DNA from: Escherichia virus TH58
Reading direction: 5' to 3' (one strand)
Sequence record: MT446423.1
Length of the DNA: 64,000 nt
Shown: positions 1 to 64,000 of the stretch, one piece after another
How positions within the stretch are numbered: position 1 is the stretch's first letter
How the letters are laid out: each line of letters begins with the position of its first letter
Translations under genes and position numbers: made by a program
The notes under the pieces: model-generated
What the model was told of the DNA's origin: nothing
The model's input: the letters and a program-made list of their open reading frames with translations, nothing else
The model's database searches: none

Positions 1-390
1 TCATCTGTTGGAAGTCAAACTATTGAAGTTACTGCAACTATTACTGCAACTGATTACGATAGCAAAACTATTACAGCAGAAGGTCAAGTTCAGGTAACTG
101 ATAGAGTTGCTCCAGAACCAGAAGGTGAACTACCTTATGTTCATCCTCTTCCACATCGTACTTCAGCTTACATCTGGTGCGGATGGTGGGTTATGGATGA
201 AATCCAAAAAATGACCGAAGAAGGTAAAGATTGGAAAACTGAAGATCCAGATAGTAAATATTACTTGCATCGTTACACTCTTCAGAAGATGATGCAAGAT
301 TATCCAGAAGTTGATGTTCAAGAATCACGTAATGGATACATCATTCATAAAACTGCTTTAGAAACTGGTATCATCTATACATATCCATAA
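1..390 (+). CDS. hoc: Hoc-like outer capsid protein, C-terminal fragment (5' end outside window)
   Basis: Frame open from nt 1 to stop 388-390; Ig-like repeat TATITATDYD then W-rich C-terminal domain; sits beside 24.3/24.2/rnlB/24 as in T4. Confidence 0.55.
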   Translation, partial: SSVGSQTIEVTATITATDYDSKTITAEGQVQVTDRVAPEPEGELPYVHPLPHRTSAYIWCGWWVMDEIQKMTEEGKDWKTEDPDSKYYLHRYTLQKMMQDYPEVDVQESRNGYIIHKTALETGIIYTYP

Positions 391-396
391 TCGTAA

Positions 397-415
397 GGGG
401 CTTCGGCCCCTTTCT
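397..415 (+). terminator. intrinsic terminator hairpin GGGGC-TTCG-GCCCC plus T-run
   Basis: GC stem with UUCG loop followed by TTTCTTCGTTTTT directly after hoc stop. Confidence 0.55.
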
Positions 416-452
416 TCGTTTTTAAAGCATACAAAACACAACTTGAGATTGA

Positions 453-462
453 TGTGTATAAT
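453..462 (+). promoter_or_regulatory. possible early promoter -10 (TGTGTATAAT)
   Basis: TATAAT at 457-462 with upstream TG; no clear -35. Confidence 0.3.
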
Positions 463-479
463 GGCACAAACCAAATAAT

Positions 480-686
480 ATGGGATTGATTATGAGAGCT
501 GAAGTTGAAGTTTATACATTACACGAGGCGGGATTTTCATTCGTAGAAATTGCTCAAAAAATCGGTTTACAACCTAAAGAAGTTGGATTACTATGGACTA
601 AAGCCGAGACAGCTCGGTCAAAATTTAAAGCAAAAGAAAAAGTTGTATACCGTAAACGTTTGATTAATAAAAAGGTGAAGAAATGA
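480..686 (+). CDS. small basic protein, possible HTH (T4 24.3 position)
   Basis: 68-aa ORF; FSFVEIAQKIGLQPKEVGLL resembles a helix-turn-helix; lysine-rich tail; start 480 or 492. Confidence 0.4.
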   Translation: MGLIMRAEVEVYTLHEAGFSFVEIAQKIGLQPKEVGLLWTKAETARSKFKAKEKVVYRKRLINKKVKK

Positions 687-934
687 GTTTTGCACAGGAA
701 TTAAGAGAAAGGGCTCTAGCCACTAAAGCTAATTTGTTGAGTGATTTTATTACTAACTTCTCTGTGATGGCAGAGAAAGCCGCTGACAAAGGTCAGACAC
801 AATTCACGTACTATCCATCAAAGAATGATTTAACTATAACTGAACAGGTCGGGCAATGGCTTCGTGATAACGGCTTTCAGTACAAAATTAATCACGACCA
901 ACGTGATGGGCATTGGATAGAAATCAAGTTCTAA
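683..934 (+). CDS. hypothetical protein (T4 24.2 position)
   Basis: 83-aa ORF overlapping upstream stop (ATGA). Confidence 0.4.
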   Translation: MSFAQELRERALATKANLLSDFITNFSVMAEKAADKGQTQFTYYPSKNDLTITEQVGQWLRDNGFQYKINHDQRDGHWIEIKF

Positions 935-937
935 TAT

Positions 938-962
938 GCTTTACATTTTTTGATGGTATAAT
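938..962 (+). promoter_or_regulatory. possible early promoter upstream of rnlB (CTTTAC ... TATAAT)
   Basis: CTTTAC 939-944 and TATAAT 957-962; spacer short, so tentative. Confidence 0.3.
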
Positions 963-1053
963 GAATCTAGGTTCTATCCATTCAAATTAAACATCCGGTC
1001 AGAGATAGAGTCTCTGCTAATTATTTTGATATTATTATTTATAATGGTGATTT

Positions 1054-2052
1054 ATGTTTAAGAAATACAGCAGTCTTGAAAACCACTACAACTCTAAGTT
1101 TATTGAAAAACTCTACACTAATGGTTTGACTACTGGTGTTTGGGTAGCACGTGAGAAAATCCATGGAACCAACTTTAGTTTAATTATTGAACGTGACAAC
1201 GTCACATGCGCCAAGCGCACAGGCCCTATTCTTCTAGCAGAAGATTTTTATGGTTATGAAATCGTACTCAAGAAGTATGATAAAGCTATTAAAGCCGTTC
1301 AGGAATTAATGCACGCAGATCGAGCAGTATCATATCAAGTATTCGGTGAATTCGCTGGTGGTGGAATCCAGAAAGGTGTTGACTACGGTGAAAAAGATTT
1401 TTATGTGTTCGATATCCTTATCAATACAGAAAGTGGTGATAATACGTATTTGACCGATTACGAAATGCAAGATTTCTGTAATGAATTCGGTTTTAAAATG
1501 GCACCAATGCTTGGTCGTGGAACATTTGATTCTCTTATCATGATTCCAAACGACCTTGATTCTGTCTTAGCAGCTTATAATGCTACTGCGTCAGAAGACC
1601 TTGTCGAAGCAAATAATTGCGTATTTGACGCTAATGTTATTGGCGATAATACAGCAGAAGGTTATGTTCTGAAGCCTTGTTTCCCTAAATGGCTGCCAAA
1701 CGGTACTCGTGTAGCTATTAAGTGTAAGAACTCTAAATTCAGTGAAAAGAAAAAGTCTGATAAGCCTATTAAAACTCAGGTTCCATTAACCGAAATTGAC
1801 AAAAACTTGCTTGATGTCCTAGCTTGTTATGTTACATTAAACCGTGTTAATAATGTGATTTCTAAGATTGGGACTGTAACGCCAAAAGATTTTGGCAAAG
1901 TGATGGGATTGACTGTTCAAGATATTCTGGAAGAAACTTCTCGTGAAGGTATTGTATTAACAACATCCGATAATCCGAATCTTGTTAAGAAAGAATTAGT
2001 CCGAATGGTGCAAGATGTTCTGCGTCCTGCATGGATTGAATTAGTATCATAA
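1054..2052 (+). CDS. rnlB: RNA ligase 2 (Rnl2)
   Basis: 332 aa; N-terminus [16 protein letters not shown] and adenylation motif KIHGTN; size and position as T4 Rnl2. Confidence 0.85.
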
Positions 2053-2086
2053 CAAAAAAAAAAGGGACCTTACGGTCCCTTTTTTA
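2053..2086. terminator. bidirectional intrinsic terminator between convergent rnlB and gene 24
   Basis: A-run, GGGACC-TTAC-GGTCCC hairpin (2064-2079), T-run. Confidence 0.7.
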
Positions 2087-3367
2087 TTCATCTATAATAA
2101 TTTTAGGCAATTTAACACCGAGTAAAACAGACAAGTCTGAACGTCCTGCCATTTTATCCATGTCCCCACCATCAATTATTCTCGCTTCTTTTTCGTCTTT
2201 TGCTACTGTGTAAGGATTTGCTGATAAAGCATATCTAACCAATAATCCGATAGACGGTTGCAAGCTTTCTGGATCAACTACAACTTTAAAAGCACCGACG
2301 TGTTCTGGGTCATCTAAATCTACTCCTTCAGTGTATGGAGCATAAAAGACAGACCCTACAATTTCTTTTTCGCCGAGATTTTCTACAACACCCACAATAA
2401 CATAATCTAATGGGCTGTTGGTATCGCAGTAAAGAGGTAATCCATTTGCCAAGAATCCATAAGCATTTTGTGAAAGATACTTGTCATCTTCTGGCTTATG
2501 TTTTAACCAACCAGAAGCAGCAAGAATAGCAGCTGCACGAGCTGAGGCTACACAAAACGTTGCAGTATAAGTTGTCTCTTTTTGAATGTGTGATACCATT
2601 TCGCATACCATTCGATATAACGAACGACCTGCTTCTGGAGCGGATGCATAGCTCAAGTCAATAAATCCAGTGTCAGTAATTCCAGTAACTTTATAGCGTT
2701 TCGATACAGTAATTAAAGACTGAAGAATATCTTTATTAATTTCATCAGCCATTTCAGTAGCAAGCAAATCTTCTAAGAAGTTAGGGGCATCAAATCCATT
2801 CGCTTCCAAATCTTGCGCTAATTCAACCGTGAGACCAGTTTTAAGTTTACGAGATTTGACTGAAGTTTGCCATTTATTAATCTGGAATCTTGCATCAGAA
2901 ATTTCGCTGCCAGAGCTTTCAAATTTGCTTGTTACCGCTGCATCTGAAAATAACCGTACCTTTAAATGAACGACTGCAATCTGAAGAGCTAATTCTAGAT
3001 CACTTTCTTGAATATCTGCAAATGGTGTATCTTCTAACACTTTATAGACGATATTATTATATTTGAAAAAATCGCCTTTATTTAGTGTGGCTTTTGATTC
3101 TTCTGTGAGCTCAGTAATTTTTTCTCGGTCTACATATCCAACTTCGCCTGCATAAGTAGCACCAGTTTTAAATGTGAATTCGTTATCTGGGTTAAGATAT
3201 TTGATACCATAAAAAGCAGCAACAGGCTGATTAGTTCTTTGTGTTGCTACAATGTCAGAATATATTAATTTAGTCGTAGCGCGAGTCAAAGCAACGAGAT
3301 TTGGGCGACCGATTGAGTTGCTGGTAGACGTTGTAGATTCACGCAATAATTTTTGGATTTTACTCAT
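2084..3367 (-). CDS. 24: head vertex protein gp24
   Basis: 427 aa, same length as T4 gp24; capsid-fold similarity to gp23; synteny. Confidence 0.9.
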   Translation of the reverse strand: MSKIQKLLRESTTSTSNSIGRPNLVALTRATTKLIYSDIVATQRTNQPVAAFYGIKYLNPDNEFTFKTGATYAGEVGYVDREKITELTEESKATLNKGDFFKYNNIVYKVLEDTPFADIQESDLELALQIAVVHLKVRLFSDAAVTSKFESSGSEISDARFQINKWQTSVKSRKLKTGLTVELAQDLEANGFDAPNFLEDLLATEMADEINKDILQSLITVSKRYKVTGITDTGFIDLSYASAPEAGRSLYRMVCEMVSHIQKETTYTATFCVASARAAAILAASGWLKHKPEDDKYLSQNAYGFLANGLPLYCDTNSPLDYVIVGVVENLGEKEIVGSVFYAPYTEGVDLDDPEHVGAFKVVVDPESLQPSIGLLVRYALSANPYTVAKDEKEARIIDGGDMDKMAGRSDLSVLLGVKLPKIIIDE

Positions 3368-3394
3368 TGCATTTTTTCCTTATGTGATATAGAT

Positions 3395-3402
3395 TATTTA
3401 TA
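3395..3402 (-). promoter_or_regulatory. late promoter TATAAATA for gene 24
   Basis: TATAAATA on minus strand about 30 nt upstream of gp24 ATG. Confidence 0.6.
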
Positions 3403-3408
3403 AAGATT

Positions 3409-3439
3409 GTTTACAACGTATTTGGTATGTGATACTATA
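3409..3439 (+). promoter_or_regulatory. early promoter cassette (GTTTAC-N17-TGTGATACTATAG)
   Basis: Member of the dispersed GTTTAC/TGnTAYWRTA family; 30 nt upstream of ORF 3469. Confidence 0.5.
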
Positions 3440-3468
3440 GACTTATCAACTACAGAGGAGTAAACAAA

Positions 3469-3738
3469 ATGACTAAAGCACGTTTCTTACGAGATACTTT
3501 AAAAGTTCTGGAAGCTGAAGCAGTTAAGTTAGTAGAAAAATATGGTGCAAAAGTTAATGGTAATGCCTTCAACAAAGTATGGATGAAAGTTGATTCTGAA
3601 GCTCGAGCTAAAGGTTATTGGGCCACTGATAAACTTGCATCATTCAAAAACAAAGACGGCTCCCCAGCATACGTCCAAGAAGGTATGCCTAATTGGCAAA
3701 ATATTTTGAAAACTTACATCGAAATTGCACAGAAATAA
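3469..3738 (+). CDS. hypothetical early protein inserted between genes 24 and 23
   Basis: 89-aa ORF with GAGGAG RBS, own early promoter, opposite strand to flanking late genes. Confidence 0.45.
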   Translation: MTKARFLRDTLKVLEAEAVKLVEKYGAKVNGNAFNKVWMKVDSEARAKGYWATDKLASFKNKDGSPAYVQEGMPNWQNILKTYIEIAQK

Positions 3739-3748
3739 AACCAAAAAT

Positions 3749-3766
3749 GGGAGACCGAAGTCTCCC
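3749..3766 (-). terminator. hairpin GGGAGAC-CGAA-GTCTCCC; T-run on minus strand (gene 23 terminator)
   Basis: Stem-loop directly downstream of gp23 stop on minus strand followed by U-run in that orientation. Confidence 0.55.
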
Positions 3767-3795
3767 ATAAGGTTATGTATTTTAACGTTAAAGCA

Positions 3796-5364
3796 TTAAA
3801 TTCCTTTAACGTAGACGCGTCTAAAGTAAGCGTTCTTACCAAGGCTGTTCAGGATAGACGGCATACCGGACTGGATGCGAGCACCTGGAGCCTGCAGGGA
3901 ACTTTCAGCAAACGGGTTAACACCGATACCGTAACGAGTTTTAAAGCCCATTACCGGCTGGAAGTTCTTAGGATCGGAACCACGCAGTGGGGTAAGTGCA
4001 ACGTAAGGAGCATAGTAAATACCTGCATCCATTTCGTTAGCGCCTTTGTAACCAACGGTGAAGTAATCCTGTTTAGCATACTGGTCGATGTATACGCGGT
4101 ATTTACCGCCAAGTACACCGGCAAATACAGACTTAGTAGTGTCGGTATTAAAACCAGAAGCCAGACCCTGTGCAGCATAAGAAATACCAGTATCAACTGA
4201 AGCCAGTACGTTAACTACGTTACGGGAAGCGATAATGAAGTTACCTTCACCACGACCGGTTTGACGAGCAATTTCAACTGCTTCTTTATCAATCTGGAAC
4301 AACAGAGCTTTAAAGCTTTCACCGGCCCAACGAGCACCACGGATATCAATCGGGTCCTGGAAGTCAAATACACCAGCTTTAGAACCAACGATATTAGTCA
4401 TACCAGATTTACCAACCTGAGCGGAGTAGTTAATCCAGTCAACAACTTCACGGTTGATTTCCAGCATAATTTCAGTAGCAAGAATACCACTCAGTTCAGC
4501 ATCAGCATCCATACCGTGTACTGCACGGAGGTCTTGTGCCAATTCGATAGAGTAAGCTGCTTTCAGCTGACGAGATTTAGCTTCAATAACTTGTTTGTCG
4601 ATACGGAAGCCCATTTCGTTCCACGGGTTGTCGGTAGAACCATTGAAGCCTTCCTGAAGTTCAGCGATAGAAGTAGCCATACCTTCAGCGATTTCTACCA
4701 GTGCACCAGCTTCCATTTGTTTCTTAATTTCAGCGTCTAATTTAGTTGCATCGGTAGCGCCAGCATCAATTGTTACTACAGCGGAAGCTTGTAGATACAC
4801 AGTACCAGTGTCCTGGAAGAAGTGAGTATAGATATCACCTACAACGGTTTGTGTGCTATCAGCCAGAAGTGGGAATTTCTTAGCAGCACCCTGACCAGAG
4901 AACATCGCGTCCGGAGCATACATCGGATGGAAAGCTTCTTTAGCGTCAGCAGCGATAGGGTCTTTACCATATACTGCACGGAGAGCAAATACCTGACCGG
5001 TAGGGCTGTTCATAGGCTGAACACCACAAATATCAAAAGCGATCAGATTAGGAATAGCACGACGAACCATACCCATAACTGCTGGCCCAATTTGGGTTAC
5101 TGCACCAGAGGTTTGACCTGCTGCGATGTTCTGAGCATTATAACCATGGTCCCCACCAATTTCAGCTTCGGTCAAGAAAGAACCAAATGCCTGAGCGATT
5201 TTCTCGTCTTTATATTCAGGGGATACTTCGAAATCTTTTTCCTGGTTTTCGAAGATTTTAGCGATAATAGCCTGCTTGCTATTAGCGATTTCCGGCAGGC
5301 CTTCACCTTCCAGCAGTTCTTTCCATTTGTCTACGAGCTGAGCTTTAGTTTTGATAGTAGTCAT
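3796..5364 (-). CDS. 23: major capsid protein gp23
   Basis: 522 aa; N-terminus MTTIKTKAQLVDKWKELLEGEGLPEIANSKQAIIAKIFENQEKDFEVSPEY matches T4 gp23. Confidence 0.95.
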   Translation of the reverse strand: MTTIKTKAQLVDKWKELLEGEGLPEIANSKQAIIAKIFENQEKDFEVSPEYKDEKIAQAFGSFLTEAEIGGDHGYNAQNIAAGQTSGAVTQIGPAVMGMVRRAIPNLIAFDICGVQPMNSPTGQVFALRAVYGKDPIAADAKEAFHPMYAPDAMFSGQGAAKKFPLLADSTQTVVGDIYTHFFQDTGTVYLQASAVVTIDAGATDATKLDAEIKKQMEAGALVEIAEGMATSIAELQEGFNGSTDNPWNEMGFRIDKQVIEAKSRQLKAAYSIELAQDLRAVHGMDADAELSGILATEIMLEINREVVDWINYSAQVGKSGMTNIVGSKAGVFDFQDPIDIRGARWAGESFKALLFQIDKEAVEIARQTGRGEGNFIIASRNVVNVLASVDTGISYAAQGLASGFNTDTTKSVFAGVLGGKYRVYIDQYAKQDYFTVGYKGANEMDAGIYYAPYVALTPLRGSDPKNFQPVMGFKTRYGIGVNPFAESSLQAPGARIQSGMPSILNSLGKNAYFRRVYVKGI

Positions 5365-5381
5365 TTGTGTTAACCTTTAAA

Positions 5382-6194
5382 TTAGAAACGAGATGCGACT
5401 TTCGCATATAAACTTACATTAGAATTCTGTTCTACCTGAGTTGTGGTAGTGTCAACTGCTTCGGCAACAAAATTAAGACCGGCAGCGTCATTGTCAACTG
5501 TATTTATATTTTCGGTAATAGCGGCTTCTTCTTTAGTAGAACCTTTAACCATTTCTACAATAGCAGTTAACTTAGTACCAAATGCGTCAGAATAATCCAT
5601 ACCTTCAACCAGGCCAATAACTTTTTCTTTCTGAGATTCAGTCAGGTCTTTTACACTTTCATTAATAGCGGTTTCACGCTGAACGTAATTGATATATGCA
5701 TCACGTTTGGTAACTTCTTCGAACAAACGAGCGGTTTCTTCTTTATGTTCGGCCAGCTCTTCTTCCATTTCTGCTACAACATCTACAGATTCTTCTGGAA
5801 CGACAACGTTATGTTCAACAAACAGTTCTTTCAGACCACCAAGCATGGATTCGAACAAATCAGCTTTAATGCCTTTATCAACTGCGATTTGGTTTTCTGC
5901 GAGCCATTCTTTTGCAAGATGGTCTAGGAATTTAGAAGCTTGTTCAGCCAATTTTTTATCAGCTTTCTCTTCAGCATCTTCTTTAGCCTTTTCAACTTCT
6001 TCTTCAGCCTTTTCGGCGATGGCTTTGATATGAGATTCAGCCAGTTTGACTGCTTCCTGCTTAACGGTGGCTTCGAATACAGTGCTGAAATTAGCTTTAA
6101 CGTCCGGAGACAGTTCTACTGATTCGAAAACACTATTAAGAGCAACTGAAGTCTCGATGTTCTGAGCTTCTTTCAAAAGTTGTTCTTTGATCAT
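5382..6194 (-). CDS. 22: prohead core scaffolding protein gp22
   Basis: 270 aa, acidic coiled-coil-rich; position and size as T4 gp22. Confidence 0.8.
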   Translation of the reverse strand: MIKEQLLKEAQNIETSVALNSVFESVELSPDVKANFSTVFEATVKQEAVKLAESHIKAIAEKAEEEVEKAKEDAEEKADKKLAEQASKFLDHLAKEWLAENQIAVDKGIKADLFESMLGGLKELFVEHNVVVPEESVDVVAEMEEELAEHKEETARLFEEVTKRDAYINYVQRETAINESVKDLTESQKEKVIGLVEGMDYSDAFGTKLTAIVEMVKGSTKEEAAITENINTVDNDAAGLNFVAEAVDTTTTQVEQNSNVSLYAKVASRF

Positions 6195-6224
6195 TTTAGT
6201 GTCCTGTGGTTTAGATTACATTAT

Positions 6225-6232
6225 TATTTATA
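6225..6232 (-). promoter_or_regulatory. late promoter TATAAATA for gene 22
   Basis: Minus-strand TATAAATA 31 nt upstream of gp22 ATG, overlapping gp21 stop. Confidence 0.6.
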
Positions 6233-6869
6233 ATGCTTTTAAACTCTCTGCGAGAGCTTTAAATGCTTCGTCAGCACTGTTTTTGGTGATTTCCACCGAA
6301 TTTTCTGATTCTGATATTTGTTTAGGAGTAACCCAAGCATCTGGAGCAGAAGGTCCCCATACAGCATCTACGCCGACGGTTAATTTAAATCCTTCGTTAA
6401 CGATACGGTACCCTTTATTGGTGTCGGTTAAAGAACCAAGACCACGAGAGGAAACACCTGGAATCCAACCAGCTCGTATATTAGCAGCTAATTTATCGCC
6501 GGGACCATGGTCGCCTTCAATAATTCTAGCACGTCCATATACATCGTTTCCTTTCCACCACATATCTTCAATAATGATAGCGGCTTGCATGGGGTCAACA
6601 TTTGCACGAGGTGGATGGTTTAATTCTCCAAGGGCTTGTTTGGTTGCGACTTGTTCTTTAATATAGTCACTTACTGCTTTTTCTAAAACGCGTTTAGGAT
6701 ATAAACGTTTATTTCGGTTAACAACCTCTGCCTGAAGAAAAATACCTTCTATATAAAGCCCTGGTTTTAAGCCAGAATCTTTTCCATCATGAGATTCCAA
6801 CATTGGAACGCCATCAATAATCTCACCGGGTTGACCCCAAGTTTCAATAAGTAACTCGGGTTTATTCAT
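6228..6869 (-). CDS. 21: prohead core protease gp21
   Basis: 213 aa; size and synteny with T4 gp21 (212 aa). Confidence 0.85.
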   Translation of the reverse strand: MNKPELLIETWGQPGEIIDGVPMLESHDGKDSGLKPGLYIEGIFLQAEVVNRNKRLYPKRVLEKAVSDYIKEQVATKQALGELNHPPRANVDPMQAAIIIEDMWWKGNDVYGRARIIEGDHGPGDKLAANIRAGWIPGVSSRGLGSLTDTNKGYRIVNEGFKLTVGVDAVWGPSAPDAWVTPKQISESENSVEITKNSADEAFKALAESLKAL

Positions 6870-7294
6870 TAGCTTAATCCTAATGCTTTACGACGTTTAA
6901 GAGCTTTTTTACGCTTACGCAAGCCTTTAACTTGGCCTGAAGGGTTAGCTTTTTTAGCTTTAACGACCTTACGAGCGATTTGTCTACGTTTTGCTTTAGA
7001 AAGACCGGTTGTTTGGAACGCGTTACGTTCACGAGTTTTACGGTCTTTAGTGCGGGTGACTTCACCACGAGAAGAAACATGTTTAACGATAAACTCGTTT
7101 AACTGTTCTTCATTAATAATGGAAGCCATTGCAACAGCTAAATCCGTTTCAGTTTCAAGCATGTTCTCGATAATAGTATTTATATCGTCAATATCGAGAG
7201 CAGAAGACAATGCATCGATTCGGCCCTGTGCTTCAGGAATAAGTGCTTCGACATTTTCGAGTACCAATTCATAAGATTCAGGGATAAGATACAT
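6869..7294 (-). CDS. 68: prohead core protein gp68
   Basis: 141 aa as T4 gp68; basic C-terminus; synteny. Confidence 0.7.
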
Positions 7295-7518
7295 TATTCA
7301 TCGTCCTCATCGTCTTCGTCGTCATCGCCTTCATCAGCGTCGTCTTCCGAAGCTTTCTTTTCTTCTTCAGGTTCTTCGCCTTCAATCAAAAATTGAGAAG
7401 CGATTTCTGCTTTGCGTGCTTCAATCAAACGAACCGTTTTTTCTGCCATTGCACTTTCAAAAAACTTTCGAGTAGCAACGAGGTCGTTTGATTTAATAGC
7501 TTGAATTAAATCGTCCAT
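7294..7518 (-). CDS. 67: prohead core protein gp67
   Basis: 74 aa with poly-acidic C-terminus; position as T4 gp67. Confidence 0.65.
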
Positions 7519-9089
7519 TAAAAATCCTCTTGTTCTTGGTCGGGGTCTTGGAAACGAGCCTCTTTCGACTCTTCTTCAATTTGCTTAGCCTCTTGTTCAA
7601 TTTCCTCGTCAGACATCTGAAGAATATCTTTCATAGCTGTTCTGTGAGAAATATATTTACCAATAAATGGTTCGGCCATCTGAAGCATATTAATGCGACG
7701 CTCCAGAATCTCAGCATCCTTTAATTCCGAGAAATAACTATCCCGATGAAATTTTATCTTAATATTATTTATTTCATCATTCCACTCATCTTCTGTAATA
7801 ATTCCTTTAAGAATTAAATTAGTTTTAAGCGGGTCTAGGAATATCTCTTCAAATTTATGTTGCAGCTCACGAATAAATTTACCAAATGACAATTCATCTC
7901 GTGTAATAGAAGTACCAGCATCAAACTGTATACCACCTTGGTCACTTGGAATACGGGTAATAGGAATACGTAAAGCCATATAAAGCGCATTACGGAACCA
8001 ACGTACATCTTCCATATTTCCAGTATTATCTGCACCCGGTAATGTGTCAACTTCTGTTACTGCTTTACCATCACGTCGTTGTAACCAATAATCTTCGGTC
8101 ATTGACATAATATGCTGTTGGTTTTTAATCTTGCCTGTAGTAGCATCATATGCAATACGGTTTTTCATCGTATTCATAACATGTTGCATATGTTCTGCTG
8201 CTTTTCTTGAAGGCATATTACCCGTATCAACGTACCATACACGACGATCGGGAGCACGAGTAATACGATAAATTACGACGGCATCTTCAAGAAGTTTTAA
8301 TTGGTTCGCTGGCTTAATAGCCCGATGCAAATAACCGATGATATTTTTACCACAACAATCAACTAAACCAGAATGGGCATAAACAATCGCGGCTTTAGGG
8401 ATTTTTATTTTTGTGCCAGCTTCATATATGCGTCCATCACAAGCATAAGATTCGTGTGATGTGTCATAAATGAAATATTCTTTATAACCCTTGACTATTT
8501 TAACACCGGCTTCAGTGGTTGTAATAACTTCACGGACATACTGAACTTGACGTGGGTCTAAACGACGAAGCTCTTTAATACCTTCTTTAGGGCGTTTAGG
8601 GTCAATAATTTTATGGAAGAAAATTCGAGAATCCACATACCAACGTCTAAAATGATCTGAACCTTTACGTTGGAAAGATAAATGATTTAACACTTCATTA
8701 AATTCATCCAACATCATTGATTTGATATTTGGACTAAATTTTGTGTTGTCTAAATTTATAGAAACGACTTCTGTATCATCTTCATACACGATAGCATCGG
8801 AAACTATTTCAGAGACAGCGTTATCCACTTCATAGTTCGTCATCAAATTTCGATACGTATCGATTAATTCACGGGTTGATTTGAGCCCTGGTTCTTGACT
8901 ACCGAACATTCTCTGAAACATAGCATTATATGTTTGCTGTGCTTCATTTTCAGATACTTCGTATTCTTTAGCGCCGTCGTCTAATTTTGGTGTGGTGATA
9001 GATTCTAAATTTTCTTTTTCTTGGTCTTTGTAATCACGTTCGTCCATTTTTGCCCATGGAGCAAACAAACTTAAGATATTAAATTTCAT
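7518..9089 (-). CDS. 20: portal vertex protein gp20
   Basis: 523 aa; size and synteny with T4 gp20 (524 aa). Confidence 0.9.
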
Positions 9090-9117
9090 TGTATTCTCCG
9101 AATGGGAATTATAGTTA

Positions 9118-9125
9118 TATTTATA
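9118..9125 (-). promoter_or_regulatory. late promoter TATAAATA for gene 20
   Basis: Minus-strand TATAAATA about 30 nt upstream of gp20 ATG. Confidence 0.6.
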
Positions 9126-9173
9126 TGGACTTCTCCGTCATCACGGGAAGCTGGGGATTTCTCCCCAACCAGA

Positions 9174-9665
9174 TTATTCCCACCAATCAAGAGCAAGAGT
9201 TACTTCAAACGTTTCAATCTCGTTATTGCTGTCCCAGTCAAGAGATACTTCACCAACGTTAGTAGGCCACAAGCCAACAATTTCAACTTCTTTAGTGACC
9301 GTTTTAGCATCACGAGCAAATTGACGAACGATAGCAGTCTTTTTATATTCAGCAGGTTTACCACCGGTAATTTCATTACCTTGTCCTGCTGCAATTCCTT
9401 GCCAATCAACAAATTTCTGACGAATGCTATGAGCATCATCGTTCATTACTGTAATAGTCCAATCATCGAATGTACGATCACCAGCCACGTTAATTTTACG
9501 GTTCATATAAGAAACAGGAACCTTTTCAACGATCGCAGCAGGAAGAGCCGTAGCACGACACTGGAAGCTAAAGTTTTGCCCAAGATAAGAGATTTCTACT
9601 TCAAACAGGTTAGGGCGAGCGAAATCACCTGATTCGAAGGCACGAGTTACGTCATCTACAAACAT
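9174..9665 (-). CDS. 19: tail tube protein gp19
   Basis: 163 aa as T4 gp19; synteny. Confidence 0.9.
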   Translation of the reverse strand: MFVDDVTRAFESGDFARPNLFEVEISYLGQNFSFQCRATALPAAIVEKVPVSYMNRKINVAGDRTFDDWTITVMNDDAHSIRQKFVDWQGIAAGQGNEITGGKPAEYKKTAIVRQFARDAKTVTKEVEIVGLWPTNVGEVSLDWDSNNEIETFEVTLALDWWE

Positions 9666-9738
9666 ATTAGCCTCTGTAGTAATATGGGCTTAGGATTAAC
9701 CAGATGCCCATAGAATTAATTTTTAAACGATATAGTTA

Positions 9739-9746
9739 TATTTATA
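9739..9746 (-). promoter_or_regulatory. late promoter TATAAATA (gene 19)
   Basis: Minus-strand TATAAATA in the 18/19 intergenic region; embedded in a 19-nt duplicate of the gene 20 promoter. Confidence 0.5.
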
Positions 9747-9778
9747 TGGGCTACCGAAATAGCCCATCAGGCGTCTTA

Positions 9779-11761
9779 TTAGCCACTTACAGCACCAATT
9801 AGTTCGTCGAAATCGGCACCAGTTGCTGTTGCTACAAAGTTCAACGTAATATAATTTATCGAGCGGGCAGGTTGTAAGTAGAAAGTAGCTACAAATTCAT
9901 TACGGTCGATAACTGCTGGGGTGTTATTGGTAGTATCACAAACAACTTTAAAGTTATATACACCGCCAAGAGCTTTAATACCCTGTAGATATTGAGAAGT
10001 CTCTGTACGGAAAGAAGAACGGGTAAATGCGTTGTTCAATTCAAACAGGCGATATTTAGATGCTGAACCAATGTTCGTTTTAACCATATTGAACAAACGA
10101 CGAACGTTAATACGGTCAAATGGTGAAGGAACAGAAGTGGCAGTTTTATCACCGTACAGAACATACCCATCACCACCGGTACCAGTAACAGGGTTAATAG
10201 CTTCCTGATACAAACGATCACGCTGTGGTTGGCGAGTTTCAATTGCAAGCTTAATAACGTTAAGAATTTGTCCACGGTTATAACCGGCAGGAGACATCCA
10301 AGGCTTAGAAATATTGTCTGTGCGAGCACAAAGACCAGCAATATCAGCAGCTAATGGAACCCAACGATTCACGTCATTATATTTGTCATATTGATATTTA
10401 TAGTTACCGTCAATAGCAGCGTAAGTAGAACTTACATTAAAGTTATTATCAGTGTAAGCTCCTGACGCAGTACGCCAATCAACCAGATTATCAACTGCAC
10501 GATTAACAGGAATACCGACTATAGTTGCACGTGGCGGTGAGCAAAGAACCAAACAATCTTGGCGAGAATCACCAATTGCTACAACATGTTTCTGAACTGT
10601 AGAAGCAACTTCTAAAGATTCACCTGCACAAGATCCGGCAATAAACAACTGCGCATTAACAGATTCACGGTCAGCAAACAAATCCCAAGCTTCCATTAAA
10701 TCACCAGCGTCAACCGTTTCATTAGATGATAAGCCACCGTTCAGTTTGATTACACCAGAGAAACCTTTTGGCCAACCTTGTGCCGTAGCGAAAATATAAT
10801 TGCTTGCGCCTTTAGCAAAGAAATCATCAATAAAGATATTACTACCGTAAATATCGCGTTCACCACGTTTAGTAGAAAGAATTACGCTCTGAACTACAGC
10901 ATCGTTACGACGAACGATAATTGCATATTGGTCATCAGTTTGTGGGCCATATCCAAACACTGCTTTAGCAGTAGATGCACGAGTACCACCATCAGGATAA
11001 ATTTTTAACTGGGCTGAAGCACCTTTGTCATAGTCTGCTTTAGATACGATTTCAATTTCGAGCTGGTCGCCAAGTTCACCAGGATAAAGAGCAACTACGC
11101 CTGGGACACCATATTTTTTAATAGATTCTTGGAAAGTTAGAGAAGTAATAGCTTCTTGAGAAGTTTCAACTTCAGTTAACAGAATACCCGAATCAGTTAC
11201 GATAGAACCAATTGTAATAACGCCAGAAAGTCCAGAAGAAGAACTGGCAACTTCGGCTGTCCAATTAGAACCCAATGCCGGATATTCATTAATTTCTTTT
11301 GCACGAGCAATAATTTTACCGGTTGGGATATAAATGTTAAGAATTTTACCATCGACATCAACTGAAGTGACATAACCATCTGCTTCAACAGTTTCGGTCA
11401 AATACTTAACGATAATTTTATCACCAACTGCATAGTTACTACCAGCAGCAGAGATTGTGAATTCAATATTGCCTGCTACAGGAGATGAGTTCTTAGCAGT
11501 ATCACGATCAACTGCGCGTACAACACGAAGGTCATTACCATATTGAAGGAAGTTCATAGCAGACATGAAATAATCTGCTGTATCCGTATTAGGAGTACCA
11601 AACATATCAACTAATGCAACTTCATCAGTGATTTGTTTAATCTGGAATGCAGGTCCCCATTGGAATTTTCCAGCCAGGGCAGCAGTACCAGTGGAGTTAT
11701 TAACTACAGTACTCTGTACGGTAGTTTCTTTGAGCTCAACGCCCGGAGAGAGAAGTGCCAT
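9779..11761 (-). CDS. 18: tail sheath protein gp18
   Basis: 660 aa; size and synteny with T4 gp18 (659 aa). Confidence 0.9.
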   Translation of the reverse strand: MALLSPGVELKETTVQSTVVNNSTGTAALAGKFQWGPAFQIKQITDEVALVDMFGTPNTDTADYFMSAMNFLQYGNDLRVVRAVDRDTAKNSSPVAGNIEFTISAAGSNYAVGDKIIVKYLTETVEADGYVTSVDVDGKILNIYIPTGKIIARAKEINEYPALGSNWTAEVASSSSGLSGVITIGSIVTDSGILLTEVETSQEAITSLTFQESIKKYGVPGVVALYPGELGDQLEIEIVSKADYDKGASAQLKIYPDGGTRASTAKAVFGYGPQTDDQYAIIVRRNDAVVQSVILSTKRGERDIYGSNIFIDDFFAKGASNYIFATAQGWPKGFSGVIKLNGGLSSNETVDAGDLMEAWDLFADRESVNAQLFIAGSCAGESLEVASTVQKHVVAIGDSRQDCLVLCSPPRATIVGIPVNRAVDNLVDWRTASGAYTDNNFNVSSTYAAIDGNYKYQYDKYNDVNRWVPLAADIAGLCARTDNISKPWMSPAGYNRGQILNVIKLAIETRQPQRDRLYQEAINPVTGTGGDGYVLYGDKTATSVPSPFDRINVRRLFNMVKTNIGSASKYRLFELNNAFTRSSFRTETSQYLQGIKALGGVYNFKVVCDTTNNTPAVIDRNEFVATFYLQPARSINYITLNFVATATGADFDELIGAVSG

Positions 11762-11788
11762 TTTAATTCCTCTTAATTTGCTTTATTT

Positions 11789-14114
<2,326 letters not shown>

Positions 14115-14936
14115 TTATTGTTTTCTAGGACCAGGAGGGGTTGGTGGAGTCGGGATTGGAATATCATGAGTATAAGTTTGTTCAACTTCACCATTCCAAT
14201 CTTGTGCTTCAACGTCTCTCGGTTTAATTTCTGTATCAACTGATTCAAAAACACTGGCGGCTGATTGAAGGTCTCGTTCATTAGCATGAAAATCAAGATA
14301 AGTCGTTTTAATAAGGCCTTCTGCTGCGCCTACCGGAGGATACATCCATCCATTTACTTCAAATGTTAATGACCACTCTAAACGTCGACGGGATAAATTA
14401 TCACCGTCTATTTGTTCATCCATTGCTGCTGACATCCATACGACTTTAATATCCCTTTCAAACGGAATATCCTGTCCATATTGCTCAATCATAGTCGTAT
14501 TAAAATGCGGCTGAAAATATGGAATAATTTGCTCAACGATTTGGAACATATCATCTTCATAACGAGTAAAGATGCTCAGTTCAAAAATCATTTTAATTGG
14601 TGATGGGTTGTATTGGTCTACAATATCCTTAGTCGATTTACTCAAAAGAGAGTTATTCAATATATTCGTTTTAAACGTTGGGTTATAAACGAAATCTACC
14701 ATTTGGAGATTTATACGTGGTAGAATAGTTTCGACTTTAGCCACATCTTCTTGTGAGTTTATAGAGGTCCATTTATTAAGTTTCATCATAAAGCGCTCTT
14801 TAGATGCGTACGTAATAGGAACTCTAATTAATTTATTGCCTGTAGACAATTGACGGTTAACTTGGATATTTGAAAACAAATCGCCCATCATTGTGATATA
14901 TCGCCTGAATGACGAGTTGTAAAAATAACCAAACAT
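14115..14936 (-). CDS. 15: tail sheath stabiliser/completion protein gp15
   Basis: Start MFGYFYNSSFRRY; about 273 aa as T4 gp15. Confidence 0.8.
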   Translation of the reverse strand: MFGYFYNSSFRRYITMMGDLFSNIQVNRQLSTGNKLIRVPITYASKERFMMKLNKWTSINSQEDVAKVETILPRINLQMVDFVYNPTFKTNILNNSLLSKSTKDIVDQYNPSPIKMIFELSIFTRYEDDMFQIVEQIIPYFQPHFNTTMIEQYGQDIPFERDIKVVWMSAAMDEQIDGDNLSRRRLEWSLTFEVNGWMYPPVGAAEGLIKTTYLDFHANERDLQSAASVFESVDTEIKPRDVEAQDWNGEVEQTYTHDIPIPTPPTPPGPRKQ

Positions 14937-14988
14937 CATTTCTCCTAACCGGCCTTTCGACCGGTGTTTGCTTTATCTTATCTATTTA

Positions 14989-15753
14989 TTAATTCATAAA
15001 CCCATCGTCAAATGGTGAATTTTGTCTACCACGGTTGTTAACTACTACATACGGCTCAACGTATTCACTTGCCTCTGAATTGATTTGCTCAACTTCAGAA
15101 TATTCATCGATATTAATGTCATGGATACCGTCAAGATTTCTAACAGGGTTAAGTTCCAAGTCACTAAATTCAGGTATATTGATACCTTCATTTTTCTGAA
15201 GCACCGGATTGATTTCTTCGCCAGAGTAAATAAACTTGCCTGCAGTAATTTTACGAATCGCATTTTTACCTACTTGATAGAATGGGTCATATGGTTCAAC
15301 CCAGTTAATCTCAAACAAACTGTTGTCCATTGGGAAGTATATTAAATCACCTTCCTTAGGCTCCTGATTGTTGACCTGGTGTTTGAAAAGACCTGGGTTA
15401 ATAGATAATGTAACTTCGTCTTGAACTTGCATTCCGAAGTTGCTGAAGAACGATTTCGCTCCTTCATAACCTTCAAAAGAGTTCAGATATGCAGCAAATT
15501 TCCATGCTTTAGTAAATTTATTTTTAAGGTCCTCACCAAAGATAAGGTCCACGGCAACATATTCACGTGGAACATAAAAACATTCAATACCGCGCATCTG
15601 TATGCTTTCTGCCACTAGAACATCGGCTAATGTCTGACTATTTTCGTATTTGTTGAAGTTCACGTATTTGTTTAAAATCTCGGTTTCATTAGTTTTAGAA
15701 TAGCCACCACGATTTTCTAGTTTGGCGAAAAGATTTTTATCATAAGTTGCCAT
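14989..15753 (-). CDS. 14: neck protein gp14
   Basis: 254 aa; synteny with T4 gp14 (256 aa). Confidence 0.8.
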
Positions 15754-15754
15754 A

Positions 15755-16681
15755 TTAACCTACCAAAATACCTGCAGGAGGGTCCAGTAAATATAACTCT
15801 TCTCGTAAAGCTTCTTTCTCTAAACGAGCTTCTTCAATTAATCGAACACCATCAACAGTGACGCCGCCCGGTAACATCATACCTTGATGTTTAGCAAGAA
15901 TTTGTCCATTAAGCTCTTTAGCTAATGCAGTTGCATAATCTTTAACCCAGCGGTTGTTATATGCGCCTTGTTTGGTTGCAGGATCTTCACCAACTCGACG
16001 TCTGGCTAAATTATGGTCTGGATTATCATAACGTTCAGAAAGAGACCATGAATCACGAGGACCGACCCGACCGTACCCTACTGTATTTCCTACCATCTTA
16101 TGGGTCTCGATATAAGAGCGAACATACGATTCAACGATAATGACATCTTTCTGTCTAAAGTTACCCATTACTTTTAATTGCTCGTTTGCAGAGTTAAACC
16201 AAAAGTCTGGAAGAGGAGCAATCATATCTTGAAGCATACCCATATAAGATACTAATTGAGAATAATACCCGAGGTCAGCGCCAAAAGCGTTCGGGCCGTA
16301 GAATTTACCACAATTACTGCCCATACCACCTGAAACACCTGCCATTCCTAAAAGGAAATCAGTGAACCATGGATAAGTTGCGTTACCATCCATTGAAGTA
16401 ATAGAGCCAACGTTTGTTCTTATAATTCTTGTTACAGCAAATACGTTAGAACCACGCATATCAAATACGCCGTGACGGTATTTTTCTTCATCATCAACAA
16501 AAAATACATGGAAACCTTTATTCAACCCGTCAAAATGGTATTCGCCATAAAGTTCTAACGCTCGTGAAATACAATCATAAATTTGATCTGTAGTTAATTC
16601 AACATTTACAATAGGAGCGCCTAAACGACGTAATATTACGTCCTTTAATTCTTTAGGGTTTTGTGCATTATAACCTGACAT
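15755..16681 (-). CDS. 13: neck protein gp13
   Basis: 308 aa; synteny with T4 gp13 (309 aa). Confidence 0.8.
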
Positions 16682-16713
16682 ATAAATCCTTTAGGGCCCG
16701 AAGGCCCTTTTCA

Positions 16714-18162
16714 TTAAGCTGTAGGAAGTTCAACCCATGCACCGTCTTTGCGAACATAGAATTTACCGTCTGAAGGAGCATCTTCAATATATCCAGCGTC
16801 CTTAAGAGTTTGGATTTCAGCTTCTGCAGCGGCCAAATCAGTTTCAAGAGTAGCAATTCTAGAAGTTAAACCATTAATTGTCGTATCATGACTTTTAACT
16901 GTAGGCAATATACCACGTTCTTCAACAGTCGAACCATTTGGGTTGGTGCCGTTTATAAGAGTATTTAATGTGTTTACAGAACCCTTAATTCCTGTGGAAT
17001 TAGTCCCAACATCAGTTTGAATGTTCTGAATGTCATTACTCATCCAACTGATAGTTCCTTCAAGCTCTCGAGTACGATAAAGCAAAGAGCCGTCTGGTTC
17101 TGGTTTCCCGCCTGAAGCGTCAACACCAACTACATTATTTAACCATGACACATTAAAACGCAATCCTGACGAAGAATCAGAGCCAACAACGGTGTTCAAT
17201 GCTCCAATAGCATCAGTATTGAGTTTAATACGTCCTTGGATTGTAGTAGGCAAATCATCAGCACCAATGGCGGTTTCTACTTTGGTCAAACGAGGTTTAA
17301 TACCACCTAATTGATTGAGCTCAAGATTAATGTCGTTTATTACTGAACTATTCGCATTAGTTGTAGTGATAATAGAAGTCATATTAGGATACCCAATAGA
17401 CCGTTTAATGCCGTCCAAGTCAGCATTTTGACGCGACAAAGTTAAATCAATATCAGAAAGACGACTAAACACTGGAGTAGTGAAAGAAGTACGAGGTCCC
17501 ATTTCTTCGCGCAAGTGTTCAACTTCAGTAGTTAAAGATCCGACATCAGAATCAGCAAATTTAGTTTCTAAATCGGTTAATCGGACGCCGTGGTCAACAA
17601 TTATAGAGCTATTAGTCATAATACGGCGTTTCATACCAGTGCTATCATTTCCTGGAGTAGGAACCCCATTAATATCTTGACCAGTATATTGTCCTAATTC
17701 GTTTTTAATCCAAAGCAGGTCGTTACGAACCGTTCTATAAACTGAATCTGTTTCCTGATTATAAACACCAATATCATCAGTATTAGCATCAATATGTTCA
17801 TTCAAATCATTCAATTCACCAGCATGGGTTTGAATTGTGACTTTAATGACATCAATATCTTGGGTGTTCTGGCCTATCTGTGCAAGAGCATCAACGTCCC
17901 CAGAAACATCTAAAATACCTTGAATAACTTTGATATCTTCATTGGCTGTATTCAAAGAAGATGCTATAGTTTTAATATTAACATCTAACGCTTCTACGTT
18001 ACGTTGAACTTCAACAATAGGACGGTTCATTACACCTTCAGAACCGTATTTTGTGTCAGCACCTGTTATTTCTTCATCGTTTTTAATCCATTCAATACGA
18101 CTCTGACCCGCGTCTGGCGGGCCGTCAACATATGGTAAATCTACCAGAGTTATATCAGTCAT
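16714..18162 (-). CDS. wac: fibritin (whisker antigen control)
   Basis: 482 aa with heptad coiled-coil segments and C-terminal foldon-like end GYIEDAPSDGKFYVRKDGAWVELPTA. Confidence 0.85.
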   Translation of the reverse strand: MTDITLVDLPYVDGPPDAGQSRIEWIKNDEEITGADTKYGSEGVMNRPIVEVQRNVEALDVNIKTIASSLNTANEDIKVIQGILDVSGDVDALAQIGQNTQDIDVIKVTIQTHAGELNDLNEHIDANTDDIGVYNQETDSVYRTVRNDLLWIKNELGQYTGQDINGVPTPGNDSTGMKRRIMTNSSIIVDHGVRLTDLETKFADSDVGSLTTEVEHLREEMGPRTSFTTPVFSRLSDIDLTLSRQNADLDGIKRSIGYPNMTSIITTTNANSSVINDINLELNQLGGIKPRLTKVETAIGADDLPTTIQGRIKLNTDAIGALNTVVGSDSSSGLRFNVSWLNNVVGVDASGGKPEPDGSLLYRTRELEGTISWMSNDIQNIQTDVGTNSTGIKGSVNTLNTLINGTNPNGSTVEERGILPTVKSHDTTINGLTSRIATLETDLAAAEAEIQTLKDAGYIEDAPSDGKFYVRKDGAWVELPTA

Positions 18163-19745
18163 TCTTTTACCTTAATTATGTAGTTTAAAGAAATGTTCCA
18201 TGGGCGAGTTTCATTTCCAATTAGTTCTGGACGATTCATAGTATATCTAGAGTTACGCTGAGGTGCCGGATCAATTTCGTATCCATCATTAGTAAAATAC
18301 GAACGGTTATCCCAGTCAAGTCCTTTGCGTGTACCGACAAAAGTTGATCTACGGGTATTACCAAATGCTCCAGCATCATCCTGTTCGCCAAATCCACCAG
18401 CATGTTTATGATAAGACATCTGCTGTTTTTGTACTTCACCAACATATCCACCAGTACAACCAACTCCTAAACGAGGTTTACCAAATTGGTCATCACCATT
18501 AACGTTAGGGTTAGTTAAATGCGAACCACGTCCTGAGCCGCGAACAAACAATCCACGCATATCAGGTAAACCTGGATTAGTTGAATCACCACCATATCTA
18601 GTTCCAATTCTAGCCGCATATAAAGGGCATTCATATGCTGAAACAGCTCCACCGTGACAGAAACGCCATGCATCACTAGGAAGACTATCAGCCGCCCACA
18701 TCATAATAGCTCCAACTGGAACGGTTCTATCTAATTCATTCTGTGTAACAATACGATTACCTTGAATATAACCGCCGGTCATATTGACATTACCAGTTAT
18801 ATTAGCTCCACCAGAACCAACCGTCAACGTATTATTAATACGAAGCGTGCCATTAATAGTTTGTCCACCTCGTTGGTGGATAACATCAGCATTCCAAGCA
18901 AGGGCAGAAGAACCATCACCACCTGATTGGCTACCCGCTTGTGTAGTTAAACGAACAACTCCGCGTAAAGAAGTTGTAGCCCCACGCCCGTTTAATGTTG
19001 CGCCGGTCACTACAACTGAAGAGTTGTTACTATTTACTTCAGTCTGTGTCCCTAGTTTAACGACACCTTTATTAGTTTCTGATGCTACTGAATTCATAAA
19101 GGTATAAGGTGAAATTGCATAGCCTTCACGCAGGGTGCCTTGTTGTGCTTGAGCAACTGTAGCCAAACGAACAACACCTGTAATAGATTCGGAGGCGTCA
19201 CTATTATTTGGAGCAATTTGCGAAATAAGTTTAATTGCTAATTGTTGCGTTTTTAACGGAGTCATTGCCGTTGTATCATCAGAACCAGCTAATGCCGCAG
19301 CAGAAGTTGAAATTTTAATTACACCATTTGTTGCTTCTGTTGACACTTTTGTCTGAAATACATTGTCTATTTTTTGATTCAATTTAAGCGGAGTAATTGA
19401 TGCATCGTCAATAGCTCCGATTACTGCTTCATCTTCAGTAGCATAACGAGTTAAGCCGTATTGTGTTTCGGATGCATTAGGATATTGTAGACGAGCATTC
19501 AGCGTTGCCGGAGTAACAGCTTTACTATTATCTAATCCATCAATAACTTCTTGTGGAGTAGCTATTTGAATAATTCCTGGTGTAGTAGTTGTTGCTTCCG
19601 GTACGCCATTAACACCTGAAGGAGAAATAGCAGCTAATGCGGCTTGGACATTAGTGACTGTATCTGGAAAATTCGACCCCGTAGGGTCGAATTCAACGTA
19701 AATGGATTCGTTTGAAACGTGTTGGTATGTATTGTTATTACTCAT
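18159..19745 (-). CDS. 12: short tail fibre protein gp12
   Basis: 528 aa; N-terminus [21 protein letters not shown] and C-terminus [12 protein letters not shown] as T4 gp12. Confidence 0.9.
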
Positions 19746-20401
19746 GAGGCTCTCACAAAGTGGTAGAAAACGGTGGGAGTGCTATGGTTATCAAGAGTAA
19801 CCGTTTGGGCACCCAATAAATTCCATGTTCCGTATCCGGATTTTGCTTCAGACAAAATTTCTTGCGAAATTGTTACACCAAACGAAGCGTATGTTGGCAA
19901 CACATGACGTTGGTTATCTAAATATGTCACCTGAAGTTTATTACCTTCGGTCGGATGGTCTTTATAAGAAGAAATAGCGATTTGATTAGCAATGGCTTCT
20001 TGTAAAGCTATACGAACTTGTGCCGTTAATTCGTTATCAGTCATACCGATTGTTGCTTTAACAGCGAGTCCAAATACGTTAATAACGACCGGCGTTCCAG
20101 GGGCCAAAGTATCGTCGAGAACATCGCCAGAAAAAGTCCAATAATCAACTTGTGCTGTACCTTCAGGCGATACGCCTGAAGTGTTTGTGACAACAGTACC
20201 AATATCAGCTCGTGCCATATTATGGACATCATTTATTGCAGATTCTACGTTGGCATCATAAAAACCGCGAGCTAACTGAGAAATAGTCACGGAACCTACA
20301 GCTTGGTTGTTTAAAACATCAATTTGAGCTGGATTTTTTCTGTAATTCAAAAAATCAGCATGACGGGAAATAACTCCCGCCTTTGTATTAAGTACAGTCA
20401 T
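19742..20401 (-). CDS. 11: baseplate wedge protein gp11
   Basis: Start [18 protein letters not shown]; 219 aa as T4 gp11; ATG overlaps gp10 stop. Confidence 0.85.
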
Positions 20402-22206
20402 TATGCAATCCTTACCCAACGGTATACAGTTATAGATGGCTGAATATTAGTTATAGAACGCGCTGGAACATGAGATCCATTAGTCTTTGCATGGTCTTCA
20501 CGGTATTTAGTGTAAATAGGACCTTCTTCATCCGGGTCATATTGGCAACCGCCTATAATTACTGTACCATTATCATCAGAAATAAGAACCTTTTCATCGG
20601 TTTGTGTAGCTGGTAAATCAGCATTTTCTAATGTGATGGTTGTTACACCAACAGTCCCACCTGCGGTATGAGTAGGGTTACCATTGACGTCAAGGTCATT
20701 ATTATTTAATGCAAAATTAGGATCTGACGCGTCATCATTCCAACCTGCTAATACTTTGCCTTGTCCCCAAATTTTCCACGAACCAAAACCTAAATAAGTT
20801 GCCGGATTATTAGGGTTAACCGCATTTTCGTAAATAGTCCCGACAGGATAAATTGTATCAAATATTGCTGAGATAGTCGAGAATTCACGTTCATATTTAG
20901 GAACAGGTTCTACATTAGGCCATCCAATTTTATCGAAATCGGTTAATGCAACGTCACCAGTAATTTCAATGTTAGACCCTTGAGAAACATATTTCTCATC
21001 AGCGACATCAAGGATTTCGTCCATTTCAAGAAGAGTTCCTAAATCGTTATTAAACCATGTGATGGTAATAATGTCTTGGTCTTCAAATTGACGGTCAAAC
21101 AAAATTGCGCTAGGGATATTATCAGTATATTCAATCGCATAATCTGTATACGATTGAGTCCATGTCCCGCCGAGGTTTGCGCATGACTCTTCAGAATCAG
21201 CATCCACACCTTCACAACGGAAAATAGGAGTTCCAACAGTACCAGCTAATTCTTGGAGAATACCGTTGAAGCGAACTTCTAATGAATTCGGGTTAGGTGG
21301 TTCTGTAGGATTAATACCAAATGCTGTAAATGGAATAGAGCGGAACGTACTCAAATCGGTGACGTAAATACTTCCATCAATAGACTTTTTAGTAGTCAAT
21401 TTATTATCTAAAATGCGAACTTGGCGACGAGTATATGAACTACGCCACTGAGAAACACCATCTAGGAATGTCTCAATTTGTACGGTGTCCCCGATATTAC
21501 ATGGTTGGCGTAATCTAATATTAAATCCATCAAGTGCAACCAGTTCACCAGGATTAGCGCCTGGAGAACCAAAATCACTATTATCACTGAATACATCACC
21601 ATAATACAATTCGTTGCCACGATGTTTTACGCGAATGTTATTAACGTTATAAGAGGTCCCGTTAAAAACATCCATGAAATCGGTCTGACCTTGGGTTTCA
21701 ACCAGATATTCTCTACGAGCAACGTTACTAATGTCAGAGCTAACTATTTTATCAATTTGTTTATTCTTGATGTATTCCCAACGTCCAGGAGCACAATAAA
21801 CTAATTCCAAGTCGGAGAACTGAACGTTAATTTCTACCGGAGATGAAGAACCTTTAATCGTGTCTCCATTTGCCGGAATTAAAGTAACAGGGTTAATGTT
21901 CCAAGTTGCAAATACGTCACGAGCACGAATAACTTTATTATAGTCTGCAATTGTCCCTTTAGGAAGATTTACCGAAACTCGTCCAGAAGTAGTATTAATC
22001 GCATAAGATTTACCCCAAGCAGCCTTAAGATTAAGACCATCGGCCGCATCATAGGTCTTCCATGCACCAGCGGCATAAGGAACTTCACCATCACCTAATT
22101 CATAATAGATTTCGTCAAAGTTCTCATTTATCTTTTCACCACCTCGACGAAGGTAATCGCCTTGTCCGTCATCAACGACGTTACCAATTTTAATATTTTG
22201 TTTCAT
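20401..22206 (-). CDS. 10: baseplate wedge protein gp10
   Basis: 601 aa; synteny with T4 gp10 (602 aa). Confidence 0.85.
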
Positions 22207-23078
22207 TATTGAGCGACCCCAATTTTCTGAGTTGAGATAATTTTAACTGCTGAACGTAATCCAATAATATCGGATGTAATCGTCATAGTAGCAAAGTTGT
22301 TAATAATACTAAAGCTAATATTAGCAATCTCGTCGGTTTCATCTACATTACCAACTCGCATTACTGCAAATTCGGTAGAAAGAACTTCTGAGTTAATTGT
22401 ATCTATTAGAATATTTATTTCACATGTTTTTATTTTTCTACCGTCAGCGGATTGGCATGTAACAAGCAATTTAGCCATGTTATAATCCGTGCGATAAAAC
22501 AGAGGAATAGAAACTGTGTTTCCTGTAAGACTCCAAGTCCCATCAACAGGAGATTCTTTTTGTCCAAACATGCTATCAGTAGAATAATTCCATACTGAAG
22601 TTGGCCCATTAATTTCAACACAACGAAGAACAACGTGGGTATAAGGGGTGAAAATAACAAGATTATTAAGAACGCCTTTAATTGAACCATCGGTTACTTG
22701 GATACTTAAAGGATTGTTAACAGAAATAGACCCATTAGAGTTTATGAATTCTACGGAGTCACCTAATTCAGGACGGTCAATAATAACAATCACACCGCCA
22801 TCAGAAGCATCAATATCATGCATGGTGCCGGGTTTAATAGGAGTTTGATAATCGACCGCCTTTCCTTTTTGATAATAGCCTGTGGCATGAATAGTTTGAC
22901 CTGTAGGTCCGGTTCCATCTGCTACGGCCATTTTACGTTGATCGCCAAATGCATTGTAAATAGCGTTGATATCGTCATTTATTTTATTACCACCGTCGAA
23001 TAAGATATCACCTGTTGAGGCATTACCAATTTCGCCGGTATCGATTAATTGTTTAGGAGTTTGCTTAAAAAATGCCAT
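22206..23078 (-). CDS. 9: baseplate wedge / long tail fibre connector gp9
   Basis: 290 aa; synteny with T4 gp9. Confidence 0.8.
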   Translation of the reverse strand: MAFFKQTPKQLIDTGEIGNASTGDILFDGGNKINDDINAIYNAFGDQRKMAVADGTGPTGQTIHATGYYQKGKAVDYQTPIKPGTMHDIDASDGGVIVIIDRPELGDSVEFINSNGSISVNNPLSIQVTDGSIKGVLNNLVIFTPYTHVVLRCVEINGPTSVWNYSTDSMFGQKESPVDGTWSLTGNTVSIPLFYRTDYNMAKLLVTCQSADGRKIKTCEINILIDTINSEVLSTEFAVMRVGNVDETDEIANISFSIINNFATMTITSDIIGLRSAVKIISTQKIGVAQ

Positions 23079-23110
23079 AATTCTGCCTTTTGTTGTCCTA
23101 TATTATATTC

Positions 23111-23118
23111 TATTTATA
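23111..23118 (-). promoter_or_regulatory. late promoter TATAAATA for gene 9
   Basis: Minus-strand TATAAATA 33 nt upstream of gp9 ATG. Confidence 0.6.
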
Positions 23119-23129
23119 GATACAAAAAT

Positions 23130-23147
23130 GGGAGCCCGAAGGCTCCC
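23130..23147 (-). terminator. hairpin GGGAGCC-CGAA-GGCTCCC after gene 8
   Basis: Stem-loop directly downstream of gp8 stop on minus strand, followed by U-run in that orientation. Confidence 0.5.
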
Positions 23148-23150
23148 TAA

Positions 23151-24155
23151 TTAAAACATAAACAAAATGTTAATTTCTTCTGTTTGGTCCATTGCCATAA
23201 TAACAGGTGGTCGGTTTTCCATATAAATCATTTCACCTGAATGACGTTGCAGGTCTCTAGGGTCGTAATAATCCTTTTCTGCTTTAACATTAGGGTCATT
23301 TGGATTTTTCTTAGCTTCTAATGGGTTTGTGATAATTGATATCTGTCTAAAACCCTTGTTACCAGGCAAAGCCGCCTCAGGGAAATAAACAGAATCAAAA
23401 TATGCTTTAAACCGCATCGTATTGGCTTTAACACGGTAAATCAAGCCGTAGTCGTCTTGTTGCCAAGTTAAGTTATTTTCATATCCCCAACGGGTGGGGT
23501 CTTCTTTAATTTCTTCCGGCCATGGAACTACAAGATATTCATTAGTGCAACGGTTAATTGACACATCGGCAGGAATCTCATAAAGATATTCCCAAATATA
23601 TCCATCACCGGTTTCGATAACCCCATTAGCATCGCCTCTGCCTTCAGGAGGAGACATAGAACGAACAGACGGAGTCCATTTACCACCTAATTTAAGACAT
23701 TCATCTTTATTATCTAAAGATTCTATTGAACAGAGCCCTACGTCAGGGACATCTAAACAGCGGTAAATTAACCAACCAGCCCCAACTTCTGTCGCGTTGT
23801 ATGGAGCAGTATTACATGCGACTATATCGTTAATTCTAAACGTGTAAGGGTCTGGATATCGTACATCTCCCCAATCACGTCTAGGAATAACAGAATCTAA
23901 CATTGAAGGTAAAACTTTAACGGTGCCCATCATATGGGTCCACATATCAGTAACACCAAGAACAGAATCTGTAGGATAAGGTGGGGCGAAGCCCACCTCA
24001 TTTTCATTTGACGCCCAAGGCTCTGAACGTCCAAACGTAATATAAATGGAGTTCTTATCATCTCCATCCCCAACTGAATTATAAAAATTCAGCATTTTCT
24101 CTGTTCTAAATTTTGATGTAACTATTGCACGATAGATAACACTTGAATCATTCAT
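23151..24155 (-). CDS. 8: baseplate wedge protein gp8
   Basis: 334 aa, same length as T4 gp8. Confidence 0.8.
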   Translation of the reverse strand: MNDSSVIYRAIVTSKFRTEKMLNFYNSVGDGDDKNSIYITFGRSEPWASNENEVGFAPPYPTDSVLGVTDMWTHMMGTVKVLPSMLDSVIPRRDWGDVRYPDPYTFRINDIVACNTAPYNATEVGAGWLIYRCLDVPDVGLCSIESLDNKDECLKLGGKWTPSVRSMSPPEGRGDANGVIETGDGYIWEYLYEIPADVSINRCTNEYLVVPWPEEIKEDPTRWGYENNLTWQQDDYGLIYRVKANTMRFKAYFDSVYFPEAALPGNKGFRQISIITNPLEAKKNPNDPNVKAEKDYYDPRDLQRHSGEMIYMENRPPVIMAMDQTEEINILFMF

Positions 24156-27100
24156 CTAATTTAACCTGTGGTGGATTCACGGGGTCTCTTGGATTTCCTA
24201 CATTATCGATTAACCGTTGTTCAACCAAATCTCTAAATCTAGAGAATGTTGTTCCGGACGCATCAAATAATGGGCTCATCAGTTTACGTCGTTCCGATGG
24301 AAGTTGACCTTGAAATATGGAGTTATTGTTTTCAGCGTTATAATCTTCAGGCAATGGATAATCTTGACCAGCCATAGGGCCTATTTCATATATTGCTTTA
24401 CCTGTAATAGGGTCAAACTCAACATTTCCTTGTGGGTCTAATTTAGCCACTCGGTCTGCATATTTAGTCGGTAATCCAGAATCCCACTTATAGTTTTTGT
24501 ATTTATTAATAATGGTTTCAACATGTTTAAGTGTTAATCCGGTGTTAATAAACATTGTGAGAAGGGTAATTGCGATAAATCCAAATCCAACCGGATGAAC
24601 AAAACGTAATACGTCTGATTTCCAACGAGATGATGGAAGTTTAGATTTAATCTTCATTACGTAGTATGCTCTACCACGATTTATGTAATCGATGTTGTTC
24701 TGAGAAAGCTCTTTACCTTTAATACCACGAACAATTTCACCTTCAAAACCAGGGAGTCTTTCAGCTTTAACTTCCTGTCCTTGGATTAAACGACCTAAGA
24801 GGTTGTGAATTGTTACAGTCCATTGTAATTTACCTTTAGAGTAACTTCTCTCGATATACGTCACATTACAACGTCCTGTAGCGGTGTATATGGTTTGTCC
24901 GACCAAATCTTCTGTCAACGAATCAGATTCAATGATGATATCATATTCGGTCCCGGAACTAGATTCAATTTCAATTTCAACATCTTCGTTATAAAGCACT
25001 TTAAACAAGAATTTATATGATGCTTCAGTTCCTTTAGTTGAATAGAAGTCATAACTTCTTGATTCAAAGAAACGAGACACTAAATCGCGTTTTTCGGCGT
25101 TTAAGTAAATGTTTCGTTTATAAATCTCAGACCATAAATATTCCCACGCATGTTCTTCTCGCGGATATTTATTTTTAATAAGATTTAAAAGGTTGTTATA
25201 ATGGGTCCCATAGCCGTCAGAAAGATACTGAATATAAGCCTCGCAGAACGCTTCGAAGTTTGTATTATCTAAAAGATAAGACTCCGGCATCATTGTAGTG
25301 AGCAATGGACGTAAATCTGGGTCCGCAATACCATTCTCTTCCACAGGAGTCCATGTGGTATCTTTTTCTTGGTTTTGTAACGATGCTGTTAAGAATATAT
25401 TAGTAGGCTTCCAAATTATAGAAACATTATCTCTAACACGGTAACTAAAATCATAATAAGAAATAATCTCACCTGATGCTTTATAGAAAATCATGCCAGA
25501 TGCATATTTTTTAAATCCGGTGAAATCTACGTTAGGCATCACTATTGTACAGTCACCGTCCTTCCAATATTCATGAACTTCACGGTCTGAAGAACTAAGT
25601 GGATGATTCTCAATAACCTTAGTGTAAAGTAAATCAGAATAAATTACAACGGCCTTGTCTGAGTTATTAATCCAGCAGCGAGTACCAGACTTTCTAGAAT
25701 AACTAAAGAATGGCTCAGCGTAGTATTCCATTGGTTGGGGGGTGAACGATTCCCATTGAGAGTCTTCAGTTGAAATAAATGCCATCATATGATAATGTTT
25801 ATCAGCCAGCCATTCACGAGGATACTCATATTTAACAGCACCGATTAAACCGTGCTTGACTTGTGTTTTTGGGTCATCAACAATATCCGATTCTAGAAAT
25901 TTAAAATTACTAGATGAAATAGATAACTCAACACCATCAGTAGACATACTGGTGTACCCTGGTTCAATACGGTGACGTTCTTCTTCAGTATTACCAAACA
26001 CACGTTTAAATGTGCCAGCATCATGGTCTAGAACGTAAACACCTTTATCAGCAGAATCAACAATAGGAGTGGTCCTCGGGTCGTCGTTAAGATTAACAAC
26101 TTCACCGATAATCAGTGCAAATATTTTACCACCGACAGAATCCATTTTATAACAAACGGCCTTAGGGTTACCTGTGATGTTAAACGTTTCTTGTTCAAAC
26201 AAACGTTCAGAATATGTCGGAGATAATGGGTCTGAATCGATAGGGGCATTACTAGTTTTAATAAAACGAACTTTATCTCGAGCAGCAACATATATATAAT
26301 CGTCATTGCAAACGATAGCTTCTGCAATACGTGATACGTTAGCGGGTAATGATGCATAATTACCAAATATTTCTACATCAAATCCTAAATTTAATTGGTC
26401 ACCGATTTTAGCAAATGTTATATCTTGAGAACTAAATCTCACGTCATTTGCAGACCAACGAATATCAGTTGATTTACGGCCGTAAAATAATTTATCGTAC
26501 CCAAGAACATACGTGGTGTAATCTGTCTGGTAATATACTGTTCTTGATACAGGGTACCCTACACGGTCATTAAACAATTTAACCGATTTCCAGGTTTGTC
26601 CCTTATCATTAGAGACTTTAACCACAGGCTGATATCGTTCAAACAAATAAAGAATTCCTTCGGATTCCATCAAATAAACACGGTTTATATCATGACACAC
26701 CTGTTGAATCGAACCTTGAATTTCATGATACTCATTTTCGCCAATAATGAAATTTTTAATAGACGAAATATCCGCATAAGCAGGGCTAAATTGGAATGAT
26801 TCATTCATTAGAGCGGCCATTATAGTGTCGTTATTAAAATCGACATAAGCCATGTTGTTATTTGTAAATTTTTCTCTAATAAAAGTATTAGCCAATTGCA
26901 TTTCAATCATATGTTGAAATGTATACGCGTTAGTCTGAAATGATTCAAATATTTCAGTATATACCCAATCAGATCTCTCGAAGCCTTCGGCGGCAGTTGA
27001 TACACGAATAATATAAGAAGTTAATGGGTCTAAGCTACTTTCGAACCAGTTGCTATTAGGAGTATATCCTAAATTTATCCATCTATAGTTGGCAGGGGGA

Positions 27101-27246
27101 ATTATTTCCCCGTCTGCCGTTTTAGTCTCAGCGATTTCTACGAAATAGTAGAAATTAGCACCAACGTCATCCCAGCGTATTTGAACTTGGTTAGCGGACA
27201 ACTTGGATATTCTGAGACTTGTGACTGCTGGCGCTTTTACTGTCAT
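24148..27246 (-). CDS. 7: baseplate wedge initiator gp7
   Basis: 1032 aa, same length as T4 gp7. Confidence 0.85.
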   Translation of the reverse strand: MTVKAPAVTSLRISKLSANQVQIRWDDVGANFYYFVEIAETKTADGEIIPPANYRWINLGYTPNSNWFESSLDPLTSYIIRVSTAAEGFERSDWVYTEIFESFQTNAYTFQHMIEMQLANTFIREKFTNNNMAYVDFNNDTIMAALMNESFQFSPAYADISSIKNFIIGENEYHEIQGSIQQVCHDINRVYLMESEGILYLFERYQPVVKVSNDKGQTWKSVKLFNDRVGYPVSRTVYYQTDYTTYVLGYDKLFYGRKSTDIRWSANDVRFSSQDITFAKIGDQLNLGFDVEIFGNYASLPANVSRIAEAIVCNDDYIYVAARDKVRFIKTSNAPIDSDPLSPTYSERLFEQETFNITGNPKAVCYKMDSVGGKIFALIIGEVVNLNDDPRTTPIVDSADKGVYVLDHDAGTFKRVFGNTEEERHRIEPGYTSMSTDGVELSISSSNFKFLESDIVDDPKTQVKHGLIGAVKYEYPREWLADKHYHMMAFISTEDSQWESFTPQPMEYYAEPFFSYSRKSGTRCWINNSDKAVVIYSDLLYTKVIENHPLSSSDREVHEYWKDGDCTIVMPNVDFTGFKKYASGMIFYKASGEIISYYDFSYRVRDNVSIIWKPTNIFLTASLQNQEKDTTWTPVEENGIADPDLRPLLTTMMPESYLLDNTNFEAFCEAYIQYLSDGYGTHYNNLLNLIKNKYPREEHAWEYLWSEIYKRNIYLNAEKRDLVSRFFESRSYDFYSTKGTEASYKFLFKVLYNEDVEIEIESSSGTEYDIIIESDSLTEDLVGQTIYTATGRCNVTYIERSYSKGKLQWTVTIHNLLGRLIQGQEVKAERLPGFEGEIVRGIKGKELSQNNIDYINRGRAYYVMKIKSKLPSSRWKSDVLRFVHPVGFGFIAITLLTMFINTGLTLKHVETIINKYKNYKWDSGLPTKYADRVAKLDPQGNVEFDPITGKAIYEIGPMAGQDYPLPEDYNAENNNSIFQGQLPSERRKLMSPLFDASGTTFSRFRDLVEQRLIDNVGNPRDPVNPPQVKLDE

Positions 27247-29216
27247 TGTGAAATAGGCTCCAAATCTATAGTTAAGTACTGAGGACGTAAGTCATTTTCG
27301 AATACGATTAAAGAACCATCCTTTGTAAAAATAATATCATCTGCAGGGTCGGAATAAAGTTCAATTGTTTGGACTTCAAAACGATCTGAAGTGAGGTCAA
27401 TTTTAGCAATGTTCCAATAAATCGAATCAGCAGGATAATTCACTTCACCAATTGAATAGTATTTGTTTCGTCCGTCAGTAACAGTAAGTTTATTAAAATC
27501 ATTACCTGTATAAGGTTGTATATTTTCGTTTTCAACAACATCACCGTCTGCAAATGGACCAATAATAACTTGACCTATGCCACGGTCATTACGGTCAGAA
27601 GATACTATGCGAACACCGTATTTAATAGTTTCGTTTGCATTTTCTGGATTAGGTCTGTGCGAATCAAACGAGAATATATTAGATTCCATCGATCTATCTT
27701 TAATCTGATTATTGTATTTAATACCGGCCTCAGGCGTTTTATAGAAGTTTTGTACTTCGCGAACCATTTGAATAGTAGCTGAAGAACCAATAATAGAAAT
27801 ATCTGCATCATCGACATAAGTTAGCATTTTAGATTTTGCAAACGATGAGTTAAAAATTTCTACATCTTCAATATAATATCGGTCAATTTTATTAATAATT
27901 TGCCCTTCAAGATATTGTTCTGATTCTTGGAGCTTATTCAACGCGTACGTAACTTTGATATTCATTTTGATAAACAAATAATCAGGAGAAATAACAACAG
28001 GAGTAATAGTCCCTAAGTTATAATCATTCAAATAATTTTTGATATCATCACGTTGGACAGAAGTCAAATACAATCCAGATTTAGGCTTAGCGGCAATATA
28101 GGCGTATCCTGGTTTAGATGAATCTGTGAATGTTTGAACCGCTTGAATAATAGAACCAAACCGCTCAGAGACGAATGTGTCATAGTCGGAAGCGGTTACA
28201 CAACGTTGTTGAGTTTCGCGTTTAATTGTGCCTAATTCTCGAATACGTTCAATATCTTCAGGGTCACCGCCGCCATCGGCCCCAACAAAGTCTGGGTTAT
28301 TGCTAGGGTTCTCGTTAATATCGATTACCGTGATATTAGCTAATGTATCAGCATAAGAAAATCCTACAGCGCCGTTAGCATCTGCGCCGTTAGTAGAAAT
28401 ATACTCAATTACGATTTTAGAACCCTGAACAGGTTTAAGGCCACCAATATAGTTAGATGTTAACGCACCTTCTGATGTGTTAATAGAAATTTCGCCTTCA
28501 CCAAAATAAAATTCGGTGTTCCCATCAACTGTTTCACGCATATAATAGATTGTTGACGTAGAACCAGCGTGAACCATCGACTTACGAGTCCAGTTAATCC
28601 ATTCTGCTCCGTCAACATACAACTTAACTAAATTACGGTCAATATTCTTATCACGAATAATGATAGGTTTTAATCTATCAAATGTTAATTCAGTGCGAAC
28701 AATACGTCCTTGAGCTAATCGAAGACGTGGAAAATATTGGTTATTTTTATCTTTAACTACAATGACATCTTCAGTAGAAACAAAGTTATACGGGTTAACA
28801 GAAGTATCTTTAGCGTATGCTAAGAAGCGAGTGCCACGTGGAATGGTGATATAGTTTCTATTTAATGCATCCGTGCAGGTGAGCATAATTTCTGTTTGTG
28901 CTGCTGATTTAGATGAAGGCAGATATCCGTTATCTTGAGCCGCTTGTACAACAGAACTACGCAAGTTTGCAGTACGCATAAAACTTTCATACACTGCACT
29001 ATTACTGAACTGTTGGATGTAAAGAGTGTTATATGCTAAAAGGTCACACAATACGTTTAAACGCGAACCTTCAAAATCATAATCAAGAAATTCATTCTGC
29101 CCGTTGAGCCATTCGATAATATTCTGTTTGATTTCGGCAAATGTGCCCCCGATAAAAATCTCGGGAATAGCATTCGCTGTTCGGGTTAATTGATAATTTA
29201 CAGGAGTGTTTGCCAT
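27243..29216 (-). CDS. 6: baseplate wedge protein gp6
   Basis: Start MANTPVNYQL with RBS; about 657 aa as T4 gp6 (660 aa). Confidence 0.85.
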   Translation of the reverse strand: MANTPVNYQLTRTANAIPEIFIGGTFAEIKQNIIEWLNGQNEFLDYDFEGSRLNVLCDLLAYNTLYIQQFSNSAVYESFMRTANLRSSVVQAAQDNGYLPSSKSAAQTEIMLTCTDALNRNYITIPRGTRFLAYAKDTSVNPYNFVSTEDVIVVKDKNNQYFPRLRLAQGRIVRTELTFDRLKPIIIRDKNIDRNLVKLYVDGAEWINWTRKSMVHAGSTSTIYYMRETVDGNTEFYFGEGEISINTSEGALTSNYIGGLKPVQGSKIVIEYISTNGADANGAVGFSYADTLANITVIDINENPSNNPDFVGADGGGDPEDIERIRELGTIKRETQQRCVTASDYDTFVSERFGSIIQAVQTFTDSSKPGYAYIAAKPKSGLYLTSVQRDDIKNYLNDYNLGTITPVVISPDYLFIKMNIKVTYALNKLQESEQYLEGQIINKIDRYYIEDVEIFNSSFAKSKMLTYVDDADISIIGSSATIQMVREVQNFYKTPEAGIKYNNQIKDRSMESNIFSFDSHRPNPENANETIKYGVRIVSSDRNDRGIGQVIIGPFADGDVVENENIQPYTGNDFNKLTVTDGRNKYYSIGEVNYPADSIYWNIAKIDLTSDRFEVQTIELYSDPADDIIFTKDGSLIVFENDLRPQYLTIDLEPISQ

Positions 29217-29224
29217 TTTAATTC

Positions 29225-29518
29225 CTATTTTATAAAGACTTTTGACGAGGCCTGAGAAACAGTATCCCCGCATGAAATTGGGTCAGCCATTTGAACGGCC
29301 TTTTTACCGGTGACGTATACTTTAGATGTACGAGGTTCAGTAACACCCCCATGAGTCTCGTATGGTTTTTTAATTTCTGTATGAGGTGTTATTTGGTCTC
29401 CTGCCACAAGAACAGGAATACCGCCGGTGAATACTTTAGATTGGGAAGCATTTATTACAGTAGGAGGCCATGCTTCATGACCTGTTGTAACGCACTTGTC
29501 GTAACTTAAGCCAGACAT
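29225..29518 (-). CDS. 5.4: gp5.4 PAAR-type tail-spike tip protein
   Basis: 97 aa from [10 protein letters not shown], same length as T4 gp5.4; lies between genes 5 and 6. Confidence 0.7.
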
Positions 29519-29520
29519 TT

Positions 29521-30036
29521 TCACGGCCTCACATAAACATAGTTTCGTAATTGTTGAGCCCATTTGCTCCAATTTCCTACTATAGTTTTTGTATAAACCT
29601 TAGTAAGAGTTTTTTGTACTGGAGCCGGTGGAGGTTCTGTACCAGAGGCACTTCTAGAATCGCCTGATGAACTTTCTTCTTGGTAGTTATAAATCATTTC
29701 AACCGTATAACTAAACACTTTACGAAGATTCTGAGGAGCTCTCCACAAATATAACTGTGTGGATTCATCTTTCGGTAAATCATCCCATGAAGATGCGGTT
29801 TCAAAATCATCATTTAATCGGTATTTCAATGCATCTGAAGAAAAGCTAAACACACTTTCATATGTTCCGTATAAATGATTACCATCTACCGTAATGCCTT
29901 GTGTCGGTTCATAATCTGTTATATTTATTGACACTAAAGTTTCGGTTGTTTCTAACTGTGGAGTAAAAAGGACGTCAATAGACGCCCCTTCCATGTCTTC
30001 TCCTAAGTCGGTATTTAAAGGAAGTATTTGTGCCAT
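29521..30036 (-). CDS. hypothetical protein (T4 5.1 position)
   Basis: 171-aa ORF between gp5 and gp5.4. Confidence 0.45.
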
Positions 30037-30039
30037 ATA

Positions 30040-31773
30040 TTACCCAATATCAATACGAGATCCGTCAACAGTGTATTGTCCTGAAGCTACTGAGCTCATT
30101 GTAGACATTGTTTCTGCCCAATCACCTGCAACAGTCATATCAACATTACCATTAACAGTCCATTTAACGTTTCCGTTGACGGTGTAATCATGATTCCCTT
30201 CGACCTGAGTTTTAGCATCGCCTTTAACAAGAATATCTGCGTTTCCGTCAACAACTATTTTGATATTGCCCTTAACGTAAAGAGTTCCATCGCCTTCAAC
30301 AGTTTTAGATTGGTTACCACGAATAAAGATTGTGTCATTGCCGTCTATTTGATGGAGGTGGTCTGCCATGTTATAATATATTTCATTAGCACCAACGTTA
30401 ACAAGCTTATCACCAGAAATCAAGAAGTTCCCATCACCATTAGTGATGTCAAAAAGGTCTTCTACAGTTTTACGAGTACGACGCCCAGACGGAGAAACTT
30501 CCTCATATGACCCTGTTGGATGAACTAAGCGATAACGTTCATTACCTGGAGTATCGTCAAATTCTTGGATATGACCACTTTCTGTTTCCATAGCATGGAC
30601 GTATGGATACTCACCACGATAACTTGATTCCGGTTCTTTAAAAAGGATGCGTGAATCTAACGGAACAGGAGGACCAGCTGGGTCTTCTGGATCGGTATTT
30701 CTAGTAACTAAATCAGCACCAACTCCTGGTGAAGGTGGTGTTTTAACAGGAACGCCATATGATTCCATGTTACCAGTTAAAATAATTGTTGTTACACGTG
30801 AAGCACGCCCTTTAGTCTGTTGGAACCATAACGAATCGCGTCCAGATTTGTATGCAGTTTTCCAATCGCCTGTGGCCATTGCTTTAAGCATAGTATTGAA
30901 TTTTGCTACACCACCAACGCCCATCTGGAAGCACATGTTTTCTAATGCCATTTGGCGAGATCTGTTCATTTTAGCATAAACAGGACCTACTTTAGAATTA
31001 GAACGAATGTCTTTCTGCATCTTAGCAAGGTCCTTCTCAAATAACGCTGTTGCTTCTTCTAATGTAATAGTTCCCGGATTTCCTGTTACTTCACGCCCTA
31101 CTTGATCAGATAACAATTTATTAATTCGAGACATATCTCGGGTTTTTTCCATTACTATAAGGTGTCCAATACCTACTGTAGGATATCCGAGATGGTCCCA
31201 ATACACTTTATCACGAAGACCTTCGTCACGACGTAACATTTCTGTTATTGTAAAATTAGGGTCATCATCTTCTGGAATATTTGCTAAATCTGTATCATCT
31301 GGGTTTATACCATAATCCAAGTTGTTATCTTGAATTACATTAGAGTTTGAATAATAACCAGCTTCACCGCCTTGGTTTAATACGTTCGTATCATTACCTA
31401 AACGTCGCGGATACTGGCCTGTCGGGTCCGAAAAACCTTCAAGTCTATTAGGCTTTTCACGTACTATTCCGCCGTATGTACCAAGTACAATCCCGTTTGT
31501 TTTCCATTTGTCTAAGAAATGACCATATACTCGAGTTCCTTCAACAGGACCTGTAACAGAACCACCAATACCTGACATTGATGCAGACGTAATAGGTTGA
31601 ATAACAGTCATCCATGGAAGTTTTTCTGTAGGAATACCTTGTACATCACCTTGTGTTCTCTGCGCCGGATGAAGACCAACGACTCGAACTCGAACTCGCC
31701 CTTGTTTTAATGGGTCCATTCTGTCCTCGACAACACCCACGAACCAATTAAGGCTACTGCTAATCATTTCCAT
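30040..31773 (-). CDS. 5: baseplate hub subunit and tail lysozyme gp5
   Basis: 577 aa; N-terminus MEMISSSLNWFVGVVEDRMDPLKQGRVRVRVVGLHP as T4 gp5; C-terminal beta-helix repeats (VxGxxxxxV). Confidence 0.9.
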   Translation of the reverse strand: MEMISSSLNWFVGVVEDRMDPLKQGRVRVRVVGLHPAQRTQGDVQGIPTEKLPWMTVIQPITSASMSGIGGSVTGPVEGTRVYGHFLDKWKTNGIVLGTYGGIVREKPNRLEGFSDPTGQYPRRLGNDTNVLNQGGEAGYYSNSNVIQDNNLDYGINPDDTDLANIPEDDDPNFTITEMLRRDEGLRDKVYWDHLGYPTVGIGHLIVMEKTRDMSRINKLLSDQVGREVTGNPGTITLEEATALFEKDLAKMQKDIRSNSKVGPVYAKMNRSRQMALENMCFQMGVGGVAKFNTMLKAMATGDWKTAYKSGRDSLWFQQTKGRASRVTTIILTGNMESYGVPVKTPPSPGVGADLVTRNTDPEDPAGPPVPLDSRILFKEPESSYRGEYPYVHAMETESGHIQEFDDTPGNERYRLVHPTGSYEEVSPSGRRTRKTVEDLFDITNGDGNFLISGDKLVNVGANEIYYNMADHLHQIDGNDTIFIRGNQSKTVEGDGTLYVKGNIKIVVDGNADILVKGDAKTQVEGNHDYTVNGNVKWTVNGNVDMTVAGDWAETMSTMSSVASGQYTVDGSRIDIG

Positions 31774-32348
31774 TATGCAATCTCCATCTCACGAATCAAA
31801 TCAGTAATAAACGAGTTTATATCTTCTTTTGCAACAATTTTTATTTTACGAAGTTTTTCATTATCTAATATTGCCGCTTCATAAGTATCTACTGCAGCTA
31901 AAGGTCCTTTATATTGCGGATACTTACGAGCTTCATCACCTTTATCATACCACACTAAAGGCTCGTCCGGATATGAAACTAAATTGTAAAATTTCTCACG
32001 GTTCTCGTTAATATGGTAAAGAATTTGGTCTCCACCAGCATTTGCATATTTCTGAATAGACGCTTGATACGCTGCTTCCTGAGATGTAATCCAACCATAA
32101 TACGGGTCATAGTTATCGTTACACATCAAAAGGACCCAGTATAATTGAGGGTTGCCATAAATTATGTTTGATAGTTCTTCAGGACGTGGAGAGCCTTTAA
32201 TGTAATAAGAACGTAATCTATAATTGGCAGCCACACGCTTAAAGTACTCTTTATAGTTACGAAATATGTCTGTCATAGGAATAGTAGGTGCATTCTTATC
32301 AACTGTTTTAGCACTATATCCTATTGGGTCGAAGAATGTAAATAACAA
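31773..32348 (-). CDS. 53: baseplate wedge protein gp53
   Basis: 191 aa; synteny with T4 gp53. Confidence 0.8.
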   Translation of the reverse strand: MLFTFFDPIGYSAKTVDKNAPTIPMTDIFRNYKEYFKRVAANYRLRSYYIKGSPRPEELSNIIYGNPQLYWVLLMCNDNYDPYYGWITSQEAAYQASIQKYANAGGDQILYHINENREKFYNLVSYPDEPLVWYDKGDEARKYPQYKGPLAAVDTYEAAILDNEKLRKIKIVAKEDINSFITDLIREMEIA

Positions 32349-32375
32349 AATAGTCTCCTTCCAATATTAAATTGG

Positions 32376-32383
32376 TATAAATA
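32376..32383 (+). promoter_or_regulatory. late promoter TATAAATA for gene 4
   Basis: Plus-strand TATAAATA 27 nt upstream of gene 4 ATG. Confidence 0.55.
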
Positions 32384-32390
32384 ATAATAC

Positions 32391-32398
32391 TATTTATA
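32391..32398 (-). promoter_or_regulatory. late promoter TATAAATA for gene 53 (divergent)
   Basis: Minus-strand TATAAATA upstream of gp53 ATG, in the 53/4 divergent intergenic region. Confidence 0.5.
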
Positions 32399-32409
32399 AG
32401 GAGGACAAC

Positions 32410-32859
32410 ATGGCCTACTCTGGTAAATGGGTCCCGAAAAATTTAAAAAAATACCGTGGAGACCATACCAAAATAACGTATCGTTCAAACTGGGAAAAAT
32501 TCTTTTTCGAATGGTTGGATAAAAATCCGGAAATTATTGCATGGGGTAGTGAAACAGCAGTAATTCCATATTTTTGTAATGCTGAAGGTAAGAAACGTCG
32601 ATACTATATGGACGTATGGATGAAAGATGCATCAGGTCAAGAGTTCTTTGTAGAAATAAAACCAAAGAAAGAAACTCAACCGCCTATTAAGCCTGCAAAT
32701 CTTACTACCGCAGCAAAGAAACGTTATATGAATGAAATATACACCTGGTCTGTGAACTGCGACAAATGGAAAGCTGCTTCTGCTGTCGCAGAAAAGAGAA
32801 ATATAAAATTTCGAGTTCTAACCGAAGACGGACTTAGGAAACTCGGATACAAGGGGTAA
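32410..32859 (+). CDS. 4: head completion protein gp4
   Basis: 149 aa; N-terminus [18 protein letters not shown] as T4 gp4. Confidence 0.85.
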
Positions 32860-32861
32860 TT

Positions 32862-33683
32862 ATGAGCATATTCCAAATTATATCTGAAGGCGTACAAGCC
32901 ACTAAGATTGCTCAGTCTATGAATGAAAGAAAATGGATTGAGATAGGATTAGAGTACAAGAAAGCTAAAGAGAAAGGAATCACTGCAAAAGCATTTGCAG
33001 AATCAAAAGGAATAAAATACTCGTCGTTTACATCTGCAATGTCTAGATATGCATCATCTATTAAGATTGCACAGAAAATTGAAACGCTTGAATCTAAACC
33101 TAAAAATAAACTCAATAAGCAAGAACGTCAACTTCTGATGATAAACTCGTTTCGCAGTTCAATACGAGAAAAGATTAGAAATGAAGGCGCAGCAGTAAAC
33201 AACAAATCATCTAAGTGGTTTGTTGAAACAATTAAGAAAAGTGTAAAAGGTCATAAAGTAGTCAAGCCTATGCCAGGCAAAATTTATACTTACGTGTATG
33301 ATGCTAAACATAAAGATACTCTACCATACTGGGACCGATATCCTTTGATTATTTATTTAGGATTAGGTAAACATAATTTGATGTATGGGTTAAACTTGCA
33401 CTATATCCCACCTAAAGCACGACAACAGTTTCTTGAAGAATTGCTGAAGCAATATGCTAGCACAACTACTATTACTAATAACACAAAGTTGAAGATAGAC
33501 TGGAGCAAGGTGAAAGGATTTCAAGGTGCTGACAAAATGATTAAAGCATACCTGCCAGGCCACATTAGAGGAACAATAACAGAAATCGCTCCTAAAGACT
33601 GGGCTAACATAATCATGTTACCTACTCAGCAATTTATGTCAAAAGGAAAACGTTTCTCTGCGAATACTGTTTGGAAATCTTAA
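32862..33683 (+). CDS. 2: DNA end protector protein gp2
   Basis: 273 aa; size and synteny with T4 gp2. Confidence 0.8.
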
Positions 33684-33785
33684 TTCTATTCTCTTCCGTT
33701 CTTCTGATATTCTGTTAAACCGGATTAATGGAAGAGACCTAAAACCATTATACTGCATTTTTATTAAAGCGTTTTTGAGGTGCTT

Positions 33786-34370
33786 ATGACTCGTCCAGCG
33801 AGACAGATTTTTAACCAAACAAATATAACAAACTTTGTTGTGGATATCCCGGATAGTACACGAACTTCAGGTTTTGTGCTCAATGCCCAAACGGCTCCAT
33901 TACCTGGTGTGAGAATTCCTGTTGTTGAAACTGTGACGGGCACAATGGGGTTAGGACGTGCAATGCGCGCAGGCACTACATTTGAATATGACCCTTTTAT
34001 TGTACGATTTATAGTTGATGAAGACATGACGTCCTGGATGAACATGTATAAATGGATGCTCAGCACTAATAACTATATAACCGGTCATAATACAGCCCAT
34101 GCTGATGGTCCTGAGTTTGTTACTTTGCACATTTTAAACAACAATAAGACTGAAGTAGTTTTGACGGCGAATTTCTATAAACCATGGATTTCTGATTTGA
34201 GTGAAATTGAATTTAGTTACACCGAAGACTCTGACCCTGCCGTTACGTGCGTAGCAACTATTCACTATGCGTATATGACGATAGAAAAGGATGGTGAAGT
34301 CATTGTATCTCAACAACCACGTCAAGCAGTCGAATCTAAATCCATTTCTAGACACCCTTCCTTGCGTTAA
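33786..34370 (+). CDS. 3: tail completion and sheath stabiliser gp3
   Basis: ATG 33786 with GAGG RBS; synteny with T4 gp3. Confidence 0.75.
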   Translation: MTRPARQIFNQTNITNFVVDIPDSTRTSGFVLNAQTAPLPGVRIPVVETVTGTMGLGRAMRAGTTFEYDPFIVRFIVDEDMTSWMNMYKWMLSTNNYITGHNTAHADGPEFVTLHILNNNKTEVVLTANFYKPWISDLSEIEFSYTEDSDPAVTCVATIHYAYMTIEKDGEVIVSQQPRQAVESKSISRHPSLR

Positions 34371-34423
34371 TCGCTTCTAGCTCCGTATGTTATAATCACT
34401 CATAAATTATATGAGGAAAACCT

Positions 34424-35158
34424 ATGGAGCTAATCTTTTTAAGTGGCATCAAACGTAGCGGTAAAGACACTACTGCTGATTACATCAATTCAAACTTTAA
34501 GTCCGTAAAATACCAATTGGCATATCCGATTAAAGACGCTCTAGCAATAGCCTGGGGACGTAAACATGCTGAAAACCCTGATGTATTCACAGAGTTGAAA
34601 TACGAATACTTTGAAGGTGTTGGATACGACCGTGAAACACCATTAAATCTCAATAAGTTGGATGTTATTGAATTATTGGAAGAAGCGCTAATTTATTTAC
34701 AAAGTCAATATTTACCAATTAATAATGTTAAAGTATTATCATCATTAGAAGGTGGGTATTCATATCTAGATATTAAACCATATGAAGCCCTGCGTGAAGC
34801 TATAAATAATATCAACGACACATGGTCAATCCGCCGTCTTATGCAAGCCCTCGGTACGGATGTTGTCGTTAATTTATTTGACCGTATGTATTGGGTTAAA
34901 CTTTTTGCATTAAACTATATGGATTATATTGGAAGTGATTTCGATTACTATGTTGTAACCGATACACGCCAAGTCCATGAAATGGAAACCGCTAGAGCGA
35001 TGGGTGCTACAGTTATTCATGTGGTTCGCTCTGGTACGGAATCCACCGATAAACATATTACAGAAGCTGGGTTGCCTATTGAAGAAGGCGATTTAGTTAT
35101 TACAAACGACGGCTCTTTAGAAGAGCTTTATTCTAAAATTGAAACAATCTTAAGGTAA
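34424..35158 (+). CDS. 1: deoxynucleoside monophosphate kinase gp1
   Basis: 244 aa; P-loop GIKRSGKDT at N-terminus; as T4 gp1. Confidence 0.9.
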   Translation: MELIFLSGIKRSGKDTTADYINSNFKSVKYQLAYPIKDALAIAWGRKHAENPDVFTELKYEYFEGVGYDRETPLNLNKLDVIELLEEALIYLQSQYLPINNVKVLSSLEGGYSYLDIKPYEALREAINNINDTWSIRRLMQALGTDVVVNLFDRMYWVKLFALNYMDYIGSDFDYYVVTDTRQVHEMETARAMGATVIHVVRSGTESTDKHITEAGLPIEEGDLVITNDGSLEELYSKIETILR

Positions 35159-35162
35159 TAAA

Positions 35163-35848
<686 letters not shown>

Positions 35849-35861
35849 TTTTCACAAAACA

Positions 35862-35891
35862 GTTTACATAAGGATGATGGTGTGTTACTAT
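35862..35891 (+). promoter_or_regulatory. early promoter cassette with inverted repeat (GGATGAT / ATCATCC)
   Basis: GTTTAC 35862-35867, TGTTACTAT 35883-35891; arms flank the -10. Confidence 0.5.
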
Positions 35892-35926
35892 CATCCTATC
35901 AAATAAACAACCAAATGGAACCTAAA

Positions 35927-36190
35927 ATGAAAACTTTCAACGAATTCATCTCAGAATCGTCTGGTGTGAAAATTAACAAAGCGGTTAATCAGGTTATTGC
36001 TGATATTCTTAATTTGTATAACATTGACTTAACTCCGCATATCACGCTTGGTAACAAACGAAACTTTTTTATATTTGACACATCCGAACTTGATGAAAAC
36101 CAGTTCAATAACATTCAACGTTTTGCGAATGATAAAGGTCTTCGACACGAGCCTGGCGGCTATAAAAAATACGCAATATATTTGAAATAA
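35927..36190 (+). CDS. internal protein (ipI-like) with capsid-targeting sequence
   Basis: N-terminus MKTFNEFISE matches the T4 internal-protein targeting motif MKTYQEFIAE; position of ipI. Confidence 0.55.
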   Translation: MKTFNEFISESSGVKINKAVNQVIADILNLYNIDLTPHITLGNKRNFFIFDTSELDENQFNNIQRFANDKGLRHEPGGYKKYAIYLK

Positions 36191-36192
36191 AG

Positions 36193-36223
36193 GTATACAA
36201 ACCTATAGGGATATGTTATAGTA
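36193..36223 (+). promoter_or_regulatory. early promoter cassette (GTATAC ... TGTTATAGTA)
   Basis: Family member; inverted repeat ATAGGG / CCTAT around the -10. Confidence 0.5.
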
Positions 36224-36259
36224 GTCCTATCAAAACAAATGAGTAAATGGAGAAATAAA

Positions 36260-36445
36260 ATGAAACGCGCTGAACTGATTCGTAATGTTGCTGTAGTAAT
36301 TGCTTCAGTAGCTTTTAGTTTTTCGATGTTTGTAGGATTCATTTGTGGACTACTGACAACAACAGAAAATTCTATCTCATTGGTAGTAGCATTTCTAATC
36401 GGCTTAATCGCTATCGTTATGGATAAAATTGCAAAAGGTGAGTAA
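36260..36445 (+). CDS. small membrane protein
   Basis: GGAG RBS then ATG 36260; about 61 aa with two hydrophobic segments. Confidence 0.4.
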   Translation: MKRAELIRNVAVVIASVAFSFSMFVGFICGLLTTTENSISLVVAFLIGLIAIVMDKIAKGE

Positions 36446-36446
36446 A

Positions 36447-36809
36447 ATGAAATATCATGTATATGCGGATTTTGAAGCAAATCCTTCTAAAGACCCTGAT
36501 TGTCGTTTGATACGCGAACCATTTGATTCAGCAGCTCAAGCATGGGCTTGGATTAAATCTAAATCGCCTGGTTATATGTTCTTTGAAGTAGTCGATGACA
36601 ATGGTACACTGCATCCAGAACCTACAGAAACTATTAATTTCCTTCTGTTTGCTGGTTACGACTGTTATCCTCTTGGTGGTATTGACGACCTTGTTGCTAC
36701 AGGAAAAACCGTTGAGGCTCTTCGCGAAATTTATAAAAACGCAGAAGAAAATTTTGACTGGTATCATATTGTTGATGCTCACACCTTTGAAGTGGTGGAA
36801 CACTCATGA
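36447..36809 (+). CDS. hypothetical protein
   Basis: 120-aa ORF, tightly packed with neighbours. Confidence 0.45.
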   Translation: MKYHVYADFEANPSKDPDCRLIREPFDSAAQAWAWIKSKSPGYMFFEVVDDNGTLHPEPTETINFLLFAGYDCYPLGGIDDLVATGKTVEALREIYKNAEENFDWYHIVDAHTFEVVEHS

Positions 36810-37096
36810 TTCTTTATGCTAAAGTAAAATCTGTTGAGAATGGATATGAAAGCGATCGACGTGCAGCTAAAGCACTAGTCGATGACTATGGTATTTTGAC
36901 CCACTTTGAGGTTGAAAAGGTTTACGTCGACCGTTCATCTTCACAGGTTAAATTACTTTGGGAAGACCGCAAATTTAATAGTGTGAACTTTGATTTCTTT
37001 ATTGAAACAGAAAAAGGCCCTCTTGAATATGATATTTTCAAGAATCCTTTGAAATTACGTTGCATTGAATATAATTACATTAATATGGTACGGTGA
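36806..37096 (+). CDS. hypothetical protein
   Basis: 96-aa ORF overlapping upstream stop. Confidence 0.45.
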   Translation: MILYAKVKSVENGYESDRRAAKALVDDYGILTHFEVEKVYVDRSSSQVKLLWEDRKFNSVNFDFFIETEKGPLEYDIFKNPLKLRCIEYNYINMVR

Positions 37097-37100
37097 GTAA

Positions 37101-37616
37101 ATGAATATTTGTTTAGGCAGTACAATTCCTAAAGGTTACGTAATTGATGTCACTACTTGGGAAAATGATGGCGACAATTATAAAACCAAAACATTATTTG
37201 GTGTAGAAGAGCATGAGCTCCAACAGTTTAAATATCTCTTGAAGAAATTTAAGAGTCGCCATTCTAGCACTAAAGCTGAACGTTACTGTGGTAATACACC
37301 ATTCAGTGATTGCTCGCTTTTAATCTATGAATACTTGGTTGAAGGACTGTTCTCAGACCAGCTTTATCCAGAATTCATTAAAAAGGTCTTTGATATTGAA
37401 GTCGACCTCGGTAATAAATCTGAAGAAGACGAATCACGTGTATTTGACCTGTTCCGTGAGAATGGATATTTGGTATCAGAAGGTCTCACTGATATTCTTG
37501 GCCATGCTTCTGAATATTATGATTATGATTTCTTGCGTGTAGTTGAACGTGTTGAATTCGCTTATATTGAAGAAGAAATTGTTTTGCCGACTGTTAAAAT
37601 GATTGATTTGCTTTAA
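37101..37616 (+). CDS. hypothetical protein
   Basis: 171-aa ORF. Confidence 0.45.
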   Translation: MNICLGSTIPKGYVIDVTTWENDGDNYKTKTLFGVEEHELQQFKYLLKKFKSRHSSTKAERYCGNTPFSDCSLLIYEYLVEGLFSDQLYPEFIKKVFDIEVDLGNKSEEDESRVFDLFRENGYLVSEGLTDILGHASEYYDYDFLRVVERVEFAYIEEEIVLPTVKMIDLL

Positions 37617-37695
37617 GAATTATGTGTTATTATTAATTCATACCCTCTATTACCAAAGGTGCTCTAAAGTGCCTTTCATAATAGAAAGTTATTTA

Positions 37696-37769
37696 GGCCC
37701 TGTAGCTCAATGGTTAGCAGCAGTCCCCTCATAAGGGAAAGGTTACCAGTTCGAATCTGGTCTGGGCCA
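37696..37769 (+). tRNA. tRNA with anticodon CAU (Met or Ile2)
   Basis: Acceptor GGCCCTG/CTGGGCC, T-arm ACCAG-TTCGAAT-CTGGT, anticodon loop CTCATAA; no encoded CCA; D-arm non-canonical. Confidence 0.6.
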
Positions 37770-37775
37770 TATATT

Positions 37776-37852
<77 letters not shown>

Positions 37853-37870
37853 ACTTCAAATGAGGAAAAT

Positions 37871-38215
37871 ATGAAAGGCAATATTTATTTGGTAGTTCAT
37901 GATTTAACGTTTTATTTTAACGAACAGGATACAGTTATTTCCGACCGGTTGATTAATTCGTTATATCAACACGCTGATTACGTTTATTTTAAAAATGAAT
38001 TCGGACATTGGAAGTTTCTTAAAAACCGTTCCGGGTTAACTAGTTTTGAATACTTTGACCGTAAAGACCTTTTAAACGAAATCCCATTGCAACATCGGTT
38101 CCAGAAACGCGAATCATTATATTATTGCCGTCATATACCAAACGCAGAATGTGCTTATGAAGCGATTAATCTATGGCGTCGGCGTCGAGAACAAATTGAT
38201 GATATGCCAAAATAA
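37871..38215 (+). CDS. hypothetical protein
   Basis: 114 aa from ATG 37871 with GAGGA RBS; lies between the tRNAs and the RNA region. Confidence 0.4.
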   Translation: MKGNIYLVVHDLTFYFNEQDTVISDRLINSLYQHADYVYFKNEFGHWKFLKNRSGLTSFEYFDRKDLLNEIPLQHRFQKRESLYYCRHIPNAECAYEAINLWRRRREQIDDMPK

Positions 38216-38520
38216 GAAACCGGGTCGCTACCGGTAAGTCGTCGGACTGATGTTCCCTGGAGTATAGTTCCTCCCACAGTTTTACTGTGTTCTGGTTCTT
38301 TACTATCACAGCTGAAACGGCGCACAGAATTATCGATTCGAGGAAATATCTTTGCCGTAAGCCGAGTAGCGTTTTTGACGGAACGTTCGGATATGGTCGA
38401 GATATGGCCTTTTAAAAATATTGAGTAGCGTCAACTGCTTAATAACCGGGTTCGAATCCCGGCGTTTCGTACAAACACTTGCCTTAGCAGGTGGAACCCC
38501 GACAAGGTTGCCGCAAGGCA
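38216..38520 (+). ncRNA. candidate stable small RNA region with tRNA-like T-arm (possible T4 rnaC/rnaD analogue or decayed tRNA)
   Basis: No credible ORF; CCGGG-TTCGAAT-CCCGG T-arm at 38446-38462 with pairing acceptor-like arms (38398-38404 / 38463-38469); ends at a strong terminator. Confidence 0.25.
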
Positions 38521-38522
38521 TA

Positions 38523-38554
38523 GCCCCTTCCGAAAGGTTGGGGCTTTTTTTTTT
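38523..38554 (+). terminator. intrinsic terminator GCCCCTTCC-GAAA-GGTTGGGGC plus T10
   Basis: GNRA-loop hairpin followed by a 10-nt T-run; one of four near-identical copies. Confidence 0.75.
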
Positions 38555-38596
38555 GGCATAATAAATAGATAAGTTAATTAACTTAGGAAAAGCAAC

Positions 38597-39061
38597 ATGA
38601 AATCATACGCTGAATTTTTGACTGAACAATCTAGTTCAGATGTAAAAGCCGCTGCGATTGCAGCAATTCGAGCAGGTAAATATTCTTACAAAGACGCCTC
38701 TGATGAAGAACGTTTCCGTTTTATTAGAGATTTTAAAGCCGAAGGTTTTACTAATGCTAATACTGTTAGCCGAGTTTTTAAAAGCCTAGCTGCATCAGGT
38801 GAATTGTTCCAGAAAGCTACAGGTAAAGCACCTGCGCCAAAAGCGGACCCTAAAGCCGCTCAAGAAAAAAATATCGCCAAAGGAATTATTTCTAAGTATG
38901 AAGCAATTCTTAAAGAGCTTTTAGTAATCAAATCAGAAGGCCAGAAACTGGCACGAGCACATAGCTTCAAAGATAATCCTCACGCTCATAGCCTTGAGTA
39001 TGTTGAAGATATCCAAAAACTTATTAAAGACCGTATCTGGTCTGCTAAACAAATTAAATAA
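38597..39061 (+). CDS. internal-protein-like protein with capsid-targeting sequence
   Basis: N-terminus MKSYAEFLTE resembles the targeting motif; 154 aa. Confidence 0.5.
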   Translation: MKSYAEFLTEQSSSDVKAAAIAAIRAGKYSYKDASDEERFRFIRDFKAEGFTNANTVSRVFKSLAASGELFQKATGKAPAPKADPKAAQEKNIAKGIISKYEAILKELLVIKSEGQKLARAHSFKDNPHAHSLEYVEDIQKLIKDRIWSAKQIK

Positions 39062-39067
39062 TAGAAT

Positions 39068-39095
39068 GCCCCTTCCTTACGGTTGGGGCTTTTTG
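39068..39095 (+). terminator. intrinsic terminator GCCCCTTCC-TTAC-GGTTGGGGC plus T-run
   Basis: Near-identical copy of the 38523 terminator. Confidence 0.7.
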
Positions 39096-39127
39096 GTATC
39101 TAGGGCATAAAAATATTTCATAAAGAT

Positions 39128-39157
39128 GTTTACTTCTTCTAAGGACATGATACTATA
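39128..39157 (+). promoter_or_regulatory. early promoter cassette (GTTTAC ... TGATACTATAG)
   Basis: Family member upstream of ORF 39185. Confidence 0.5.
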
Positions 39158-39184
39158 GACTTATCAACCACATAGGAAAATGTT

Positions 39185-39688
39185 ATGAGTCTTTATACTG
39201 AACTGAATAAAAAATCTGAAGAATCTGCTGAAACTATTTTTAAAAACGTGCAAAAACGTATTTTAGAAAAGATGTATAACGCTGCATCTAAAGGTGAAAA
39301 ATCTTGCCGGTTCCCGATGAGGTGTTCCTCCGATTTATGCGCAAATACTATTGAATGGCTGGAAAGTGAAGGTCTTACGGTAGAGAAAAACCCGGCGACT
39401 TCTATTGACAGCGAATCATATATTAGTATTTCTTGGGATAAATCAAGGGTAGAAGAGAAAGATGGTGATTGGGTTGTAGATGTTAAAACTTCTGATGGTG
39501 GACGTTCTGTTGAAGTTTCAGCTGTAGTTAAAGGTACCCACGAACAAAGGACTTGGGGTTGGGGTGGTGAAGAAAAAGAAATTGTTCTTAGTGTGATTGC
39601 CAGGTCAACTAGTAATAAAATTGCACAAAGCATCATTGACGCTGCAATTGCTGAAGCAGAAAAAATTTGCAAAATTAAAAATAAATGA
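39185..39688 (+). CDS. hypothetical protein
   Basis: 167-aa ORF. Confidence 0.45.
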   Translation: MSLYTELNKKSEESAETIFKNVQKRILEKMYNAASKGEKSCRFPMRCSSDLCANTIEWLESEGLTVEKNPATSIDSESYISISWDKSRVEEKDGDWVVDVKTSDGGRSVEVSAVVKGTHEQRTWGWGGEEKEIVLSVIARSTSNKIAQSIIDAAIAEAEKICKIKNK

Positions 39689-39712
39689 TGTACAAACGCC
39701 AAGGATGGTGAT

Positions 39713-39994
39713 ATGATTACTCCACCAACAAATGAGGAAAACAAAATGTTTAAGTCTGATATCGAACAAGCTAAAGAAATCGCCTCAGAATACTTTGGTT
39801 CATTCTTACGTCTTTTTGGAGAAATTCCTGAATTTAATTCTGCATCAGAATCTGCGGAAGCTTTAAAGGCCATTGAAAATATTATTTTGGAAGACCTTAA
39901 ATCTTTCGACGGTTCTAATCTTTCGGCACTTCCTCGTATAATCGATATCCATGTTCTGGATAAAATGGAAGAGATTATTAATTCGTACAAATAA
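39713..39994 (+). CDS. hypothetical protein
   Basis: 93-aa ORF. Confidence 0.4.
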   Translation: MITPPTNEENKMFKSDIEQAKEIASEYFGSFLRLFGEIPEFNSASESAEALKAIENIILEDLKSFDGSNLSALPRIIDIHVLDKMEEIINSYK

Positions 39995-40024
39995 GTGTAC
40001 AAACTCTTGAGAGCAGAGTATAAT
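39995..40024 (+). promoter_or_regulatory. early promoter (GTGTAC-N18-TATAAT) with GAGAGC / GCTCTC inverted repeat
   Basis: -10 TATAAT 40019-40024 flanked by inverted repeat. Confidence 0.45.
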
Positions 40025-40066
40025 GCTCTCGTTGGATAATAAAACCACCAATTGAAAGGTAATAAT

Positions 40067-40660
40067 ATGAACACACTAAAGAAACTTGTTGAATTCATCC
40101 GCACTAAACTGGGTACTGCTATGGCTAAAAATCTGACTGTCGAAGAACAGTATAACGCAGCCGCAGATAAGTTGATTACCCAAATCAAAGAACTAAAAAC
40201 GGCTTCTGTTAAATCTATTAATGAAGAAAAACGTATTCGCGAACTTGCTAATGAAAAGAACAAGCAAGCTGCTTCTAAGGAACGTGAAATTCGTAAGCTC
40301 CTGGCTGAAGGACAAGATGTTACCATGCATGCTAAGCTTGGTCTTCTGTATCGTCGAACTGCCGAACAACTTAATACAAAAGCTGCCGGGTATGCCGCTA
40401 TGCGAATTGAAATTGCTCGTAAGGTGGTTGAACTTGATGATGCTCGTCAGAATCTGGCAATCAAACTCGAATACATTCGTGAAACTCGAGCAGCTAATGC
40501 CCTTGGTATCTCTACGGCTGATGATGTAATTGAAATCGCTGCACTGACTAAGGTTGATATCGAAGACACTCTGACTCGTGTTGAAACGTTCAATGGCACT
40601 CCAACCGGTGTCGAAACCACTTCTGCTGATGTACAAGAATATATTAACTCTTTGAAATAA
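40067..40660 (+). CDS. coiled-coil protein (weak PspA/IM30-like character)
   Basis: 197 aa, almost entirely heptad-like helical sequence. Confidence 0.4.
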
Positions 40661-40668
40661 AATAATAC

Positions 40669-40691
40669 GGAGGACTCCGGTCCTCCTTTTG
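40669..40691 (+). terminator. intrinsic terminator GGAGGAC-TCCG-GTCCTCC plus TTTT
   Basis: Perfect 7-bp stem then T-run after the coiled-coil gene. Confidence 0.65.
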
Positions 40692-40709
40692 GATAATAAA
40701 GGAGTTAAC

Positions 40710-41306
40710 ATGCGAAACCAAAATAATGATATTGACTCGATGTTCGAAGAGTTCCGAAATAAGGTAAATCCACCTACGTCTTTAGTTGATTCATTACGAT
40801 ATATTGCAACTGGACGTAAATGGTACTGGTCGTCTTCTTATGAGACAACTGAATATGCAAATAACCGAAAATCTTTATTAGCCCCAGGTATTATGATTCA
40901 TGATATCGGAGCTATTGCTAAACTAGTTGCAGACCATGATATTAGATTCACTGATTTCGTTGCTCCTACGTGGTCTGTTTGTTGTTTAAACACTGAATGG
41001 GACTATATCAGTGAACGCTCTGAAGATTATTATGGTTTTAGAGATAAGCTCTTAAGGTCTAACATGTTTTATATCGATACTGAAGTCCTAGTCGATAATA
41101 AAAAATATTACTTTACGTTAATCGTCGATTCTGAAACTATGTATGAAGGCAAGCCTTTGCTTAAAAGAGTTGATGCTTTAAGTGCTATTGATGCGCTTTA
41201 TGAAACTATGGTTGTTAGTCCTAATTTCACTAACAATTTAATCCTTGAGCAATTTATTATGGAATGTAGAGAATATGTCAAAGCCAACCCTATACATGCC
41301 AAGTAA
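40710..41306 (+). CDS. hypothetical protein ending in FIMECR motif
   Basis: AAGGAG RBS then ATG 40710; 198 aa. Confidence 0.45.
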   Translation: MRNQNNDIDSMFEEFRNKVNPPTSLVDSLRYIATGRKWYWSSSYETTEYANNRKSLLAPGIMIHDIGAIAKLVADHDIRFTDFVAPTWSVCCLNTEWDYISERSEDYYGFRDKLLRSNMFYIDTEVLVDNKKYYFTLIVDSETMYEGKPLLKRVDALSAIDALYETMVVSPNFTNNLILEQFIMECREYVKANPIHAK

Positions 41307-41670
41307 GCCCTGGGCATACGAATACAAACGTAAATTAATTCCTAATGAAGTGTTGTTTGGTCCTATTTTAGCTTTAGCATTTTTAATCTTTATGATTATA
41401 GGAGCTATTTTAGATTCCAATAAAGTTATATCGTCTGATGCAGTGTTTTTACTTATTATAGTCGGGTCGTTTATTGTACCATTTTTATTAATGCCTATTA
41501 ACTGGGTGGGATATTGGTACCAAGGACGTCATCATAGAGCCCGATTAAGAGAATGGAAAGTTCAGTGCGCAAAAGCCCAAGCTCAGTATGACGAAGCTGT
41601 TAAAAAGTATGAATATGAAGAAGCTATGGAATTCGTTAAGGAAATAAGATGCAAAAGCCTCAACTCTTAA
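41275..41670 (+). CDS. small membrane protein ending in FVKEIRCK motif
   Basis: About 131 aa with two TM segments. Confidence 0.45.
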   Translation: MSKPTLYMPSKPWAYEYKRKLIPNEVLFGPILALAFLIFMIIGAILDSNKVISSDAVFLLIIVGSFIVPFLLMPINWVGYWYQGRHHRARLREWKVQCAKAQAQYDEAVKKYEYEEAMEFVKEIRCKSLNS

Positions 41671-42008
41671 CCGTATGGCCTTCTCTTGGTGAGAACATTC
41701 TAATTTTTATTATGAGTATTGGCATGGGATTTGCCTTTGGACTAGTTGGATTTCTTATTGACGGTGTTGTGTTAGGATTTATAGGGAACACCGGTGGATT
41801 CACAGACCAATGGCAGGACTTACGGTATACCCAAGCCTTTGCATCCATCGCATCCTTTTGTACTGTAGTCTATTTTTACTATGATTTTATAAGCCATAAC
41901 AAGAAAAATAAAAAGGTTTACGCTTCTCAAATGATTAGTTATAATGAACTCCTAGCTAGACGTGAAAATGAAACAATAGAAAACTTTATTAAGGAATGTA
42001 GAAAATGA
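41649..42008 (+). CDS. small membrane protein ending in NFIKECRK
   Basis: 119 aa with two TM segments. Confidence 0.45.
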   Translation: MQKPQLLTVWPSLGENILIFIMSIGMGFAFGLVGFLIDGVVLGFIGNTGGFTDQWQDLRYTQAFASIASFCTVVYFYYDFISHNKKNKKVYASQMISYNELLARRENETIENFIKECRK

Positions 42009-42310
42009 GTAAGATTATTGAAATTAAAGTACCAGAGTTTAATGATGCCAAATCCGCTTCAGATGCAATTTATAAACTTCTGAATCAAGCTGAACGTATC
42101 GAAGAAGAGGCAACAAAGATCGCAGACCAATACGCCGTATCATTTTCTGTAGGTGATTATGGTAGCGGTCGTACTTATTATCCTAAGGGTGAAATCGTAT
42201 CCCAGTGGATGAAAGATGAAATTGAAAATAATGGTGGCGATGTTAAGCGTGAAGGTAATGGTTACGTTATTACTGAAGGTGCTTGGGTTTCGTCTTCTGC
42301 GTTGTGCTAA
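42005..42310 (+). CDS. paralog 1 of tandem trio (C-terminus GAWVSSSALC)
   Basis: 101 aa. Confidence 0.45.
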   Translation: MSKIIEIKVPEFNDAKSASDAIYKLLNQAERIEEEATKIADQYAVSFSVGDYGSGRTYYPKGEIVSQWMKDEIENNGGDVKREGNGYVITEGAWVSSSALC

Positions 42311-42321
42311 GGGGAATCATT

Positions 42322-42594
42322 ATGTCTAAAGAACAAACCGAACTGGCTGAAGCTGTAGCAAAAATCTATGCAGCTATTGAGGCTGCCAAAGAAATTGCTG
42401 ATAAACAAAACACAACATTCGACTTGTGTCCAGCTTATGGTATGGGCGGAACCTATCATTCACCCGGACAACTTAAAGCCGATCTTGAACGTTGTACAAA
42501 AAACGGCTATGCTGAATGGGCTGACGTTTACCAATACGACTACAATCTGAGCCTCGAAACTGGTGGTTGGATTGCATCTTCTCACACTTGTTAA
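42322..42594 (+). CDS. paralog 2 of tandem trio (C-terminus GGWIASSHTC)
   Basis: About 90 aa. Confidence 0.45.
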   Translation: MSKEQTELAEAVAKIYAAIEAAKEIADKQNTTFDLCPAYGMGGTYHSPGQLKADLERCTKNGYAEWADVYQYDYNLSLETGGWIASSHTC

Positions 42595-42603
42595 GGAAAC
42601 CAT

Positions 42604-42801
42604 ATGTCTCGTGAATTAGATTGTGCTGTACGTACGGCAGTAGCTGCTCTGGAAAACCTGTTCCAAATTGCAACAGAAGAACGCGAAGAAGTTACATTAT
42701 GGATTGAAGATAACGCAGGTCTGAATCTCCAGAACGCAATCTCGGTATCAAATAATAGTATTACTGTTCAAGGCTGGGTATCATCTAGTTATTCTTGCTA
42801 A
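42604..42801 (+). CDS. paralog 3 of tandem trio (C-terminus QGWVSSSYSC)
   Basis: 65 aa. Confidence 0.45.
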   Translation: MSRELDCAVRTAVAALENLFQIATEEREEVTLWIEDNAGLNLQNAISVSNNSITVQGWVSSSYSC

Positions 42802-42805
42802 AACA

Positions 42806-42836
42806 GTTTACAACAAGATAGGGCTATGTTATAGTA
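42806..42836 (+). promoter_or_regulatory. early promoter cassette (GTTTAC ... TGTTATAGTA) with inverted repeat
   Basis: GATAGGGCT / AGTCCTATC arms around the -10. Confidence 0.5.
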
Positions 42837-42863
42837 GTCCTATCAAATTAAATGGAGTCCACA

Positions 42864-43103
42864 ATGATTTATTACGAAAGTGTTGGAACCAAAGTGGTTG
42901 GTAAAACCATTACTCGTGAAAAGTTTGCTAAGATATTCGATATGCGTTATAAAAAATCTGAACACAAAGGCATTCGATTCGAAGATGCGCACTGTACAAT
43001 TTGCCCTTATAATGAAGACATAAATGGTACAATCGTTCCATTGGTAGAGGCTTCACACGATGACCTCTGGGATGAATATGATATCGCATGTCGTGAAATT
43101 TAA
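42864..43103 (+). CDS. hypothetical protein
   Basis: GGAG RBS then ATG 42864; about 79 aa. Confidence 0.4.
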   Translation: MIYYESVGTKVVGKTITREKFAKIFDMRYKKSEHKGIRFEDAHCTICPYNEDINGTIVPLVEASHDDLWDEYDIACREI

Positions 43104-43131
43104 GTTAATGAATTAATCCGAGGAAAATATT

Positions 43132-44088
43132 ATGATGTTAGTTATTGGTTCTCGTGCACTTCACTATCACGGTCTTATTGATTCTAATGCTATCAAAAAT
43201 AGTGACTGGGACTTTATTGCAGACCAAGGTTCTTGGAATGCATTTAAAAATCAAATGATGGGTGTATATGTTCATCAAGATAACCCTGATGTCCAAGTTT
43301 TCAAATGCTTCCATAACGGACGCGAAACTCATTTTGAAGCATATATTGTTCCGGCAATCACTAATGTCCGTGAATTAGTAGGTGAACTCACTCCTGAAGA
43401 TTTCACGTCTTCTTATGACCTTTTAAAATACGCCAAGAAAAATTTGTCTAAAGATCATTTGAACGGGTTTTACTGGGCAACTCCTGAGATGTGTCTTGCA
43501 ATTAAGATGTCTCATCGTTTCAAGAAAAATAATCCATTCTTTTTAAAGACTATGAACCATATTCAGTATCTTCGTGGTAAAGGTGTTACACTGAACGATG
43601 AACTTACTGAAATTATGCTGAAACGCCAGAAAGAAACCTTGAACTATGCTCACCCAGTTCTTGACACTTCTAAAAGTGCGTTCTTTAAAGATGACATCTA
43701 TACTTATGACCATGATACTATTCATGAAGCCATTGCACTAACAGACCGTCCAGCGTATACATTTTATATGAAAGACGGTTCTGAAGTCATGACCTCACGT
43801 GAGAAGTTCGAATCATTACCAGAAATGGTCAAATTGGCCGGTGTATATGAAGAATCATGTGTACTAGCATTAGAACGTTCTCAGATTCCTAATGACTTTA
43901 AAATTAACCCTGAAGCCAGTTTTATGATGGCATTGGAAAAAGTCTGTACAAGCATCACCTCCGGTTGGTTCCGTGAGTACGCATACGAGAACTATTATGA
44001 AGTAGTGGCTATGTATCATAAGCTCGGCAAAAATGATTACGTCAAACGTTTCAAACAAAATTTCCATATGGTAAAACCTTTCAAATAG
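43132..44088 (+). CDS. hypothetical protein, possible nucleotidyltransferase fold
   Basis: 318 aa; N-terminal VIGSRAL...SDWDFI loosely resembles a GS...DxD motif. Confidence 0.4.
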   Translation: MMLVIGSRALHYHGLIDSNAIKNSDWDFIADQGSWNAFKNQMMGVYVHQDNPDVQVFKCFHNGRETHFEAYIVPAITNVRELVGELTPEDFTSSYDLLKYAKKNLSKDHLNGFYWATPEMCLAIKMSHRFKKNNPFFLKTMNHIQYLRGKGVTLNDELTEIMLKRQKETLNYAHPVLDTSKSAFFKDDIYTYDHDTIHEAIALTDRPAYTFYMKDGSEVMTSREKFESLPEMVKLAGVYEESCVLALERSQIPNDFKINPEASFMMALEKVCTSITSGWFREYAYENYYEVVAMYHKLGKNDYVKRFKQNFHMVKPFK

Positions 44089-44100
44089 TTTCGCAAAGCT

Positions 44101-44131
44101 GTTTACAACATGATAGGACTATGTTATAGTA
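44101..44131 (+). promoter_or_regulatory. early promoter cassette (GTTTAC ... TGTTATAGTA) with inverted repeat
   Basis: ATAGGACT / AGTCCTAT arms around the -10. Confidence 0.5.
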
Positions 44132-44158
44132 GTCCTATTAAAACATGAGGAGAATATT

Positions 44159-44464
44159 ATGAAATTAGGCGAAACCAACCGAATTGGTCTTTTAACAATA
44201 TTTGCATCACCTTTTTACGCAGCTCTTTCTGTTGCAGTATTACAAAAGGCTTACGATATGGATGGTGTTCCTGGTTTTGTATTCTTATCGCCGTTTTTGC
44301 TATTCGTTGGAGCATTGTTATTATATGCCACGACTAGTTTCGACCATAATGTCTGGGTCAATTATAAATGTAAATTGTCTGAAGAAGAACACGCGGAAGC
44401 TCGTAAAAAAGCTATTGAATCTACCAATCTAGAAAATTTCATTAAAGAATGTCGAGGAAAATAA
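44159..44464 (+). CDS. small membrane protein ending in NFIKECRGK
   Basis: 101 aa with two TM segments. Confidence 0.45.
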   Translation: MKLGETNRIGLLTIFASPFYAALSVAVLQKAYDMDGVPGFVFLSPFLLFVGALLLYATTSFDHNVWVNYKCKLSEEEHAEARKKAIESTNLENFIKECRGK

Positions 44465-44465
44465 T

Positions 44466-45152
44466 ATGAATAGTTCTAAAGTGTTTAATAGTCAAGCTCG
44501 TGCAGTAGGTGGTTTTGCTCATGCGATTAAAAACGACCAGATTAAAAACGAGCCTATGTTCTTTAACTGTGATTTGAATTTTGCTTTTGATAATGGCGGC
44601 CCAATTACTCGTAGCTTTATCCAAAATCTTCCCGACGATTGGAAAGACTCGGATGTAGTATTTGATTCACGAGTTCACATGCTGATGCCTGGTTGGTATC
44701 CTGCTATTCCTGGATATCACCATGATGATGTTCCTCGCCCTGATATTCCAGTTGGTCAACACTTTATTACTGCAGGACAACCTGATTATGACAACCCTCG
44801 TTACCATTCTGAACATATTCTTGGTCTTGTTAACGCTGATGTGTGTCCTACTCATTTTGCAACAGGAACTGCAGAGTTCAGTCAGATTCCTGATGGCGAA
44901 CTTATCTATCGCCAGTGGCACAAAGAAGTCCTCGAAAAAATCGAAAAAGGCGAACTAGAGAAATGGGAAGCTCCAGATCATACTCTTCTTCAGTTTGATT
45001 GGCAAACATGGCACACTGGTTCTCGTGCAATTAGTAATGGATGGCGTTGGTTCGGCCGTGTATCTCGTAATACAGACCGAGTTAAAAAGATTACCAATGA
45101 AATTCGTGTCAACGCTCAAGTTTATCTGGAATTCCCTATGGAAGGCTGGTAA
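44466..45152 (+). CDS. hypothetical protein (weak HxD...H pattern)
   Basis: 228 aa; YHHDD and WHTGSR motifs. Confidence 0.4.
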   Translation: MNSSKVFNSQARAVGGFAHAIKNDQIKNEPMFFNCDLNFAFDNGGPITRSFIQNLPDDWKDSDVVFDSRVHMLMPGWYPAIPGYHHDDVPRPDIPVGQHFITAGQPDYDNPRYHSEHILGLVNADVCPTHFATGTAEFSQIPDGELIYRQWHKEVLEKIEKGELEKWEAPDHTLLQFDWQTWHTGSRAISNGWRWFGRVSRNTDRVKKITNEIRVNAQVYLEFPMEGW

Positions 45153-45631
45153 TGATTAACAATAATATAGACGATGGCAATGAAGGTATTTCATACTATT
45201 CAGTAGATTGGACAGGATGTCCATCCTACTTAGTGAAACATATTTGCCAAGAATTTAAAATCGACCAGCCAGCAGGTATTATCGTGAACAGATACATTAA
45301 TGGATATCAACCTATCGATGAAGTAATACGAACAACTCAAGCTGAGCTTGAAAGGTTTTTCAATAAGTGCCAATGGATAACAGGATGGATTATATTTGTA
45401 CCATCTATATGGTTTTTCAGTACTAAGGTGAGTTCTTTCGGTTTTGTTGATATTATTGCTATCTTATTAGCATCTAGTATCATAAGTGTTGTTGGTGGCA
45501 TCATCGGCGGCGGTACCGCCGCCATCATTATTAATCTTATTAAAAGTAGTTTACAAGAACATAAAGACAAGATAAAGGCCAAGAATAATGAAGTTGAACG
45601 TTTTATTACCGAATGCAGGAATTTGAGATGA
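45152..45631 (+). CDS. membrane protein ending in RFITECRNLR
   Basis: 159 aa with glycine-rich TM segment. Confidence 0.45.
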   Translation: MINNNIDDGNEGISYYSVDWTGCPSYLVKHICQEFKIDQPAGIIVNRYINGYQPIDEVIRTTQAELERFFNKCQWITGWIIFVPSIWFFSTKVSSFGFVDIIAILLASSIISVVGGIIGGGTAAIIINLIKSSLQEHKDKIKAKNNEVERFITECRNLR

Positions 45632-45864
45632 GTATAGCAATTTACATTAAATCAGAATCATGTGATTCTTATCTGTATTCCTATGATACCGGAACGTCAG
45701 AAGAGAAAATCAAAGAAGATTTAGAAAGCGACTTGGATATGTTCCGACCTATTTCTGATTATATGGTCCAAATATCTGATAGTGAAAGTCCGTCAACAGA
45801 AACATGTGTTGAAATTATTATACGAGATATCTTTAAACGATCATGGGACCGAGATGATGAGTAA
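45628..45864 (+). CDS. hypothetical acidic protein
   Basis: About 78 aa from ATG 45628 with AGGA RBS. Confidence 0.4.
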   Translation: MSIAIYIKSESCDSYLYSYDTGTSEEKIKEDLESDLDMFRPISDYMVQISDSESPSTETCVEIIIRDIFKRSWDRDDE

Positions 45865-46312
45865 GAAAAATAAAGTGAAAGAACTATCAGCCGGTATTAT
45901 TTTCCTTACCGAAGATAAAGAATTATTCATGGGGCGTGTAACTGGTTCTCGTCCTAAAGGTTCTTTAGCTCATCGGTGGGATATTCCTAAAGGTCATGTC
46001 GAGCCCGGCGAATCTCCTATTGAAGCCGCTATTCGTGAATGCGAAGAAGAAACTGGGTTTACACAATATGACCCTGCCTTCCTGAAAGACCTAGGTGAAC
46101 ATCGTTACTCAGACAATAAGAATATTCATCTGTTCCTATATACCATCCCTGTAGAGCACGAGCAATTCAGAAACAGTGTTTGTAATTCCTATCATACGTT
46201 CCCAGATGGTCGACAGATTCCTGAATTTGATGCATTCGCTTTAATTAAACCTTCTCAATGGGAATATGTAATGGGCAAATCATTATATAAGGTGCTCACT
46301 ACCATCCTATAA
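45854..46312 (+). CDS. nudE: Nudix hydrolase
   Basis: Nudix box GHVEPGESPIEAAIRECEEETGF; directly upstream of lysozyme e as T4 nudE. Confidence 0.8.
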   Translation: MMSKKNKVKELSAGIIFLTEDKELFMGRVTGSRPKGSLAHRWDIPKGHVEPGESPIEAAIRECEEETGFTQYDPAFLKDLGEHRYSDNKNIHLFLYTIPVEHEQFRNSVCNSYHTFPDGRQIPEFDAFALIKPSQWEYVMGKSLYKVLTTIL

Positions 46313-46320
46313 GTAATAAA

Positions 46321-46344
46321 TACCTCCTATAAACGTGGGAGGTA
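46321..46344 (+). promoter_or_regulatory. RBS-sequestering hairpin (TACCTCC / GGAGGTA) upstream of e, with TATAAA in loop
   Basis: 7-bp inverted repeat whose 3' arm contains the GGGAGG Shine-Dalgarno of e. Confidence 0.5.
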
Positions 46345-46346
46345 TT

Positions 46347-46835
46347 ATGAATATATTTGAAATGCTTCGTAATGACGAAGGTCTTAGACTGTCTTTATAC
46401 AAAGACACTGAAGGCTTTTGGACGATTGGCATAGGTCATTTAGTAACAAAGAACCCGTCTTTAGCCGTAGCTAAAGCTGAACTTGACAGAATGATCGGAC
46501 GTAAATGCAATGGTACAATTACCCTTGATGAGGCTGAAAAGCTATTTAATGAAGACGTTGATAAAGCCGTTCGCGGAATCTTGGGTAATGCTAAACTTAA
46601 ACCGGTATATGATTCTTTAGATGCAGTTCGTCGATGTGCATTGGTCAATATGGTCTTCCAAATGGGTGTAGCAGGCGTCGCTGGTTTTACTAATTCTCTT
46701 CGTATGCTTCAACAGAAACGTTGGGACGAAGCGGCAGTAAATCTAGCCCAATCTAAATGGTATCGTCAGACACCTAATCGCGCGAAACGCGTAATCTCAA
46801 CATTTAAAACAGGAACTTGGAAAGCGTATATATGA
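46347..46835 (+). CDS. e: endolysin (T4 lysozyme)
   Basis: N-terminus [32 protein letters not shown] matches T4 lysozyme; 162 aa. Confidence 0.9.
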
Positions 46836-47113
46836 AAACATATAGTGAATTTTTATCAGAATCTATTCTTAACGAAGCTACTGACACATTTGCAACTAAG
46901 CTAGGTGCAGCTTTGGTTGAAGCTGAAAGTCTATTAGCACGTATTTCTGAACTTGCTAGTAAGATAGATACTCGCAAATTTGAGCGCACCAGTGATATCG
47001 TTAAGCTTGAAGCCTTGTTGCGTATGTGCGATAAACCGGAAGAAATCGCTAAGAACGGCTCGCTGATGAAACAACGTCTTGAAAAATATATTTCAGGCGC
47101 TTCAGAAAAATAG
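46832..47113 (+). CDS. internal protein with capsid-targeting sequence
   Basis: N-terminus [10 protein letters not shown]; ATG overlaps e stop (ATGA). Confidence 0.55.
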
Positions 47114-47114
47114 T

Positions 47115-47145
47115 GTTTACTTCCTCCAAGGACTTTGATACTATA
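47115..47145 (+). promoter_or_regulatory. early promoter cassette with inverted repeat masking the denV RBS
   Basis: GTTTAC 47115-47120, TGATACTATA 47136-47145; TCCTCCAAG (47122-47130) pairs with CTTGGAGGA (47159-47167). Confidence 0.5.
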
Positions 47146-47171
47146 CATTCATCAACTACTTGGAGGAAATT

Positions 47172-47585
47172 ATGACTCGTATCAATTTAACACTTGTTTC
47201 TGAACTGTCCGACCAACATCTTATGGCTGAGTATCGTGAATTACCACGCGTATTTGGTGCAGTCCGTAAACATGTTCAAAACGGTAAATGTGTAAAGGAT
47301 TTTAAAATCTCCCCGACATTTATCTTAGGCACAGGTCATGTAACATTCTTTTACGACAAACTCGAATTTTTACGTTTACGTCAAATCGAGCTAATCGCTG
47401 AATGCTTGAAACGTGGTTTCAAAATCAAGGACACGACTGTCCAAGATATTTCCGACATCCCTGCCGAATTTCGTAATAATTATGTCCCGACCGAAGCGTC
47501 CATTGCGATAAGTCAAGCTCGTTTAGATGAAAAAATTGCTCAACGTCCTACTTGGTACAAATACTATGGTAAATCAATTTACTAA
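47172..47585 (+). CDS. denV: endonuclease V (pyrimidine-dimer DNA glycosylase)
   Basis: N-terminus [31 protein letters not shown] and C-terminus [14 protein letters not shown] as T4 DenV. Confidence 0.9.
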
Positions 47586-47616
47586 GGAAAAAGGTTGCGA
47601 TGGTAAAGCTTAAACA

Positions 47617-47646
47617 GTTTACGCTTAAGTATTAATATGGTATAAT
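47617..47646 (+). promoter_or_regulatory. early promoter (GTTTAC-N18-TATAAT)
   Basis: Upstream of internal-protein gene 47677. Confidence 0.5.
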
Positions 47647-47676
47647 TACTCTATCAAAACAAACAAGGAAACAAAA

Positions 47677-47979
47677 ATGAAAACATATCAAGAATTTATT
47701 ACTGAAGCGCGAGTGAGTGCAGGTAAATTAGAAGCCGCTATAAATAAAAAGGCCTATTCATTTCACGATTTGTCCGATAAAGACCGTAAGAAACTTGTAA
47801 GCCTTTATATTGACAAAGAGCGTATTCTCGCTCTTCCTGGCGCTAATGAAGGTAAACAGGCCAAGCCTTTGAATGCTGTCGAAAAGAAAATTGATAACTT
47901 TGCTTCTAAATTCGGTATGTCTATGGATGACCTTCAGCAAGCGGCTATCGAAGCAGCTAAAGTAATTAAAGGTAAATAA
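47677..47979 (+). CDS. internal protein with capsid-targeting sequence
   Basis: N-terminus MKTYQEFITEARV; 100 aa. Confidence 0.55.
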   Translation: MKTYQEFITEARVSAGKLEAAINKKAYSFHDLSDKDRKKLVSLYIDKERILALPGANEGKQAKPLNAVEKKIDNFASKFGMSMDDLQQAAIEAAKVIKGK

Positions 47980-47981
47980 CA

Positions 47982-48010
47982 GTTTACTTTCTCCTAGAAT
48001 TGTGATAGTA
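47982..48010 (+). promoter_or_regulatory. early promoter cassette (GTTTAC ... TGTGATAGTA)
   Basis: Family member upstream of the denV-remnant ORF. Confidence 0.45.
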
Positions 48011-48058
48011 TATTCATAATTACTTGGATGGGTAAAATGACTCAATGAAAAAATTTTA

Positions 48059-48241
48059 ATGAAGCCACACTGGTATAAGTATTACGGCAAAAATATTTAC
48101 ATTCAAATAACATGGGAACAACCTGGACCTCATGATTCTATGAGGGATTCCCGCCAACCTGTAATAAGGTCGAGCCCAAGTGCGGTAATGGGTAAATACA
48201 GAAATGGACAATTCATGTGCCATGGAATGGCCCAAACCTAG
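48059..48241 (+). pseudogene. ghost of a denV 3' end (PHWYKYYGKNIY) fused to a short ORF
   Basis: Codons 3-14 (48065-48100) duplicate the denV C-terminus with many synonymous changes. Confidence 0.4.
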
Positions 48242-48245
48242 AGAG
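48154..48245 (+). repeat. direct repeat copy A (about 92 bp) upstream of the internal-protein gene
   Basis: CCAACCTGTAATAAGGTCGAGC...GCGGTAATGGG...ATGTGCCATGGAATGGCCCAAACCT repeated at 48651-48745. Confidence 0.6.
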
Positions 48246-48251
48246 AACAAA

Positions 48252-48581
48252 ATGAAAACATATCAAGAGTTTATCACTGAAGTTACATTATCTGCGGAAC
48301 AGAAAGCTGCTATCGAAGAAGCTAAAAATCCCAAAGTAACATATAAAGTAAATAGTAAAGGCGTTTTTGATGACTTGGTTCAAGACCCTGAATTGAAAAA
48401 AGCTCTTTCTAAAACTAATGCGTACTTTGCTCCTAAATTTAACACAGCCGGCGTACTTATTGGATTGGATGTATTCAACTCTAAAGGTGTTCTATCTAGT
48501 GCCTTTGGTTATGCCGCTAACAAAATTACCAAAGCCGCATGGGAATCCAATACCAAACAAGCTCAAAAGCCTAGAGTATAA
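48252..48581 (+). CDS. internal protein with capsid-targeting sequence
   Basis: N-terminus MKTYQEFITEVTL; 109 aa; flanked by direct repeats. Confidence 0.55.
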   Translation: MKTYQEFITEVTLSAEQKAAIEEAKNPKVTYKVNSKGVFDDLVQDPELKKALSKTNAYFAPKFNTAGVLIGLDVFNSKGVLSSAFGYAANKITKAAWESNTKQAQKPRV

Positions 48582-48650
48582 TTCTTGCCTAATAAAGGGA
48601 AACGCAACCTCTCCTTATGAACGTCGAGTCCTCTAAGTGATGTACCTTTT

Positions 48651-48745
48651 CCAACCTGTAATAAGGTCGAGCGCAATGCGGTAATGGGTTTACATAGCGA
48701 GTCGAAGGACCTAACATGTGCCACGGAATGGCCCAAACCTTAAGA
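48651..48745 (+). repeat. direct repeat copy B (decayed, 1-nt indel versus A)
   Basis: See copy A. Confidence 0.6.
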
Positions 48746-48753
48746 GAAATAAT

Positions 48754-49293
48754 ATGAGAACATTTTTAACTGGACCTTATCTATCCCTGATGAATGCTTT
48801 TACACACCATTCTGATGCTAGAGTAGAAGAAATTTGTAAGAACGGTTATGTCCCGCCGTTTGAAGACGTACTCAAGCAGTACTGTACACTTCGTTTAGAC
48901 GGCGGCCGACAATCAGGTAAATCAATTGCTGTGACTAACTTTGCTGCTAATTGGCTGTATGACGGTGGAACAGTTATTGTTCTTTCTAATACTTCAGCTT
49001 ATTCTAAAATTTCTGCCTGCAACATTAAAAAAGAATTTTCTCGTTATTCTAGCGATGATATTCGATTCCGTTTATTTACTGATTCTGTCCGTAGTTTTAT
49101 TGGCAATGAAGGTTCTAAATTCCGTGGATTAACGCTTTCTCGTATTCTGTATATAATTGACGAGCCTATTAAAGCTCCTGATATGGATAAGATTTACAAT
49201 GTCCATATTAAATCAGTACAGCACTGCTGCAAAAGCAAATATTGCATCGGCGGTAATGCTCGTCCTCAATTTTTTGTGATTGGAATGCAATGA
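48754..49293 (+). CDS. small P-loop NTPase (T4 vs.8 position)
   Basis: Walker A GGRQSGKS and Walker B LYIIDE; about 179 aa. Confidence 0.5.
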   Translation: MRTFLTGPYLSLMNAFTHHSDARVEEICKNGYVPPFEDVLKQYCTLRLDGGRQSGKSIAVTNFAANWLYDGGTVIVLSNTSAYSKISACNIKKEFSRYSSDDIRFRLFTDSVRSFIGNEGSKFRGLTLSRILYIIDEPIKAPDMDKIYNVHIKSVQHCCKSKYCIGGNARPQFFVIGMQ

Positions 49294-49598
49294 TGACAAC
49301 TATTGAAGTTTTTGAATATTGTTATAATAGCCCAGTATGCAATAAAAGGGCCCTTGTAGAAAATTACGAGATTTACCATTTTAAACCTAAACGATATCGT
49401 TTGACTAAAGGCCCGTTCGCAGGGCAGCAGGTTCTTTGTACTGCTCCTAATGAGCGGTTGATGACTAGTATTCCGCATTTCAAAATGGAATTTATTGATG
49501 GGCCATTTAAGGGATTAATCACTCAAAGTTTAATGGCGTTTAATTCCGACCCATTTTTGATTAAAGAAAAAACTTGGATAAATTTATTTTCTAATTGA
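49290..49598 (+). CDS. hypothetical protein (vs.7 position)
   Basis: 102 aa, overlaps upstream stop. Confidence 0.4.
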   Translation: MMTTIEVFEYCYNSPVCNKRALVENYEIYHFKPKRYRLTKGPFAGQQVLCTAPNERLMTSIPHFKMEFIDGPFKGLITQSLMAFNSDPFLIKEKTWINLFSN

Positions 49599-49604
49599 GG
49601 TTAT

Positions 49605-49967
49605 ATGAAAGCATATCAAATTCTTGAAGGTGCACATAAAGGCACTATTTATTTTGAAGACGGTACTCAAGCCCGGATTATCGTCTCTAAGACTTTTAAA
49701 GAAGACGCTATTGTAGACCCGGAAATTTTCTACGGTTTGAATGCCCGTGAAATTGAAATTGAACATCAACCTAAAGTTAAAATTGAAGGTGGTCAACACC
49801 TGAACGTTAACGTTCTGCGTCGTGAAACTCTGGAAGATGCAGTTAAGCATCCAGAAAAATATCCGCAGCTGACCATCCGTGTATCCGGTTATGCGGTTCG
49901 CTTTAACTCTCTGACTCCAGAACAGCAGCGCGACGTTATCGCTCGTACCTTTACTGAGAGTCTATAG
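49605..49967 (+). CDS. autonomous glycyl radical cofactor (GrcA/YfiD-like)
   Basis: C-terminal half [61 protein letters not shown] matches the E. coli GrcA glycyl-radical motif (RVSGYAV). Confidence 0.85.
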
Positions 49968-50191
49968 TGGCTAAATTGATTATAGAAGGGTCTGAAGATG
50001 TTTTAAAATGTTTTGCCGCCTGGTTTAGTTGCTCAGGCGAGCAATCATTCACTGAAGCATTTAGAATGGGTGATATTACTGGAAACTATCCGACAACTGA
50101 TATCACTGTACGTGGATATGGTATTAATGAGCCTATCCAATTGGTCGAATATGACCTTGCCACCGATGAGGAAATTCCTTATGTCGATTGA
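49967..50191 (+). CDS. hypothetical protein (vs.5 position)
   Basis: 74-aa ORF. Confidence 0.4.
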   Translation: MAKLIIEGSEDVLKCFAAWFSCSGEQSFTEAFRMGDITGNYPTTDITVRGYGINEPIQLVEYDLATDEEIPYVD

Positions 50192-50447
50192 AGATATTAA
50201 AGGTTACAAACCGCTCACCGATGACAAAATCGGCAAAGTGAACGCTATTAAAGATGCAGAAGTCCGTCTTGGATTGATGTTTGATGCTCTGATTGAAGAA
50301 GCATATATCTTGAAAGAAAATGAATCAGAGCAACAAACCAAAGAAGATATGGATGCAGTGCAGGCTCTTAAGTATGCTAAGCAACATCTAAAAGAAGCCA
50401 GTATGTGGGCATGTCGTGCAGTATTTCGACCTGAGGAAAAATACTAA
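50184..50447 (+). CDS. small helical protein at T4 vs.4 position (candidate Acb2-type cyclic-nucleotide sponge)
   Basis: 87 aa from ATG 50184 with GAGGAA RBS; assignment by synteny only. Confidence 0.4.
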   Translation, partial: SIEDIKGYKPLTDDKIGKVNAIKDAEVRLGLMFDALIEEAYILKENESEQQTKEDMDAVQALKYAKQHLKEASMWACRAVFRPEEKY

Positions 50448-50662
50448 TGGCTTCTACTATTACTGGGTTATTGGACTTTCAAGAAAAGGTCAACAAAATT
50501 TGTAGTGAATACTTAAAGTATCTTGAAGAAGACCTTGAAGATTGTAAGGAAGAAGGCGAAGAAGACTATGCTGACCAGCGTCGTCGCCAAATCGAAGAGA
50601 TGAGGCATTTCACCGATATAGTATCTAAAGAATCTTGGGCTTTAACTCCATTTTATCAATAA
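50447..50662 (+). CDS. hypothetical acidic protein (vs.3 position)
   Basis: 71-aa ORF. Confidence 0.4.
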   Translation: MASTITGLLDFQEKVNKICSEYLKYLEEDLEDCKEEGEEDYADQRRRQIEEMRHFTDIVSKESWALTPFYQ

Positions 50663-50666
50663 AGTA

Positions 50667-50696
50667 GTTTACTTCTCCTCTAGTTGTGTTACTATA
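50667..50696 (+). promoter_or_regulatory. early promoter cassette inside a 12-bp perfect inverted repeat that sequesters the regB RBS
   Basis: GTTTAC 50667-50672, TGTTACTATA 50687-50696; CTCCTCTAGTTG (50675-50686) pairs with CAACTAGAGGAG (50704-50715). Confidence 0.55.
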
Positions 50697-50723
50697 GAAC
50701 TGTCAACTAGAGGAGAAATCAAA

Positions 50724-51182
50724 ATGACTATCAATTCAGACGTTTTTATCCGCCGTAATAAACTCCGTCGAATCTTTGAAACGGAGTTCCGCAAAATAAA
50801 TGCCGGTATAAAAGATGCTGCAAAGTCTCTTGGACTACCAGGCTTTCATATCAAGTATTCTCAACATCTCTTAGATCGTGCCATCCAGAGAGAAATAGAT
50901 GAGAACTACGTTTTTGAATTATTTCATAAAGTAAAAAATCATGTTAAAGAAGTTGCAGAATTTTTATCAATGCCGGCACGTCCGGATGTTGATGAAGATT
51001 TTGACGAAGGTGTCGAATATCGCCCAGGCCGTTTAGAAATAACTGATGGAAATCTTTGGTTAGGACTTACAGTTTGTCGCGAAAATCCGGCATTCAAAAT
51101 GAAGACTCTTCAATGCAGAATGGCTATTATTAACAGTAAACGATTACCAGGAAAAGCTTCTAAAGCAGTGATTAAAATCTAG
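50724..51182 (+). CDS. regB: RegB endoribonuclease
   Basis: 152 aa; N-terminus MTINSDVFIRRNKLRR; size and position between vs genes as T4 RegB. Confidence 0.7.
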   Translation: MTINSDVFIRRNKLRRIFETEFRKINAGIKDAAKSLGLPGFHIKYSQHLLDRAIQREIDENYVFELFHKVKNHVKEVAEFLSMPARPDVDEDFDEGVEYRPGRLEITDGNLWLGLTVCRENPAFKMKTLQCRMAIINSKRLPGKASKAVIKI

Positions 51183-51190
51183 AGGTAAAC

Positions 51191-51733
51191 ATGAGAAAAG
51201 CACTACTCGCTGGTCTATTTGCTCTTTCATTATCAGCACATAGCTCCGAGCATACTTTTAGTAATGTCCAACTCGATAACTTGAATTATGCTTATCAGTT
51301 TGGGGAACAGTTTTCTAAGGACGGAAAATTTAAAACGCATGAAAATATGCATAAGAAAGGACTTGGATACATAATGGCCGCAATACTATGGCAGGAATCA
51401 TCTGCCGGTATTAATCTTAAAGATAAGAAAGGTCACCATGCGTATGGAATGTTCCAAAATTATCTACCAACAATGAGGGCAAGAATTAACCAGCTTGGTT
51501 ATAATATGTCTGATGCCCAAATTAAGAAAATGCTATCTAAGCGGTCTAATTCAGCCAGATGGGCTTATATCGAATTTTCTTATTGGTTAAATATACATAA
51601 CGGGGATATAAGAAAAGCTATATCCTCATATAATGCGGGATGGAAGACAAGTGCTGGAAGTAAATATGCTTCTGAAGTCCTAGAAAAGGCTAATTACCTT
51701 AAATCAAATAAACTACTGGAAATAAAAGAATGA
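51191..51733 (+). CDS. secreted lytic-transglycosylase-like protein (T4 vs.1 position)
   Basis: Signal peptide MRKALLAGLFALSLSAHS; SLT motifs QESS, AYGMFQ, SSYNAGW. Confidence 0.6.
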   Translation: MRKALLAGLFALSLSAHSSEHTFSNVQLDNLNYAYQFGEQFSKDGKFKTHENMHKKGLGYIMAAILWQESSAGINLKDKKGHHAYGMFQNYLPTMRARINQLGYNMSDAQIKKMLSKRSNSARWAYIEFSYWLNIHNGDIRKAISSYNAGWKTSAGSKYASEVLEKANYLKSNKLLEIKE

Positions 51734-52077
51734 CCAAAATGTTGGCTTTAATAGTTGGCTTGGTTTCATTTAACGCTCTTGCTAATACTACATATACTGA
51801 TGTAACGGAGTATACAAACAGAACGGCGTCTGATTATTGTGGTCAAAGTCAAGAGTGTAAAGTAGATTTTTCACAAAAATTGTTATATGCGTATAAAGAC
51901 GGAGAAAAAGATGGGGCGTCTAGTAGGTTCAAGGCGTCTACCTTAATTAAAAGATACTATAAAAAATGGCAAATATTAGAATGCTCGGTGGCGGAACCTA
52001 AAGATAAGGCAGCATGCAATTCTATGGTGGACCGTCTAGTTGACTCTTATACTAGAGGACTTGCAGCAAGTGATTAA
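51730..52077 (+). CDS. small secreted cysteine-containing protein (T4 vs position)
   Basis: Signal peptide MTKMLALIVGLVSFNALA; four Cys; ATGA overlap with the SLT gene. Confidence 0.5.
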   Translation: MTKMLALIVGLVSFNALANTTYTDVTEYTNRTASDYCGQSQECKVDFSQKLLYAYKDGEKDGASSRFKASTLIKRYYKKWQILECSVAEPKDKAACNSMVDRLVDSYTRGLAASD

Positions 52078-52537
52078 AAACTATATCAAGGGCGATATTG
52101 TCGCCCTGTTTTCTAAAGGTAATAATATTGCTCATGGGTGTAATTGTTTTCATACAATGGGCGCCGGCGTGGCAGGACAATTAGCAAAGGCTTATCCAAA
52201 AATTTTAGAAGCCGATAAACTTCAAACCGAATTCGGAGACGAGTCTAAACTCGGGACTTATTCGGTTTATGAAAAATATTTTAAGACACATAAAGCTTAT
52301 TGCTTTAATCTTTATACACAGTTTGAGCCGGGACCTAATTTTGAGTACTCTGCTTTAATGAATTGTATAATAGAATTAAATGAATTCGGAAAGAATAAGA
52401 TAACAAAGCCTGTAATTTATATGCCAAGAATTGGTGCAGGTATCGGTGGTGGAAACTGGGATGTCATCGAAGAGATTTTAGATACGTATTCCACTAAACT
52501 AGAAATTGTGATTGTTGATTGGGAACCATTATTATGA
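52070..52537 (+). CDS. TARG1/OARD1-like macrodomain protein (T4 tk.4 position)
   Basis: KGDIVA...IAHGCNCFHTMGAGVAG and YMPRIGAGIGGGNWDVIEEIL align with TARG1 motifs; start uncertain (GTG 52070 with GAGGA RBS, or TTG 52040). Confidence 0.6.
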   Translation: MIKNYIKGDIVALFSKGNNIAHGCNCFHTMGAGVAGQLAKAYPKILEADKLQTEFGDESKLGTYSVYEKYFKTHKAYCFNLYTQFEPGPNFEYSALMNCIIELNEFGKNKITKPVIYMPRIGAGIGGGNWDVIEEILDTYSTKLEIVIVDWEPLL

Positions 52538-52746
52538 ATATACATTATCCGCATCCATATGACCCAAAGAATAAGGCAGTAATTATTCGACAATGGGAAC
52601 GCATTTGTCGTACCAAATGTCCAATTAATAGTCCACATGATGTAGATAAAGACTACATCGGAACATTCGTTGAATATACCTTTATTGATAAGAAAGGTCG
52701 TAAACAGCATGTAGAAGAATACTGCTTAAAGGTGACATGGTTATGA
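52534..52746 (+). CDS. hypothetical small protein (tk.3 position)
   Basis: About 70 aa from MNIHYPHPYD. Confidence 0.35.
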   Translation: MNIHYPHPYDPKNKAVIIRQWERICRTKCPINSPHDVDKDYIGTFVEYTFIDKKGRKQHVEEYCLKVTWL

Positions 52747-52928
52747 GTTTAAGCAAAGAACAAAAAGACAAACTCTTTTCTCTTATCCACGAAGTTATGG
52801 ATAAAAACAGTGAATTGGAAAAAGTTTGTGATGAATGCGGTCCTTTTAATGCAAACGAGTACGAAGAACTTTCTAAAGAATTCGATAATAAAGAACAAGA
52901 ACTTATTAATTATATAAATTCCTTATGA
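52737..52928 (+). CDS. hypothetical small acidic protein (tk.2 position)
   Basis: 63 aa; resembles the next ORF. Confidence 0.35.
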   Translation: MVMSLSKEQKDKLFSLIHEVMDKNSELEKVCDECGPFNANEYEELSKEFDNKEQELINYINSL

Positions 52929-53122
52929 TTACTCGCGAACAAAAGAACGAAATATTATTTTTAGTTGGTGAAATTATTAGTTTAGAAAAGGATTTGTCTT
53001 TTGAATTATCTTCTGATTATGGAGATGCCGAAACATATTACGAATTAGTAAAATCTATCGATAAAGCTGAAAATGATTTAGAAACATATTTAGAAAATTT
53101 AACTAAGGACTCTTATGGCTAG
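52925..53122 (+). CDS. hypothetical small acidic protein (tk.1 position)
   Basis: 65 aa. Confidence 0.35.
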   Translation: MITREQKNEILFLVGEIISLEKDLSFELSSDYGDAETYYELVKSIDKAENDLETYLENLTKDSYG

Positions 53123-53696
53123 TTTAATTTTTACATATGCCGCTATGAATGCTGGTAAGTCTGCTTCATTACTTACTGCCGCACATAACTATAAAGAACG
53201 TGGCATGGGTGTATTAGTTCTTAAACCGGCTATTGATACTCGCGATTCAAAAGGTGAAATAGTCTCTCGTATTGGTATTCGTCAAGACGCCAATATAATT
53301 ACAAAAGACATGGATATCTTTGAATTCTATAAATGGGCTGCAGCACAAAAGGATATTCATTGTGTATTTGTTGACGAAGCTCAATTCTTAACTACTGAAA
53401 AGGTGTATCAACTTAGTCGTATTGTTGACGTATACAATGTGCCGGTAATGGCATATGGACTACGAACAGATTTTAAAGGTAATCTATTTGAAGGTTCTCA
53501 AGCATTAATGGCTATTGCCGATAAGCTTGTTGAACTTAAAGGTGTCTGTCATTGTGGTAAAAAGGCCACAATGGTAGCTAGAGTCACGGAAGACGGACTT
53601 CCAATTACAGATGGCAGTCAAATTGAAATTGGTGATACTGATAGATATGTGTCATTATGCCGGAAGCATTGGAATGATTTGACAGGGTTGTTATAA
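53115..53696 (+). CDS. tk: thymidine kinase
   Basis: 193 aa; P-loop AAMNAGKS at N-terminus; CHCGKKA zinc motif. Confidence 0.9.
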   Translation: MASLIFTYAAMNAGKSASLLTAAHNYKERGMGVLVLKPAIDTRDSKGEIVSRIGIRQDANIITKDMDIFEFYKWAAAQKDIHCVFVDEAQFLTTEKVYQLSRIVDVYNVPVMAYGLRTDFKGNLFEGSQALMAIADKLVELKGVCHCGKKATMVARVTEDGLPITDGSQIEIGDTDRYVSLCRKHWNDLTGLL

Positions 53697-53723
53697 ATAC
53701 TAATATCTAACCAAGAGGTATAT

Positions 53724-53936
53724 ATGCAGCAATTAAACGAAAGACAACTTCGTAATCTTACTGTAACCCAATTGGATGAAATCCGAAGAGAATTAGGACA
53801 TTCTATTTCTCATTTAAACGAGGATATCCGTCAAACTGGTTCTAAAGCTGATTATACACGCAAGCGCAAGCTGGAAAAATACCTCACAGATGTTAAGGCC
53901 GTCCAAAGGCGAAAAATAAATACTGGCCAAAATTAA
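53724..53936 (+). CDS. hypothetical protein
   Basis: 70-aa ORF between tk and rI. Confidence 0.4.
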
Positions 53937-53948
53937 CAGGAGGCCTAT

Positions 53949-54252
53949 ATGGCCTTAAGAGCGATAGCTGTCATGGCGATGCTGGGGTTTTTTTGCAGCA
54001 ACAACTCCTATCGTTGGTACTGCACATATTGACCCATATTTTGATAACTTTATGGAATCAGGGATTAAAAACGTATATACTTTGTTTGAAATTCAAAATG
54101 TCGAGAATTCTGAAAAATTCTATAAGTATATGGCAAAGCATTACAAAAATAGCCCCTGTGATGATGCATTTGAATGTCATGAACAAGGCATAAAAACTGC
54201 CAGACAATTTGCCGAGTTCATGAAAATAAAATTAGAGCCTACATCTATCTAA
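53949..54252 (+). pseudogene. rI: rI lysis-inhibition regulator (antiholin), interrupted by a +1 frameshift in a T7 tract
   Basis: AGGAGG RBS and ATG 53949 give MALRAIAVMAMLGFF then stop at 54030; the RI-like periplasmic domain (DPYFDNFMESGIK...KIKLEPTSI) continues in the +1 frame to 54252; T7 at 53988-53994. Confidence 0.6.
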
Positions 54253-54259
54253 TTTACCT

Positions 54260-54287
54260 GCCCCTTCCGAAAGGTTGGGGCTTTTTG
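54260..54287 (+). terminator. intrinsic terminator GCCCCTTCC-GAAA-GGTTGGGGC plus T-run
   Basis: Copy 3 of the repeated terminator, directly after rI. Confidence 0.7.
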
Positions 54288-54295
54288 TATAAATA
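54288..54295 (+). promoter_or_regulatory. late promoter TATAAATA
   Basis: Perfect TATAAATA 25 nt upstream of ORF 54320. Confidence 0.5.
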
Positions 54296-54319
54296 TCCTT
54301 GTAAACTAAGAGAGGATAT

Positions 54320-54877
54320 ATGAAATTTTTAAAATATGTAAGTTGGGTTGTTCTTGTTCCTATAGATTGGATCGCAGCGATTTTAGCAATTATTCTAGCG
54401 CCATTTGTAGTTCCATTCCATAGTGAAAAAACCGGTAAACTACCTTATGGCTTTAACTGGATGATGACTTACGATAATCCTATCGATGGTGACCGCGGCC
54501 ATGTTGAACGTTGGTCTAAAATACGTAAAATTCCTGTTATAGGTAAATATGCTCAACGCGTAGCTTGGCTATGGCGCAACAAAGCATATAATTTTTCGTA
54601 TCATGTTTTAGGTCGCGAAGCTTCATCAGAATGGCATTATAAAGGCAACGCCGAAACTAAATCTGGATCTCCTGATCCAGCACATCATGGATATCTTTTA
54701 GTTTGGAACGAGTCGGCATGGGGATTATTCGCTGCTATACCTTATCTTAAGGTTGGTGGTATTACATTTTATCTGCGTGTTTACTGTGGTTGGAAACTTA
54801 AGAGTCTTTTGAGTCGTCCTATTCCACGCGCAATGCTTTCATTCCATATCAACCCTTTACGATATTACAAAAACTAA
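54320..54877 (+). CDS. membrane protein
   Basis: 185 aa with N-terminal TM helix, Trp/Tyr-rich; late promoter upstream. Confidence 0.45.
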   Translation: MKFLKYVSWVVLVPIDWIAAILAIILAPFVVPFHSEKTGKLPYGFNWMMTYDNPIDGDRGHVERWSKIRKIPVIGKYAQRVAWLWRNKAYNFSYHVLGREASSEWHYKGNAETKSGSPDPAHHGYLLVWNESAWGLFAAIPYLKVGGITFYLRVYCGWKLKSLLSRPIPRAMLSFHINPLRYYKN

Positions 54878-54882
54878 TCAAA

Positions 54883-54910
54883 GCCCCTTCCGAAAGGTTG
54901 GGGCTTTTTG
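54883..54910 (+). terminator. intrinsic terminator GCCCCTTCC-GAAA-GGTTGGGGC plus T-run
   Basis: Copy 4 of the repeated terminator. Confidence 0.7.
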
Positions 54911-54920
54911 GCATCTATCA

Positions 54921-54950
54921 GTTTACTTCTCCTCAGGTTGTGTTATAGTA
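54921..54950 (+). promoter_or_regulatory. early promoter cassette (GTTTAC ... TGTTATAGTA) with CTCCTC / GAGGAG inverted repeat
   Basis: 3' arm GAGGAG (54965-54970) is the RBS of ORF 54977. Confidence 0.5.
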
Positions 54951-54976
54951 GTCCTTACTTAATAGAGGAGAATGTT

Positions 54977-55156
54977 ATGACACGTAAAGAAAAAATTTCT
55001 AAGTTAATGTTTTTGATTGAAGAGTATGCTAATGCGGTGTCTGATTGGGAAAATGCTCATGGTTGTGAAGATGGAGACATCGACATTAACAGAGCTATGA
55101 AAAAGATGGCTGAAGCCCACACCGAATTGCAAATGTATGTTAACGAGATTATGTGA
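54977..55156 (+). CDS. small acidic protein
   Basis: 59 aa from MTRKEKISKL. Confidence 0.35.
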   Translation: MTRKEKISKLMFLIEEYANAVSDWENAHGCEDGDIDINRAMKKMAEAHTELQMYVNEIM

Positions 55157-55163
55157 GGATATT

Positions 55164-55328
55164 ATGCTTTACGATTATACTGGAAAATCTGAAGACGGTG
55201 TACTTGAACTTTTACCTGAAAGCGCTGAAGATGATATGGTGGTGATATATTGTGTTGGTTGTCAATCAATGCATGATGAAATTTTTAAACGTGAACCAAG
55301 AAACTGTTGGCACAGGAGCATGAGATGA
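55164..55328 (+). CDS. small protein (MLYDYTGKSEDGV family)
   Basis: 54 aa; paralog of 55420 ORF. Confidence 0.35.
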   Translation: MLYDYTGKSEDGVLELLPESAEDDMVVIYCVGCQSMHDEIFKREPRNCWHRSMR

Positions 55329-55420
55329 TTTATTATCTTGAACCTTGGGCTTGGTTAACAATGGCTGTAGGACCTGTTTTAATTGGTTTATTCTTTTCAT
55401 GGTTAGCGAGGAAACTGTAA
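55325..55420 (+). CDS. 31-aa hydrophobic micro-protein
   Basis: MIYYLEPWAWLTMAVGPVLIGLFFSWLARKL; start and stop overlap neighbours. Confidence 0.3.
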   Translation: MIYYLEPWAWLTMAVGPVLIGLFFSWLARKL

Positions 55421-55635
55421 TGTTATATGACCCAAGCGGTTGTTCTGAAGATGGTGTGATTGTTCTGGAGCCTGAGCATCCAGTTGGTGATGTATATCGC
55501 ACCGTTGAAGTATGCGAATGTAATTTCGTTGAAGGTAATACTGGCGGAATTTCCATTGAGCAAGATGATGATGTTATTTACCTGGATGCAAGCCAAGTTG
55601 AAGAGCTTTATCAACATTTAAAACACAATCGGTAG
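55420..55635 (+). CDS. small protein (MLYDPSGCSEDGV family)
   Basis: 71 aa; paralog of 55164 ORF. Confidence 0.35.
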   Translation: MLYDPSGCSEDGVIVLEPEHPVGDVYRTVEVCECNFVEGNTGGISIEQDDDVIYLDASQVEELYQHLKHNR

Positions 55636-55665
55636 TTTACGTTTTGGTAGGACTATGATATAGTA
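55635..55665 (+). promoter_or_regulatory. early promoter cassette (GTTTAC ... TGATATAGTA) with GGTAGGACT / AATCCTACC inverted repeat
   Basis: Family member. Confidence 0.5.
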
Positions 55666-55692
55666 ATCCTACCAAAACAAATGGAGAACAAA

Positions 55693-55803
55693 ATGAAACT
55701 TTTGCTTATCGCTTATGTTGTAGTACAATACAATTATCCGATGTTTACTTATAACATGGTAAACGGCATAGTGAATCTTATTGAAACGAGTATGGTAAAA
55801 TGA
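55693..55803 (+). CDS. 36-aa hydrophobic micro-protein
   Basis: MKLLLIAYVVVQYNYPMF...; GGAG RBS; stop overlaps next ATG. Confidence 0.25.
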   Translation: MKLLLIAYVVVQYNYPMFTYNMVNGIVNLIETSMVK

Positions 55804-55979
55804 CCCGTGAACAAGCTAATAAATTGATGGACCTTATCCATGACTTACGTGAAGCTGATTCAGATTTGAATGATGTAGCTTATCATGCGGTAAATGATAA
55901 CGGAGATTTTTATGAAAATCAGGTTGATGCTTGCCAGAATGCTTTGGTGAATTTTGTTGAAACTTTAATTGGTGAATAA
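55800..55979 (+). CDS. small acidic protein
   Basis: 59 aa from MTREQANKLMDLIHDL. Confidence 0.35.
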   Translation: MTREQANKLMDLIHDLREADSDLNDVAYHAVNDNGDFYENQVDACQNALVNFVETLIGE

Positions 55980-55980
55980 T

Positions 55981-56511
55981 ATGAAAACTGTAATTGAAAC
56001 AACCGAGTTGTTTGGTGATTTATGTATCGAAAAACGTGGTTATGTGTATGTTCTAACACAAGAAGATGATGCTGCTACTATTCTTCCTATGGAACTGGAC
56101 AAGATTTTGAAACTCAATCCACCAGGTCATGCATCTGTAATTAACATCGGTGAAGACCTCCAAGTTCGTTTTTATCATGGACTTTATAGTGGGGTTAATA
56201 TCGAAACTGAAGACGAATGTTTTTCTATTAATAATTGGAAAACATTCGTCACTAAGGTGAAAGAATTAATGGAATCTGAAACAGCCAAAAAGGCCAAACT
56301 TCAATGGGCTAAATGCCGTAATGCTTTTATTACAAATCAGGACCGCCCTGACTATACAACAGTCCTAGGCGTTAATCCTTCTTATGAAGATGGTGATGTC
56401 GTAGTTATTCGTCAAATTGATGACCTTCGTCAACATATCATTACATTAGACAAAGATGAAGCAGTTGCTCTTAAAGCTTATCTTGATTCTATTATCCCGA
56501 CTTTGAAATAA
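55981..56511 (+). CDS. hypothetical protein
   Basis: 176 aa from MKTVIETTEL. Confidence 0.45.
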   Translation: MKTVIETTELFGDLCIEKRGYVYVLTQEDDAATILPMELDKILKLNPPGHASVINIGEDLQVRFYHGLYSGVNIETEDECFSINNWKTFVTKVKELMESETAKKAKLQWAKCRNAFITNQDRPDYTTVLGVNPSYEDGDVVVIRQIDDLRQHIITLDKDEAVALKAYLDSIIPTLK

Positions 56512-56520
56512 GGAATTATT

Positions 56521-56994
56521 ATGATTATCAATGAAAACTCTTGGCACTTTAAAATTTATGCCGCGTTCAATAGTACATGGAATCGCCCTAAAACATTATG
56601 TGCTTATTTTTGGAAAACGTTAATCCCGGTATTGTCTGTTTCAATTATCGGATTTGCGATTTTAGCAGCAGTAACAATCATTGGCCAGGAAATTTTAACT
56701 AAATTCTTTGTTTTTAGCAGTCTATGGACATTAGTTCCAGCCTCAATTGGCGTAGGCATTTTAATGACATCGGTCATGGCTTTTATTTCTGCCGGGTTGA
56801 TAATTGGTCCGTCTTGGTTGTTAGACAAATATAACGACAGAAAATATTATAAAGAAATTGAGTTCATTGCGAAAAACCAAGAACGAATTAAAAATGGACT
56901 TGAGCCTATTGAACGTAAGAAATCATTAATAGGTGAATACCTTAAAGCTCGTAAAGAAAAAGTCTGTCCTACTCTTGAATATAAGGCTAAATGA
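56521..56994 (+). CDS. membrane protein
   Basis: 157 aa with three predicted TM segments. Confidence 0.45.
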   Translation: MIINENSWHFKIYAAFNSTWNRPKTLCAYFWKTLIPVLSVSIIGFAILAAVTIIGQEILTKFFVFSSLWTLVPASIGVGILMTSVMAFISAGLIIGPSWLLDKYNDRKYYKEIEFIAKNQERIKNGLEPIERKKSLIGEYLKARKEKVCPTLEYKAK

Positions 56995-58004
56995 TGAAAA
57001 CAATTGTGAAAACTTATTTTGGTAGCCACCTTTATGGAACGTCTACCCCAGAATCTGACGTCGATTTTAAAGAAATTTATGTCCCTCATGCTCGTGATAT
57101 CTTGACCGGTAACGTTAAAGAACACATGAGCAAGAACACGAATAACACATCTTCTAAGAACACAAAAGACGACGTGGACCATGAGTTGTATAGTCTCAAA
57201 TATTTCTTTAAACTAGCTGCTGAAGGCGAAACCGTTGCTCTGGACATGATTCACACACCGGCTGAAATGGTGGTTAAATCTGATTTACCTGATGTATGGA
57301 AATTTATCCAAGACAATCGTTCACGCTTCTATACAACTAACATGAAAGCCTATTTAGGGTACGTCCGTAAGCAAGCTTCTAAATATGGTGTTAAGGGTTC
57401 TCGTCTGGCTGCTCTGCGTGGTGTACTGGCTATCGTTAACCAGATTCCTGAACAATGGGTTGATTATCAAGAAGGAATCCCTGATAGACTTCGTCGTACT
57501 AAAGTAGAAGATATCAAACACAGACTCCCTGAAAACGAGTTCTGTGAATGGGTATTCCATAACCATGAGAAAACAGGCCCACAAACGTTCTATACTGTTC
57601 TCGGACGTAAGTACCAAACAACGTTATCAATTACAGAGCTCAAGCAATCTCTGAATAAGCTTGATGCTGAATATGGTGAACGTGCTCGTAAGGCAGAAGC
57701 TAACGAAGGTATTGACTGGAAAGCATTGAGTCATGCATGTCGTGGTGGACTTCAACTATTAGAAATTTACAAAACCGGCGACCTGGTTTACCCACTTCAG
57801 GATGCTCCATTTATTCTCGATGTTAAGCTTGGTAAACATACGTTTAAAACTGTACAAGAATTCCTAGAAGATATCGTTGACCAAGTTGAACATGCGTCAG
57901 AACAAGCTGCCAAGAATGGTATGCAGCAAAAAGTAGATATGAGTTTCTGGGATGACTTCCTTGAACAAGTTTACTTAGAAAACCACAATTCGTACTATAA
58001 ATGA
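56991..58004 (+). CDS. Pol-beta superfamily nucleotidyltransferase
   Basis: 337 aa; N-terminal motif YFGSHLYGTSTPESDVDF (GS-x10-DxD). Confidence 0.6.
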   Translation: MMKTIVKTYFGSHLYGTSTPESDVDFKEIYVPHARDILTGNVKEHMSKNTNNTSSKNTKDDVDHELYSLKYFFKLAAEGETVALDMIHTPAEMVVKSDLPDVWKFIQDNRSRFYTTNMKAYLGYVRKQASKYGVKGSRLAALRGVLAIVNQIPEQWVDYQEGIPDRLRRTKVEDIKHRLPENEFCEWVFHNHEKTGPQTFYTVLGRKYQTTLSITELKQSLNKLDAEYGERARKAEANEGIDWKALSHACRGGLQLLEIYKTGDLVYPLQDAPFILDVKLGKHTFKTVQEFLEDIVDQVEHASEQAAKNGMQQKVDMSFWDDFLEQVYLENHNSYYK

Positions 58005-58007
58005 TAA

Positions 58008-58024
58008 GGGCCTTCGGGCCCTTT
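58008..58024 (+). terminator. hairpin GGGCC-TTCG-GGCCC plus TTT
   Basis: Stem-loop directly after the nucleotidyltransferase stop. Confidence 0.5.
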
Positions 58025-58051
58025 AGGGGGTCAAAATATTTTTAAAAAGTA

Positions 58052-58081
58052 GTGTACATGCTTTTAGGATATGTTATTATA
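58052..58081 (+). promoter_or_regulatory. early promoter cassette (GTGTAC ... TGTTATTATA)
   Basis: Family member upstream of the AAA+ gene. Confidence 0.5.
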
Positions 58082-58118
58082 GACCTATCGAAACGAAATG
58101 AGTAAATTGGAGAATAAA

Positions 58119-59099
58119 ATGTTCAACGTTCAAATCAAAAAAGGTATCTATCGTAATAACGAAATCTCTGGTTCTTATGTTGCCACAAAGACATGGTTCC
58201 CGGCAAAGCTTAATCCTGAATGTTCCCACTTAGGTGACGGTAAAATTTTCGTTATGATCGATGGTTCTGAACGTGGAGTATGGGTCTTCAAATCAGACAT
58301 CGTAATGGAAGGAGTTGAGACGTCACCAGTTGCAGTTGTTGAAAGCACTGAAGATATGAAAACTCGTATCAACAAACGCTTTAAAGTAATGAACATGATG
58401 ACGAACGGCATTATCGATGGCAAAATTCGTTCACTCATTATTTCAGGTGCAGCTGGTATTGGTAAGACGTATTCTCTGGATAAAGCACTTAATAATGCTA
58501 ATGATAATGGTTTCATCAAATACAAAAGCATTAATGGTAAAATCTCCGGTATTGGCCTTTACGAACAACTTTGGCTCAACCGTGATGCAGACAGCGTTCT
58601 CTTAATCGACGACGTTGACGTATTCTCGGATATGGACATCTTGAACCTTCTTAAAGCAGCATTAGATACCGGTGATAAACGCAAAGTTTGTTGGAGCACT
58701 GCGTCATCTTATCTCGATGATAAGGGTATTGATAAAGAATTTGAGTTTGAAGGTACTATCGTTTTCATTACAAACGTTGATATCGATAAAGAGTTAGAAC
58801 GTGGTTCGAAACTTGCTCCACACCTTCAAGCTTTAGTATCTCGTTCAGTGTATCTCGACCTTGGAGTACACTCTAATGAAGAGATTATGGTTCGAGTTGA
58901 AGATGTAATATTATCTACTGACATGATGCAGAAACGTGGTCTGACGGATGCAGAAACGTATAAAGCATTGTCCTGGATGAAGGCTAACGTATCTCGTCTT
59001 CGCAATGTATCATTACGTACGGCTCTTTATGTAGCAGATTTTATTTCAACTGATAAAGATGGTTGGGAAGAAATCTCGGAAGTTACTTTACTGAAATAA
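58119..59099 (+). CDS. AAA+/P-loop ATPase
   Basis: Walker A GAAGIGKT, Walker B VLLIDDVD; GGAG RBS before ATG 58119. Confidence 0.55.
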   Translation: MFNVQIKKGIYRNNEISGSYVATKTWFPAKLNPECSHLGDGKIFVMIDGSERGVWVFKSDIVMEGVETSPVAVVESTEDMKTRINKRFKVMNMMTNGIIDGKIRSLIISGAAGIGKTYSLDKALNNANDNGFIKYKSINGKISGIGLYEQLWLNRDADSVLLIDDVDVFSDMDILNLLKAALDTGDKRKVCWSTASSYLDDKGIDKEFEFEGTIVFITNVDIDKELERGSKLAPHLQALVSRSVYLDLGVHSNEEIMVRVEDVILSTDMMQKRGLTDAETYKALSWMKANVSRLRNVSLRTALYVADFISTDKDGWEEISEVTLLK

Positions 59100-59237
59100 G
59101 CTTATAGGAAGTTCTGAGGTAACAAAAGCCATAAAGATGAATAATCATATGGCTTACCTCAAAGAAGGACACCAGGAACCTACTGAGGGCATAGAAATAT
59201 TTAAAAATAATGATGTACAAATCAAAGAGGATATGTT

Positions 59238-59525
59238 ATGGATTTTATGCAAAAAATTAAAGCCGCAGTCGAACTGTATGCTCATCGTATGGTTAGTTCT
59301 ACGATGCAATATAGCGAGGATGTTCGCCAGGACTCTTCCTTGAAAGGAAAAACTAAAGCCTTAATTACCTTAGATCGTTTGCAAAAGAATGCCATAGAGA
59401 TGCTCCAGTACGACAAGGATGCATATAAGAAAGAACAGGAAGAGAAACTTAAATCTGAAAAATTACAGAAAATTCCGAAATCGGTTTGGTTCAGTGGAAA
59501 AAATACCGAAAAAAGTTTCTTTTAG
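59238..59525 (+). CDS. hypothetical protein
   Basis: 95-aa lysine-rich ORF with AAGAGG RBS. Confidence 0.4.
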   Translation: MDFMQKIKAAVELYAHRMVSSTMQYSEDVRQDSSLKGKTKALITLDRLQKNAIEMLQYDKDAYKKEQEEKLKSEKLQKIPKSVWFSGKNTEKSFF

Positions 59526-59527
59526 TT

Positions 59528-59557
59528 GTTTACAAGGTCTATGGTTATGTTATTATA
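59528..59557 (+). promoter_or_regulatory. early promoter cassette (GTTTAC ... TGTTATTATA)
   Basis: Family member; GGAGG RBS follows. Confidence 0.5.
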
Positions 59558-59583
59558 GACCTATCAACTACTGGAGGTAAAAC

Positions 59584-60112
59584 ATGAACGCTAAAGATAT
59601 TTTCAACCTGGTAAATTATAACGACGGTAAATTTAAATCTGAAGCACAAAGCAAGTTCTTTAACGACGTTGCTTATGGTAACGAGATTACCGTGGACGGA
59701 GGTCAGATTTTCAAATCTCGCTGGAATTGGATTGCTATCATCGATTCAGTTGGAATTGTGGAAGTCTACAAAAACACTAGCAAAAAAACGTACATTATTC
59801 TGGTCTCGTGAAACTAACGAGCAGTACAAAAAGGATAAAGCATCTCGTTTATCCAAAGTAACCCAGGAAGATATCGAGTTTATCAAGAAAGATATCGAGA
59901 TGTACGAAAATTTAATCGCTGAAGACCAGGCAGTACTCGATAAGTTTGATGAAATTAAAGCTTCTCGTGAAATCCCTGACTTCATGAAAGAAACAGTAAA
60001 CGAACGATACGCTCTCACTTCAGAACGTATTGCAAACTATACAAAACAGAAAGCAGAACGTATTAGTACTCTTCGGAAATTTGAAGAACGTTTAAAGACG
60101 GTTCACGCATAA
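59584..60112 (+). pseudogene. early ORF split between two frames at an A7 tract
   Basis: Frame 1 (59584-59811) has the RBS and start; frame 2 is open from 59669 to 60112 without its own RBS; A7 at 59782-59788. Confidence 0.4.
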
Positions 60113-60115
60113 ACG

Positions 60116-60139
60116 CTTTACCCAAGGACGGGTTATAAT
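60116..60139 (+). promoter_or_regulatory. possible early promoter (CTTTAC ... TATAAT, short spacer)
   Basis: Truncated relative of the 61171 and 62163 promoters. Confidence 0.3.
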
Positions 60140-60174
60140 GGTTTTGAGTTCCAATTCAATCTGAGGAAATAGTT

Positions 60175-61170
60175 ATGAGCATTACATCTGATGCGGTAAA
60201 ACATGAAATTAACGGTTTATGTGCTTCACAGATTAAAGTGTGGTTTAAAGACCATAATGATCGCAGAGCACTTAATTATGAGCAAATTGCTATCCAAGTT
60301 CATCAATTACTGACTAGTAAATTTGATTTTCATATGCCATCTGAAATCTATACTAATCTACCGCGAGCGCTTATTAAAGCGTGTAAAGGTTACGGAAAAT
60401 CAATGGCCGATGGAATCTTCAGCGCGCTGAATAAACTTAACGTTCTATCGATGATTAACTCTAACAACATCCTGCGTAATCTAGGACGTACTGATTTGTT
60501 CGGTCGTGAACAGTGTAAAATGCCTTTGAAATGGATTGTTGCTCATCTTAACGAGAACCAAACACGTTTTCTGGCCGTATCAGCACGCTTACAAATGGGC
60601 CTAGATCGTCAGATGAACTTTAAAACTCATCCACGTTATTCAGGTTCAACAGACTTTTATAAATGTGAGCTTCAAAAGGTTGCAGGTAAAACTGTCTTAG
60701 TAGTTCGTGTAACGTTTGAAGGACGACGTCAAGGATATTTTGACCTAATCGGCTCCGGTCTTAAACATTGTGGATTTATTGTCGAAGTTGATATCAAGCG
60801 AGACGGCATTGGATACCGTATTGGATATGTTTGTACTCTTAAAGAAGAGATTTCAGGACCAGCACCAGGACTAAAAGACGTTAGATATAAAGACGAGCTC
60901 GTTGAAGAAATAAAAGAAGTTGAATATGATATCAACCAAGAAGATGCTCTTAAAGACCTTATTGATGAACTAAACCAAGACGTTATTCCGGTTCAGAAAT
61001 TTGAATCAAAACATGCTGAGCAAATCAAATACTTTGAAGCTTTGATTAACGAACTTAATGTAACTATTCAACAGACTGACGACGAAATCTCACGATTAGC
61101 AGGCTTAAACGGTAAAAATAAAACAGAACGAGCTAATCTTATTCAAGTAGTAAAACTTCTTAAGGAATGA
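60175..61170 (+). CDS. hypothetical protein with C-terminal coiled coil
   Basis: 331-aa ORF. Confidence 0.45.
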   Translation: MSITSDAVKHEINGLCASQIKVWFKDHNDRRALNYEQIAIQVHQLLTSKFDFHMPSEIYTNLPRALIKACKGYGKSMADGIFSALNKLNVLSMINSNNILRNLGRTDLFGREQCKMPLKWIVAHLNENQTRFLAVSARLQMGLDRQMNFKTHPRYSGSTDFYKCELQKVAGKTVLVVRVTFEGRRQGYFDLIGSGLKHCGFIVEVDIKRDGIGYRIGYVCTLKEEISGPAPGLKDVRYKDELVEEIKEVEYDINQEDALKDLIDELNQDVIPVQKFESKHAEQIKYFEALINELNVTIQQTDDEISRLAGLNGKNKTERANLIQVVKLLKE

Positions 61171-61199
61171 TGTACAACCAAGGATGGTTGGAGTATAAT
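61171..61199 (+). promoter_or_regulatory. early promoter (TGTACA-N17-TATAAT) with CAACCA / TGGTTG inverted repeat
   Basis: Near-identical to the 62163 promoter. Confidence 0.45.
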
Positions 61200-61225
61200 A
61201 AATTTTTCAACATGAGGAATATAAA

Positions 61226-62158
61226 ATGGCTTCTATTACACGTAGAGAACTTATCAAAGAATTTACCTCGAACGCATATACCCCAGGTCCTAATCCTATC
61301 CGTATGCCTGTAAAGACTCCTGAAGAGATTGAGGAAGTCTGTTCATATTATGGGATTACTTCTCGTAAGTTTACTCAATTTGAATGCGTTACTAACACAC
61401 CCGTTAAAGAGTTCATTAAAAATGGTGAGTTCAGCCGTTTATTAGCCAAACAGAAACTTCGTAATTTTTGTATCGGCGGCTACGGACAATATTTTGCTAA
61501 ACAGTTCAGAAATAACCTTAACAATCTGATGGCCATTGCTTCTCGTATTCGTCCTCAAGCAATTAACATGAAACATTTGAAATATACTTACGATAAGTTA
61601 GAAATCATGGTTATCAGTGAGAATGAGTTCACTCTTACGTATAAACCTAAGAATGATAACGTTGCTCGTGTATTCCACCAAGCGTTGGAAGTTTTAGGTG
61701 ATAATATCCACCAGATTAAAGCAATTTATTCTCGTGAGCTTAATATTATCGACCCTATCAAGAATAAGGGCCATATCGCTATCCAGGCTCGTGTATCTGT
61801 TGGTAAAAAGGTTCCTGCTCCATGGTGGCACAAAGACTCTGAATACTATCAAAATCTTAAAAAGGAAAATGCAACGTTCGAAGCGTCAATTATTGTTGCC
61901 CCAACTATCGGTAAGATTAATGCAGCTTCAGCACAACCTGTTATGTTTAATGGCACGCCGTCGACTAAACTGGAAATCTCTAATGGTCTTCTTCCTGCCG
62001 AAGATTACTATTATAATCAAATCAAAGCCACTGTGGACCAACTGTCTGTTGAACTTGACAAAGCACAAGCTAAACTTCGTGATGCTCAACAAGTAGTTAC
62101 CAAGCTCCAGTTGCAGTACTCTAAACTTTTTACCGCAATGAATGCGTTAAAATCATAA
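61226..62158 (+). CDS. hypothetical protein with C-terminal coiled coil
   Basis: 310-aa ORF. Confidence 0.45.
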   Translation: MASITRRELIKEFTSNAYTPGPNPIRMPVKTPEEIEEVCSYYGITSRKFTQFECVTNTPVKEFIKNGEFSRLLAKQKLRNFCIGGYGQYFAKQFRNNLNNLMAIASRIRPQAINMKHLKYTYDKLEIMVISENEFTLTYKPKNDNVARVFHQALEVLGDNIHQIKAIYSRELNIIDPIKNKGHIAIQARVSVGKKVPAPWWHKDSEYYQNLKKENATFEASIIVAPTIGKINAASAQPVMFNGTPSTKLEISNGLLPAEDYYYNQIKATVDQLSVELDKAQAKLRDAQQVVTKLQLQYSKLFTAMNALKS

Positions 62159-62162
62159 ATCA

Positions 62163-62192
62163 GTTTACAACCAAGGATGGTTGGAGTATAAT
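62163..62192 (+). promoter_or_regulatory. early promoter (GTTTACA-N17-TATAAT) with CAACCA / TGGTTG inverted repeat
   Basis: Consensus -35 and -10 with 17-nt spacer. Confidence 0.55.
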
Positions 62193-62220
62193 CTTTCTAT
62201 CTTAACGAGAGGAAAATATT

Positions 62221-63171
62221 ATGACACGTTCACATTACATTGATTATTTTGCAGGTCTTATCGCTAACGTTCATGCCCAACGTGCTTCTGGTTCATTAGG
62301 ATTTGATGTTCCACACCGAGTTGTAGTAAGTGGTATTCTTCGCGATTTTTGTACATACACAGGCCAAGAAAATCATATCTGTAAAGATACTCAGAATGCG
62401 TATTCTCATTCATTAGGGACACTGCTTCAATGGTTCAAACGTTCTCGTTTATTATCTTCTACTGTAGCTCGCGATAACATTAAAAACTTTATGAAGCCTA
62501 GCTTTATTAAATCTGTGACATCTAAAACCGATTTGGTTGAATTCACTATTGTTAATGATGTTAAAAAGACTCATTTGGCTGATTGGTTATCTACCATTCC
62601 TGAAACTAAATTCGCTGATAAATTTGCTTGTGAATTCAATAACCAAGTGAATATGCTTTTTAAACATTCTCGTAAATTATTCACTGGCGGTGATGGCCGT
62701 ACAAATAAAGTTCATGTTAAAGATTGGGTTACTGCAGTATTCAAACCAACTGGTAATGGTAACGCATCATTGTCAATTGATATCCAGGTTCCTTATTACT
62801 ACTCACGTAATCTCGGTACCATGAAAGCCGAAGAAATTAATAAGCACAACAAAACCGTTCGTTCGCTGTCTTATAAACTTCGTATGATGTTACAGACTAT
62901 GGATGTTGTTGAAATGTTCAGCGAAACCGAAGATAACGGTTCAATGTTATTCAGTTCTCGTATTCAAATTAAGCTGAAGAACCCTAACGAGTATAAGCCT
63001 AAGCCTATTAAAGAGCCTAAAGCAGAAAAAGTTGATAACTTAAGAGAAGAACGCGAATATCTCAAATCTCGTCTGAAAGAAGTCGAAGCCCAGATTGCAG
63101 AACAAACTAAATCATTAAAAGCTCTGAATGCAAAAGCTGATGGTTTACGAAATGCCATTGAGGTGTTATAA
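62221..63171 (+). CDS. hypothetical protein with C-terminal coiled coil
   Basis: 316-aa ORF. Confidence 0.45.
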   Translation: MTRSHYIDYFAGLIANVHAQRASGSLGFDVPHRVVVSGILRDFCTYTGQENHICKDTQNAYSHSLGTLLQWFKRSRLLSSTVARDNIKNFMKPSFIKSVTSKTDLVEFTIVNDVKKTHLADWLSTIPETKFADKFACEFNNQVNMLFKHSRKLFTGGDGRTNKVHVKDWVTAVFKPTGNGNASLSIDIQVPYYYSRNLGTMKAEEINKHNKTVRSLSYKLRMMLQTMDVVEMFSETEDNGSMLFSSRIQIKLKNPNEYKPKPIKEPKAEKVDNLREEREYLKSRLKEVEAQIAEQTKSLKALNAKADGLRNAIEVL

Positions 63172-63476
63172 TGAAACTACGTCTTTTAGAGGATATTGAC
63201 ATGAGCACTAATCACAGCTTGGTTAAGTTTATTGACTATAGTTCAAAGATTGAATTTGTTCAGCGAGATAAAATCCACGGTGAAGAAGAGTTCGTTCCTC
63301 CGGCATGGAACGAAATAATGAAAATGGTTGAACGACGTGAAAATGCTGCCAAATCGGCAGCAAAACATCCATGTCCGGAATGTGGAACTATCCAAGTCCA
63401 ACTGGTTAACTGGACCACTGATAACTTGAAATTGAAATGCCGTAAATGCTTCCACAAATTTGAGAGAACATTATAA
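63171..63476 (+). CDS. zinc-ribbon protein
   Basis: 101 aa; CPECG...CRKC four-cysteine motif. Confidence 0.45.
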   Translation: MKLRLLEDIDMSTNHSLVKFIDYSSKIEFVQRDKIHGEEEFVPPAWNEIMKMVERRENAAKSAAKHPCPECGTIQVQLVNWTTDNLKLKCRKCFHKFERTL

Positions 63477-63889
63477 TGAGATATAGCCTTCGTTGTTTTA
63501 TTGCAGCTTTAGTTTTTGCCATAATTCCATTCATTTGGAATAGCCAGAATACTTACATGGAAACTAAAGTAATTCCTGTGGAGGTAGTGGAATTAATCTC
63601 AGGCCAATCTACAGGAAAATATTCTAAATTAGAATTTATTGCCGTCTATAAAGATGAGCAAGGACGAGTTTTTGACAGGCATGTATCACCGTCGTTTTAT
63701 ACGCTTCTGAATAAAGGTGATACGATAGCTATAGAAATTCGTGAGATGGATATCAAACAAACTACTAAAGATAACTTGATTTGGTTCTTTGGTACAGTGT
63801 TGTTGGTTTCTATCTGTATCACAGGTTTTATTACATGTATTGTATTTGGCGTTGCATATTTAATCGATGAAAGGAAAAATAATGTTTAA
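63476..63889 (+). CDS. membrane protein
   Basis: 137 aa with N- and C-terminal TM helices. Confidence 0.45.
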   Translation: MRYSLRCFIAALVFAIIPFIWNSQNTYMETKVIPVEVVELISGQSTGKYSKLEFIAVYKDEQGRVFDRHVSPSFYTLLNKGDTIAIEIREMDIKQTTKDNLIWFFGTVLLVSICITGFITCIVFGVAYLIDERKNNV

Positions 63890-64000
63890 AGTGTACGGGT
63901 ATGACTCTACTATTCATAAATGCATTTATTGCGATAATGCGAAACGATTGCTGACTGTTAAGAAACAGCCATTTGAATTCATTAATGTTATGCCAGAAAA
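63882..64000 (+). CDS. nrdC: glutaredoxin-like thioredoxin NrdC (3' end outside window)
   Basis: N-terminus MFKVYGYDSTIHKCIYCDNAKRLLTVKKQPFEFINVMPEK with CxxC motif; as T4 NrdC. Confidence 0.75.
   Translation, partial: MFKVYGYDSTIHKCIYCDNAKRLLTVKKQPFEFINVMPE

Follow-up and report, generated by a model that had tools for sequence, protein, structure and literature searches.

Short C-terminal peptides through which unrelated proteins are brought to one hub protein are known from several systems, among them the clamp-binding tails of T4 gp43, gp33 and gp55, the C-terminal tail of SSB, the C-terminal peptide of FtsZ and the MIM helices of ESCRT-III. Such docking peptides are about 6-10 residues long, sit at the extreme C-terminus and often form an amphipathic helix. 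T4 also carries a short peptide at the opposite end of its internal proteins, the capsid-targeting sequence (CTS), an N-terminal MKTYQEFI(A/T)E that is removed by the gp21 protease through cleavage after I-x-E. At the DNA level, T4-type phages harbor promoter-early stem-loop (PeSL) cassettes (Arbiol et al. 2010, PMC2839356; Comeau et al. 2014, PMC4122927), intergenic elements, conserved as DNA, in which a sigma-70-type promoter is paired with a terminator hairpin. Here we describe a cluster of T4-like early genes in which a short C-terminal tail is shared by proteins that are otherwise different.

Five tails in one gene cluster

The window, that is, the whole 64-kb stretch of DNA analyzed, derives from a Mosigvirus (RB69/HX01-like), a T4-like phage of the RB69 group. 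Five copies of the tail, all on the + strand, lie within 4.4 kb of it, inside genuine genes and 1-11 codons before the stop codon. The carriers are early genes: four are homologues of T4 e.5, e.4, e.3 and e.2, and the fifth is confined to Mosigvirus. The sequences listed in a preliminary description of this DNA are all present where it had placed them. A six-frame translation of the window matches F[IV].E[CI]R at exactly these 5 sites; residue frequencies or Markov simulations predict approximately 0.2-0.27, and no more than 2 matches arose in any of 100 simulations. At the DNA level, just 3 of the 5 copies differ from the consensus by 3 mismatches or fewer, with 0.25 expected.

Gene 1 (40710..41306, +), the T4 e.5 homologue, encodes 198 aa without a transmembrane (TM) segment (phrog_2607), aligns with T4 e.5 over its full length at 48% identity and carries copy 1, TTTATTATGGAATGTAGA (41253-41270, +; FIMECR). 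The Pfam family PF26876 (Phage_T4_Y06P) is assigned by precomputed annotation to the P0019 protein, 93% identical to the gene 1 product, and to T4-type e.5 proteins, although our own Pfam search of gene 1 returned no match. Gene 2 (41275..41670, +), the T4 e.4 homologue, encodes 131 aa with two TM segments (phrog_2604) and carries copy 2, TTCGTTAAGGAAATAAGA (41632-41649, +; FVKEIR). Copy 3, TTTATTAAGGAATGTAGA (41985-42002, +; FIKECR), ends the T4 e.3 homologue, gene 3 (41649..42008, +), a membrane protein of 119 aa (phrog_2330) in which the motif is followed by K and the stop codon. Gene 4 (44159..44464, +) is a Mosigvirus-restricted ORFan of 101 aa with two TM segments (phrog_9798) and carries copy 4, TTCATTAAAGAATGTCGA (44438-44455, +; FIKECR). 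Copy 5, TTTATTACCGAATGCAGG (45602-45619, +; FITECR), followed by NLR and the stop codon, belongs to the RB69-type e.2, gene 5 (45152..45631, +), whose 159 aa comprise a soluble N-terminal domain and membrane segments (phrog_2203); the e.2 family PF26896 is assigned by precomputed annotation to proteins 86-97% identical to it, RB69 e.2 included, although again our own Pfam search found no match. Hydrophobic TM-like segments are thus present in four of the five proteins, as previously noted, and absent from the first.

The motif had been described as the last 6-8 codons of each gene, which does not hold for gene 1, where 11 more codons (EYVKANPIHAK) follow and overlap the start of gene 2, or for gene 2, where 6 more follow (CKSLNS). 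A downstream ATG does follow each copy, 17-28 nt past the first base of the Phe codon, but its placement ranges from a 1-nt overlap with the motif to 10 nt past it rather than the 5-15 nt proposed. The claim that the motif supplies an AGGA-type ribosome-binding site stands for genes 2-5, at spacings of 6-9 nt, and fails for gene 1, which shows no clear Shine-Dalgarno (SD) sequence; with that exception, the tail does overlap the ribosome-binding site of a translationally coupled downstream gene. In genes 2 and 3 the SD sequence is formed by motif codons 3-4 (AAG GAA), and in genes 4 and 5 by the Arg codon and the one after it (CGA GGA, AGG AAT). The AAGGA of gene 2, within its K-E codons, serves gene 3, the ATG of which overlaps the Arg codon; that of gene 3 lies 9 nt 5' of the next ATG, in an ATGA overlap at 42005; the last codons of gene 4, CGA GGA AAA TAA, constitute the conserved GAGGAAAATAAT ribosome-binding site of a downstream gene of 228 aa; and the AGGA spanning the Arg and Asn codons of gene 5 lies 7 nt 5' of the next ATG (45628).

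Conservation of the tail as a peptide

The same tail, with consensus Phi-x-x-F-[IV]-x-x-C-R, was found in about 70 relatives from at least 11 related T4-like genera and in metagenomic contigs, three of which carry 4-6 tails each. The T4 orthologues end in ...KFVKECR (e.5), ...KFVKESR (e.4) and ...EFVIDCR (e.3), and the tail also occurs in Gaprivervirus, Dhakavirus, Kanagawavirus, Marfavirus, Moonvirus, Biquartavirus and RB43. Its carriers are the orthologues of the genes above together with further unrelated proteins, all encoded between e.6 and nudE. We surveyed 77 proteins belonging to at least 7 classes, in which the motif lies 1-25 residues from the C-terminus. The e.5 family retains F, I/V and C in 37/37 members each and R in 35/37, and the remaining classes present F/W in 36/36, an aliphatic residue in 35/36 and R/K in 36/36. 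Only six columns of the e.5 alignment are invariant across 8 genera, and three of them are the F, C and R of the tail; the motif was likewise present in all 26 remote e.5 representatives examined, down to E = 1e-4. The motif is not uniform, the e.4 class having no Cys but I, S, V or M in its place in all genera. The Glu of the window copies is replaced in other genera by G, H, Y, M, Q, N or S. The tail is also restricted to this cluster: a scan of the entire T4 genome, covering ORFs of 40 codons or more in all six frames, finds [FW][IVL]..CR 3 times, always C-terminally in the e cluster. Phage NRG-P0074 keeps the tails on genes 4 and 5 even though its locus has no e.6-e.3, and T4 has no intact e.2, so the tail-bearing proteins do not form one obligate complex.

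Codon usage within the tail shows what is being conserved. Across relatives, Arg is encoded by AGA, AGG, CGA, CGT, CGC and CGG, Phe by both TTT and TTC, Cys by both TGT and TGC, Ile by three codons and Val by four. Selection therefore keeps the tail as a peptide, and not as DNA or RNA. The likeness of the copies at the DNA level arises because the same residues are spelled with AT-rich preferred codons, and because codons 3-4 (K-E, K-G or E-E, read as AAGGA or GAGGA), or the Arg codon and the next one, double as an SD sequence.

A putative docking motif and competing explanations

Projected onto an alpha-helix, the four conserved hydrophobic positions occupy one face, with Phi(-3) at 200, F at 140, Phi(+1) at 240 and C(+4) at 180 degrees. 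Like a short linear motif, the tail is conserved on otherwise unrelated proteins and sits at an accessible terminus. We therefore infer, with a probability of roughly 0.6, that the tail is a cytoplasmic docking motif forming an amphipathic helix, selected at the peptide level for binding a putative shared partner, and not a mobile DNA junction. The carriers include soluble proteins, namely the e.5 family and a class of 92-109 aa. Others are inner-membrane proteins with two TM segments and no evident relationship to one another, among them e.2, the Mosigvirus ORFan and the e.4 and e.3 classes; their C-terminus is predicted to be cytoplasmic. The tail would act as a common recognition tag bringing all carriers to one partner. 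In an AF2 model of gene 1, residues 177-192, which span the tail, are helical, at low confidence and within a model that is poor overall (pLDDT 55). The literature searched contained no binding partner, structure or phenotype.

The foremost alternative is ancient tandem paralogy, in which one gene was repeatedly duplicated and the bodies diverged past recognition, leaving only the constrained tail recognizable, with e.5 and the small soluble class having gained it by in-frame fusion or replacement. The tail genes are adjacent and co-oriented, e.5 is duplicated in metagenomic loci, and e.4 and e.3 of both T4 and Mosigvirus begin with M-[SQ]-K-P-x-L and share a layout of two TM segments, a charged helix and the tail. 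In addition, the gene 4 tail matches that of gene 3 in protein (ENFIKECR, 8 identical residues) with only 4 synonymous differences in DNA, suggesting recent copying within Mosigvirus. Outside the tail, homology is largely absent. The five proteins fall into five PHROG families, their pairwise BLAST alignments cover the tail alone, and no full-length homology was found among them, which bears out the conserved tail on otherwise different proteins reported in the preliminary description and leaves the ordinary paralogy that it had offered as an explanation without demonstration. With tails trimmed, BLAST yields 21 clusters, and hhalign comparison of family profiles, which are shallow (1-6 sequences), assigns at most 6% probability between most classes, while unrelated T4 membrane-protein controls reach up to 20%. 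Two comparisons do reveal kinship independently of the tail, e.2 with m106, the small membrane protein following it (88%), and members of the e.4 class from different genera (65-70%), but the values for e.3 against e.4 (3%) and for gene 4 against anything else (at most 6%) lie below the negative controls. The carriers, moreover, exhibit at least three architectures: soluble proteins of about 200 aa, soluble proteins of about 95 aa and two-TM proteins. Shared descent has a small but appreciable chance of accounting for the origin of the tail; it does not explain the near-invariance of the tail alone across 11 genera, and a functional constraint is therefore needed in any case.

A second possibility is that the motif is kept at the RNA level, as the ribosome-binding and coupling region of the next gene. 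The next start codon is overlapped or abutted by 36 of 39 tail genes, and AAGGA, GAGGA or GGAG lies within codons 3-4 at 16 of the 39 junctions and over the Arg codon and its successor at approximately 8 more; this overlap accounts for the frequency of K-E and K-G at positions 3-4. The invariant F, I/V, C and R, however, are not the SD sequence and vary synonymously, the distance from motif to ATG ranges from 17 to 106 nt with no fixed register, and an Rfam search had no match. Three tail genes (CF1 m112, avDM5 e.5 and WG01 s109) are uncoupled, ending 43-72 nt short of the next gene, and nevertheless retain F-Phi-x-x-C-R. Maintenance as an RNA signal is accordingly very unlikely. The same uncoupled genes weigh against a nascent-peptide effect, whereby the C-terminal residues would pause the ribosome or slow release at termination and promote re-initiation on the overlapping downstream gene. 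Conservation at the peptide level near the stop codon, the 1-7 residues that are all that follow most non-e.5 tails, and the overlapping start after nearly all tails would fit such an effect, but the motif stands anywhere from 1 to 25 residues before the stop, and the e.5 family, whose motif is best conserved, shows the greatest distance, rendering this explanation highly improbable.

The preliminary description had also suggested a portable gene-junction sequence, in which the 18-20 nt would act in the manner of PeSLs as short homologies for module exchange. Copies 1 and 3 are indeed identical at 17 of 18 nt, the tail of gene 4, an ORFan confined to the genus, is perfect, and DNA blocks conserved between genera have their starts at the tails of genes 3, 4 and 5 or shortly ahead of them (41979, 44444/44454 and 45601), although these boundaries arise because divergent membrane bodies adjoin a tail and a downstream gene that are both conserved. 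Indel breakpoints among Mosigvirus relatives map instead to 42805 and 44101-44108, in two PeSL-like cassettes, and to 41665/41916 within e.3, and none maps to a tail. The first cassette (42803..42860, +), with a TTTACA-17-TATAGT promoter overlapping a hairpin, is a recombination boundary at which homology with phage NRG-P0074 begins; the second (44098..44155, +) lies directly 5' of gene 4 and is the site at which phages SSE1 and ATK47 have a 262-bp additional gene inserted. A search of 2.9 million viral contigs in IMG/VR for the nucleotide motif recovered it in frame and at C-termini only in Mosigvirus, exact matches elsewhere being chance occurrences out of frame or away from gene ends. No significant concerted evolution of the tails was detected (nucleotide identity between tails of different classes of 0.539 within versus 0.523 between genomes, permutation p = 0.075). 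With tail synonymous sites varying freely and the tail at no other T4 gene junction, the linker proposal is the least credible of the alternatives and is already largely refuted.

The tails were also considered as PeSL cassettes in their own right and rejected. They resemble PeSLs as short conserved repeats at gene boundaries in T4-like hyperplastic regions, but they are coding, vary synonymously, coincide with no indel breakpoint and have neither a promoter (TTGACA/TTTACA-17 nt-TATAAT) nor a stem-loop. Strong promoter sites in our scan were located at 42807-42835 and 44102-44130 and at none of the tails, and none of the five tails has a terminator-like hairpin, the hairpins found being those of the two cassettes and one at 40669..40686 (+), between e.6 and gene 1.

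A candidate partner and comparison with known systems

If the tail is a docking motif, the best candidate for its partner, on weak and speculative grounds, is the product of e.6 (40067..40660, +; 197 aa), which lies directly upstream of the first tail gene or e.5 in every locus for which upstream DNA was available. Its predicted structure consists of an N-terminal helix and a long helical hairpin (coiled coil), and Vipp1/PspA structures account for ten of the top 11 PDB matches of the model in Foldseek, the other being CdvB2, an archaeal ESCRT-III protein. PspA and Vipp1 are themselves relatives of ESCRT-III (PMC8281802). At the sequence level, the PspA_IM30 profile matches 0 of 25 e.6 members at E <= 5, and an e.6 profile searched against the PDB reaches Vipp1 only at E = 0.6-5. 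It is conceivable, if unlikely, that the genes from e.6 to nudE constitute one undescribed membrane-associated system, with e.6 as a coiled-coil scaffold, possibly PspA/Vipp1/ESCRT-III-like, that a variable complement of soluble adaptors and small inner-membrane anchors would recruit or regulate by plugging in via the tail helix. Tail capture would then be the source of new anchors, for example the Mosigvirus ORFan.

Such an arrangement would have a parallel in PspA-family proteins, which work with small membrane anchors (PspB/PspC with PspA, LiaI with LiaH), since here too a hairpin-type coiled-coil protein is encoded beside several small inner-membrane proteins, with predicted cytoplasmic C-terminal helices. 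The CTS likewise is a short terminal peptide common to otherwise unrelated T4 proteins with one destination, and CTS-type N-termini are present on ORFs flanking the cluster (38597, about 46832 and 47677). The resemblance in sequence (EFITE versus RFITEC) is superficial. The tail lies at the C-terminus, other genera do not conserve its Glu, nothing in the CTS corresponds to its invariant C-R, and integral membrane proteins make up most of its carriers. The tail resembles the docking peptides in being a short C-terminal motif on many otherwise unrelated proteins. To our knowledge, Phi-x-x-F-[IV]-x-x-C-R fits the consensus of none of the docking peptides named above, and the tail differs from them in that its hub is only putative and all its carriers come from neighboring genes of one cluster.

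Five tail-bearing genes and their relatives

The 18-20 nt repeat noted at five gene junctions (41253-41270, 41632-41649, 41984-42004, 44437-44458 and 45601-45620), all copies of which are present as first reported, encodes a C-terminal peptide, here called the tail. Its carriers, all on the + strand, are e.5 (gene 1, 40710-41306), e.4 (gene 2, 41275-41670), e.3 (gene 3, 41649-42008), a Mosigvirus ORFan (gene 4, 44159-44464) and e.2 (gene 5, 45152-45631). At the DNA level the likeness is loose: only three copies differ from the consensus at no more than three positions, where 0.25 such sequences would be expected. At the peptide level, a six-frame translation of the whole 64 kb contains exactly five matches to F[IV].E[CI]R, where about 0.2-0.27 are expected and 100 Markov simulations gave a maximum of two; each of the five sits within a real + strand gene, 1-11 codons before its stop codon. 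The observed motif is therefore real and highly non-random. The preliminary description had assigned it to the last six to eight codons of each gene, which stands except for genes 1 and 2, where 11 and 6 further codons follow and run into the next gene, which is read in a different frame. It had also called four of the five carriers membrane proteins, and TM-like hydrophobic segments were indeed found in genes 2-5 and none in gene 1. The membrane segment of gene 5 contains a perfect GC-rich palindrome, GGCGGCGGTACCGCCGCC (45506-45523), which was flagged by a terminator scan, yet lies within coding sequence and encodes GGGTAA.

Mosigvirus genomes (HX01, JS09, ATK47, RB69 group) match the 40.6-46.4 kb region, downstream of which lie nudE, lysozyme e and denV, end to end at 93-96% identity. 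Genes 1, 2 and 3 are homologues of T4 e.5, e.4 and e.3, as determined from the annotation of phage ATK47 and by direct comparison with T4, and gene 5 is an RB69-type e.2. Gene 4 was found in Mosigvirus only, in 149 phage records that are each at least 80% identical. In Pfam, e.5 and e.2 belong to recent families of unknown function, PF26876 (Phage_T4_Y06P) and PF26896, respectively. The searchable literature on e.3-e.6 and on C-terminal motifs of T4-like phages yielded nothing on a shared tail or on e.2-e.6 function, the only relevant papers being those on the promoter-early stem-loop (PeSL) cassettes of T4-type phages. T4 is the best-studied virulent phage, and to our knowledge no function has been assigned to its e.2-e.6 genes.

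In T4, e.5 ends in EKFVKECREYVKAITIPSK, e.4 in MKFVKESRCKSQS and e.3 in KEFVIDCRKIK, while the 162-aa e.2 of other Tequatroviruses ends in NNFITECRKLK. The tail is also present in Gaprivervirus RZ, Dhakavirus WG01, Kanagawavirus ZX14 and PEi20, Marfavirus PWKp16, Moonvirus CF1, Biquartavirus avDM5 and RB43; at each of these loci the gene following e.6 bears it, and in most of these genera several more tail genes extend as far as nudE, including a soluble class of 92-109 aa with no member in the window. Between four and six tails are encoded on each of three metagenomic T4-like contigs, and in Serratia phage WSPA the tail is degenerate (IIHQAR, AIHEAR). A census of 77 proteins gave the consensus Phi(-3)-x-x-F-[I/V]-x-x-C-R. 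All 37 tails of the e.5 family have F, I/V and C, and 35 of the 37 have R; in the other classes, F/W and R/K are each found in 36/36, and the Cys position of the e.4 class is consistently I/S/V/M. An alignment of e.5 from eight phages of seven genera has six invariant columns, three of which are the F, C and R of the tail. When 1.84 billion representatives were searched exhaustively with an HMM, 34 e.5 relatives were identified, and all 26 remote relatives whose sequences were read carry the motif, 3-25 residues from the C-terminus.

Two anomalies were observed among these records. The T4 reference e.2 is split: compared with that of another Tequatrovirus it has lost 1 nt and, about 75 nt away, gained 1 nt, a stop codon lying between the two sites, and an unannotated 53-codon ORF in the e.2-nudE interval (67472-67633, minus strand) keeps the NNFITECRKLK end. 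The segment may be genuinely frameshifted, or the difference may be a long-standing sequencing error. In OLB35 (MH992122, UNVERIFIED), positions 3760-4130 hold duplicated chimeric pieces in which the e.3 C-terminal region is fused to a second e.4 tail, and which may be an assembly artefact.

Peptide selection, a probable docking role and possible common descent

Across the collected tails all six Arg codons are used, together with TTT and TTC for Phe, TGT and TGC for Cys, three codons for Ile and four for Val. The peptide ENFIKECR is identical in genes 3 and 4, yet encoded with four synonymous differences. A structured RNA was rejected as the basis of the motif, there being no Rfam match in 38-48 kb. 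This free synonymous codon use and the lack of a matching Rfam family indicate that selection acts on the peptide.

A helical-wheel projection of the tail places Phi(-3), F, Phi(+1) and C(+4) inside a 100-degree arc, and the hydrophobic moment of the membrane-protein tails is 0.53-0.64. In the AF2 model of gene 1, whose poor pLDDT of 55 was too low for a fold search, residues 177-192 are helical. Lys/Arg-rich segments follow the last TM helix of the membrane carriers, and by the positive-inside rule their tails should face the cytoplasm, in which the soluble carriers also reside. A short, one-sided C-terminal helix that is common to unrelated proteins and stays almost unchanged between widely diverged relatives would suit a docking motif for one shared partner, and docking to a common partner is, on this pattern, the most likely function of the tail, with a probability that we place at roughly 0.5-0.6. 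The best-supported reading of the sequences is that the tail identifies a group of early proteins that are linked in function. A near-invariant tag on otherwise unlike proteins across 11 genera indicates that these "hypothetical" early genes functionally belong together, and it offers an experimental handle in the form of a 9-residue peptide and three point mutations.

A weak candidate partner is the e.6 homologue (40067-40660, +), which encodes a predicted helical hairpin. Wherever the DNA on the upstream side of a locus was available, e.6 directly precedes the first tail gene; no other gene is as constant a companion of the motif, and in avDM5 and RB43 the complete set consists of e.6 and one e.5-like gene. 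At the e-cluster locus of NRG-P0074, e.6-e.3 are absent and the gene 4 and gene 5 tails are intact, which argues against an obligate complex. PDB sequence searches with e.5 and e.6 returned no match. By analogy, the e.6 set might parallel the membrane anchoring of PspA by PspB/C or of LiaH by LiaI, a lead that we consider unlikely to hold. The FtsZ C-terminal peptide is I-P-A-F-L-R-K, and its mimicry by the tail may be entertained as a further lead.

The similarity of the tails could alternatively reflect common descent of their carriers, which the preliminary description had proposed as a paralogous family. In pairwise BLAST of the five window proteins the last 9-15 residues align and nothing else, and the proteins fall into five PHROG families, one for each. 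After tail trimming, 40 proteins from 11 genera formed 21 BLAST clusters, and the carriers have at least three architectures, soluble and membrane. Profile-profile comparison linked e.5 across genera at 90%, the e.4 class at 65-70%, and e.2 to the next small membrane protein of ZX14 at 88%; e.3 versus e.4 gave 3% and gene 4 versus anything at most 6%, with unrelated T4 membrane controls reaching 20%. Simple paralogy is thus not supported. An ancient paralogy among the small two-TM proteins is possible, given that the family profiles are shallow, that e.4 and e.3 have in common the N-terminus M-[SQ]-K-P-x-L and that the gene 4 tail looks like a recent copy of that of gene 3, but it would leave unexplained why the tail alone is nearly invariant.

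Ribosome-binding overlap and the DNA-linker explanation

Of 39 tail junctions, 36 have the next gene overlapping or directly adjoining the stop codon. The Shine-Dalgarno (SD) sequence (AAGGA, GAGGA or GGAG) lies inside motif codons 3-4 (K-E, K-G, E-E, M-E) at 16 junctions, 6-11 nt before the ATG, and is formed by the Arg codon and the codon after it at about eight more; the window itself uses AAGGA (genes 2 and 3), CGA-GGA (gene 4) and AGG-AAT (gene 5). The last codons of gene 4, GAGGAAAATAAT, are the ribosome-binding site of the following gene for a 228-aa protein (44466-45152), and represent a version of the GAGGAAAATATT-type site found upstream of that gene in most other genera regardless of the gene preceding it. 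The proposal that the motif supplies the ribosome-binding site of the next gene is hence correct as to the overlap, but the part of the motif that supplies it varies and the overlap is secondary. It accounts for the purine-rich middle of the motif and for much of the DNA likeness. Three tail genes with a 43-72-nt gap before the next gene keep F-Phi-x-x-C-R, and the distance from motif to ATG ranges from 17 to 106 nt; because uncoupled genes keep the motif and this distance varies, the SD overlap is superimposed on the motif and does not account for its conservation.

The preliminary description had also suggested a portable DNA segment acting as a recombination linker, an interpretation refuted by the synonymous variation, by the lack of indels at tails and by the exact DNA motif being in frame and C-terminal, among IMG/VR contigs, only in those of Mosigvirus. 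The sequence TTTATTAARGAATGTMGA was found at 42 IMG/VR loci, where, two Mosigvirus contigs excepted, the matches are due to chance (out of frame or mid-ORF). Nor is the tail a general junction device: when every six-frame ORF of 40 codons or more in the complete T4 genome was scanned (120,895 residues), [FW][IVL]..CR was present three times, each time C-terminally and in the e cluster. Among the close relatives compared, no indel breakpoint falls at a tail; indels occur at two PeSL-like cassettes (42803-42860 and 44098-44155), plus one inside e.3. The left edge of NRG-P0074 homology coincides with the first cassette, SSE1 and ATK47 carry a 262-bp extra gene at the second, and a 250-bp deletion in phiE142 (locus positions 5391-5403) removes most of e.3. 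This agrees with published work, in which PeSLs are the recombination linkers in the hyperplastic regions of T4-type phages (PMC2839356, PMC4122927). The two cassettes, at which the indels relative to SSE1, ATK47 and NRG-P0074 sit exactly, are near-identical, each comprising GTTTACA, 17 nt, TATAGT and a hairpin (ATAGGGCTA/ATAGGACTA ... TAGTCCTAT) that overlaps the -10 element. Gene conversion between tails was likewise rejected: tails of different classes are not significantly more alike within one genome (0.539 nt identity) than between genomes (0.523; p = 0.075), and there is thus no sign of ongoing conversion. A nucleotide repeat at junctions can therefore pass for a mobile DNA element though it is a protein motif with an overlaid SD, a distinction useful to anyone scanning phage genomes for PeSL-type linkers.

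Neighbouring features and known terminal tags

Three ORFs flanking the e cluster (38597-39061, ~46832-47113 and 47677-47979) start with MK[ST]Y.EF[IL].E, as does the capsid-targeting sequence of T4 internal proteins, which points to at least three internal-protein-like genes in the window. Within the cluster, tandem small genes at 42005-42310, 42322-42594 and 42604-42801 (phrog_899, phrog_4882) bear a second C-terminal motif, G-x-W-[VI]-[SA]-S-S-x-x-C, whose Cys is the final residue, and all Tevenvirinae loci examined have three to five such paralogues at this position; a terminal Cys after a run rich in Ser recalls modified-peptide precursors. A 318-aa DUF7277+DUF7275 protein (43132-44088) is conserved in most Tevenvirinae loci examined. 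The 228-aa protein is highly conserved, is annotated as a 2OG-Fe(II) oxygenase in one record and has no match in local Pfam or NCBIfam libraries. Both proteins are absent from T4; since T4 keeps its tails without the 228-aa gene, the tails do not depend on that protein, and the idea that they are its substrate motif was rejected.

Within T4 the closest conceptual parallel is the capsid-targeting sequence, which is N-terminal and common to internal proteins, and the nearest precedent for a linker is the PeSL; the tail is neither. Kinship with the capsid-targeting sequence and the I-x-E cleavage site of gp21 (EFITE versus RFITEC) was rejected, as other genera have G, H, Y, M, Q, N or S in place of the Glu yet keep C-R. 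The tail would instead be a terminal recognition peptide common to several proteins, and it stands out because its carriers form a run of adjacent genes mixing soluble and membrane proteins.

Follow-up and report, generated by a model that had tools for sequence, protein, structure and literature searches.

Small acidic phage proteins with a common C-terminal tail are encoded beside a nucleotidyltransferase-fold protein in an RB69-like phage and its relatives

Three small genes in the e.3-e.2 region

The window considered here is a stretch of 64,000 nucleotides of Escherichia virus TH58 (MT446423.1), an RB69-like Mosigvirus, in which the 1.6 kb between positions 41600 and 43200 are 97-98% identical to RB69, HX01, JS09, and many other records. 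This region belongs to the plastic e.3-e.2 stretch of T4-like genomes and contains three consecutive genes without named T4 counterparts, all on the plus strand and each encoding a small acidic protein. ORF1 (42005..42310; 101 aa; type A) ends with EGAWVSSSALC and corresponds to RB69ORF139c and RB69ORF138c, ORF2 (42322..42594; 90 aa; type B) ends with TGGWIASSHTC and corresponds to RB69ORF137c, and ORF3 (42604..42801; 65 aa; type C) ends with QGWVSSSYSC and corresponds to RB69ORF136c. The sizes, coordinates, and endings of these three ORFs, as given in a preliminary description made from the sequence alone, were all confirmed. The genes are tightly packed: the start codon of ORF1 overlaps the stop codon of e.3 (ATGA), gaps are of 9-11 nt, and a good Shine-Dalgarno sequence precedes each ORF, such as AAGGGGA ahead of the ATG of ORF2.

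ORF1 is intact in most Mosigvirus records. In the RB69 reference (positions 5406-5712 of locus L001), it is split by a frameshift into ORF139c and ORF138c, and its tail carries a Ser to Pro replacement (WVSSPALC). ORF2 appears as two BLAST pieces in ST0, mar005P1, and ECCR664, suggesting a frameshift there as well. Because of these interruptions, the genes of the trio are suggested to be dispensable in laboratory culture.

Scans of the three ORFs against Pfam, NCBIfam, and PADLOC gave no match above threshold, and sequence and profile searches of the PDB with the small family returned coiled-coil noise, with no meaningful match. T4-type internal head proteins, the genes of which are found nearby in RB69, were considered and set aside, as the capsid-targeting N-terminus of such proteins was absent on reading of the sequences.

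A conserved C-terminal tail

The common tail spans W94-V-S-S-S-A-L-C101 in ORF1 (42284..42307), W83-I-A-S-S-H-T-C90 in ORF2 (42568..42591), and W58-V-S-S-S-Y-S-C65 in ORF3 (42775..42798), always on the plus strand, and no other ORF of at least 30 aa carries such a tail on either strand of the whole 64-kb window. The codons used for Ser vary between tails (TCG, TCT, TCA, or AGT) and no DNA repeat was found to cover them, so that conservation occurs at the protein level and a DNA- or RNA-level cause was ruled out. A second motif common to ORF1 and ORF2 had also been proposed, and it is real: the loop motif Y-G-x-G-x-T-Y-Y-P-x-G is represented by YGSGRTYYPKG in ORF1 (aa 52-62; 42158..42190, plus strand) and by YGMGGTYHSPG in ORF2 (aa 39-49; 42436-42468, plus strand). 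Absent from ORF3, this motif corresponds to the family consensus YGxGxTYxP in an alignment of 140 sequences and is placed in a beta-hairpin of the ORF2 structure model. This AF2 model (pLDDT 88.8) predicts a helix at residues 3-29, a hairpin at 32-46, helices at 48-72, and a strand at 81-85 that contains the Trp.

Among 303 distinct sequences, 256 end with W-x-x-S-S-x-x-C and 38 with W-x-x-S-[SN]-C, the Ser frequencies in this set being partly circular because the regular expression used for the tail fixes both Ser positions. Unbiased support for the tail is provided by an HMM search, by the tails of the representatives it retrieved (see below), and by the 140-sequence alignment, in which W83 and S86 (ORF2 numbering) never vary and the conservation of S87 and C90 reaches at least 90%, with an overall column identity of 13%. 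A Gly is found two residues ahead of the Trp in 152 of the 256 W-x-x-S-S-x-x-C proteins. The 303 sequences have a median net charge of -8 (-6 for ORF1), and the motif occurs a second time, internally, in 46 of them. In 130 of the 303, ORF1 included, there is no Cys other than the terminal one, which rules out an intramolecular disulfide or a metal cluster as a general explanation for the tail. The Ser pair and the Cys are separated by 0-3 residues, and in about 8% of the representatives the Cys is followed by one or two more; both features are awkward for any strict terminal-Cys chemistry.

Breadth of the small-protein family

In related phages, the array comprises up to five types, namely the three types of the trio, a fourth type ending with GFWYSSSMxxC, and a fifth type that combines an internal DW(L/N)NSSCYGEE motif with a terminal W-x-P-S-S-C. 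When 1.84 billion representative proteins were searched exhaustively with an HMM (E up to 1e-3), 126 representatives of clusters at 50% identity were retrieved, all of 64-175 aa. The strict tail motif was found at the end of 110 of the 120 new representatives, and most of the others had one or two residues past the Cys. Tail-bearing proteins were grouped into a class of ca. 60-140 aa, ending with W-x-x-S-[S/T/N]-x(0-3)-C and encoded ahead of a DUF7275 gene on its strand, at a distance of up to about 3.5 kb (see below). All three ORFs of the trio have this tail and this position. The trio is an ordinary member of this uncharacterised class of small proteins, which is strongly acidic, widespread, and restricted to phages.

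Existing annotations of the family are uneven. In JS98, an intact fourth paralog of 69 aa ending with GFWFSSSMSC (positions 3208-3417 of locus L003) is unannotated in NC_010105. Members in MZ571829 (Klebsiella phage VAC36), NC_018855 (HX01), MW250787, and MW233709 (UPEC07/UPEC01) are labelled prohead assembly scaffold, major capsid, or tail completion protein. Given the size of these proteins and the family they belong to, such labels look like annotation-transfer errors.

Paralogy, age, and selection

BLASTP analyses aligned ORF1 and ORF2 over 54 residues (E 2e-4), and hhalign comparison of their orthologue sets extended over 78 columns with a probability of 98% (E 1.2e-13). Both proteins also match phrog_899, a family of unknown function, over its C-terminal 75-90 profile positions (E 1.3e-22 for ORF1 and 1.1e-17 for ORF2). 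By these comparisons, ORF1 and ORF2 are true homologues well beyond the tail, and more generally types A, B, and D are mutually related (hhalign probability 97-98%, E 1e-10 to 1e-13). ORF3 has no match to phrog_899 and falls in phrog_4882 (E 1.6e-36). When compared with a profile of 110 sequences of the other types, it aligned over its last 15 residues only (hhalign 92%), and this probability fell to 3% once the last 10 residues were trimmed. ORF3 shares with the other types the tail and a general layout, with an N-terminal helix followed by strands; by sequence statistics, its likeness to ORF1 and ORF2 is limited to the tail. The earlier view of the trio as three divergent paralogs is thus supported for ORF1 and ORF2 and not for ORF3, the detectable similarity of which does not extend past the tail.

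Within Mosigvirus, the dN/dS ratio is 0-0.17 for the trio genes versus 0.14 for the neighbouring enzyme gene, and all three ORFs are under purifying selection. Between Mosigvirus and Dhakavirus, identity within each paralog type is 51-66%, and up to five of the types are found again in T4-like, rV5-like, Pseudomonas, Acinetobacter, and jumbo phages. As orthologues of every type exist in phage groups that are distant from one another, the duplication is ancient. The preliminary description had anticipated variation in copy number among related phages, which does occur, with 1 to 5 copies per phage. It had also proposed fast divergence under host-interaction selection, a proposal that finds no support, given ratios on a par with that of the enzyme and the old age of the duplication. 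In the strongest form of this idea, the genes would be recent tandem duplicates undergoing fast arms-race divergence, with no further system attached. Their tandem arrangement, the 1 to 5 copies, the plasticity of the e.2-e.3 region, and the occasional frameshifts that show dispensability (RB69 ORF1; ORF2 in the three phages named above) would all fit such a scenario. However, the dN/dS values and the outcome of tail trimming largely refute it: ORF3 is not demonstrably a duplicate of ORF1 or ORF2, and the same paralog types are found in Aeromonas, Phapecoctavirus, and Acinetobacter phages. We therefore regard recent duplication alone as very improbable.

The neighbouring DUF7277+DUF7275 protein

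The gene at 43132..44088 (plus strand) encodes a 318-aa protein, the counterpart of RB69ORF134c, with Pfam matches to DUF7277 (E 1e-27) and DUF7275 (E 1e-77). The proteins encoded at this place, downstream of the small genes, in other phages have 300-330 aa. Even at E values up to 1, Pfam searches returned nothing besides these two domains, hence no DUF1814; NCBIfam and PADLOC gave no match, and sequence and profile searches identified no sequence-level relative in the PDB. The structure model is confident and adopts a Pol-beta-type nucleotidyltransferase fold with an invariant GS...DxD...E signature. Among its fold neighbours, the MenT1 toxin scored 10.1, ANT(2'') 8.6, TglT/MenT3 8.5, MenT4 7.6, and LnuA 7.1. 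In 46 diverse homologues, G6, S7, D25, D27, and E69 are invariant, as are many residues of the helical C-terminal domain, including K125, H128, H194-D195, H198, C243, and C272. This degree of conservation argues that the protein is probably an active nucleotidyltransferase.

The enzyme family was found in 733 of 50,697 deposited phage genomes, and its proteins form over 2,100 clusters at 90% identity. A full-text literature search found no mention of RB69ORF134c, RB69ORF137c, DUF7275, DUF7277, or the PHROG identifiers. The RB69 nucleotidyltransferase of PMC13326640 is a different gene (RB69p052/53). Distant homologues of the enzyme (ca. 250-300 aa) were observed near a polynucleotide kinase gene in Streptomyces phage BillNye, near RNA ligase 2 with a metallophosphoesterase in DSS3_VP1, and near a tRNA gene array in Gordonia phage WilliamBoone (loci L096, L100, and L097, respectively), and none of the three has a tail-bearing partner. 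These neighbours hint at an RNA-, RNA-end-, or tRNA-related role of the family.

Linkage between the small genes and the enzyme gene

The main point of interest at this locus is the linkage of the small genes to the nucleotidyltransferase gene, which starts 331 nt after the end of the trio in the window and lies outside the coordinates initially described. This linkage was assessed in 80 IMG/VR loci picked solely via the enzyme (40-95% identical to that of the window), with the tail counted as W-x-x-S-[SN]-x(0-3)-C at the end of an ORF. These loci contain 205 tail-bearing ORFs (41-139 aa), all of which occupy the strand of the enzyme at 45-3341 nt upstream of its gene. No ORF with the tail motif was found downstream of the enzyme in the 80 loci, nor among their 1155 ORFs on the opposite strand. 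One to five copies occur in 73 loci, and two more loci have the variants NWDSSTC and NWDGSSC, giving tail-bearing ORFs in 75 of the 80 loci when variants are included; the remaining five have none. In the reverse direction, look-ups were made from six single remote representatives of the small proteins, five of which have the enzyme gene or its N-terminus 10-250 nt downstream; for the sixth, no enzyme gene was found in the 1.7 kb that separate the small gene from the contig end.

The pairing recurs on phage backbones that are unrelated, namely in Tevenvirinae, Aeromonas Biquartavirus and Ceceduovirus, Phapecoctavirus, Otagovirus, an Erwinia jumbo phage, and the Acinetobacter T4-like phages of Lazarusvirus. 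In Xanthomonas phage BUDD, the partner is located downstream of the enzyme instead. Relatives of ORF1 and of the enzyme occur in similar numbers in the phage collection, with 252 versus 259 in Escherichia, 59 versus 59 in Aeromonas, 34 versus 35 in Klebsiella, 34 versus 36 in Enterobacter, and 18 versus 18 in Shigella phages. No tail-bearing partner was found beside the ca. 250-aa enzyme homologues of Streptomyces and Gordonia phages (actinophages) and of KVP40 phages; together with the five loci devoid of partners, these homologues indicate that the enzyme may also occur by itself. A search of 185,579 species genomes of bacteria and archaea detected the enzyme in only five MAG contigs, all of which look like phage and have tail-bearing ORFs just upstream of the enzyme. 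The module is thus a phage property, essentially absent from bacterial genomes, and an origin in bacteria or in a defence island was ruled out on the basis of these five contigs.

Two promoter-like sites, identified by consensus match only, frame the trio on the plus strand. The first (TTTACG-17-TATAAT; 41917..41945) lies inside e.3, upstream of the trio, and its equivalent is annotated in SA35RD as a T4-type middle promoter. The second (TTTACA-17-TG-TATAGT; 42807..42835) lies between the trio and the ORF135c-enzyme pair, where the SA35RD annotation has a terminator. Because this promoter-like site and the annotated terminator separate the trio from the enzyme, the trio and the ORF135c-enzyme pair are possibly transcribed separately, and the signals suggest early or middle expression. 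The intervening gene (42852..43103, plus strand) encodes an 83-aa homologue of ORF135c (phrog_3723) that carries a conserved RFEDAHC..PY.E stretch. It was found in Tevenvirinae only, in 12 of the 80 loci, where it invariably follows the tail-bearing genes and lies 210-450 nt ahead of the enzyme gene; it is a possible member of the module.

These observations bear on the possibility that the tail functions independently of the enzyme, for instance by docking onto a target in the host, by signalling degradation or localisation, or by bridging subunits through a metal or a disulfide, the synteny then reflecting a co-transferred gene block. The presence of a promoter-like signal ahead of the trio and of another ahead of the enzyme would be compatible with this scenario, as would the few lineages in which the enzyme has no partner. 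The acidic bodies also resemble those of known decoy-type phage proteins, in composition only; no fold similarity was found to the DNA-mimic anti-restriction proteins Ocr, ArdA, and Arn. Against this, the linkage holds in both directions and is kept where other flanking genes differ, since e.3 homologues are found in 10 and ORF133c in one of the 80 loci, compared with 75 for tail-bearing ORFs (ORF132c occurs in 23). An enzyme-independent function of the tail fits the synteny poorly and appears unlikely.

A proposed role for the tail

The analyses above establish the family and its tail, assign the enzyme to a fold class, and demonstrate that the genes are linked in both directions. Beyond this, we infer a physical interaction between the two partners, with the tail as the contact point, and the chemistry involved. 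Our preferred reading, to which we assign a probability of roughly one half, is that the small proteins act together with the downstream nucleotidyltransferase, which would recognise the tail most likely as a Ser acceptor. Each small protein would consist of an N-terminal helix packed on a small beta-sheet, the last strand of which carries the invariant Trp and leads into a short, exposed C-terminal tail, S-S-(x)0-3-Cys. The common tail would be the element seen by the enzyme, the variable bodies setting the paralogs apart. Upon entry of the tail into the active site, a Ser would be nucleotidylylated or phosphorylated. The occurrence of several bodies with the same tail beside a single enzyme suggests a pattern of one enzyme acting on several substrates. 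The module would be expressed early or in mid-infection and might fulfil an accessory function in host takeover or counter-defence.

An acceptor or pseudo-acceptor tail is favoured by the chemistry of the fold neighbourhood, where enzymes transfer NMP to hydroxyl groups. MenT-type enzymes perform such transfers and can phosphorylate Ser or Thr (PMC11375011), whilst AMPylation of a partner protein is known for MNT enzymes (PMC7641770); both precedents favour the acceptor tail. The type VII system HEPN-MNT (HepT-MntA), in which a small neighbouring protein is covalently nucleotidylylated close to the C-terminus by a minimal nucleotidyltransferase (PMC7641770), provides a precedent for the position of the acceptor. 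However, the candidate acceptor would here be a Ser rather than a Tyr, the enzyme far exceeds MNT in size, and sequence reading found no HEPN Rx4-6H motif in the trio, ORF1 and ORF3 having no His and ORF2 no R-x(4-6)-H. The O-nucleotidyltransferases ANT(2'') and LnuA differ further, as they use small-molecule substrates (aminoglycosides and lincosamides, respectively) and have neither partner proteins nor a phage context.

In the main rival reading, the small proteins would regulate or inhibit a MenT-like enzyme in the manner of antitoxins, and would not be its substrates. Binding through the helix, or through the tail plugging the active site as a pseudo-substrate, or both, would then restrain or time the activity. 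Here, the resemblance is to MenA1-MenT1 and AbiEi-AbiEii, in which a nucleotidyltransferase is associated with a small partner, the phage enzyme having the Pol-beta fold and the GS...DxD motifs; MenA1 is itself a small helical regulator of MenT1, of antitoxin type and 7.4 kDa (PMC11375011, PMC10435456). Yet the phage enzyme differs from those of MenAT and AbiE by its DUF7277+DUF7275 architecture, the lack of DUF1814, and about 130 extra helical residues, and the module is restricted to phages instead of being chromosomal. One enzyme has 1-5 partners here instead of one, and up to five different antitoxins for one enzyme would be unusual. The partners end with W-x-x-S-S-x-x-C, a tail that MenA1 is not known to have. 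The small proteins have no significant sequence or fold match to any antitoxin, and no antitoxin of MenA or AbiEi type (COG5340) was found among them. Finally, some enzyme lineages have no partner at all, and a lytic phage has little need of toxin neutralisation. With these points on either side, the antitoxin-like reading is a tentative second choice behind the acceptor reading.

Returning to the tail as an acceptor, several paralogous small genes placed directly upstream of a single enzyme gene are reminiscent of RiPP clusters. In these clusters, arrays of precursor-peptide genes accompany one modifying enzyme, as with the prochlorosin ProcA genes and ProcM, and motifs of the Ser-Ser-x-x-Cys type give lanthionine rings after activation of the Ser by phosphorylation. 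Compared with RiPP precursors, the pattern is inverted here, with a conserved C-terminal "core" and a variable body, and this body is a confidently folded domain, as judged from the ORF2 model. No Pfam or NCBIfam domain of the LanB, LanC, LanM, LanKC, LanL, or YcaO type was found in neighbouring ORFs. A more speculative version of the proposal, to which we give rather low credence, is that the enzyme nucleotidylylates or phosphorylates a Ser of the W-x-x-S-S tail on these folded acidic proteins, perhaps with a subsequent elimination step and an attack of the terminal Cys that would close a small thioether ring. If true, this would be a phage-specific covalent modification of the C-terminus that arms up to five effector bodies, extending a RiPP-like logic of one enzyme and tandem substrates to whole proteins, driven by a nucleotidyltransferase of MenT/ANT type.

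Overall, the data point to a phage module with no published function, in which a nucleotidyltransferase is accompanied by small partners that fall outside the criteria of both MenAT/AbiE and HEPN-MNT. The phages that encode the enzyme comprise therapy-relevant ones, of T4-like and rV5-like kinds, that infect E. coli, Klebsiella, Acinetobacter, Aeromonas, and Pseudomonas. The strict two-way linkage and the invariant tail of seven to nine residues offer a sharply testable hypothesis, with a binding or acceptor peptide on one side and a candidate enzyme on the other. Should the enzyme act on tRNA ends, like MenT, or modify proteins, like MNT, the module would represent a new mechanism of host takeover or counter-defence in phages.

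Other genes flanking the module

Downstream of the enzyme, the gene at 44466-45152 encodes a 228-aa homologue of RB69ORF132c (phrog_1843) without Pfam match. In the 23 loci where it occurs, ORF132c is found 0.9-2.9 kb downstream of the enzyme, including the distant loci L044 and L046, in which the enzyme is only ca. 45% identical to that of the window. The rV5-like phages phiWec179 and tuntematon have genes of 684-687 nt at the same relative position, matched by length and position alone. ORF132c might be an additional part of the module, present facultatively as a third component.

A second C-terminal motif, F-(I/V)-x-E-(C/I)-R with 1-13 further residues after it, was observed in five neighbouring ORFs, several of which are predicted membrane proteins: e.5 (40710-41306), e.4 (41275-41670), e.3 (41649-42008), ORF133c (44159-44464), and e.2 (45152-45631). 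Examples of these endings are NFIKECRK, NFIKECRGK, RFITECRNLR, and QFIMECREY.., and they recur in the equivalent genes of JS98, Klebsiella F48, IME523, and PEi20. This second gene set flanks the set with the W-x-x-S-S-x-x-C tail.

Follow-up and report, generated by a model that had tools for sequence, protein, structure and literature searches.

Two accessory genes of the T-even phage Escherichia virus TH58 with predicted MenT/AbiEii-like nucleotidyltransferase and Fe(II)/2-oxoglutarate dioxygenase products

Among described proteins, those closest to the first of the two gene products analyzed here (ORF1) are the MenT and AbiEii (DUF1814) toxins, such as MenT1 (8an4), MenT3/TglT (6j7n), and MenT4 (6y56). 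In the C-lobe of MenT1, the motif III lysine K137 and the motif IV aspartate D152 are both needed for toxicity, and motif III of the MenT proteins has been described as CCA-enzyme-like. The class II CCA-adding enzymes and tRNA nucleotidyltransferases belong to the same superfamily as ORF1, and their acceptor, the tRNA 3' end, is also the one proposed for ORF1 below. Its neighbours further include the small antibiotic nucleotidyltransferases ANT(2'')-Ia (4xje) and LnuA (4wh5). The second product (ORF2) is closest to PhyH-like dioxygenases, represented by EasH (4nao), the proline hydroxylase H11 (7dzz), EctD (4nmi), and human PhyH (2a1x). Stand-alone 2OG-Fe(II) oxygenase or phytanoyl-CoA dioxygenase genes have been described as auxiliary genes in hyperplastic regions of T4-like cyanomyoviruses (PMC3037559). 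ORF2 resembles these by description, as a predicted stand-alone oxygenase gene in a hyperplastic region of a T4-like phage; no cyanophage was found among the organism names reported for its matches.

The window analyzed here is a stretch of 64,000 nucleotides from a Mosigvirus, an RB69/HX01-like T-even phage. A sequence-only reading had pointed to two enzyme-like ORFs of 318 and 228 aa in a block larger than its T4 equivalent. Both ORFs are present exactly as claimed, and tRNA-Arg and e lie 8,482 nt apart in this stretch versus 4,175 nt in T4. The features of the locus are as follows.

37696..37852, + strand: tRNA-Met and tRNA-Arg genes, 5.3 kb upstream of ORF1
42807..42835, + strand: candidate promoter TTTACA-17-TG.TATAGT, 5' of the 83-aa ORF and ORF1, called solely by consensus match
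42852-43103: 83-aa ORF, between the first candidate promoter and ORF1
43132..44088, + strand: ORF1, 318 aa, ATG start; predicted MenT/AbiEii-like nucleotidyltransferase; Pfam DUF7277 and DUF7275; phrog_2141
44102..44130, + strand: second candidate promoter, with the hexamers of the first and an extended -10, likewise called solely by consensus match
44159..44464, + strand: 101-aa hydrophobic, putative membrane protein, preceding ORF2; phrog_9798
44466..45152, + strand: ORF2, 228 aa, ATG start; predicted dioxygenase of the Fe(II)/2-oxoglutarate type, double-stranded beta-helix similar to PhyH; phrog_1843; outside any Pfam family
45152..45631, + strand: 159-aa membrane protein, its start overlapping the ORF2 stop and its C-terminus similar to T4 e.2; phrog_2203
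45782..46312, + strand: NUDIX hydrolase, the T4 NudE equivalent (63% identity), 630 nt downstream of ORF2

The two genes lie within an insertion of about 3.1 kb, between e.3-like and e.2/nudE-like genes, that is absent from T4; the NUDIX hydrolase gene is its right-hand limit, and a search of T4 found no homologue of either ORF. Each gene is preceded by a GAGGA ribosome-binding site. The second candidate promoter sits in the 70-nt gap from ORF1 to the 101-aa ORF, whose stop is 1 nt ahead of the ORF2 start, and these two genes therefore form one transcription unit. The tRNA genes near ORF1 represent a context common to its relatives in other phages.

Comparison across T4-like genomes, which had been suggested as a check, showed ORF1 and ORF2 to be adjacent in all 23 T4-like loci. 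Functional coupling between them was considered and rejected: 57 other ORF2 loci had no ORF1-family gene within 10 kb, and 73 compact-ORF1 loci had no ORF2-family gene within 8 kb. Since the families are apart at loci outside the T4-like set, the adjacency is clade synteny. ORF1 and ORF2 are independent early-type accessory genes.

A search of 5.8 billion proteins recovered 2129 relatives of ORF1 at E<=1e-3. Two alignments were used, one of 72 long-form sequences and one of 26 sequences mixing long and compact forms, with identity down to 28%. The looser GS…DxD pattern noticed earlier (VIGSRAL, residues 4-10; SDWDFI, residues 24-29) is borne out, as G6, S7, D25, and D27 are invariant in both. 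The domains and catalytic-site residues map as follows.

43135..43434, + strand: ORF1 alpha/beta head, residues 2-101, DUF7277 (Pfam match; strands and helices of the model)
43147-43152, + strand: ORF1 G6-S7, invariant, at the junction of strand 1 and helix in the model
43204-43212, + strand: ORF1 D25-x-D27, invariant, where strand 26-31 of the model begins
43336-43338, + strand: ORF1 E69, invariant in the 72 long forms, on strand 64-73 of the model
43489..44046, + strand: ORF1 helical domain, residues 120-305, DUF7275 (Pfam match, conservation, fold matches)

I5-G6-S7…D25-W-D27-F conforms to the Pol beta-like pattern, in which an hG[GS] turn precedes a metal-binding [DE]h[DE]h pair on the strand after it, and the head has the alpha/beta nucleotidyltransferase fold. 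From sequence and model, G6-S7, D25-x-D27, and E69 together make a predicted Pol beta-type metal/NTP site. Compact relatives of about 250 aa keep the GS, the DxD, and a third acidic residue; the last was read from the alignment as A-[ED]-x-F-W-H at the place of E69, where the program's own alignment is shifted by two columns. An arrangement with headless or 'split' DUF7275 proteins in actinophages was rejected, as these compact forms retain a shortened head that still carries GS and DxD. Their tandem partner of about 126 aa has no detectable homologue in the window (best E 0.17).

The predicted model of ORF1 is bi-lobed and superimposable on MenT. Invariant residues of the helical domain are K125, H128, K139, H194-D195-x-x-H198, E240-E241, and E248-R249. 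The first half of this domain resembles the MenT C-lobe, and residues ~200-318 have no solved structural counterpart. The invariant K125 is a plausible motif III candidate. Eighteen residues further on, position 143 is Asp in 36 of the 72 long forms and His in 30; in contrast to MenT, this candidate motif IV Asp position is His in the TH58 protein. Other differences from MenT and AbiEii are the conserved helical extension of about 120 residues with HDxxH, EE, and ER motifs, and the occurrence of ORF1 as a solitary early gene of lytic phages rather than in a toxin-antitoxin pair. The flanking ORFs, one of 83 aa and a hydrophobic one of 101 aa, have no Pfam match to AbiEi-type (AbiEi/MenA) antitoxin regulators. 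No AbiEii/DUF1814 match was obtained in Pfam at E<=10 for any of the 72 family members, and none in PADLOC at E<=1 or in NCBIfam. In scans of all three databases, with relaxed thresholds applied to each sequence of the alignment as well, the two DUFs were the sole result apart from a weak, non-significant match to a DUF6036 nucleotidyltransferase. The protein and its family profile had no significant match among PDB sequences.

For ORF2, 1293 relatives were found at E<=1e-3 in the same protein set, and 109 diverse sequences with 32-54% identity to the query were aligned. The motifs YHHDD (84-88) and WHTGSR (182-187) stand at the positions given by the sequence-only reading, and H85-x-D87 and H183 are conserved in them, whereas H86 and D88 are not conserved in distant relatives; R187 is not conserved, and the conserved arginine is R194. 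H85 and R194 occur in every sequence, and D87 and H183 in at least 90%. Together these residues give the classic HxD…H…R signature.

44718..44726, + strand: ORF2 codons H85-H86-D87, proximal HxD of the proposed 2-His-1-carboxylate iron site (conservation in 109 sequences)
45012..45047, + strand: ORF2 codons H183 to R194, distal His and proposed 2-oxoglutarate-binding Arg (model strands, conservation)

The predicted model has the double-stranded beta-helix fold, and conservation together with strand placement supports a predicted HxD/E...H facial triad. H183 lies on predicted strand 182-185, and R194 follows it by 11 residues and opens the next strand (192-201), as expected of a basic residue binding the 2OG C5 carboxylate. 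R198-x-S200 is also conserved. All 60 of the best structural matches are 2OG enzymes, not other cupins, and the top-ranked folds are small-molecule PhyH-clade enzymes. Compared with these PhyH-like dioxygenases, ORF2 has only 9-16% identity and no significant match to Pfam PF05721, is shorter (228 versus 250-290 aa), and carries its HxD within a long loop of 40 residues. No curated 2OG-oxygenase family was matched significantly in Pfam or NCBIfam, including relaxed scans of members; the best subthreshold hits were PhyH (E 0.068, 1 of 109 members) and the BesD halogenase (E 1.3, not significant), whose alignment takes in H183 and R194. Neither the protein nor its family profile matched PDB sequences significantly. 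Identity of 70-80% across unrelated mobile elements is unusually high for ORF2; this suggests strong constraint, and its activity is therefore probably important.

It can be seen that the earlier motif-level enzyme calls hold up. Support for both came from conservation and structural matches; Pfam, NCBIfam, and PADLOC scans matched no known enzyme family. ORF1 and ORF2 are new members of known enzyme superfamilies, and the joint assignment of ORF1 as a nucleotidyltransferase and ORF2 as an Fe(II)/2OG dioxygenase is given a probability of about 0.72, a figure that excludes the substrates. The data show the two genes, how far they and their motifs are conserved, and the folds; catalysis, substrates, and roles in infection are inferred. 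The original evidence consisted of two short motifs per ORF, which chance could place in ORFs of no particular function. Conservation and folds already refute this reading, and its probability is negligible: homologues of each ORF are numerous, the motif residues are their most conserved positions, and both structure models are confident with consistent fold matches.

As an active Pol beta-superfamily nucleotidyltransferase, two-lobed like the MenT and AbiEii toxins, ORF1 would hold two Mg2+ ions with D25, D27, and E69 and position the NTP at the G6-S7 turn, while the helical lobe with K125, H128, and K139 would close over the active site. The helical extension with its HDxxH, EE, and ER motifs probably binds the acceptor substrate. 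From the fold neighbours and the gene context, in which ORF1 relatives are grouped with tRNA arrays and with genes for Pnkp and RNA ligases, the likeliest acceptor is an RNA 3' end, specifically the tRNA acceptor end; this assignment is tentative, at somewhat below even odds. Its role may then be tRNA maturation, repair, or editing during infection. Less likely is a non-tRNA acceptor, either a small molecule, as for ANT(2'') and LnuA, or a host protein. MNT antitoxins neutralise HEPN RNases by AMPylation, and ORF1 could similarly AMPylate a host toxin or defence protein. The antibiotic enzymes are about 160-175 aa long, half the length of ORF1, and act on aminoglycosides or lincosamides; ORF1 has a genomic context of tRNA and RNA repair, not of resistance cassettes. 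It is very unlikely that ORF1 is a catalytically dead derivative serving as a binder, for example a decoy or sponge directed at nucleotides or at host systems of the AbiE/MenT type. The D/H alternation at position 143, the lack of sequence-level membership in any active nucleotidyltransferase family, and the name 'DefenseFinder protein' given to a homologue in one phage record are in its favour. Against it, neither G6-S7, D25, and D27 nor the third acidic residue varies between T4-like phages and actinophages at 28% identity. Such invariance is what a working metal/NTP site would show, not a decayed one.

ORF2 would act by itself as a dioxygenase dependent on Fe(II) and 2-oxoglutarate. Its iron ligands would be H85, D87, and H183, R194 would bind the 2-oxoglutarate C5 carboxylate, and oxidative decarboxylation of 2-oxoglutarate would drive hydroxylation or a related oxidation of a substrate that is probably small, polar, or phosphorylated. 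Prolyl and ribosomal hydroxylases modify proteins, and AlkB oxidatively repairs nucleic acid. An oxygenase acting on a macromolecule rather than a metabolite, which could hydroxylate a host translation or transcription protein or carry out AlkB-like oxidative repair or demethylation of RNA or DNA, is unlikely but keeps a sizeable minority chance. The small-molecule character of the top folds argues against it, as do the minimal size of the 228-aa domain, which has no obvious additions for binding nucleic acids or peptides, and the RNA-ligase associations of the family, which are weaker than its coupling to NAMPT (NAD+ salvage). There is only a slight chance that ORF2 is a metal-binding cupin/DSBH protein that is 2-oxoglutarate independent or non-enzymatic. 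Such a protein would agree with the absence of significant sequence matches to 2OG-oxygenase families and with three family members that weakly match the cupin model AraC_binding (E 0.003, not significant), but not with the exact placement of the invariant R194 or with structural matches that are all 2OG enzymes. For the dioxygenase, gene context alone suggests a connection with NAD+/ADP-ribose metabolism, though a doubtful one. In 4 divergent metagenomic phage lineages, and in 8 metagenomic loci only, genes for ORF2 relatives show translational coupling to NAMPT, and in several such lineages NMNAT-NUDIX and Macro genes are found nearby. These neighbourhoods share genes with the phage NAD+ reconstitution pathway NARP2 (NAMPT and NMNAT), which as described is a two-enzyme pathway without an oxygenase. 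The TH58 stretch differs from NARP2 in that ORF2 has no NAMPT or NMNAT relative alongside it anywhere in the 64-kb window, and NAMPT was not found beside ORF2 relatives in 2 non-T4 records of cultured phages.

The islands of tRNA, Pnkp, and RNA-ligase genes around ORF1 relatives point to tRNA-targeting immunity, and the coupling of ORF2 relatives to NAMPT in divergent lineages points to NAD+-depletion immunity. That at least one of the families is an undescribed counter-defence enzyme is improbable, although more than a slim prospect. The ORF1 family would in that case be a tRNA 3'-end nucleotidyltransferase of tRNA-repair islands with Pnkp and RNA ligase, restoring or re-editing acceptor ends hit by host defences against tRNA, such as MenT/AbiE-, HEPN-, or CapRel-type toxins. 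Alternatively, the ORF2 family would be the oxygenase partner of phage NAMPT, adding an oxidative step to an NAD+-centred counter-defence in which no described pathway includes an oxygenase. No paper was found on DUF7275 or DUF7277, none of the literature found on phage tRNA nucleotidyltransferases describes either family, a jumbo-phage survey is silent on both, and the NARP papers do not mention them. With an enzyme class and named catalytic residues, both proteins are open to direct tests by point mutants and in-vitro assays. Even if their functions prove unremarkable, for example a modification of the housekeeping type, the annotation would still be useful for T-even genomes in phage therapy. 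The ORF1 family occurs in roughly 730 sequenced phage records and the ORF2 family in roughly 470; both are also present in thousands of metagenomic proteins, and nearly all sampled records say 'hypothetical'.

On the predicted structures, ORF1 and ORF2 would both be fold-level members of well-known enzyme superfamilies, and their families appear to be uncharacterised, with no significant sequence match to the curated families of their classes. No paper naming DUF7275 or DUF7277 was found in the literature search, nor was any description of either family found by topic. Prior automated hints consist of the UniRef name 'Phytanoyl-CoA dioxygenase family' for ORF2 relatives and a single GenBank 'putative nucleotidyltransferase' for ORF1 relatives. 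The source of the window is a Mosigvirus, an RB69/HX01-like T-even coliphage, and the 2.9-kb stretch spanning both genes shares 95-97% identity with Escherichia phages PHB12, AV109 and HX01, in which nearly all genes under the match are labelled 'hypothetical protein'. ORF calling returned exactly the positions proposed in the sequence-only reading. The features of the region are as follows.

40052-40660, counterpart of T4 e.6, 88% identity
40689-41306, counterpart of T4 e.5, 47% identity
41245-41670, counterpart of T4 e.4, 54% identity
41649-42008, counterpart of T4 e.3, 35% identity
42807-42835, plus strand, promoter-like site (TTTACA-17-TG·TATAGT, consensus match) preceding an 83-aa ORF and ORF1
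43132-44088, plus strand, ORF1, 318 aa, GAGGA ribosome-binding site upstream
44102-44130, plus strand, near-identical promoter-like site preceding ORF2 and both of its neighbours, a 101-aa hydrophobic ORF and a 159-aa membrane-protein ORF
44466-45152, plus strand, ORF2, 228 aa, GAGGA ribosome-binding site upstream
45152-45631, C-terminus matching T4 e.2, 37% identity over 38 aa
45782-46312, counterpart of T4 nudE, 63% identity
46335-46835, counterpart of T4 e, 82% identity

The block had been described as larger than its T4 equivalent, and indeed the tRNA-Arg-to-e interval measures 8,482 nt in the window versus 4,175 nt in T4. Since T4 homology is found on both sides, ORF1 and ORF2 sit in an insertion of about 3.1 kb (42005-45152) relative to T4. 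No homologue of either was found in T4 (best tblastn E 0.55; best family-profile E 0.8 over all stop-to-stop ORFs). The 101-aa ORF, ORF2 and the 159-aa ORF are tightly packed, with 1-nt spacing or overlap; on the consensus matches of the promoter-like sites, the two genes look like parts of two neighbouring early-type transcription units.

Local duplication is also visible in this region. Four small hydrophobic membrane-type ORFs (41245-41670, 41649-42008, 44159-44464 and 45152-45631) have a common C-terminal motif (...EFVKEIRC..., ...NFIKECRK, ...NFIKECRGK and ...RFITECRNLR). Their T4 matches are e.4, e.3 and, judged from the C-terminus, e.2; genes e.2-e.4 would therefore be paralogues, a family with four copies in the window, two of them flanking ORF2. 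Three tandem small ORFs (42005-42310, 42283-42594 and 42604-42801; phrog_899 and phrog_4882 for the outer two) have in common a G..TY..PG core and a C-terminal ...G(A/G)W(V/I)(S/A)SS..C, and look like another local paralogue expansion without T4 counterpart. Two labels in the HX01 RefSeq record look spurious: 'tail completion protein' for one of these three, and 'major capsid protein' for the 83-aa ORF (42852-43103).

Both families are large. At E≤1e-3, 2129 relatives of ORF1 and 1293 of ORF2 were found in a collection of 5.8 billion proteins, and tblastn located ORF1 relatives in 733 phage records and ORF2 relatives in 472. The motif residues singled out earlier are the conserved ones: G6, S7, D25, D27 and E69 of ORF1 are invariant in 72 sequences with identity down to 46%, as are H85, H86, D87, D88, H183, R194 and R198 of ORF2 in 58 close sequences.

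ORF1 matches DUF7277 (residues 2-101, E 1e-27) and DUF7275 (residues 120-305, E 1e-77) in Pfam, and phrog_2141, where its function is unknown. No significant match to AbiEii/DUF1814 or any other nucleotidyltransferase sequence model was found in Pfam, PADLOC or NCBIfam, relaxed scans included; the proposed nucleotidyltransferase fold is backed instead by a confident AlphaFold2 model (pLDDT 93.5, pTM 0.88) and Foldseek. The best matches are 5uvd (E 7e-4) and MenT1 (E 1.2e-3, covering 184 of 195 MenT1 residues), followed by Cid1, Pol μ, PolX and OAS1; the predicted counterpart of residues 1 to about 200 is therefore a whole MenT-type nucleotidyltransferase with both lobes. The final 120 residues or so have no solved structural counterpart. 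A compact form of about 250 aa, with the head trimmed but kept, is frequent in actinophages. When long and compact forms are aligned (28-75% identity), G6, S7, A9, D25, D27, K125, H128, K139, H194, D195, H198, E240, E241, E248 and R249 are invariant, as are a few structural positions. Long forms have E69 as the third acidic residue, and compact forms carry theirs within A-[ED]-x-FWH. Together they make up the full Pol β-type catalytic signature, and the invariance of this signature speaks for an active enzyme. The nucleotidyltransferase assignment is given a probability of about 0.85. The 'first' nucleotidyltransferase implied by the sequence-only reading may be a window equivalent of T4 nrdC.11 (NC_000866 55435-56445), which is annotated 'nucleotidyltransferase' and has no sequence match to ORF1.

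Nucleotide addition by MenT toxins takes place at tRNA 3' ends and requires the DxD pair together with a C-lobe Lys and Asp (PMC7450476; PMC10435456). In ORF1, the Lys plausibly corresponds to K125; 18 residues further, the candidate for the Asp is Asp in half of the family and His in this phage. Genomic context was sampled at 73 viral-contig loci with compact ORF1 relatives, using a radius of 8 kb and ORF2-only loci as control. tRNA genes, 274 in total, occur at 52 of the 73, the nearest at a median of 1.7 kb, and at 17/23 T4-like loci versus 12/57 controls. After de-replication at 70% identity, 23/35 compact-ORF1 clusters and 7/21 control clusters are tRNA-near (p=0.027). Recurrent neighbours are Pnkp (AAA_33 + HAD_PNKP) and an Rnl1-type RNA ligase, at 13 loci each, and a PF09414 RNA ligase lies immediately 5' in 7 loci. 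In the window, tRNA-Met and tRNA-Arg lie 5.3 kb upstream of ORF1. Fold neighbours and this tRNA/RNA-repair context make RNA, at the tRNA 3' end, the best guess for the acceptor, with tRNA itself given somewhat less than even odds. The tightest partner of the compact family is a protein of about 126 aa without Pfam match, directly 3' in 62/64 loci (L089-L161, e.g. L138:9731-10111), often in 2-3 tandem copies and sometimes with 4-nt overlaps; no homologue was found in the window (best E 0.17).

For ORF2, no family match was found in Pfam, NCBIfam or PADLOC, and in PHROGs it falls into phrog_1843, of unknown function there. Its model is confident (pLDDT 91.5, pTM 0.89). Exhaustive profile search gave 742 representatives at 50% identity; most are stand-alone proteins of about 220 aa. 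In a set of 109 of these, with 32-54% identity to ORF2, H85 and R194 alone never vary, and D87, H183 and R198 are ≥90% conserved; of the YHHDD motif, H85 and D87 thus hold in distant relatives, whereas H86 and D88 do not. H183 and R194 lie on successive predicted strands, 11 residues apart. The pattern fits the canonical HxD…H triad plus an Arg for the 2-oxoglutarate C5-carboxylate, bearing out the HxD…H call, and an Fe/2-oxoglutarate dioxygenase is the very probable class (about 0.9). Sequence links to known families stay below significance (BesD, E 1.3, aligning H183 and R194; PhyH, E 0.068, one member).

Aeromonas phages, a Klebsiella Rep3 plasmid-like element and prophage-like early regions carry copies of ORF2 with 70-81% identity to the coliphage protein; for ORF1, across a similar range of hosts (Aeromonas phages), identity is only about 45%. 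Conservation of ORF2 is unusually high, and such identity across unrelated elements implies that the gene has spread horizontally in recent times, is under very strong constraint, or both. The Klebsiella contigs (L167/L168, 98-113 kb) carry Rep3, gp32, RecA and SbcCD-like genes, possibly as a phage-plasmid, and L170-L172 are temperate-phage-looking early regions (ERF, RusA, YopX), one on a 612-kb contig; these relatives are 70-76% identical to the coliphage protein.

A functional module of the two genes was considered. At 23 of the 80 viral-contig loci, the ORF2 relative has an ORF1 homologue 0-3 kb upstream; all 23 are on contigs of 120-232 kb with the window's local gene order. No ORF1-family gene was found within 10 kb at the other 57, and no ORF2-family gene within 8 kb at the 73 compact-ORF1 loci; the module was therefore rejected and the adjacency attributed to clade synteny. 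Outside the T4-like clade, the most frequent ORF2 neighbour is NAMPT (PF04095 + PF18127), at 8 loci whose ORF2 relatives are 45-68% identical to each other and which have almost no other genes in common. In four of them, the first 4 nt of the ORF2-family gene are also the last 4 nt of NAMPT, with NAMPTs only 34-71% identical to the reference NAMPT, that of L071. Other genes in the vicinity encode NMNAT-NUDIX fusions and Macro-domain proteins. NAMPT accompanies 7/21 de-replicated ORF2 clusters versus a published genome frequency of about 1.1% for NARP2, the phage NAD+ reconstitution pathway, a baseline from a different data set. Against this association, no NAMPT adjacency was found in two cultured non-T4 phages with ORF2 relatives, nor any NAMPT or NMNAT in the window, which has only a Macro gene (52040-52537) and, just downstream of ORF2, NudE. 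In other lineages the gene stands next to RtcB or RNA ligases, or amid unrelated early genes. A link to NAD+/ADP-ribose metabolism is a lead, and an NAD-related substrate for ORF2 is rated as unlikely. The gene contexts of both families are suggestive of counter-defence.

The Macro gene, equivalent to T4 tk.4 and 7 kb downstream of ORF2, is 33% identical to those near NAMPT-coupled relatives. In Gordonia phage ClubL (L003), ORF2-family gene 74 (47935-48603) shares its first base with the end of an RtcB-like RNA ligase gene, and the compact ORF1-family gene 16 lies 1.2 kb upstream of the tRNA cluster. The ORF2-family gene of Mycobacterium phage LilhomieP (L004) is 2.2 kb downstream of RtcB and tRNA-Glu, and in the 50-kb Stenotrophomonas phage S72 (L173) the annotation (p)ppGpp 3'-pyrophosphohydrolase is given to a small gene (14755-15192) about 0.8 kb upstream of the ORF2-family gene.

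Follow-up and report, generated by a model that had tools for sequence, protein, structure and literature searches.

A second, internally deleted denV gene, probably imported together with ipII, in the internal-protein locus of a T-even phage

The stretch of DNA analysed here, 64 kb in total and referred to as the window, carries the remains of another endonuclease V gene downstream of its own intact denV. This ghost is, with a probability of about 0.87, a second and foreign denV of an allelic class that we call class B, imported with a Tequatrovirus-type ipII block and gutted by a deletion of 347 nt. The ghost itself is an internally deleted whole denV gene and thereby a class-B pseudogene rather than a stray 3′ end, as homology to a full-length allele exists on both sides of the defined 347-nt deletion. 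Judged by its sequence, the window comes from an RB69-like T-even phage of the genus Mosigvirus, with Escherichia phage SF from this genus as the best match in the phage collection (97.7% over 46800-48800). All features described below lie on the plus strand.

Anatomy of the ghost denV

The locus begins with e (46347-46835), which is preceded by nudE, and an internal-protein (ip) gene (46832-47113) located between e and the resident denV (47172..47585). The latter is intact, encodes 137 aa, matches the Pfam family Pyr_excise (PF03013, E=3e-14) and belongs to class A, the RB69/T4 type, with 124 of 138 aa identical to T4 DenV. By contrast, the class-B protein is identical to the resident one at 103 and to T4 DenV at 106 of 138 positions, i.e. 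the classes are about 75% identical, and either class is found as the sole denV in other genomes. A search for denV alleles resembling the ghost, as suggested in the preliminary description, led to full-length class-B genes in fPS-90 (L005 1256-1672; Pyr_excise match with E of about 1e-13), in ZCEC14 (L010 1501-1917, ending LMKPHWYKYYGKNIYI and a stop) and in BYEP01 (L086 905-1321). These full-length genes end with QQRLDEKILMKPHWYKYYGKNIYI; in UGKSEcP1 (L004 1263-1814) the class-B gene is read through as a 183-aa DenV. Of the 283 matching phage records, about 265 match the 3′ remnant only, with 80-95% identity.

Similarity to denV is not limited to the 3′ end, as a repeat and the alignment both extend it to 47982-48043, a segment that comprises the promoter, the ribosome-binding region and ATGACTC. 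The 5′ region of the ghost (47982..48036) holds an early promoter (GTTTAC at 47982-47987, -10 at about 48006-48011, with any initiation expected at about 48018), the sequence of which is annotated as “predicted early promoter” in fPS-90, and a mutated Shine-Dalgarno sequence (SD; GGATGGG, 48026-48032), which reads GGAG in SF, TU01 and BYEP01 and GGAT in the window and in JS09. It is followed by the start of the gene, ATGACTC (48037..48043), which includes the deletion junction GACTC (48039-48043), and by the 3′ remnant (48044..48106) with the last 20 codons (NEKILMKPHWYKYYGKNIYI, 48044-48103) and CAA where fPS-90 and ZCEC14 carry the TAA stop. Together with ATGACTC, the 62-nt 5′ part is identical to the upstream region of the ZCEC14 denV at 60 positions and to the resident denV at 36, while the 65-nt 3′ part is identical to ZCEC14 and UGKSEcP1 at 63-64 and to the resident gene at 37. 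GACTCG is found at nt 3 and at nt 350 of the 417-nt class-B allele, and the ghost corresponds to this allele minus the 347 nt in between. The preliminary description had taken the ghost for nothing but the 3′ end of a denV, which is incorrect: promoter, SD and start codon are kept as well, and it is the interior that is missing.

The ghost is predicted to be without repair function and cannot make the enzyme, having lost codons 3-118 and the reading frame and carrying a mutated SD. From 48037, the reading frame merely gives M-T-Q-stop (48037-48048). In T4 endonuclease V, the N-terminal catalytic region comprises the amine of Thr2, Arg3, Arg22, Glu23 and Arg26, and of this region only Met1-Thr2 is left in the ghost. 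No uninterrupted ORF of about 138 aa with a Pyr_excise profile is present in the ghost, and the 60-aa ORF at 48059-48241 has no Pfam match.

Decay of the second denV in related phages

Selection on the second denV appears to be relaxed in this lineage, judging by deletions of four kinds, the nonsense codon that SF carries, the SD mutation and the replacement of Arg3 or Arg22. The junction of the window (347 nt between GACTC(G) repeats) is present in 17 records, and in SF it is accompanied by a TAC to TAA nonsense change. In a second type, found in six records with JS09, TU01, pEK20, AV110 and ESCO47 among them, a deletion of 292 nt between GGCAAA repeats has left codons 1-35 and the last 7. 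In TB004, the second denV is deleted between AATGG repeats, and in NHEP36, ECO07P1 and CJY920 both promoter and remnant are lost between AAATAACA repeats, while the downstream genes are the same. Since each of the four deletions is bounded by direct repeats of 5-8 nt, they probably arose via slippage or illegitimate recombination. JS09 and TB004 have Arg3 or Arg22 replaced, two residues that are conserved in every intact allele examined. The JS09 type and the window type must both derive from an intact second copy because each keeps sequence that is missing in the other. Two IMG/VR contigs retain TATTTACATTCAAATAA only, and ZCEC14 represents the reciprocal loss, with class B intact and the class-A gene at the RB69 position truncated at codon 38.

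These states bear on the question of whether the remnant is kept for a function, either as a promoter for the element, ip gene and vs.8 downstream or as the source of a new 60-aa protein from the ORF at 48059-48241. We consider this unlikely. All but one of the four deletion variants (window, JS09 type and TB004) still have the promoter, which could hint at selection, the ORF is open for 60 codons across the DenV tail and the adjoining element, and UGKSEcP1 shows the same read-through in its 183-aa DenV. However, neither promoter nor remnant is left in NHEP36, ECO07P1 and CJY920, whose downstream genes are the same, SF carries its stop codon within the 60-aa ORF, and the ATG of this ORF is not preceded by an SD (AAAAATTTTAATG). 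Furthermore, in RB69-type copies a 1-nt indel disrupts this frame within the element, which is therefore not conserved as protein, and the ORF has no Pfam match.

A mosaic block in the internal-protein locus

The ghost lies in a block of about 600 bp (47665-48261) that consists of ipII, the gutted denV and a non-coding element and that appears to be a horizontal import of Tequatrovirus type, given that the nearest relative changes sharply at both borders. Upstream, 46000-47592 is 98% identical to RB69 and 70-79% to Tequatrovirus. Within the block, 47665-48043 is closest to UGKSEcP1 (97.4%), TB004 (98.7%) and ZCEC14 (98.2%), and 48036-48261 matches the same three phages with 94-96%. Downstream, 48245-49500 is again 97% identical to RB69, compared to 82-86% for Tequatrovirus. 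In the stretch 47592-48245, RB69 contributes only matches to its Ip10 promoter and leader (47602-47706, 94%), to short ip-leader repeats and to its own copy of the element (79%).

Directly behind the resident denV, a second and smaller ghost is found at 47586..47615, where alignment with RB69, JS09 and NHEP36 reveals the remnant of an RB69 ORF125c-like internal-protein gene: two deletions have brought together GGAAAAA, GGTTGCGATGGTAAAG and CTTAAAC, all of which stem from the 261-nt RB69 gene. It is followed by an RB69-type early promoter and leader (47618..47676; sigma-70-like match of 10/12 at 47618-47646), which now stands upstream of ipII and, unlike Tequatrovirus ipII leaders, is identical to the leader of RB69 ORF124 (Ip10) up to the ATG. 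The ipII gene itself, encoding internal protein II (47677..47979), is of Tequatrovirus type, with DNA identities of 97.4% to UGKSEcP1, 98.7% to TB004 and 92.8% to T4 ipII. An internal-protein gene with its own promoter had also been placed between the two denV sequences in the preliminary description. The alignment puts the left crossover at the start codon and capsid-targeting codons of ipII, at about 47677-47690. As the sequence is that of the RB69 Ip10 leader up to the ATG and that of ipII from the first codons onwards, the crossover seems to have used the capsid-targeting codons that ip genes share.

The right junction (48245..48261) is defined by a 17-nt overlap, AACAAAATGAAAACATA, of the Tequatrovirus-type and RB69-type BLAST pieces, and this is the only overlap between 48036-48261 (UGKSEcP1, 96%) and 48245-49500 (RB69, 97%). 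Here, a T4-type sequence normally running into vs.8 (ATGAGAACAT...) meets an RB69 ip gene (ATGAAAACAT...) over 15-17 nt of near-identity, formed by the ribosome site and the start ATGA(A/G)AACAT common to vs.8 and ip genes. The ip gene in question, similar to RB69 ORF123c (48252..48581), lies within the stretch that is 97% identical to RB69, is located between two copies of the element and begins with the capsid-targeting leader MKTYQEFITE. Beyond the second copy, the locus ends with a vs.8 homologue of 179 aa (48754..49293), a gene usually found 3′ of denV or of the element and without a match in Pfam. The right crossover is marked by no more than 15-17 nt of similarity, and in the donor the element might already have been followed by an ip gene, as is the case in JD18.

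Since both crossovers lie outside the ghost, the ghost is interior to the block and does not mark an insertion junction, as had been proposed in the preliminary description. The idea that it was imported with the neighbouring cassette fares better: import with ipII agrees with the mosaic block, yet what came in was not a 3′ end alone. In T4, the order is e-ipIII-ipII-denV-vs.8, so that the ghost occupies the canonical denV slot of T4, and the order ipII - denV slot - element - vs.8 is the same in T4, UGKSEcP1, ZCEC14 and TB004. RB69, in contrast, has the order e-ip-denV-ip-ip-ip-vs.8 with neither ipII nor a second denV sequence. Hundreds of Tequatrovirus records have the block in syntenic position; within Mosigvirus it is found in some phages only, and RB69 does not have it. 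This synteny, the roughly 265 records in which only the class-B 3′ end is matched and the absence from RB69 suggest an origin in Tequatrovirus and hence the direction of transfer.

The phage BYEP01 shows that the block is not tied to one genomic background. Its order is e, denV (class B, intact), Ip10, ipII, ghost, element and vs.8, its backbone is that of a Tequatrovirus (72% identical to the window in e), and 47665-48261 of the window aligns to it as one 597-bp piece with 96.65% identity, junction included. The identical junction indicates that the already gutted cassette has moved between backbones with ipII. N2 and SH-2 are, like BYEP01, among the carriers of the window-type junction. In principle, the 6-nt repeat could have caused the deletion a second time and so produced the same junction on two backbones without shared descent, but this is at odds with an alignment that runs over 597 bp at 96.65% without interruption.

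Import driven by a homing endonuclease was considered and rejected. No seg, mob or HNH endonuclease gene is present in or next to the block, and all ORFs at 45.8-49.3 kb are accounted for by nudE, e, ip, denV, ipII, ip and vs.8. The block is also not a PeSL cassette, which would have an early promoter plus a stem-loop containing the crossover at either end: the left crossover is found downstream of the promoter and the right one at the ribosome-binding site and ATG, and the flanking repeat is the long element instead of a promoter-stem-loop.

Proposed history of the locus

Polymorphic internal-protein (IP) loci of T-even phages were reportedly described by Repoila et al. in 1994. These loci are shuffled between T-even phages (PMC4122927, PMC2839356, PMC3012670), and in PeSL-mediated shuffling, small early-gene cassettes are swapped, inserted or deleted via short conserved flanks (PMC2839356, PMC4122927). 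A cassette can be excised through direct repeats at its flanks, and a conserved leader is common to ip genes (PMC2839356, PMC4122927). For the cargo itself it is relevant that T4 Ip2 is an injected inhibitor of the GmrSD type IV restriction enzyme of ECOR21 (PMC12373910).

In the history that we propose, the phage would have kept its own denV after e and one internal-protein gene, as in RB69. A Tequatrovirus block of about 600 bp with ipII, class-B denV and the element would then have recombined into the internal-protein locus, and the left crossover in the capsid-targeting leader codons would have placed ipII behind the RB69-type promoter. In the simplest reading, ipII would be the plausible selected cargo and the class-B denV, redundant with the resident gene, a passenger that hitch-hiked. 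The class-B gene would have been inactivated by the frame-shifting 347-nt deletion between the GACTC(G) repeats, which may have occurred before or after entry of the block into the Mosigvirus backbone, either order being possible.

A purely local origin, in which the phage duplicated its own denV in tandem long ago and the ghost is the downstream copy, seems very improbable. Two denV-like sequences do lie 865 bp apart on the same strand with similar promoters and SDs, and the downstream copy is clearly decaying. However, the ghost shares 96-97% of its positions with class-B alleles of Tequatrovirus and only about 57% (ungapped) with the resident gene, ipII and the element share this foreign affinity while the flanks are RB69-like, RB69 is without any trace of a second copy, and the two allelic classes, about 75% identical in protein, each serve as the sole denV elsewhere. 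Of the old duplication decaying in place that had been offered as an alternative, the decay therefore stands and the origin does not, as the latter is better explained by an imported class-B allele. The earlier statement that the ghost is no recent local duplication is upheld by the same divergence (60/62 and 63-64/65 with class B, 36/62 and 37/65 with the resident gene).

The starting point of this work was a run of 12 codons within the ghost's tail, at 48065-48100 (CCA CAC TGG TAT AAG TAT TAC GGC AAA AAT ATT TAC), which is translated as PHWYKYYGKNIY and shares 10 of 12 aa and 24 of 36 nt with the 3′ end of the resident denV. As had been noted, many of the differences are synonymous (6 of the 8 differing codons, with 2 nonsynonymous). 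Chance was addressed with 100 shuffles of the whole 64-kb window from which denV had been removed, each translated in six frames and searched for the best 12-aa match to the end of denV: the best identities were 6 in 58 runs, 5 in 39, 7 in two and 8 in one, so that no shuffle reached 10/12 and the match is both real and significant against this background. The match is short and 24/36 nt would be unimpressive taken alone, but with these shuffles, with homology that extends over promoter, SD, start and 20 codons, and with full-length alleles that bridge the gap between the two parts, a resemblance by chance without homology can be dismissed as practically negligible.

A conserved non-coding element beside the ghost

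The third component of the block is a non-coding element, of which the window carries two copies. The T4-type copy in the imported block (48115..48240) is 96% identical to T4, fPS-90 and UGKSEcP1 and gives a covariance-model hit at 48115-48196 with 95 bits; the resident RB69-type copy, at about 48590-48742, is apparent from two repeats and a covariance-model hit at 48601-48692. The element has the layout P1-P2-P1′-CCAA-ACCUGUAAUAAGGU-CGAGC-N5-6-GCGGUAAUGGG, followed by a 3′ domain ending with GCCAnGGAAUGGCCC. Its near-invariant core is CCUGUAAUAAGGUCGAGC-N5-6-GCGGUAAUGGG; in the form CCTGTAATAAGGTCGAGC-N5-6-GCGGTAA-GGG, the core does not vary among the 29 copies aligned, which come from T4, T2, RB69, JD18 and many IMG/VR contigs. 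The element is common to Tevenvirinae (T4, T2, RB69, JS98-like and Klebsiella phages), and its core is also present in rV5-like Vequintavirinae such as FV3 and in a third phage type represented by the locus L085. It is not conserved as a protein because the types differ by indels of lengths not divisible by three, which interrupt every frame. Both the 40-aa N-terminal extension of T4 Vs.8 and the 183-aa DenV of UGKSEcP1 read through the element and are probably annotation or stop-loss artefacts.

Independent minimum free energy folds of the 5′ domain lead to the same architecture from different sequences. P1 and P2 are GGGAA/UUCCC and CCUCAU/AUGAGG in T4, GGGAG/CUCCC and CCUCA/UGAGG in L031, GGGG/CCCC and CACAU/AUGUG in FV3, GGAAC/GUUCC and CUACG/CGUAG in L035, and GGC/GCC and CACC/GGUG in L085. 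A hairpin of the form GCCA-nGGAA-UGGC has a conserved GGA in its loop, which makes CsrA a candidate partner among the host proteins. In a model-fitted alignment of 27 hits, which leans towards structure, all 7 P1/P2 pairs have changes on both sides, and 91% of cells pair, compared to 78.5% in shuffles (0 of 500 reached the observed value) and 22-64% when the helices are slid. When 17 RB69-type copies are aligned with MAFFT only, the paired share is 92.7%, compared to 21-47% after sliding, and compensatory events are few. Folded as single sequences, the two copies do not exceed shuffles in stability on either strand (z from -0.14 to +2.3), so that thermodynamics alone gives no support for a structure.

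Several further candidates did not hold. An RNAalifold consensus on the mixed alignment is poor because MAFFT misaligns the 5′ domains of T4-type and RB69-type copies. In the 3′ domain, helix P4 shows no compensatory change and helix P5 shows one at the terminal pair only, and U to C changes without a compensating partner occur in T4-type rows; neither helix is claimed here. A GCCC...GGGU pairing around GCGGUAA is broken by RB69-type and rV5-type copies. The element is not a simple leader of vs.8 either, as the gene that lies downstream of it in rV5-like phages, FV3 ORF068, has no homology to Vs.8.

Rfam 15, scanned with 44-52 kb of the window, FV3 and JD18, has no match at the element with E<=1, and at the L085 element only a chance-level overlap with the Pseudomonas rnk leader (26.9 bits against a gathering score of 55, E=0.064). 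A tRNA search called no tRNA at the element. A scan for the core in 185,579 bacterial and archaeal genomes gave 42 hits with dissimilar flanks, where about 87 are estimated for chance, and there is thus no cellular homologue at that stringency. The literature on vs.8 and denV and on T4 non-coding RNAs yielded nothing relevant. The surroundings of the element differ between phage types: in L085 it follows a tRNA-Pro and ends at an intrinsic terminator, and in rV5-like phages it is found about 570 nt upstream of a tRNA cluster. JS09 has a single chimeric copy, T4-type and then continuing into the RB69-type 3′ flank, and is missing the intervening ip gene, which is the product expected from recombination between two copies as found in the window.

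Taken together, the element is a credible candidate for an RNA as well as for a homology patch in cassette exchange. A more specific reading, for which the odds are somewhat less than even, would be that it represents an undescribed family of structured RNAs, that the ghost promoter transcribes the imported copy, and that the element also acts as an exchange patch. In T-even phages, the RNA would then either be released by cleavage from the early polycistronic transcript upstream of vs.8 or function as a part of it, while in L085 it would resemble a stand-alone small RNA. Its conserved sequence would serve as the homology patch for exchange and excision of ip/denV cassettes.

Implications

The finding as such is an ordinary case of well-documented modular exchange and pseudogene decay in the hypervariable ip locus of T-even phages. 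It nevertheless provides a resolved example of how such an accessory locus may evolve, in which the anti-restriction gene ipII would cross a genus boundary via a few leader codons and drag along a redundant repair gene that is eroded by short-repeat deletions. Among sequenced relatives, this erosion can still be seen in four independent states, alongside one case of reciprocal loss. For annotation it is of use that remnants are called inconsistently, as a fragment of “endonuclease V” in JS09 and as nothing in SF, and that read-through calls lead to a 183-aa DenV in UGKSEcP1 and a 219-aa Vs.8 in T4; besides SF, the window-type remnant is unannotated (“none”) in close relatives such as PHB12 and HX01, among others. 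The element beside the ghost is the more novel item of the two and, as a candidate new phage RNA, a lead worth a follow-up of its own.

Comparison with known systems

T4 endonuclease V (DenV, PF03013) represents the family from which the ghost descends, and the first 2 and last 20 codons of the ghost are recognisably DenV. In contrast to the complete T4 enzyme, the ghost is without codons 3-118, frameshifted and mutated in its SD, and has no Pfam match. The closest annotated counterpart is JS09_060 (YP_009037383.1), a truncated “DenV: Endonuclease V” of vB_EcoM_JS09, which is the same class-B copy in the same place on a Mosigvirus backbone. It was also inactivated by an internal deletion, but between GGCAAA instead of GACTC(G) repeats, and JS09 has a single chimeric element and no ORF123c-like ip gene, whereas the window has this gene and two copies of the element.

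Phage T2 is classically known to be without v function. It has the promoter and the element, but the interval from e to vs.8 holds no coding sequence for denV, and it likewise shows that denV is dispensable and repeatedly lost in T-even phages. Unlike the window, T2 retains no recognisable coding remnant in the slot and has no second copy to compensate.

The shuffling of IP loci by PeSL (Arbiol et al. 2010; Comeau et al. 2014) resembles the window in the exchange of cassettes through short conserved flanks. In PeSL, the crossover takes place in a promoter and stem-loop, whereas in the window it appears to have used capsid-targeting codons on one side and the ribosome-binding site and ATG on the other. 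The repeated unit also differs, being a promoter-stem-loop in PeSL and, in the window, a flanking element of about 130-150 nt with RNA-like covariation. In addition, the exchange in the window carried a gene that is not an ip gene, denV, which subsequently decayed.

A conserved non-coding element

Two copies of a conserved, non-coding element of about 130-150 nt are present in the window (48115-48240 and 48596-48742), where they flank an internal-protein (ip) gene. The element is common to the Tevenvirinae, in T4 on the minus strand (L008, about 4816-4945), to rV5-like phages such as FV3 (L011, 1473-1547) and to a third phage type (L085, 7907-7979). Its invariant core is CCUGUAAUAAGGUCGAGC-N5-6-GCGGUAAUGGG, and its helices P1 and P2 covary. 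Scans of the window, FV3, JD18 and L085 gave no significant Rfam match for it, and a core scan of 185,579 bacterial and archaeal genomes found no bacterial homologue. Two GGA motifs are conserved, one of them lying within the loop of a GCCA-nGGAA-UGGC hairpin, which, purely as an idea, could be thought of as CsrA-site-like.

The element is usually found upstream of vs.8 (window 48754-49293), the product of which is conserved across genera and carries a P-loop-like motif, GGRQSGKS, while having no Pfam match. Some coding annotations run through the element: that of T4 vs.8 (L008, 4254-4913, minus strand) has 40 extra N-terminal residues, and denV of UGKSEcP1 (L004, 1263-1814) is annotated as 183 aa. 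The reading frame is broken in the RB69-type copies. Both the N-terminal extension and the DenV read-through are probably not real coding sequence; for UGKSEcP1, either this or a stop-loss caused by deletion of an ip gene is the probable explanation.

Rearrangement of the ip cassettes and denV

JS09 has a single chimeric element (L002, about 3300-3445), which is T4-type with a 3' flank of RB69 type, and the ip gene found between the two window copies (compared region 48115-48753) is absent from JS09. This arrangement would be the expected product of recombination between those two copies. In TB004, a partial, decayed copy (TAATAAAGCCGAGTTCGAACCCGGTAATAGATAAATATAG...) lies between an ipIII-like gene and ipII (L042, about 880-960), which suggests an earlier duplication of the element along with ip cassettes.

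A second ghost, smaller than that of denV, lies at 47586-47615 (GGAAAAA, GGTTGCGATGGTAAAG, CTTAAAC), where two deletions have left a remnant of an RB69 ORF125c-like ip gene. This gene is intact in RB69 and NHEP36 and has an internal deletion in JS09 that differs from the window's.

The resident DenV has Cys40 (NGKCVKDF; codons 39-40, window 47286-47291), as opposed to Arg in T4, RB69 and JS09 (NGKRV.DF). ZCEC14 is the reciprocal case to the window: a deletion running into the downstream promoter has cut short its class-A denV, which occupies the RB69 position, at codon 38 (L010, 351-491), while its class-B denV, after ipII, is intact.
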